DNA from: Reclinomonas americana ATCC 50394
Taxonomy: Eukaryota
Assembly: GCA_048213135.1 (NCBI GenBank)
Contig: PS015269.1
Coordinates: forward strand, 1-40,376
Direction of reading: 5' to 3'
DNA: 40,376 nt
A program made the translations under genes and the position numbers. Shown here piece after piece: positions 1 to 40,376 of the stretch (position 1 is its first letter; each line of letters starts with the position of its first letter). The notes under the pieces were generated by a model. The model saw only the letters and a list, made by a program, of their open reading frames with translations. It did not search any database and had not been told where the DNA came from.

Positions 1-42
<42 letters not shown>
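1..42. repeat. (AG)n microsatellite
   Basis: Perfect AG dinucleotide run at the window start. Confidence 0.95.
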
Positions 43-44
<2 letters not shown>

Positions 45-246
45 AGAAGGTGAGAAGAGTGGACAAAGGCAATGAGAAGACGAGAGAAAGAGAGGAGAAG
101 CGACAAGTAAGAAAGGAAGAGAGGGGAATGAGAGGGGAATTAGAAGGGCAAAGAAGAGGGACAAAGGCAAAGAGAGGGAGAGCGACAAGGAGAGAGAGAG
201 AGAGAATCAGAAGGCGAGGAAGAGCGAGAAGGAGAGTGAGAGGAAC

Positions 247-2536
247 GAGAAAAGGCCTAGCAAGCAGTAAGATTTGACGCGCAAGTGGTTGATTTCAAAT
301 ACGATGCTCACCGACGAGGATGTACTGCGCGGAGGGAAACCATGAGTATAATGACCAGCAAGGTGCACGGAAATGAATCACGACGCAACGGCCTGTTGTC
401 GAGCATTGGAAAGAGCGCGAGGAGAGAACACAGGTGAGTATAACGCAGAGCAGCCAGAACGTGTTTGGCAGAAGTACTCACGCACTGCACGAAACACAGC
501 AGTTAGTAACGCGGATGCACGACGACATCAAGCAACATCAACGCAACAGCACGGCCACCGCTGGAAGATTCCAAGGGAAGAGACGATACGTGTTAGAGGG
601 AAAGACCCGAACACATCATACTGAGATCAGGAGCTCACCGGAACGCCCTGCACGAGAAAGAAGAGTGAGAGGTGAATTTTCAGCGCACAGCAAGGATGTG
701 ACAAGCAAACGCAACATGAATGTGATGCGTGTCCTGAAGTCGTGACCCAGGAAAAACAGTGAGCGGCAACGCTTAGAGAGAGACGCAAGCAGGCAGAGAC
801 GCACCGGATCCACGGCCATCGCATTTCCGCCATGAAGAAGAAGGCACCGCTGCAGAGGCGAAGAGTGAGACACAAGGCGAGAAAGAGAGAGGAGGAGAGG
901 GGAGGTTACGCAACAACAAGATGGCGTAGATGGCCTGCAGCAATGCCGAGAACATGCATAGTTAGTGGTGCGTGGAGTCAAAGGAGAGCGGCTGGTCGAT
1001 CCATGACGCAACGATGACGATCTGCGAGGGAGGGAAGTGAGTGAACAGAGATATCGGGACGGGAAACGAAAGAAAAGGATAAAACACAAGACTAAAATCG
1101 CGAATCGATCGATGTGTGCATCGGTGAAAGAATAACTGAATGCTCTCACAAGGGGGACAGAGAACCACATCAATGGAAAATCAAGCGCAAGATACGCAGA
1201 ATGTTTCTCACTCGAGTAGCAATGGCGCGGGGAGACATAAGGGCTTCAACGTGCGAACAAAAATAAGAATCCTCCCAAGAAGCAAACACAGAAAGAGGAC
1301 AGCGCGCGCGCGCGCAAGAGAGTGAGGGAGAGAGAAAGATGAACAAGAGCCTCAGCAGAAGGTCATGACGCATCAAGATGGAGGAGACTGCATTCCATGT
1401 CAGTGTTCAAACGAGTGGATATCGAGGTGCGCAATAGATTAAAGAATGCTCTCACAACGACGCAGCCACATCAAAACAACCATGTCTATTGCCACGCCAG
1501 CCAGCCAACTCACCGCACGGAAGTCCAGTCCGCCAATGAAGATAAACGTCAGAATGCTACAATCCAACAAGAATCAATACACAGGCACCCACAGCAGCGA
1601 TCGCCAACAACGCAGACGAACCCTGCGAACAAAAAACAAAGCGCACAGTCAGCAAATGCAGAAGAGTCGTTCTCTCGCGTGCTTGGTGAAGCAGAGTACG
1701 CTCTGTTTGCTGCCTCCACCTCTCCCGTCACGCAGGCTTCTTGTTCGCTCTCACAACTTCCACCTCCGCGCTCCCTTCCATTGTCTGCATCTCCATCTTA
1801 CTTCACTCGCATAGCATTCTCAAGTTCTCTCAGTGAGTGCATCTCTGCGTGCACACACAGCTTCGTCTGCCTCTCCACTCTTCGTACACAGCATCCTCCT
1901 GCGCTCTCTATTCCCCTCCTCCCGCAGTTAGGGTCTCTAAGCGCGAACACACAGAGCAACTTCTCCCTCGTTTTCTCTATCCGTGACTCTCTCAGCGAGT
2001 GGGTCTCTGCAGATACACAGCTTCTTCACCGTCTCTCACACTCTGTCAGTAACACACAGCATTCTCCACACACACACACCTCTGCTTCATCTTCTCTTCG
2101 CCGTCTCGCCGATTGTCACATCGCACTCGGACACAGTCTCTTCCTTCACCCTCTCTTCTCCCCGTTCGCTTCTATCTCCTCTCTCTCTCTCTCTCTCGCA
2201 CACACACATCTTCTTCTTCTCTTCGCCGCCTCACTACATTCTCTCCCTCGAACTCAGACAGACTCCTCCTTCACTCTCTCTTTCTCTCTCTCTCTCTTAC
2301 ACACACGCACAGACACCTTCTTCATCTTCTTCGCCGCCTCAATGCATTCTCTCCCTCGCACTCAGGCACACACTCTTCTTTCGCTCTCCCTTCTCCCTCT
2401 TCGCTTCCATCTCCTCTCTCTCTCTCTCACACACACACATCTTCTTCTTCTCTTCGCCACCTCACTGCATTCTCTACCTCGCACTCAGACACGGACTCTT
2501 CTTTCGCTCTCCCTTCTCCCTCTTCGCTTCCATCTC

Positions 2537-2569
<33 letters not shown>

Positions 2570-2648
2570 CTTCTTCTCCTTCTTCTTCTTCGACTTCTCT
2601 TTGCCTTCACTTCCAGATAGCATCTCTGTGCAGATACACAGCATTCTC

Positions 2649-2725
<77 letters not shown>

Positions 2726-2885
2726 NNNNNNNNNNNNNNNNNNNNNNNNNNNNNNNNNNNNNNNNNNNNNNNNNNNNNNNNNNNNNNNNNNNNNNNNNNN
2801 NNNNNNNNNNNNNNNNNNNNNNNNNNNNNNNNNNNNNNCTCTCTCTCCTACTACTACTACGTACTCTCTCTCGTCGTACGTACTA

Positions 2886-2953
<68 letters not shown>

Positions 2954-3465
2954 CATTCTCTCCCTCACACTACGATAGCCTGTCTCTTCTTTCGCTCCTT
3001 ATCTCTCTATCCTTCACGCACACATCTTCTTCTTCGTCTTCTCTTTGTCTCGACTGTCAGATCTCTCACTCAGCGAGTGCATCTCTGTGCAGATACACAG
3101 CTTCTTCTTTGCCTTCTCTCTCTCTCACACACACACACACACTTGCAGACAGAACATTCTCTGACAATCAAACTCAATCTCCCCTCCACATCTCTCATCC
3201 CCTCTCTCCCCACACCCGTTCTCCTCACACACACTCACCATCAGCTACACACACAATAGCCCGCAAGTCACACAACACGCGCAATGTCCGTCAGTGCACA
3301 ACTGACACACACACACTCTCTCTCTCTCACACACAGACCAATCATCGCAGCCGACGCGATCAGACCCTAACACCGAGAGAGAGAGAGAGTGCGTGAGTCA
3401 CGGAGAAACATAAGAGTGTGTGAGAGAGAGCCGCTCACCAATATGCGAAGCATACGATCGCCCAT
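247..3465 (-). CDS. TVP15/COPI_assoc-family Golgi membrane protein, 3'-partial, micro-exon gene
   Basis: Hand-spliced GT-AG exons (minus strand): 3439-3465, 3339-3366, 3239-3244, 1622, 1514-1556, 1013-1021, 915-934, 805-849, 716-733, 639-647, 548-560, 482-484, 390-392, 312-324, 247-256 (last one tentative). They give MGDRMLRILGLIASAAMIADGILTFIFIGGLDFRAIVIAIYAILFGAFFFMAEMRWPWIRTRITFMAFRGGRACAYILVGLFS. The pattern Y-x-I-L-F-G...E...F-M...G-R-x-x-x-Y-I-x-V-G matches my recollection of the TVP15/COPI_assoc family. The C-terminus was not traced and probably lies off the window. Confidence 0.8.
2130..2720. repeat. Diverged ~120-bp tandem repeat with (CT)n/(CA)n tracts inside a long intron
   Basis: Recurring unit ...cttcgcttccatctcctctctc(ct)n(ca)ncatcttcttcttctcttcgccrcctcactgcattctct.cctcgcactcag... 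about four times. Confidence 0.8.
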
Positions 3466-3909
3466 GAACTGTTGAGAGAGACAAACGCGCGTGTGTGAGC
3501 GAGTGAGTGAGAGAGAGAGAGAGCGTGCGCGCAAGCAAGTGACTTGCAAAACACAAAGGAATATACCACACAACACAACACAACAACAAGTGGCGATTCT
3601 CTTCTCATGTACACACTTTTGCACACACTTGCACACATGCAGCGAAAAGAGCGACTTTGCAAGGCGCACTTAGGCGTCACCTAAGGCGTGATTCAGGCGT
3701 CGCCTTTACTATCGCCTGACAAGAACAGCCTACTCACACACACAAAGGCGACTGCTGCACACACTTACAAAAACATCATACCTTTTCCATGCATCCTCCC
3801 ATGATTGCTGCTCTTCACAAAGACACACACTGCGCGACAATCGTCGAAGTGATGGCTAAGTCGGATCGACTAACTCGACCGTGAAATTAACCGTGACTTT
3901 CATCGTGAG

Positions 3910-4431
3910 ATGCAAACGCCTTTGCCACTGCCCACTGCCGCCGCCGCTGCATCAGCTGGTGCCTCTGCTGCTGCATCAGTGCCGTCGAATGTTTACACGG
4001 AAGCTGTGCGATTGCNNNNNNNNNNNNNNNNNNNNTTCTCTGATGCACGCGCGTCCACAGGTAAGCTCGGCGGTGGCAAGTCGGATGCGCTTAGTCGCGG
4101 GTTGAAGCGGCCCGGTGCGGCGGTGGATGAGAGCAGTCGTGTGTTGAAGGTGCCGCGGACTGCTGCACCAGTGGTGCCGCCGTCTTCTGTGTCGGCGACT
4201 GGAGCGTTGTTTATTCCGCCGACGACGGGTGCGCCACTGGCGACGGTGTCGTTGTTGCAGAGTGGAGGTCCGCCACCGGCGCTGTTGATGTCGTCATCGG
4301 GAGGGAGTGCGTCAAGTGCAAGTGCGGCAAAACCGTCGAGTTCTGCTGGGCGAGGTGGATTGGTGGCGGCACTGTTGGGAGGTGCGACGGTGAGTAAGTT
4401 GCAGCAACAGCAGCCGCCAGCGCCAAGGTAG
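3910..4431 (+). other. Ala/Ser/Gly/Pro-rich ORF of uncertain status (crosses a 20-N gap)
   Basis: 173-aa low-complexity ORF ending at a possible donor (AAG|GTAGTT) or TAG. Its 3' part is duplicated immediately downstream. No recognisable family. Confidence 0.3.
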
Positions 4432-4750
4432 TTAGCTGGAGTGAAGTGCGAACTGTTGTTGTATGGGAGAAATCCATCTGGGCACGCAGGTGTCAATTTG
4501 GTTGGTGACGAGTGCAGTCGTGTGTTGAAGCAGTGCCTCCGACTTCTTCAGCAGTAGAAAGGGGCGTTGTTCACTCCACTGGCGACGGTGTGATTGTTGC
4601 AGAGTGGAGGTCCGCCACCTGCGTTCGTCGGAAGGAAGTGCGTCAAGTGGAAGTGCTGCAAAACCGTCGAGTTCTGCTGGGGGAGGTGTATTGATGGCGG
4701 CACTGTTGGGAGGTGCCACGGTAAGTATGTTGCAGCAACCGCCGAAAGGC
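4125..4750. repeat. Diverged direct duplication (about 4125-4430 vs 4503-4748)
   Basis: Shared blocks such as ccactggcgacggtgt..ttgttgcagagtggaggtccgccacc, aaaaccgtcgagttctgctggg and ggcggcactgttgggaggtgc in both copies. The second copy has indels and stops. Confidence 0.85.
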
Positions 4751-4957
4751 GAGCTATTGTTTTGGAGAAGGGCATCAACTGTCACCAAGGTAGCCTCTCA
4801 GCTGCTTTGTGATGTAGCTGCGGCCGAATGGACCAAGCTGAACGATCCACACGCCATCGAGGCGCCCGCGCAAATCGCTAAATGCAGGCACACAACTCCT
4901 CTGAAAAAAAGGCACTCTTGGACTCCAGCCTTCTCCCATAGCTTCGGTTTACGCGTC

Positions 4958-5989
4958 TCACAAAGTCACAGTGGCACGGGCGACCTGGCCGAGATTCCCG
5001 TTCCAGATGAGGTACTCGCCGCTGAATAGTTGGTGCTCGATGGTGACTGGTGGCATCTTGCCGGCGCCCGTGCAGACGACGGAGCGCGGCAGGAGCTGAA
5101 GGCCGGTGGCGGTGCGATTGGAGACGCGGAAGTTGAGCTGCAGAAGGAGAAGAGGAAAGGATGAGAATGAAGAAGGCAGACAAGGGTTGCGACCTGCGCT
5201 CACTCTCTCACCCCTTTCCCTCCCTCCCTCCCCCTTCCCCCTTCCCCCCTTCGCACCTTAATGTACGCATTATTGCCGGAGATAAACGGATCATCGTGTG
5301 AATCCCCCGGCACCAAATCGTACTGCACAGACGCCGGAAGCGCGAGCTCCAGCGTCTTGGGCGCCAGCTTCTTGCCGCCGCCTGTGCCACACTCACTCGT
5401 CAGCAACAAGAAAAGTGAAGAAATCACCCTGCTGTCTGGATACGCACCGAGTCTCCACAACAGGCCACTCTTGTCAGGCTCCACCAGGAGCTGGCCGGCT
5501 GACGGATTGGCGTCCACAGCGCGGACCTTCCGCCTGCATACGTGTGAGACCAATCGACAGCTCGCGCCATACCCTCCCCCACAAAGACGCAACTGGCTGC
5601 CGAACGGAATCGAGACCTCGAAAATGTCAAAATCGTTGCGCAAGTCCTCGCGGATCTTGAGCTGCACGAGCAGGCGCAGGACGGAGCTGTCGGGAACGTC
5701 CTGCTCGACAAACACCATGAGAACGCGCGCACTCCTGCTGAAAGAGGCAAGAGCGCGAAACCTTGAGCTGGTAAAATCCACGAATCGGCAGCTGGTCGAG
5801 GCGCGACGAGGTGTACACGACAAGGTCGGCGGCGTCGAGTGGCGGGTTGAAGACGAGCTTGATGGGGTTGGCGCTCATGTGGGGGCGCGGCTCGGCGCCC
5901 GACGTCTCGCACGGGTGCACGACGAATTCGTCGAATTGGCCCGAGTGGTCGATGGTGAGGGCCACGGTTGATTGGCCCTCGATGCTGGA
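4958..5989 (-). CDS. AP5M1: AP-5 adaptor complex mu subunit, C-terminal half (5'-partial)
   Basis: Exons 5762-5989, 5594-5700, 5448-5533, 5257-5381 and 4958-5137 splice in frame to ...IEGQSTVALT...FVVHPC...LPIRGFYQLK|DVPDSSVLRLLVQLKI...FEVSIPFGSQ|RKVRAVDANPSAGQL...LLWRLG...DDPFISGNNAYIK|LNFRVSNRTATGLQL...SGEYLIWNGNLG...stop. The HPC, P-x-x-G-F-Y-Q, DPF...Y-x-K and SG-[DE]-Y-x-x-WN motifs are as I recall them for the AP5M1/MUDENG mu-homology domain. Confidence 0.8.
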
Positions 5990-7571
5990 CTGGGGGGAGG
6001 GAAAGGGAAAGGGAGGGTGAGGGGAGGAGAAAGGGAATGGGGAGGGGAGGGGAGGAAAACAAGGGAGAGGGAAGAGCGAGTGGGGAGAGCGAGAGGGGGA
6101 ACGAGAAGGGGAGCGAGAAGGGAAGCAGAGAGAGGGAAAGACGAGAAGAGGGTCGAGAAGAGGGTCGAGAGGAGGGGCGAGGGAGAGCGAGGGGCAGTGG
6201 CGACGATGTATCGCAAGCGCAAGTAAAATATAAACGAGATCGTCACTTGATGTCACGAGGTGAGGCGTCCACGTGCAGGCACAGAGAAAATGAGTGAACA
6301 TATGAAGAAGGCTGATGACAGGTGGAAGATGGTCGTGCGAGAAAGACAGGAAATGTGCGAAAAGGCACGGGGAGGAGAGAGCAGGAGCGGAGTGACCCAA
6401 GGAGGAAGCACAAGCAAGTCGTGTCGTCCTCCCAAGGAAAAAGTCAAGACTGTAAGATAACACGAATACGGAGGATTCACTCTGCCTGTTGCCCTCACTC
6501 TTTCTCTCACTCCCTCTCTCCTTCTCCGGTGTCTCTTTTTCTCTTCCCTCTCTCTTCCGTACTTCCATCACCCTCCCTCTCTCCTTCCCTGCTCCCTCTC
6601 TCATTTCCGTCTTCCCTTTAATTCTTCTCTCTCTCTCTCTCTNNNNNNNNNNNNNNNNNNNNNNNNNNNNNNNNNNNNNNNNNNNNNNNNNNNNNNNNNN
6701 NNNNNNNNNNNNNNNNNNNNNNNNNNNNNNNNNNNNNNNNNNNNNNNNNNNNNNNNNNNNNNNNNNNNNNNNNNNNNNNNNNNNNNNNNNNNNNNNNNNN
6801 NNNNNNNNNNNNNNNNNNNNNNNNNNNNNNNNNNNNNNNNNNNNNNNNNNNNNNNNNNNNNNNNNNNNNNNNNNNNNNNNNNNNNNNNNNNNNNNNNNNN
6901 NNNNNNNNNNNNNNNNNNNNNNNNNNNNNNNNNNNNNNNNNNNNNNNNNNNNNNNNNNNNNNNNNNNNNNNNNNNNNNNNNNNNNNNNNNNNNNNNNNNN
7001 NNNNNNNNNNNNNNNNNNNNNNNNNNNNNNNNNNNNNNNNNNNNNNNNNNNNNNNNNNNNNNNNNNNNNNNNNNNNNNNNNNNNNNNNNNNNNNNNNNNN
7101 NNNNNNNNNNNNNNNNNNNNNNNNNNNNNNNNNNNNNNNNNNNNNNNNNNNNNNNNNNNNNNNNNNNNNNNNNNTCTCACACACACACGCACACACGCTC
7201 GATGCTCTGATGAACCAACCAAGTGTTGGAGGAGGATGTGGAGAAACCTTGGACTTTGCTTGGTGAGACACAGCCAAATAAGGCAACCCTGGAGAAAACC
7301 CTGGGGTTCCAAGGCAAATTCCAGCCTTTTCCAACAAACCTGCTCCGTCGTCGTCCTGTCCGTCTTCCTTGTTATCCTGCCTCGCCTCCTCTGTCCATTC
7401 GGCGACAAGATCGACTTACTCGCTGTTGCGAGGCAACGCCCTCTTCGCTTCTTTGGTGTGTGTGTTTGATTGTGTGTATGTGTGTGGTGTTGAGTTTTGT
7501 AAATGTTGAGACCCGGCCGTCCTCGATTTGACAGATCTCTCGCTCTCCTCATCCCTTTCACAGTAGCACTC

Positions 7572-8930
7572 ATGATTGGCGCCGCTATGCGTGCACCGTA
7601 CTCTGCGCCTCCATCATCCATCGATGAGCTCCGTTCGTGGTTGGATGGCTCGATTCAAGAGTTCGTGCGAGATGTTGCGAAGAGTCACACAGACTTAGTC
7701 GGTGATGTGCACTTTCTTGAAGACTATCACGACAATGTGGTGGGTCTGGGAAAGTACGCCGATTGGCTGTGCGCTGAAGTTGCGCGATGCACTTATTCAT
7801 GCATGCTCGCGCTTGCTTTCTTCACCTCACGCTGCGTTGCAGAAAGCAGCGGGGCGTGATTCCCTGCGCACCGACGAAGCTTGTGCTCTGCGATTCGTCG
7901 ATGACTTTCCGCGAGACTCTGCTGTGAGGCTGGATGATCCAGGGGACTGCATTGCTCAGCATTCCAGACTGCTGGCCTTTTTGCAGGTGTGGTGGAATGC
8001 AGTACTTGTGCGCTCTCATTCTCAAGTTTGCTAACGCAAATGGATACGCTGCTATACAGGGTGTTGTGAACACGGCAACGAGCTCAGTGTCTGTGTGCTT
8101 GATTGGCACGGCCCCATTCGGAACGACGAATGTGGAGCATGGCCTTGTTCTAGTTCACTGCCAGCCCTTCGTTGGGCTTATTGACCTCAGCCTCGACATG
8201 AATGTCTCTTTGGTGTGGGACACCGAGAATGTTAGGTTGAGACGTTCTCGCGCTGGCTTCTTTGATTCGCTAACCTATCACGCGCAATCAGGATGGTCAT
8301 GCCAGCGCCCGGTTTGCTGACGGAGCCAAGTCATTTTCCATCACTTGGCTGTCAGTGGCAAACGAAGTAGACCGTCATCTCCCGCTTCCCAATGTCCAGC
8401 ACGTCGCTTGTCAGGCGCGACCCGATGGCTTGCGCGATCCACTGTTGATCATCAACCACACCAACGGCCGTCAACTCAGAATGGTCGCACCGTTGCCTGA
8501 TGGCACTCTGCAACAGCGTTGGCACGACGCAAATGGAGTGCAACACCTCTCTGCTGCCGATATCAAGAGGATTGACGTCGAGGCACTCTCTACTGGCAGC
8601 CGTTTCGCTGGTCGTTGTCGTGACATGCGAACTGGAGTTCGGCTGACAACGTTTGAGGTGGTGAAGTTGGCAGTCGGTGGTGGAAGCGCCTCCGGATCCA
8701 GCAGTTTGCCGACCTCGACCCACGGGTGGTGGTTCCTGAGCAAGCCCGGGCCCCCCGCCAAGGATCAGCTGCGAAGGCTGTCTGATCCCGACGCACCGCT
8801 TGACGAGGCGTTTCTCAGATCAGCATTGCACCGCGTGTGCCCACATCGCCTTGTGAGGGAGAAACTGTTTGCGGCCATCCTCAGCGTTCACAATGCAGCA
8901 CTTGACGGAGTTATTGAGCTTGTTGAGTGA
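7572..8930 (+). CDS. Hypothetical (orphan) protein, 4 exons
   Basis: Exons 7572-7778, 7843-7986, 8060-8230 and 8292-8930 join in frame through 61-73-nt phase-0 GT-AG introns (donors GTTGCG, GTGTGG, GTTAGG; GCTAAC branch-like site before the third acceptor). The start codon is uncertain. No family recognised. Confidence 0.6.
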
Positions 8931-8934
8931 TCAG

Positions 8935-10119
8935 TCAATCACTTGCATGTGTAATGCCAGTGAAAATATCTGCAACTCTGACAATCACAGCACAGTCCTC
9001 AAAATGCTGCACGTGCTCTGAGGCATTATCAATCGCCGAATTTATCGCGACAGCTTTCCAGCAGCTCCAACGCTGCCAACTCTTCAGCATCCGGCTCGTG
9101 CAGGGTGGCCTCCAACGCGTAGTGTTCGGGAGCCAGCGCACCATGGGCTGGTCGGAATGTGAGAAAGACTTCAAGTAAAGGGTGCAAAAATCGACGTAAC
9201 TCAGATCTGGCAGCTCTTCGATCAAACTGGCAAGCTTGCGAGAAACAGTGGAGAGCTGTTGAGCGACCTTTGCACAGAGCGGGTGCCACACGCGCCAGAT
9301 ATCGCCTAAAATAGCCCTCACAAGGGCAAGGCGGGTGCGCAGTTCTTCTGGAGTGAACTTGCCGTCCGACATCATGGCGACACGTTCGAGGGAGCACTGC
9401 TTGAGAGAGGCGAGCACATCCAAAACAGCTCGGAAGACCAGCTCCTCCAACACCTGCAGAGTTGTGTCTTCCGCGGGTGCCGATGTTCGACCGACATCGC
9501 GGCCGTCTGCCGACAGTTCTGTGGCAGACGCCATTGGAGCTGCAGCCGACGACACGGCCGTTTCCTGCACGCGGATCGGCCCCATCGTCGCATCGTCGGG
9601 ATCACAGACCGGAGCTTGAGTGGGTTCATGGAGCTCCAGAGATGACGCAGCGTGCGCTGGCTCGCGATCTTTTTCTGACCCCAAGTTGCCACTCGCCCCC
9701 ACATCCGGTGTCAGAGGAGAAGACGGCGGCGACACGTCGTGCTCGCCATAAAGCGAGTACGATTTGATCAGGTGATCCATGACTGTCAACACAGAATCTT
9801 CATCCGCCGTAGCAGCAGCAGCCCCCGACGACGACAACCGGGCTGCCGACTCGCGGGCACAAATAGGCCGCAAGCTGTCTTTCTGCGGCACAGCAAAGCA
9901 GTTCGACATGGACATCACAGGTCACAGCGTACGCACACAAAAATAAACACGCACCATCATCGTGAAAGCAGAAATCATATCCTTCTTGGAAGCACCCAAT
10001 ATCTGGCTTTGACAAGCGTGCAACGGTGCTGCTGACGAGAGTGACTGTTGCACAAGCGTGAGAATGTGACTCACACCCCAGAACGAGGGCTCGACACCCA
10101 GACCATTGCGAACAGTGAT
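8935..10119 (-). CDS. Hypothetical (orphan) protein, 5' end unresolved
   Basis: Long last exon 8935-9882 (~315 codons), with in-frame upstream exons 9955-10002 and 10075-10119 through GTGCGT..CAG and GTGAGT..CAG introns. S/P/A-rich linker followed by a helical Leu-rich region. Confidence 0.55.
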
Positions 10120-11020
10120 CTGAATGCTAGTCGGGCGCTGGCCTTGTACGGAGTGAGTTGATCCCTTTCGGGAGCGGAGCTCAGCTCTTTGCGTGACAGA
10201 GTGCGGTCCCACAGAGTGACTTGTGCAGGACAGGTGAGTTACAAGCGACGTCGATCGCAATGCCCACCCTCGCAGTCATGTCGTGTTGCGCACCACCACC
10301 TGCAGGCGTCTATTTTTTGGGCAGGCATGCGCAGCATGTCGCACCTTCGGTGCTCAACGTTGCAGACTGCTCCAAGCTCAAAGGGATGCGAGCATGGGTT
10401 GCCGTGGCGCCGCATCGCCGTGACGTCGTGGCAACGTTGCCACAACAGCCGTCGTGACGTTGCGGTGCATCAATCGCGACTTTGTCGCCCTCCTTCATCG
10501 GAGTGCGTTGGGAGCTGTGTGTGTGTACATGTTCGTGTGTGTGTGTGTACATGTGTGTGTGTGTGTGTGTGTGTTCAACTCTGCGCGCATGCTGGCGTGC
10601 ATCAACGCGTTCATTCACGATCCACTCGCCTACAGTTGCAGATCGCAGTGACATGAGGCGAGGAGCTGATCATGAGAAACGGCAGCGTTTACGTTTCCTG
10701 TGGACAACTTTGACTTCGCACGTGAATCGTCGACATCAGCACTATCGCAGTCGCCAGGAAGTACGCCTGTGTGTATGTGTGACACACTGCACTTGCCGCC
10801 TTTGAGTGTGTGCCAGTGAATCGTTGTAGAGGAGGTGCGCTGTCCTCTGTCCCCGCATTGCAATCCAACTGTTGCAGAGGAGAGAGGGCGGCGCCTCTCT
10901 CCACTCACTTGCTTGCTCCTCCAGCAACCAAGAGGAGACACTTCACACAGACAGACAGACAGACAGAGAGAGCGAGGAGAGCAGTCTCTTCTCTCCGCTC
11001 TCTCTCTCTCTCACTCAAGA

Positions 11021-11340
11021 ATGTCAATGTTGAGTGAGCGCTTTGCTGCGAATCGACGCAAGCAGCGACCACCCAACTCCTCTTTCGAGTCTGTTTATGC
11101 ACCTGTGCTGGAGCTGAGGGATAAGGCGTGGAAGGTCATCAAGGAGGTGCCGGAGACCGTGCGCAAAGTGTGGAACTTTGTGGTGAGTAGGATGTGAGGG
11201 AGAGAAGAGAGAGAGAGAGAGATGCATTGAGTGTGTGTGAGTGTGTGTGCATGAGAGTGTGATGCAGTGTGCCGATGCGCGTCGCAGATTCGCATGCAGA
11301 TGCTGCTTTCAGTTGAGTCTTTTTCTCTCTCCTCCCTCTT

Positions 11341-11374
<34 letters not shown>

Positions 11375-11958
11375 ACGCTCTCGACACGCACACGAGGNNN
11401 NNNNNNNNNNNNNNNNNNNNNNNNNNNNNNNNNNNNNNNNNNNNNNNNNNNNNNNNNNNNNNNNNNNNNNNNNNNNNNNNNNNNNNNNNNNNNNNNNNNN
11501 NNNNNNNNNNNNNNNNNNNNNNNNNNNNNNNNNNNNNNNNNNNNNNNNNNNNNNNNNNNNNNNNNNNNNNNNNNNNNNNNNNNNNNNNNNNNNNNNNNNN
11601 NNNNNNNNNNNNNNNNNNNNNNNNNNNNNNNNNNNNNNNNNNNNNNNNNNNNNNNNNNNNNNNNNNNNNNNNNNNNNNNNNNNNNNNNNNNNNNNNNNNN
11701 NNNNNNNNNNNNNNNNNNNNNNNNNNNNNNNNNNNNNNNNNNNNNNNNNNNNNNNNNNNNNNNNNNNNNNNNNNNNNNNNNNNNNNNNNNNNNNNNNNNN
11801 NNNNNNNNNNNNNNNNNNNNNNNNNNNNNNNGGTAGTAGTGTACGTAGGTTGTCGGTCCGTACGTCGACGGTCGGTCCGCGAGTAGTCGTACAGTCGACG
11901 TAGTAGTCGTCGTCTTTCGTAGTTCTTCTTCTTCTCCTCCTCCTCCCCCTCCCCCTCC

Positions 11959-11999
<41 letters not shown>

Positions 12000-14900
12000 T
12001 GGCTGCTTTCTGTGCAAGATGTCAGATGCATTGCTGCACGCCGTGATTTTGCAGTCTGATCACACTCCTCCCCTCTTCCCTTCCTTCCCCCTTGCGTCTC
12101 TCTCTTGCACATGGACGACTGTGGAAGGGTGACTGAATGTAGGCGTTGCACAATGCCGGATCCACTGCTGCGTGCCTTGATTTTGCAGTCTGATCTCTAA
12201 GATAGTCTTCCTCTCTCTCTCTGTCTTCCCTTCCTTCCCCGTTGCCTCTCTCTTTCTTGTGAACGGATGACTGTGGAAGGGTGACTGAATGCACAATGTC
12301 AGATCCACTGCTGCACGCCGTGTTCATGCAGTTGGATCTCTTTCATGCCGGGAATGCACGAGGCATTGATCTCTCCGTCCACCGTCCCTTACTCTCTTCG
12401 TCTTCCTCTCTCTCTCGTTTGTGGTTGACTGTGAGAAGAAGAGTACGCGCATGCTATGCAATATGTCGATGCAGCAGCGATCGCATTGTTTTGCAGGCCG
12501 ATCTCTCCCACATTCCTCCATCTCTCGCTCTTCTGCGCTCATCCTCCCTCCTTCTCTCCACCCCCGCCTTCTCATCAATCCTTCCCCCACCCTCAGAGCA
12601 AACTCCGCCACGCCGAAGGCCGCGCCGAATTCGCCCACGACACCGCCCGACGCATCCGCAGCCTCCCCATTTTGGTCTTTTACCGCTACCTGTGGTCACG
12701 CAGCAAGATGCAATTCGTGTGCACCCTCTTTGTCAGCTTCGTGCTGCCGTCGGTGCTCGAGCTGTTGCCGTTGCGTTGCTGTGCTTGAAGAGCCTCTTTG
12801 TCCTCCTCCTTGCTCTTGTCCTTCTTCTTGTTACGTGTTGTTGTCTTGTTGCTTTCTCCGATCCAATCCGTCTTCGTCTTCTCTCTCTGGGTTTCTGCGT
12901 CTCATTCTTTTCCGTGTTTCACTCTCAATCTCTGTCTCTTCTTTCTCTCATTCCGTCTCACTGTGGCTTCTCTGTCCCCCCTGTGATATTCTCTCCTTCC
13001 TCATCTTCTTTCTCACTCTCTGTGTGTTCATCGTCTTCTCTCTCTCCCCGTCTCTGTGATATGTTCTTCCTTTTTCCTCCGCCGTTTTCTTCTCTTTTTC
13101 AAGTTCTCTCCTCCTCTCTCCCTCCCTCCGTCACCTCTCCATCTTCTCCTCCTCCATCTCCCTCTCACTTTCCCCCTCTCTCGCTCTCGCTCCTTCTCGC
13201 TCCTCTCTCCTTTCTCGCTCCCTCTCTCCCTCTCCCTCTCCCCTCCTTCTCCCGCTCCCTCTCCCCCTCCTTCTCCCTCTCTCCTTCTCCCTCCTCTCTC
13301 TCCTTCTCTCTCTCTCTCCTTCTCCCCCCCCCCTTTCTCCTCATCTCTCCCTCTCCTTCTCTCTTCTGCCCCACACAGCTGGTACCTCTCGCGTCGGAAA
13401 ATCGGCCAACAAGCTCGCCAGATCCGCACCACCGTACAACACACCATGATCAACGGTCGCACCATTGACGGCGGCGCCCTGCTGCGCTTCTGCTGGATGT
13501 CGGTGTTGCACACGGCGCTGGAGATGGTGGAGAAGCACATGCGCAACTGGGTGACGCTGGCGAACCGCGGCATTGTGAAGCGCTTGGTATTTGAGCGGCT
13601 GCTGTACTCGGAGATTTGGGCGCTGGAGGATTTGGATGTGAGTGCGCGCACATATATACAGAGAGAGAGAGAGAATGAGAGCAGGAAGCGAAAGAGCTTC
13701 GCCTTACTCTTTCTCTCTCACGCAGAGAGAAAGCTCTCGTGAGCAGTCACGCTTGCTCTCTCTGTTCCTCTCACGCACACTCGCATGCAAGAGAGTGACT
13801 CTAGTTGNNNNNNNNNNNNNNNNNNNNNNNNNNNNNNNNNNNNNNNNNNNNNNNNNNNNNNNNNNNNNNNNNNNNNNNNNNNNNNNNNNNNNNNNNNNNN
13901 NNNNNNNNNNNNNNNNNNNNNNNNNNNNNNNNNNNNNNNNNNNNNNNNNNNNNNNNNNNNNNNNNNNNNNNNNNNNNNNNNNNNNNNNNNNNNNNNNNNN
14001 NNNNNNNNNNNNNNNNNNNNNNNNNNNNNNNNNNNNNNNNNNNNNNNNNNNNNNNNNNNNNNNNNNNNNNNNNNNNNNNNNNNNNNNNNNNNNNNNNNNN
14101 NNNNNNNNNNNNNNNNNNNNNNNNNNNNNNNNNNNNNNNNNNNNNNNNNNNNNNNNNNNNNNNNNNNNNNNNNNNNNNNNNNNNNNNNNNNNAGGCATCA
14201 CACCGCACTGCGTGTTCTGTCTCCTCTCTCGTCTTCTCCCTCCCTTTCTTCCTCCCTTCCTGGGCTCCTTTATCTGAGGCATTGCAATCAGCGTCTCGTC
14301 CGTCTGTCTCTCAGTCTCTCTCTCTCTCTCACACACACCCATCAAGAGAGAGATGGAAGAAGAGCATGACGCGAGAATGTGTCACACGCGGCCTTCTCAC
14401 ACTCGTTCACGCCTTCTTGGATACTATAATATTCCCACACCATTAAATACACACTCACAGACTCTCTCACACCAACATGCACGCTCTATCTTGCACTCAG
14501 GCAAACACACAGAGCTTCTCCTTTTCCCGACTTCCTTTTCCTCCCCTTCCTCCCCCCTTGTCCTCCTCCTCCTGACATCCCCTTCTCCTTTATTTGCCTC
14601 AGACCGGCACCTTCGAATCCCGCATCCAAATGGACATCTCCGCCACCATCAACCTGTTCAACAACACCATCCCCAGCATCCTCTCCAACACCAGCGCCCT
14701 CATTCGCGAATCTCGCGAACTCTACGCCCGCCGCGCCCAAATCGACGTGCTCGCCGTCGTCCGCCCCCCGCTCGTCGGCGTCGTCAAGCGCTTCCTCGAG
14801 TGGCTGCGCTTTGCGTTGCTCACGGACGCAAGGGTTGGTTTTTTTCGAAAAATCCCTTGTCTCTTCGCTTTTTCCTCACCTTTTCTTCTCCCTTGCAGCA

Positions 14901-17900
14901 AAATGCTGTCAAGTCCACCAGCAAGAGCGTCACCACCCTCTTTTCCGACACCGTCGCCGGTCTCCGCGAGATCCAGTTGAACAATCTGCAGCCAATCCAG
15001 CTGGAGCTGTTTGACGACTTGCTCGGTTGCGTCGCGCCTCCTCATGCGCACGGTGGTGTTCTTTTCATCTCACTCGCTACGCAAACAGAGGAGGAAGTCG
15101 CACAGGGCGAGGGCATCAAGTCGTTCATCGATCGCGTGTGGGGTGCCGTGTCGTCACGTGGAGTGCTCGACTTTGTATTCGAGATCATCACCGTGCACGG
15201 AGTTGCGTGGCGAGCTGGGGGATTTGTGCAGGAATGGCGGTTGCTGATTCACTCGCTGTAATCTCGCTTTCCTCGCTTCGTTTCTCTCTCGCTCTCCTCG
15301 CTTTGCGTCTCTCTCGCTCTTCTCGCTTTGCGTCTCTCTCGCTCTCCTCGCTTTGCGTCTCTCTCGCTCTCCTCGCTTTGCGTCTCTCTCGCTCTCCTCG
15401 CTTTGCGTCTCTCTCGCTCTCCTCGCTTTGCGTCTCTCTCGCTCTCCTCGCTTCGTTTCACTCGCTCTCTGCGCTTCGTTTCTCTCTCGCTCTCTGCGCT
15501 TCGTTTCTCTCTCTCTCTGCGCTTCGTTTCTCTCTCTGCGCTTCGTTTCTCGCTCTCTGCGCTTCGTTTCTCTCGCTCTCATCGCTTCGTTTCTCTCGCT
15601 CTCCTTGCTTCGTTTCTCTCTCGCTCTCTTCGCGTTCGTTTCACTCGCTCTCGTCGCTTCGTTTCTTTTGCTTCTCGTTCCTCTGTTTCTTACACTTCTC
15701 CCTCTCCCTCTTCGCAGATCATGATCCGCCGCGGAATCACCCACGAAGAATACACCAAGATCCAAGTCGACATTGATCACTGCCTGTTGCGTCTGCTTTT
15801 CCGCCGACCTCCGTTCACCTTCCCCCCTCCTCCTCACCCCCCTCTTCCCTCCCCCAGCACCCTCGCCCGCAAGACCTTCTCGCTGGTGCAAATTGGCTTC
15901 CGCACGGTGGAGCAGCAGGACCGCGTCGTCGAGATGCTGCACTTGCCGAACTTTTTGCACGAGGAGGAGGAGTCGTGCCTCACGTTGCGTGCTGCTCTTT
16001 TTCGCTCTCCATTGAATCTTCTGCTTACTCCTCTCGCGCAGTCGCGTTGCATCGTTCCGCAATCTCACTGTGCACGACGTCGTCTTCTCGTACAATGAGG
16101 ACTCGCCGGTGGCCTTGCGCATCGAGCATGTGGAGGTGCGTGAGAGATGTGAGGAGAGAGCAAGGTAGCGCACTTTTAATGCGACACTCTTGCAGTTTCT
16201 GCCGAGCAAAGCCTACGCCGTCATTGGTCAGAACCGCAGTGGCAAGAGCACCTTTGTCAACCTCATCTGCAAGCTGTATCAACCGCAGCAGGGTGTCATC
16301 ATGTTCAACGACACGGAGTTGCGCCACTTTTCCCTGACGCATTCACGAATTTGACTTTTAACTCATCGTGCGCACACACAGCTATCGTGAGATCACTCGC
16401 AGCTCCATTCGCTCGCTCATCACGTACGTGCCGCAAAAGCCGTACATTTTCGATGGCACCATTCGAGAGAACATCATGGTGGCCAATCCGGACGCCTCCG
16501 ACGACGAGGTGCTGGCCGCAGCAGAGGCCGCCGGCGTGTTTGTGCACGAGAACTCGCAGCTCAATGCTCAGCGTGTGCTGGCAAGCGCGGCGCCGGCGAA
16601 TCGACGGCGGCGGGTGGAGTGGATGATGTCGGTACGTGTGACTGCACGCAAGTGGGCATGTCTGTGTTTCTCCATCTTTTATTTTCCTGCTGATTCTTCC
16701 TCTTATCTCTCCCTTGTCCCTGCCGCGCTCATTCCATCTCTTGCTTGCACGAAAGATGTCTCTCAATTCTTCGATCGGCTGACTCTTTTGCATCCTCTGC
16801 TCACACTTCCCTCTTTCACTCTTTCACGCAGTCGCGCTCTCTCATGTCTCTCACTTCTTTGGTTCTCGACTCAGTTGTATCCCCTCTCTATTTGCCTCGC
16901 TCGCTCTCTCCTTCCCTCACACTCTCTCCCTCTCTCTCTTGTCACGAAAGCTGTCTCTCAATTCTACGATCGGCTGACTCTGTTGCATCCTCTGCCCACA
17001 ATTCCCTCCTGTCGCTCTCTCTCTCTCTCTCTCTCTCTCGTGCTCCCTCTCCCTCGCGCGAGCTGCCTCACCACACCAACCCCGACTTCTGGCGTCAGTT
17101 TCAAGCACTTCGACTTTCGCCACGTCTCTCTTTTCTCTTTATTGCTTTCTCCACTCCCTCCCCCTTCCGCATTCTTTTGTCCATTCCTTTCTCTGTCAGC
17201 GCTCCATGTCTCACTCTTTCTCTTCCCGTTCCCCTCCCTTCCCTCTCCCTTCCCCTTCCCCTCCCCCTTTCACTTCCCCTTCTCACCTCCTTTCCCTGGT
17301 TAGGGCTCCTTCATCGCCGCCAACGCCAACGAATGCAAAGACCAAGTGGCCGCCGCCGTCGCCCCGCCAACCANNNNNNNNNNNNNNNNNNNNNNNNNNN
17401 NNNNNNNNNNNNNNNNNNNNNNNNNNNNNNNNNNNNNNNNNNNNNNNNNNNNNNNNNNNNNNNNNNNNNNNNNNNNNNNNNNNNNNNNNNNNNNNNNNNN
17501 NNNNNNNNNNNNNNNNNNNNNNNNNNNNNNNNNNNNNNNNNNNNNNNNNNNNNNNNNNNNNNNNNNNNNNNNNNNNNNNNNNNNNNNNNNNNNNNNNNNN
17601 NNNNNNNNNNNNNNNNNNNNNNNNNNNNNNNNNNNNNNNNNNNNNNNNNNNNNNNNNNNNNNNNNNNNNNNNNNNNNNNNNNNNNNNNNNNNNNNNNNNN
17701 NNNNNNNNNNNNNNNNNNNNNNNNNNNNNNNNNNNNNNNNNNNNNNNNNNNNNNNNNNNNNNNNNNNNNNNNNNNNNNNNNNNNNNNNNNNNNNNNNNNN
17801 NNNNNNNNNNNNNNNNNNNNNNNNNNNNNNNNNNNNNNNNNNNNNNNNNNNNNNNNNNNNNNNNNNNNNNNNNNNNNNNNNNNNNNNNNNNNNNNNNNNN

Positions 17901-18763
17901 NNNNNNNNNNNNNNNNNNNNNNNNNNNNNNNNNNNNNNNNNNNNNNNNNNNNNNNNNNNNNNNNNNNNNNNNNNNNNNNNNNNNNNNNNNNNNNNNNNNN
18001 NNNNNNNNNNNNNNNNNNNNNNNNNNNNNNNNNNNNNNNNNNNNNNNNNNNNNNNNNNNNNNCCACCACCACCACCTCCTCCCTCATCTCCACCGATCCC
18101 GACGCTCAGTCGATCCGCTCCGACGACGCCTGGTCGATGGAGTCGGTGGAGCTGACGCGCGAGCAAAAGCAAAAAGTGCTCGACACCAAGTGCAAGGCGC
18201 GCGGCGAGAACCTCTCCGGCGGCTACGCGCAGAGTGTGGCGCTGGCGCGCGTGTTTTTGCGCCGCAACGCCCGCATCCTCATCCTGGACGAGAGCATGAG
18301 CGCCATGGACACGTACAAGAAGCGCAACATCATGAAGGAGCTGTTTGCGTTTATGCGCGCCAACTGCATGACGCTCATCATCATCAGCCACGAAATGTCG
18401 GTGCTGAACTCGGTGGATCACATTCTCGTGCTGGAGGCCGGGCGCCTGATCGAGCAGGGCTCGCTGGCCGAGTTGTCGGCGGCGCCGTTGCGTGGTCTCC
18501 TCTGTGTGACATGGTGATCGGTCTCTCATTTGTTCTCTTGTAGATCGGAGGTGTTTTTGAAGCTAGTTGGCGACGCGTTGCCCATGTCGCAGTCCATGTC
18601 GAGCATGCACTCCATTTTGGCGTCGGCCTCTCTGGGACCAATGGACGCTGCGGTGGCGTTCCGCGCGAACTCGGTCGCGTCACCGGATACGCCGCTGTCG
18701 CCGGTGGAGCCGCCGAGTGGGCGGCGACGTGCCACCGACCCGGCACGACTCATGGGCGAATGA
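11021..18763 (+). CDS. ABC half-transporter (TMD-NBD, ABCB-like topology) with divergent motifs
   Basis: Exons 11021-11182, 12597-12769, 13379-13637, 14603-14833, 14899-15025, 15089-15201, 15718-15785, 15858-15983, 16042-16135, 16196-16317, 16382-16631, 17304-(gap)-18486 and 18544-18763 splice in frame. Walker A GQNRSGKST, Q-loop YVPQ, FDGTIRENI, signature LSGGYAQ, Walker B ILILDE, D-loop SAMD, H-loop IISH. Further exons may lie in gaps. Confidence 0.9.
12020..12330. repeat. ~135-bp tandem duplication (2 copies plus a partial) in ABC intron 1
   Basis: gattttgcagtctgatc...ttcccttccttcccc...gactgtggaagggtgactgaatg occurs twice, and gatccactgctgc starts a third copy. Confidence 0.8.
15265..15665. 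repeat. 25-bp minisatellite (ctctcgctctcctcgctttgcgtct) decaying into a shorter variant, intronic
   Basis: Directly visible tandem units within ABC intron 15202-15717. Confidence 0.9.
16745..17010. repeat. ~70-bp direct repeat (2 copies) in an ABC intron
   Basis: cacgaaag.tgtctctcaattct.cgatcggctgactct.ttgcatcctctgc.caca.ttccctc at ~16748 and ~16943. Confidence 0.8.
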
Positions 18764-19003
18764 GATGAAAGAGTGCAGGGCGGCAGCAGCAACAGCAACA
18801 GCGAGCTGGTCGGCGAGAGTGACCGAGCGGAGCCCCTGTCTCTCTTCAGAGAAGGACCGCCGTCGCGATTCGAGATCGCCGAAATGGCAATGAGCGAGGC
18901 AGACAACAACAGCACTGTCTGTGCAATGAATCAGCCACCATCCGTACATTTTTGCAGTGAAGCACCGTGCCCCCTCTCCCGTGTGCATGCGTGCTCCCTC
19001 CTC

Positions 19004-27299
<8,296 letters not shown>

Positions 27300-28072
27300 G
27301 CTTGCGAGAGATGAAGTTTGGACGAGATTTTTCGCGCGCTTTTTGTGCGTGGACAGATTCTCGTGATTGTCTCCTTGCTCTGTCTCTGATATTGAAGGCT
27401 TGCATGCGTTGCTGCGATCCGGACCGGTCTTTAGTCTGCATTCTGCTGCTTTTGCAATTGCCCAACGACGCATGCGTACATCGTTCGCGACTTGCACCCA
27501 CACCCCCACCCGCTGCTGCGGTTGCATGCGCATGATGGTGAACAGGCAGGTGTGAGCGACTGCTTGCGCCAACGATGACTGGGCTTGGCGGTGGGGAAGC
27601 CATCAACACGAACTTTGGACGCGTGATTTTCGCGCGCTTTTTGTGCGTGGACAGATCGTGGCGATTGTCTCCTTGCTCTGTCTCTGATATTGAAGGCTTG
27701 CTTTCACTTGGCTTGCTTGGAGGCGATCCGGACCGTCACTTACTCTGCTTTTGCAATTGCCCTACGATGCAGATCGTTCGCGACTTGCACCCACACCCCC
27801 AGCTGCTGCTGCTGTTGCATGCGCGTGGTGATGCACAGGTGCAGTGTGAGCGACTGCTTGCGCCAACGATGACTGGGCTTGGCGGTGGAGACGCCAGACA
27901 GGAACTGATTTTCCTTCCATCGTGGACAGATCATCCCGCGAGCAGCGACTGTCCTTTGTCCTTCGCGCAATTGTGACATCGACTTGAAGCAAACCACGCC
28001 CTCTCGCCAAAAGTCACCCTTGTGCGCGCACAAAAGCAAACGAGAGACCTACTTCTCTCTCACACACAAAAA

Positions 28073-28200
28073 GTACGTGCAAGTCACTTTCTGTCACTTG
28101 TCTCTCTCTCTCTCCTCTCTCTCACTCTCTCTCTCACTCACTCACTCTCACACTCTCCTCTCTCACTCTCCTTCTCACTTTCCTTAATTTTCCATCACAG
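28073..28200 (+). other. Probable 5'-UTR intron of RAD50
   Basis: GTACGT at 28073, then a long polypyrimidine tract and CACAG at 28200, 37 nt upstream of the RAD50 ATG. Confidence 0.5.
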
Positions 28201-28237
28201 GAGTCGAGTTGTCGTCGAAGTCGACTTGCATTGACAA

Positions 28238-28365
28238 ATGACCTCACTGGAATGGATTGCGATCAGCGGTGTGCGCTCATTCGGGTTCGTGCGGGAAAGG
28301 GTCGAGCTCATCCCCCCCTCTCTGCAGTCATTCTGCATTTGCCTGACTGTTTTCATCTCCACTAT

Positions 28366-28409
<44 letters not shown>

Positions 28410-30181
28410 TTCTCTCTCTCTCTCACTCACTCACTCACTCTCCCTCACTTCCTCTCTGCACTTTCCCTTTCCCTTCCTCTCATTTCCCTTTCCTTTCCCC
28501 CTCACAGACCACAAGAGCGACAGGACTTGCAGTTCCTGAAACCGATGACGTTGCGAGGCCTTCCCACCACTGTGCTGAGTCTCCCACAGCCGACTGATCG
28601 TTCCTTCACGCGCAGAGTCATTCTCGGTCACAATGGCACCGGCAAGACGGTTTCGTGCATCACTGATCTCCCCGCTTGCACATTGCCTCACGCTCTGACG
28701 TGCAGACCATTATCGAGTGCCTGCGCGTGGCCACCACGGGAGAGATGCCGCCCGGCTCCAGCAACGGGCAGACCTTTGTGCACGACCCAAAGGTCGACGG
28801 CGACTCGAAAGTTCTCGCGCAGATCCGACTGCAGTTCAGCGATGCGAACGAGTCGAAGCACGTGGTGTTGCGTGCTCTCCTGGTTGCGCGCGTTCACTTC
28901 ATGTTGGCGTTGTCTTACTCGCAAGCGTCGCAGCACTCGCTCGTTCGAGTTGCAGCAAGTGGGCGAAAAGTCGCGCTACCGCACCCTCGACGTCACGCTC
29001 GAGACGAAGCGACGAGGTGGTGAAGTTTCGTGAAGGAGACAGATGCCCTCTCTTGCTTTTCTCGCCGCACTCCTCGTGTCTCGCCGCGCTCATCGTGTAT
29101 CGCTGTGCTCCTCGTGTCTCGCTGTGCTCCTCGTGTCTCGCTGTGCTCCTCGTGTATCGCTGTGCTCCTCGTGTCTCTCGTGTCTCGCTGTGCTCCTTGT
29201 CTCTCGCCTTGCTCCTCGTCTCTCGCCGTGCTCCTTGTCTGTCGCCGTGCTCCTTGTCTGTCGCCGCGCTCCTTGTCTGTCGCCGCGCTCCTTGTCTGTC
29301 GCCGCGCTCCTTGTCTCACACCGCGCTCCTCGTGTCTCGCCGCGGTCCCTATCTCTCGCCGCGTTCCTTGTCTCTCACCTCGCTCCTTGTATCTCGTCTT
29401 GCTCCTTGTCCTCGACACGCTTCTTGTCTCTCACCGCACTCCTTGTGTCTCGCCGTGCTCCCTGTCTCTCGCCGCTCCCCGTCTCTCTTCGTGCTTCTTG
29501 TCTCTCGCTGCGCTCCTCGTCTCTCTCCGTGCTCCTCGTCTCTTGCCGCCCTCCTTGCTCTACCGCGCTCCTTGCTCTACCGCGCTCCTTGTGTCTCTCG
29601 CCGCGCTCCCTGTCTCTCGCCGCGCTCCCTGTCTCTCGCCGCGCTCCTTGTCTCTCACCTCACCCCTTGACTCTCGCCTTGCTCCTTGCTCCTCGTCTCT
29701 CGCCCTGCTCCTCGTCTCTCGCCGCGCTCCTTGTCTCTCGCCGCGCTCCTTGTCTCTCTTCATGATTCCTGTCTCTCGCCGCTCCCTTCCCTCCCTTCAC
29801 CCTTCCTTTCCCTTCTCTCCCATCCCCACCCCTTCCCCCTTCTCACCCCCTTCCCCCTCCCTTCCCCCTCCCGCAGCGCGTCACCCAAACTAGCCGCTGC
29901 GCCGACATCAAAGACCTCATCCCGCAACTCATGCAAGTCTCCCCCGCCGTGCTCGACAACGTCATGTTCTGCCACCAAGAAGAGTCGAGCTGGCCCATGG
30001 CCCCGCCGCGCGACGTCAAGGCGCGCTTTGACGACATTTTTGCCTCGACTCGGTACCGATGCTTTTTTCTCTCTTTTCTTCTTTCTTGTCTCTCTGTTTC
30101 CCACAGCCTCTCGCAGCTACTCCATGGCCCTCGATGCTCTCCGCCGNNNNNNNNNNNNNNNNNNNNTTCTTCTTCTCTCTT

Positions 30182-30221
<40 letters not shown>

Positions 30222-31416
30222 TCCCTGCACTCACAGAGTCGCCTCTTAGAACCGATCTCACTCAACCTTGTTGCTTACTGCCTTCCCCCTTCCCTCCCCT
30301 TCCTCCCTCCCCTCTTTCCCTCTCACAGGAGGCCGAGTTCGACAACCACATGCGTGATCTCGCCATGCAACGCCACCTCAGCGACAAGCTCTCCCCGCTG
30401 CTGGAGCGCTCCTCCACTAGGTTTGGCTGACTCTTTCTCTCTTGTCAACTTTTTTTCTTTGTTGCTAACTTTGTCGCCAGCCGTGAGCAACTGCTGGCGG
30501 CCGTGCGCGAGCGCCTGGACGAATTGCGCAGCAAGGGCACCGAGCTGGTGGCCAAGAACCGCACCGACCTGACGCGCCTCAACGAGCAGATTCAACGCTG
30601 CGAGGTCGAGCTCAGCAGTCAGCGCGCCGTGCAGGGCCAGTTGAAGGAGCAGCAGGTTCCGTCATCACTTGTCTTCACCTCGCACTCTCCATCTCTTCCC
30701 AGTCCCACCTCTCCCTCTCTCTTTTCTTGCTGTCGCACTTGCACTCACTCCTCCTTGTCGCAGCGAGTGGTCCGCGATCGTCTCTCTGCGCGCCAGTCCC
30801 AGATGCACTCCATCACCACATCGGAGAGGGCGTTGGAGGAGGCCAAGCGCATTCTCAAAACGCGCACAGAGGCCATTTGCACGGCCGATCAGCACTTGCA
30901 GGAGAGCAAGGTGGCGGAGCGGCGCGAACAGTTGCGCTCCCCGCATTGCGCATCGCCTCTCACGCTCTCCGCTCACACACACGCCTCTCACGCTCTCCGC
31001 TCACACACACGCACGCAACGCAGAATCACACAGCGTCAAGTCCAACTGCGCAAAAGCCTGCAGCAGCTGAACGACGAACTGCGAATGCGCGAGGAGGAAC
31101 AGGAGCAGGGCATTCGCCTGAAGATGGAGCAGGAGCAAGCGGCCAGCCGGCAGGCACAGTTGCTGGAGCTGGAGCGAGAGTTCCGAGTTGCGTCAAAGGG
31201 ATTGTTCGCTGATGCACTTGCTGGTGTTGACCCCATTTTTGTTGATATTGCAGACCAAGGCCGCCACGCGCAATGTACGAATCCGTGCCGACGACTTTAT
31301 TACCAGCATCACCGATGCGGTGGCGCTGGCGACGCGGTCACTGGGCGATGCGAATGCAGAGCTGACGGAGGTGCGGATTGAGGGACGCAGGCACAGAGAT
31401 GCGAGAGATGAGGCGC

Positions 31417-31458
<42 letters not shown>

Positions 31459-32035
31459 AAGAGAGAGAGAGGAGACGAAGGTGCTGAGAGTAGGACNNNN
31501 NNNNNNNNNNNNNNNNNNNNNNNNNNNNNNNNNNNNNNNNNNNNNNNNNNNNNNNNNNNNNNNNNNNNNNNNNNNNNNNNNNNNNNNNNNNNNNNNNNNN
31601 NNNNNNNNNNNNNNNNNNNNNNNNNNNNNNNNNNNNNNNNNNNNNNNNNNNNNNNNNNNNNNNNNNNNNNNNNNNNNNNNNNNNNNNNNNNNNNNNNNNN
31701 NNNNNNNNNNNNNNNNNNNNNNNNNNNNNNNNNNNNNNNNNNNNNNNNNNNNNNNNNNNNNNNNNNNNNNNNNNNNNNNNNNNNNNNNNNNNNNNNNNNN
31801 NNNNNNNNNNNNNNNNNNNNNNNNNNNNNNNNNNNNNNNNNNNNNNNNNNNNNNNNNNNNNNNNNNNNNNNNNNNNNNNNNNNNNNNNNNNNNNNNNNNN
31901 NNNNNNNNNNNNNNNNNNNNNNNNNNNNNNNNNNNNNNNNNNNNNNNNNNNNNNNNNNNNNNNNNNNNNNNNNNNNNNNNNNNNNNNNNNNNNNNNNNNN
32001 NNNNNNNNNNNNNNNNNNNNGAGTAATCATCATCG

Positions 32036-32077
<42 letters not shown>

Positions 32078-35000
32078 CTTCTTTCTTCTATTATTGCTTG
32101 CTTTCTTGCTTGTTTACTTTCTTTTCTTACTTAGTTTCTTTGTCTTTCGTTCTCCCTCTCCACCCCGTTCTGCACACTCACCCTCTCTTCCCCTCTTTCA
32201 TCGCTTCCCCTCCCCAACCCCTTTCTATCTCAACCCCTTCCCTCTTCCCATCCTTCCCCTCATTCTCCACCCCCCTTCCCCTCCCCACCCCCCTTCCCCT
32301 CCCCACCCTCCTTTTCCCTCCCCACCCCCTTCCCCTCTCTCCCCCTTCCCCTATGTCGCAGGCCACCCGCAACTACACGCAAAAGGACATCATGCTCACC
32401 CGCGAGCGTGAGCAACTCGCGCGACTGCACGCGGAGCGCGAACGCACCGCCGCCGAAATCCGCGAGGTGTGCCCCGATGGCGACGTGGAGTCCGCATGCA
32501 AGGCTGCCAGAGACAGCCTGGACAAGGCCAACAAGTTTCGTGTGCCCTCTTGCCGACGTGCAATGCATAGGACTTTTCCTCATTCTGTTCTGCAGGAAAA
32601 AGCTGAAGCTCGACATGCTCGAATCGCAGAATGCCGCGTGGCGCGAGTCCGCCGACCACCACAACCGATGTGATGTGTGCCGGCGCGACTTTCATGGCGA
32701 CGAAGAGAAAAAGGCGTTTGTCAGCAGGGTGAGTTTCCGAGGACAAGTGAGCGAGAGAGAGAGTCTTTGTATTCATCATTTCTCTTCTCTCTTGCGCAGT
32801 GCACGTCGCGCATCGAAAAAGCGCCAAAAAAGCGAGAGGCGAACAGGGCCGCCGTGGCGCGAGAGGACGCGCGAGTGACAGCGCTGCAGCGGTTGCTGCC
32901 GCAGAGCGCAAGGGTGCGACCGCGCGAAGTATCCTTCTCCTTTTGCTTTATCTCATCCTTCTCCTTGCGTCACGCAGCTTCACGAGATTGAGCAGGTCGA
33001 CATTCCGCGCTGCACGTCGGCGGTCGACACTCTGGAGGAGGAGGTCGGAACACTGCGCCGTCAAGTCAACCGTCTCACCGACGTGCTGCAAGAATGCAAG
33101 GTATGTGGATTTGTTTGTATCTTTCCTCTCATCTCTCACTCTCTTTCTCCTCGCCAGTCTGTGTTCTCCGCCCCTCTCGCTCCACTTCTCTAATTTGGAC
33201 CTTATGTATCCACTCCTGTCTTATTTCTTTCACTTTCTTTCTCTCTTGCCTTGGTTCTCTCGCGTGCTTCCTTACCGCTTTCCATGTCCCTCATGCCAAT
33301 CTTCCCTCTGCTTTCTTACTCTCTTGCCTTGATTCTCTCGCCCTGCTTCCTTACCCCTTTCCATGTCCCTCATGCCAAGCTTCCCTCTTCCCCCTCGCTG
33401 TTCTCATTCAATGGTGCACAGGACCGCGTGGCCGGCGTTGAGTCTCTGCGAGCGGATGCAGTGCAATTGGAGGGCCTGCGAGCCGACGTGATTGTCGCCA
33501 CGGAGAATGCCAGCAAGCTGCAGTCGCAGCTGAGTCGGTCGAGTGGATCACGGTCGTACGACGAGCTGCAACGACGGCGCGATGAGTTGCAGACTGAGAG
33601 GTTTGGTCGTGCACGGCCAGAGCTTTCTCTTCCTCTCTCCTTCCTTCCTGATTCCCCACCACAGCGACAAGCTGGCATTCGAGCTGCAGCAACTGCAGCA
33701 ACGATATGACGGTCTCAACGCTGAGCTGCAGAACGCCACGCAGGCGGCGAGTGAGCAACGCGAGCGAGTGAATCAGCTGACGGCCGATTTCCAGCGCCTG
33801 AAGGAGTTGGAGGTGGAGGTGGAGCGCGATCAGCTGGAGCTGGACACGCTCACGCGCAAGTACGAGGAGAGCGAGGCGCGGTGTCAGCCGCTACAAGGAG
33901 ACGTGCGCAAGCACACTGAGGTGCGGGGTGCTGCTGGCAGAGGTCACATTTCGATCGTCGTTAACCTTACTTGTCTGTGTGCAGGAGCGCGACAGGAAGC
34001 AGCGCGAGAACGTGGCAAGTGAGCGCGAGGTGCAGCAAATGTACTCTGACGTGCAGAAAATGGAGGCCAAGACCAGCGCGCTGCTCGCCGACATTACCAG
34101 GTTGCGTGCCAGCGCCGTTTCGCATTTCTTTTTCATCCCCTCATCTCTCTCTTCTCTCGCCAGTGTGCGAAAGCAATGCACGCCACAGTTGCTGGCCGAC
34201 TCGGCCGCTCGTGTCGAGGAGCAGGGCGCCAAGTACGAGGCCTGCAAGGCCGAGCTGACCAAGCTGACTGACGACATTGCCAATTGTCGTCAACAGCTGA
34301 ACAGCAGCCAGTTGAACAAGGTGAGCTGTGGGCAGGTGCCGCCGTGGTCCTTGTTTGCTGGTGTGCCCTCACATTCTTCGCACAGCGCACTATCCACGAC
34401 ACTCTCCTGTTGCGGAAGAAGAAGAGTGAGCAGGCCGAGTGCGAGGAGCGGCTGAAGTTGGCCACTGGCAAATTGCTGGCCACCAATGTCGACCGGCTCA
34501 AGTCGGATGTCGACGATGCGCAGCGGAAGCTGAGGGAGATGGAGAACAATGTTGCGTGTGCCTGTGATTCAGTACGCGCGACGTGGCCTCTCACTCCTTC
34601 AGTCTCTGTGTGCAGGCCGCTCAACTGGAGGGCATGCGTCTCGCCACACAGCAGCACATAACGTCGCTCGAGCGCGACCTGATGGTCGAAAAGTACCGGT
34701 ACGCCGACCGCAACTTCCGCAACACGCTCATCAAGGTGCGCACCATCGAGGTGGCTGTGCGTGACCTGGAAAAGTACCGCGCAGCGCTGGAAAAGGTATG
34801 TCGCCTTCTCACCATCTCTACTTTCATTTTGTCTCTCATCTCTTTTTCCCCCCAAGGTGATGCGTGCGTACCACGCCAACAAGATGCGTGAGATCAACCA
34901 AATCATCCGCGAGCTGTGGCAAAAGACGTACAAGGGCACCGACATTGAGTATATTGAGATTGTGTCGGACGCCGAGGCCACCGGCGGCAACAAGCGCAAC

Positions 35001-35675
35001 TCGTTCAATTACCGCGTGGTGATGCACCGCGGTGGCGCAGCGCTGGATATGCGCGGTCGATGCAGTGCCGGTCAGAAGGTGCTGGCCAGTCTGATCATTC
35101 GCCTGGCGCTGGCGCAGGCGTTTTGCATTCAGTGTGGCGTGATTGCGCTGGACGAGCCGACCACGAATTTGGATGCCGACAATGTGGCCAGTTTGGCCGA
35201 TGCGCTGCAGGCGTTGCGTGAGAGGGAGAGGAGGAGGGAGAGGGAGGGGGGAGAAAAGGGAAGCGGAGAGGGAGAGAGAGAGACTCCATGCAAACTACAG
35301 AAGGGCAGAGTGAGAGGTGTCTCTTCCCTACTTGTCTCCTTTTTTCTTGGAGCGATATGTTGACTTATTCTTTGTTCATGCAGTATTGTGCGCGACCGAC
35401 TTCACCAAGGTGTGTGCTGCGCGTCCCTGTCTCGATATTTCCGATCACTTATGATACTCGACGCAGCCAACTTCCAGCTGATTGTCATCACGCACGACGA
35501 GGGCTTTGTGCAACGTCTCGGCCGATCAGAGTGTTGCGTTTTGGTTGACGTGAGGGTTGCACGTCGATGGTCGCCGTCTTACATTCACTGTGCAGTCATC
35601 GACTCGTACTATCGCGTGTCGCGTGATCCGGCCACTCAGCACTCGGTGATCGAGAGGCAGAACTTTATGATATAA
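28238..35675 (+). CDS. RAD50: DNA double-strand break repair ATPase RAD50
   Basis: At least 24 GT-AG introns splice in frame: [48 protein letters not shown]...FVHDPK...[12 protein letters not shown]...[10 protein letters not shown]. Long coiled coil with zinc hook CDVC (~32668-32680). C-terminus [24 protein letters not shown]...[11 protein letters not shown]...[10 protein letters not shown]...YYRVSR, stop TAA 35673-35675. Part of the N-terminal coil is lost in gaps. Confidence 0.98.
29070..29785. repeat. 19-bp minisatellite (gctccttgtctctcgccgc-like) in RAD50 intron 5
   Basis: Many degenerate tandem units inside intron 29025-29876. Confidence 0.9.
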
Positions 35676-35786
35676 TGAGGCTCAGTGTACATTGTTCACC
35701 GATGTATCGATGTGGTCGGTGGACAGCAGCACCTTAGAGTCCTGCGTCAATGTTGTCCTTTCTGTTGTATCTCTAGCATCTATCGA

Positions 35787-37005
35787 ATGAGCGAGGAGAC
35801 AGAGGGCTTTGGCGAAACAGGCGACTTTGAGGATGGTTCGTGGTGGTTGTCTGCACTCTCTCTCACTCTCTTCTTTCCTGCTGACGATCATGTGTTCTGC
35901 AGGCTTGTTCAACTGCTTTTCCAACTGCAAGGTCTCTCTCCCTCTCTCTCTCACACACACACACTCTGTCTGCCTCTCACTAACTCTCCCCATGCAATGT
36001 GCAGCTGTGCGCGTGGGGCACATGCTGCCCGTGTCTCCTGCAGGTGCGCGCACATTTTCACCCGCTACATTGTGCGTTCGAATGCGCCGTCATCATCCTG
36101 CATTCTTCGCACCACACGTGCAGTGTGAGACTTGCTGGGTGGATCTCGATTTCTCCTTGTGTCGAGTGACCGAGTGGTTTGGCCTGTGCCCCGGCGCTCG
36201 TGAGACGTGCTGCAGCCGGCCCTCGTGTTCGTACTGCTGCAGTGTGTTCCCTTCAAGGTGCGCAGCGCCTTGCTGTTTCTGGATGTGAGCACTGGAGTGA
36301 TTCGTCCGTTCCCTCTTGTGTGTGTATGAGCAGAGACCATGGCTGCAGTGTGGGCGGTGATGAGGCGCCGTTGGTGCTGCTGTATGGCGCGGTGAGTTTG
36401 CTCGTTATCTGCTCGCGTGATCGTGAGCACAGGCGACTCATGTGCGCTGCAGTGCTGGATTGCTTGTATCCCGTGCATCGAGTTTTGTGCGATTCGACGG
36501 AAAATGCGTCGAAAGCTCCACTGTTTCGTCGGTGCCAAGGGCCATCTTCACTGTGTATCGATTTTTCTCATCTCAGGTCACATGTACAGATGCCCCGAAC
36601 AACCTGCGTGCGTCCCTCTCCTGTGCCCAGTCAACATTCCTCATCATGCTCACACAGACAGCTCATCGCAGAGGACTGTGCGGCATCCTTTTGCTGCTGG
36701 GTACGATTCGCAACTGTTGCTAGCTTTCAGGTGACATCTCACATTTGTTATTGTCGCTTTCGCAGCCATGCAGCGTATGCCAGGTAATGTCACTCCGTAT
36801 AACACTCCCTCGACTCTCAACTGACACACGCCACGCAGATGGCCCGAGTCGCCGCTGCGAAAATCCCGCCAAAAGTTGCCAAAAATCGGCAATTTCGCCC
36901 TGATGTGTCTCCATTTGCTCATCCTCTCCACTCCCTGCGCAGACGCCCTCGACCACCGCTCAGCCACAGAGCGTGGAGATGCAGACAGCATACAAGAGAG
37001 CATGA
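35787..37005 (+). CDS. PLAC8-family (cornifelin/PCR/CNR-like) Cys-rich protein, 11 exons
   Basis: Spliced product MSEETEGFGETGDFEDGLFNCFSNCKLCAWGTCCPCLLQ...CWIACIPCIEFCAIRRKMRRKLHYAPNNLQDCAASFCCWPCSVCQMARV...stop. It has the PLAC8 motifs GLFxCF...CxxGxxCPC and RxxxRxx...DCxxxxCCxxCxxCQ. The last exon (36943-37005) is tentative. Confidence 0.85.
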
Positions 37006-37209
37006 CGCAGTTGGGCCGCCATTTTTGTCACTCATTTATAAAAGCGAACACGCCCGAGCCAGTTTCTCCGACGCTGCTGGCTCTCTATGAGCGCGGAACA
37101 TTTGAAGAGCCCAAGTACGATTATCGCTTTTGTTGAGCGCAGGCAACACACTTGCACTGTGCGCTCTTCAACTCAAGCACTCCTTTCTCTTTTGTTTTGC
37201 TCCGACACG

Positions 37210-40200
37210 ATGGCGATAAGACACTTTCTCGTCCCGTTGTTCGTCCTCACTTTGTTTGCTGTGTTTGCCACGGGTGAGTGCACTGTTGAGTGTGTGAGGG
37301 AGTGAGAGAGACAGAGTGTGCTCACTGGTGCTTGTGTAGCTGTGGCCTCGCGATGCTCCTCTGACGATCAGTGCAATGCTCCTCATGGTGAGTTCTCCCT
37401 CTTTCAGCAGACGCGGGCGGCAGGCAGAGTGATGGAGGAGAGAGGGAGGGGAGGAGAGAGAGAGCAGGCTTGGGACGAGGTCGCTCCTCATGCTTCTCCT
37501 CATACCCTTCTCCTCACCCCTTCTCCCCATCCTCCTCCCCATCCTCCTCCCCATCCTCCTCCCCATCCTCCTCCCCATCCTCCTCCCCATCCTCCTCCCC
37601 ATCCTTCTCCCCATCCTCCTCCCCATCCTCCTCCCCATCCTCCTCCCCATCCTCCTCCCCACCCTGCTCCCCACTCTGCTCCCCACTCTGCTCCCCACTC
37701 TTCTCCTCACATCCTTCTCCTCACATCCTTCTCCTCACATCCTTCTCCTCACATCCTTCTCCTCACATCCTTCTCCTCACATCCTTCTCCTCACATCCTT
37801 CTCCTCACATCCTTCTCCTCACATCCTTCTCCTCACATCCTTCTCCTCATACCCTTCTCCTCACACCCTTCTCCTCACACCCTTCTCCTCATACCTTCTC
37901 CTCATACCCTTCTCCTCATAGCCTTCTCTTCACCCTTCTCTTCACCCTTCTCCTCACACCCTTCTCTTCACCCTTCTCCTCACACCCTTCTCCTCACACC
38001 CTTCTCCTCACACCCTTCTCCTCACACCCTTCTCCTCACACCCTTCTCCTCACACCCTTCTCCTCATACCTTCTCCTCATACCCTTCTCCTCATACCCTT
38101 CTCACACCCTCACCCTTCTCTTTCCCCGTCTCTTCTCCCCACCCTCACCCTTCTCCTTCTCCTCACCCTCCCCCCAGGTCGCTGTGTCGACGGCATGTGC
38201 ATGTGCACCAACCGCCTGGTCGGCGGCGAATCGTGCGAGTGCCACCCCGACATGACACACACGTGCCACTCGTACCCCTCGATCTACGCCGTGCCGACGG
38301 GCGATGGCACGCAAATGTGCGTCGACCTGGCCACCTGCATCAAGGCCAAGGGCGTGCTGATTGTGCCCGGCGAGCAACCGCCACCACCGGTGGTGAAGGC
38401 TGCTGTGACTCCGACGTGCTCCTCCAACTCGCACTGCAATTACCCGTACGGCTCGTGTGTCGATGGGTGAGTTTCTTCACTCTTCTGTTCCTTGCTTCAC
38501 TCTTATTTCTCATCGTCCTTTTCGTTTGCAGTGCATGCCGATGCCTCGGTCACCTTGTCGGTGGTGTGCACTGCCAGTGCCGCCCGACGACGGATCCCAC
38601 GCTGCGTTGCATGCGGCAGCCGGATGTGTACTCGGTGGCCGGCGTGTGCTCGGATCTGGCCGATTGTGTGGCGTGGACGGAGCGTGGTGTGTTGCCGGCG
38701 GCCATTCGTCCGCTTGACCCGTCGCGTGGAGAGGCGTGCTTGACCAACACCGACTGCGGTGCTCATGGTGCGTATGGGTGTGAGTTGCCTTCATCCCTCC
38801 CCTTCTTTCTCAAATCTCTCTTTATGTATCTCTCTCTCCTCTTCCCCGACAGGCACGTGCAACAAGGATACTCGGTGAGTCCCCCCGCATTACCTTCTCC
38901 ATTTCGCCCCTCCCCCTGCTGACTCCTTTTGTGTTGCTGCGCAGCAAATGCATCTGCAACAACGCATCTGTTGGCGGCCGCCAGTGCGGGTGTGTTCCCG
39001 ACGCGTCGACCTGCCCCTCGGCACCGTCGTCGTACTTTGTGGCCGGAGAGTGTGTCTCGCTGCGCGAGTGCATCGCCACCAGGGATCCACACCTGCATGT
39101 GGCCGACATGGCGCCGACGCTGCTGCAAGTGCGCGTGACCGGTGTGACCACCACCGAGTTCAATCCGCTCGACGCCGTGGTGGTGTTTGAGTTGACAACG
39201 GGTGGCGGGTTCCGTGTACCGGCCGCGTTCCCGGCCGGCGGCTACTCGCTCATCAACTACGGCGCCGGTGACTTGAGCATGGAGCCGGTGCACCGCGTGG
39301 AGTTGCCCGACGCGCTCAGCGAGACCGAAGCGAGCTTTTCGAACGTGCTGGTGTCGGGTCGCAACCTGCTCGTCTTCTCCTACATGGACACGTTTGGTCG
39401 TCCGATTGTGCACCACACCACGGTCTGGGGCGGCACCAACACGGTCACGGTGCAGCTGGTGGTCGGCAGCGACGGCAAGGAGCTGTTTAATGAGTCCGCG
39501 CACGTGACGGTGACCATGTTTGACGAGAGCAGCATCACGGTCGGTCCGCTGCTGGTGACGACCGGCACGGTCACGGTGCACAATGTGCCGTCCACCAACA
39601 TGTCGATTTATGCCGAGTCGGCGACTGGTGGCGGCGTGTCGGGTCACTATGGTGGCGTCCCGCGCAGCACCATGCAGGTGCGCATGTTGGGCTACCAGCA
39701 GCCGAGCACCGAGGACAACAACAACTTGTCGCACGCCGACATTGCTGGCTGGACGCCTTCGTCGCACGCGGCCGTGGCGGTGGCGGCGCACGTGGAGCTG
39801 TCGGACGAGCTGCCGCCGGACGGCATTGTTCGCCGCCACCCGCACGCCAGTCTGAGTGACATGCGTCGCGAGCGCTCCGAGGCGCACGCGGCGATTGGAC
39901 CCATGCCTGCCATGCCGAGCCATCACGCCGACCACTACGACACGCACCTCGACCTCGACCTGATGGCCAACACCAACTACGATGTGCACCTGTCGACCAG
40001 CTCGAGCTTCTCGGAGCAGACGCTCACGCGCGCCTTTGTGACCAAGCCGAAGACCACCTCGGTGCAAGTGCGCTACCGCTTTGTGACGCTGGAGTACACC
40101 TCGTTCTTCGGCACCGCCTTCAACGACTACTATCGCGTTCAGCTGCGCTCGCACCGCAACGACGACGAGGTGGTGGACAGTCGCAGCCTGAACTCGCTCG

Positions 40201-40376
40201 GCGCCTCGGCCTTCTCGGTGGCCCGCTTGCGCGACTCGGTCTTTGTCGGCTACACGTCGTGGATGGTGCTGGAGTTGCCGGTGGCCGGTGGCGACGCCGT
40301 GCAGCTCGACGTGACGGTGTCGAATGTGTCGGACAACCTGTACGATTCGCGGGTGGAGATCGACTATGTGCGCGAG
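37210..40376 (+). CDS. Secreted protein: signal peptide, 3 EGF-like Cys-rich repeats and a long beta-rich domain (3'-partial)
   Basis: Exons 37210-37273, 37340-37387, 38178-38466, 38532-38767, 38853-38874 and 38945 to window end, open with strong GC3 bias. N-terminus MAIRHFLVPLFVLTLFAVFATAVA. Three modules of the form CSSxxxCxxxxGxCxxxxCxCxxxxVGGxxCxC...C...CxxLxxC. C-terminal YRFVTLEYTSFFGTAFNDYY...VSNVSDNLYDSRVEID. Confidence 0.85.
37495..38110. repeat. 12-bp (ccccatcctcct) then 14-bp (ttctcctcacatcc) minisatellite, intronic
   Basis: Directly visible tandem arrays within intron 37388-38177. They explain the PHPP/LLPI/RRMG pseudo-ORFs. Confidence 0.92.

Follow-up and report, generated by a model that had tools for sequence, protein, structure and literature searches.

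Can a single nucleotide be spliced as an exon of its own? The question is raised by a guanine, G1622, on the minus strand of the window (the whole stretch of DNA that was analysed: 40,376 nt of contig PS015269.1 from Reclinomonas americana ATCC 50394), where an AG that can end an intron and a GT that can begin one stand directly on either side of this one base (CAG/G/GTTCGT, 1625-1616, slashes marking the proposed junctions). It lies in a candidate gene for a small membrane protein on the minus strand, and a preliminary description had proposed it as a one-base exon supplying the middle position of a codon that three exons share, preceded by a 6-nt exon and strictly required by the reading frame. 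The elements named in that description are in place on the minus strand: the CTGAC motif, the T-rich tract, the CAG/G/GTTCGT junction, the 65 nt running from there to a TAG at 1557, the hexamer CTGATG and a 43-nt exon. The gap of 113 Ns at 2726-2838 was likewise confirmed.

We judged the splice signals by a yardstick taken from the same window, namely the 47 GT-AG introns of two genes, RAD50 and a gene for a TPR-repeat protein, from which weight matrices and leave-one-out ranks were computed. For RAD50 (plus strand, 28238-35680) the mapping used 10 of the 120 homologues listed, the best identity among those 120 matches being at most 72%, and it gave 23 GT-AG introns with unbroken reading frames. 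The TPR gene (minus strand, 23921-20460) supplied the 24 further introns; its spliced product of 351 residues, with zero stops, keeps a perfect 34-residue register across ten repeats, and this unbroken register validates every TPR junction. No frame break occurred in the 1,491 curated codons across the 47 introns, and the same codons were used to train the codon log-odds given below.

Intron length forms a very tight class in the curated set, with 40 of the 47 introns at 53-76 nt. Acceptors are CAG in 44 cases, AAG in two and TAG in one, and stand in a TGCAG or CGCAG context in 31 of the 47; the donor spectrum is unusual, led by GTTGCG (10 of 47) and GTTTCG (4), followed by GTGAGT, GTATGT and GTGTG[C/T] (3 each, the last including the donor of a 952-nt TPR intron). 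The three longest validated introns have strong, pyrimidine-rich CAG acceptors at their 3' ends, and the long introns of 852 and 952 nt in the window are both repeat-rich and end in this manner. Five validated exons of the TPR gene measure 12-16 nt, and none of the 51 validated exons in the window is shorter than 12 nt. Introns and microexons are unusually abundant in this genome. The idea that its short introns form an introner-like family was considered and rejected, the matches being only 10-13 nt long and of low complexity.

By this yardstick the sites on both sides of G1622 have the strength of real ones. The acceptor at 1623 (CAG, 1625-1623, in a CGCAG context) scores 9.2 bits, with a leave-one-out rank of 32/47, and the donor at 1621 (GTTCGT, 1621-1616) scores 7.4 bits, with a rank of 31/47; each stands above the median curated site, and both match the organism's own consensus. 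Branch and pyrimidine signals lie upstream (1652-1626): CTGAC at 1652-1648, its branch A lying 26 nt from the acceptor, then a T-rich tract at 1641-1626, a layout matched by the curated acceptors. The spacing from 1621 to 1557, 65 nt, equals the modal intron length of the curated set, and the candidate intron thus delimited (1621-1557) contains a TTGAT branch-like motif, with its A at 1574, 17 nt from the intron end, before closing on the TAG at 1559-1557, an acceptor of only 0.4 bits. GTTCGT had been said to act as a donor at two other places in the window; the one at 28285 opens RAD50 intron 1 and is validated, and the other, cited as 25003, is at 25002 on the minus strand and lies outside the validated set.

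How readily would such an arrangement arise by chance? There are 18 AG-N-GT pentamers between 3338 and 1557, and 1623 is the sole acceptor among them in the real range (the runner-up has 3.6 bits); the best donor is also found there, at 1621, and only the 1623/1621 pair lies at the modal intron length of 65 nt from the next exon. When both strands of the window (2 x 40 kb) were scanned for pairs separated by 1 nt with an acceptor score of at least 9 and a donor score of at least 7, two passed: 1623/1621 and 18232/18234, the latter being false, inside an ABC-transporter exon. A lower-scoring pair, 21496/21494 in the TPR gene, is false too, the real exon there having 16 nt; chance pairs therefore exist. 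A second-order Markov simulation gave an expectation of 0.11 such pairs per 40-kb strand, and roughly several thousand tries would be needed before a chance pair fell precisely 65 nt ahead of the right acceptor. The bare AG-N-GT pentamer is within chance; the signal strength at 1623/1621 is beyond it.

The candidate gene starts upstream with exon 1 (3802-3782), an ATG and six further codons with a codon log-odds of +3.7, followed by a GTATGA donor at 3781 of 9.8 bits. Exon 2 (3468-3439) has 30 nt, is in phase 0 at both ends, and has its frame as the top of three by codon log-odds. Exon 3 follows a TAG acceptor at 3367, and its 28-nt core (3366-3339) scores +4.3 in the frame of the gene vs -9.3 and +1.1 in the others. 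Its end is less clearly marked, in that a GT-rich run (3338-3323) on its 3' side offers four candidate donors, at 3338, 3334, 3332 and 3330, so that the exon may end at 3335, 3333 or 3331 besides 3339. Donors 3338 and 3332 are in phase 1, 3334 is in phase 2 and 3330 in phase 0; their scores are weak throughout and none stands out (-1.5, 0.5, 0.0 and 0.6 bits for 3338, 3334, 3332 and 3330). The hexamer CTGATG, a doubtful 6-nt exon, is at 3244-3239. A long intron of about 1.7 kb, with 3338, 3332 or 3238 as its candidate 5' end, would extend to 1623; it is rich in purines, carries (GA)n runs as well as a 123-nt tandem repeat, and includes the 113-N gap, which has (GA)n satellite on either flank. 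Beyond the 65-nt candidate intron comes the 43-nt exon (1556-1514), which opens on a third codon position and is followed by a GTGAGT donor at 1513 of 8.5 bits.

The 43-nt exon has a codon log-odds of +9.0 in the claimed frame, vs -20.7 and -18.1 in the other two. Judged by the codon log-odds, then, the 43-nt exon is in register with exon 3 only if the intervening sequence adds the right number of bases, and each of the phase-1 donors (3338, 3332 and 3238) requires G1622 if the frame is to be kept. The 65-nt stretch is non-coding, at -20.7 to -25.9 across all three frames, and its retention after use of acceptor 1623 brings stops in all three. Two longer coding readings were tried and rejected, one through the 65-nt stretch itself (log-odds below -20) and one with an 81-nt exon at 1702-1622 (-14.6). 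The base is nonetheless not strictly required, contrary to what had been claimed: a GT-AG splice from 3334, the phase-2 donor, to 1557 is canonical and in frame without G1622. Such a splice denies G1622 the standing of a needed single-nucleotide exon lacking any canonical alternative, and since the GT run has donors in every phase, frame alone decides nothing.

Competing splice models were therefore compared by a path score that joins the splice-site scores with an intron-length term and has no exon-length prior. Paths were enumerated from signals and length only, with a first exon of up to 60 nt, at most two internal exons of up to 30 nt and no intron below 45 nt. Among the 575,833 frame-consistent paths so obtained, all the top 100 include G1622. 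The G1622 models with exon 3 running to 3333 or to 3339 score -4.4 and -6.0, and the direct splice from 3334 to 1557 scores -16.7 (1,137th). The model proposed originally, 28 nt plus 6 nt plus G1622, reaches only -16.3 (1,014th), about level with the direct splice, and G1622 does better when joined directly to 3338 or 3332. Its weak point is the 6-nt exon at 3244-3239: the donor at 3238 (GTGAGT) is about the median of the curated set, at 5.1 bits, and the acceptor at 3245 has -4.2 bits, below all 47 curated acceptors, inclusion of the exon costing about 10 bits. A 10-nt version of the same exon scores -31.0. With G1622 better joined directly, the split codon may be G/G/C without any 6-nt exon, or T/G/C.

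Signals thus favour the G1622 path over the direct splice by about 12 bits. This advantage may be largely consumed by a low prior: with none of the 51 validated exons shorter than 12 nt, the prior for an exon of one base can hardly exceed about 0.5% and is maybe far lower, which costs at least 8 bits. A dynamic programme run unconstrained and with a coding term was discarded because a purine-rich repeat, whose GAG and AAG codons resemble RAD50 coding sequence, hijacked it; every path that the programme listed still ended in G1622.

The direct splice is the likeliest of the alternatives. Here exon 3 would have 32 nt (3366-3335), the GTGTGT donor at 3334 would be joined to the TAG at 1557 across a single intron of 1,778 nt, and 1623/1621 would be an unused decoy. 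The hydrophobic helix would run uninterrupted through this canonical, in-frame junction, no exotic exon would be necessary, and donors of the GTGTG type are validated in three of the 47 cases, the 952-nt TPR intron included. We nevertheless regard it as unlikely, for besides its poor score and rank beside the G1622 models it must skip a consensus branch, a T-tract and CGCAG, the first AG past the branch motif, in favour of a 0.4-bit TAG 66 nt further on, whereas the three longest validated introns have pyrimidine-rich CAG ends like that at 1623 and unlike that at 1557. If acceptor 1623 is used, the exon behind it could instead be longer than one base, since the phase-0 donor at 3330 makes exons of 5, 11 or 14 nt (from 1622 to 1618, 1612 or 1609, with a next intron of 61, 55 or 52 nt) consistent with the frame. 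The validated 12-16-nt exons of this genome lend the idea some appeal, as does the look-alike one-base pair in the TPR gene, which proved to mark the beginning of a 16-nt exon. However, the donors that these three exons call for score -5.9, -0.4 and -2.5 bits, each below all 47 validated donors, their paths score -17.3, -13.3 (the best short-exon variant) and -16.8, and the stretch they would draw on has strongly negative coding log-odds; we give such exons the least credence of the explanations weighed here.

Two further accounts would place the difficulty elsewhere. One is that 1623/1621 serve only unproductive or regulatory splicing, or that the gene is decaying, so that G1622 is outside the functional mRNA. 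The several weak sites in this region of the gene would suit such a locus, yet the codon log-odds are good and frames stay open through at least nine further predicted exons, and the 1623/1621 pair is placed exactly where phase-1 donors regain the frame; this we consider improbable. The other is an assembly artefact, whether through a one-base indel (placed in exon 3, in the GT run or in the 43-nt exon), through an exon hidden in the 113-N gap or through a misjoin at that gap. The assembly is a draft, with 10 runs of N in 40 kb, and the donor region is a GT/GA microsatellite, prone to length errors. Against this, the unbroken frame of all 1,491 curated codons over 47 introns makes a base-level error unlikely, the gap lies inside (GA)n satellite on both of its sides, and the hydrophobic segments encoded on either side of it follow one another in the order expected, which leaves an artefact very improbable in our estimate.

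On balance we lean, with rather slight conviction, towards G1622 being a one-base exon, a reading drawn from genomic sequence. What speaks for this reading is an acceptor and a donor of real strength, an intron of modal length, the stops that follow if the 65 nt are kept, and the presence of G1622 in the top paths; of the preliminary description, the appeal to a strict need of the frame does not stand and the 6-nt exon is doubtful. The small exons that this genome does splice (five TPR exons of 12-16 nt) are consistent with a one-base exon and count in its favour. Counting against it are the weakness of all the upstream candidate donors (-1.5 to 0.6 bits) and of acceptor 1557 (0.4 bits), and matrices limited to the 47 introns of two genes.

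On the reading of G1622 as an exon, intron definition would mark out two introns, each recognised independently of the other. One would be the long, satellite-expanded intron, starting at a phase-1 donor, 3332 or 3338, or less likely at 3238 after the 6-nt exon, and having CTGAC, the T-tract and CGCAG at 1623 as its 3' end; the 852- and 952-nt introns of the window resemble it and both end in a strong CAG, which fits 1623, not 1557, as that end. The other would be an ordinary 65-nt intron, 1621-1557. Because U1 at 1621 would overlap the factors bound to the acceptor at 1623, we propose that the introns are removed sequentially. The 65-nt intron would probably go first, since its donor then reads AGG/GTTCGT, which fits the preferences of curated donors at -3 to -1, and its removal would leave the long intron with an intact CGCAG acceptor. 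As the middle base of a codon, G/G/C (Gly) or T/G/C (Cys), the G that is kept would restore the frame of the 43-nt exon. The use of these sites, the choice among the upstream donors and the order of removal are what we infer here from observed signals and their relative strength, the observed frames and the observed unproductive outcome of retaining the 65 nt.

As for the gene itself, its assignment to the TVP15/COPI_assoc family (Pfam PF08507) is putative, and so is the motif invoked for that family around the split codon. Downstream of the 43-nt exon a dynamic programme (top path with the coding term, its exons being predictions only) places a series of exons on the minus strand between 1021 and 312: 1021-1013 (9 nt), 934-915 (20 nt), 849-805 (45 nt), 733-716 (18 nt), 647-639 (9 nt), 560-548 (13 nt), 484-461 or 484-482 (24 or 3 nt), 392-390 (3 nt) and 324-312 (13 nt). 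The two strongest acceptors of the gene are in this part, at 1022 (13.2 bits) and 648 (14.0 bits), with a donor within 9 nt of each; as the exons predicted after both are multiples of three, frame cannot validate them. If the predictions are sound, this membrane-protein gene appears to be extraordinarily fragmented.

Four read-through pieces of the gene (22-44 residues, each with only 4-15 true exon residues, and just 4 in the piece that carries the 13-nt exon 560-548) matched no Pfam family at E <= 10; the PF08507 profile has 130 positions and a cut-off of 30 bits. A homologue search with a 40-residue read-through piece gave three candidates, none of which was scored, and the exact 43-nt exon had no match in metagenome contigs. 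Among control genomes, the phage tblastn for family members came back blank and PF08507 found nothing over its cut-off in 14 genomes, all of them prokaryotes. An Rfam scan of the window gave no matches. In fungal members of the family the first helix is, we presume, of fixed length and would fit three inserted residues; such an insertion would, on the same assumption, suit exon 3 to 3333 plus G1622, or the 6-nt model, better than the direct splice, and we offer this as a lead. From the exon-3 anchor to the 43-nt exon the competing models insert between 1 and 4 residues.

Exons of one base are very rare but documented. The one in Fusarium CYP621A is the G of AGGGT, the middle base of a Gly codon spread over three exons, and is backed by 20-24 orthologues, 18 SRA reads and an intronless relative that gives the expected length (PMC12940212). 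Its likeness to G1622 extends to the AGGGT form, the middle G of a split codon, and boundaries in phase 1 upstream and phase 2 downstream; its flanking introns are described as short and typical of the organism, whereas the intron upstream of G1622 has about 1.7 kb (PMC12940212). G1622 differs from it also in being known from genomic sequence alone, with a canonical in-frame alternative. In Arabidopsis APC11 the single-nucleotide exon A333 was proven by cDNA and by base substitutions and a deletion in reporter constructs (PMC4674806). The two cases have in common one base between AG and GT, which in APC11 lay within a stretch annotated as one intron, and a branch-like A upstream; the study describes the APC11 base as needed for the frame (PMC4674806). 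Should the reading of G1622 hold, it would join APC11 and CYP621A and would not be a novel class.

Placozoan mitochondrial cox1, an organellar gene, is not known to use spliceosomal introns. The exon of one base described for that gene (PMC5436844) belongs to an organellar setting and has no GT-AG signals in common with G1622. In mechanism the nearest relatives, by analogy, are the zero-nucleotide recursive sites (ratchet points) of Drosophila, by which long introns are removed stepwise and which also juxtapose an acceptor to a donor in a long intron (10.1101/006163). At such sites AG abuts GT, and at 1623/1621 G1622 lies between them; nothing of a Drosophila ratchet point stays in the mRNA (10.1101/006163), whereas G1622 would be retained and would shift the frame.

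Gene callers fail at this locus, with its degenerate donors and tiny exons, and a caller that bars one-base exons would produce a frameshift or fall back on a weak alternative site. If the reading of G1622 as an exon is false, the locus is a warning: strong AG-N-GT pairs arise by chance, and two false ones occur in the same window. It is conceivable, and we suggest it quite tentatively, that this organism splices by strict intron definition, with introns near 63 nt, a non-standard 5' consensus (GTTGCG/GTTTCG) and routine use of exons of any size between 16 nt and one base, that G1622 would serve as a ratchet point of one base through which machinery adapted to very short introns removes a satellite-expanded 1.7-kb intron in two steps, and that this gene, whose exons number more than 14 and have a mean length of about 20 nt, would rank with the most fragmented nuclear genes on record. 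If G1622 is indeed an exon, Reclinomonas americana would be a natural system for asking what the minimum size of an exon is under intron definition.

The yardstick for splice sites in the window was a set of 47 validated introns, 23 from the RAD50 gene (plus strand, 28238-35680, at least 26 exons) and 24 from a TPR-repeat gene (minus strand, 20460-23921, 25 or more exons, each 12-121 nt long). The TPR exons, five of them just 12-16 nt long, were all validated through a perfect 34-residue repeat register, and 23 of the 24 introns that separate them measure 53-76 nt. In RAD50, the CxxC of the zinc hook is encoded by the exon at 32596-32728 (plus strand). Even the best of the homologues listed reach no more than 72% identity in the most conserved C-terminal exon, so none of these entries from the protein collection comes from a close relative of the organism.

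Two other places in the window resemble a one-base exon, and both were rejected. The minus-strand string CAG/A/GTATCG at 21480-21496 is a false case, because TPR spacing requires a 16-nt exon there, with a GTGTGC donor at 21479. On the plus strand, a strong acceptor-like and a strong donor-like site enclose a single base at 18232-18234, scoring 12.0 and 7.7 bits respectively on weight matrices built from the curated introns; an ABC-transporter exon covers this pair with its conserved signature region, and the match is thus due to chance.

The model of the membrane-protein gene, the minus-strand gene that holds the candidate one-base exon G1622, needs revision in its predicted downstream part. 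The exon starting at 934 (minus strand) has to end at 915, with donor GTTGCG at 914, and not at 910, if the frame is to be maintained; an 18-nt exon is predicted at 733-716 (minus strand), between exons of 45 and 9 nt. At the other extremity of the gene, a consensus CGCAG acceptor at 3828-3830 (minus strand), 28 nt 5' of the ATG, suggests that the 5' UTR contains an intron.

The three long introns measure about 1.7 kb in the membrane-protein gene (1623-3338, minus strand), 952 nt in the TPR-repeat gene (22365-23316, minus strand) and 852 nt in RAD50 (29025-29876, plus strand). Low-complexity satellite, in the form of tandem repeats rich in GA, GT or CT, fills all three; assembly gaps occur in two, and all three look like short introns enlarged by satellites. 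Separately, a long low-complexity open frame at 37400-38250 (plus strand) carries short repeats rich in proline, serine and histidine, and there is an arginine-/glycine-rich repeat on the opposite strand.

The 5' splice-site spectrum of the validated introns (20460-23921, minus strand, and 28238-35680, plus strand) is unusual. Among donor hexamers, GTTGCG (10 of 47) and GTTTCG (4 of 47) occur most often, rather than GTAAGT or GTGAGT; position +3 is T in the majority, and every one of the 23 RAD50 donors has C or G at position +5. An Rfam search of the window returned no matches, and hence no snRNA gene. The donor spectrum hints at an altered 5' end of U1.
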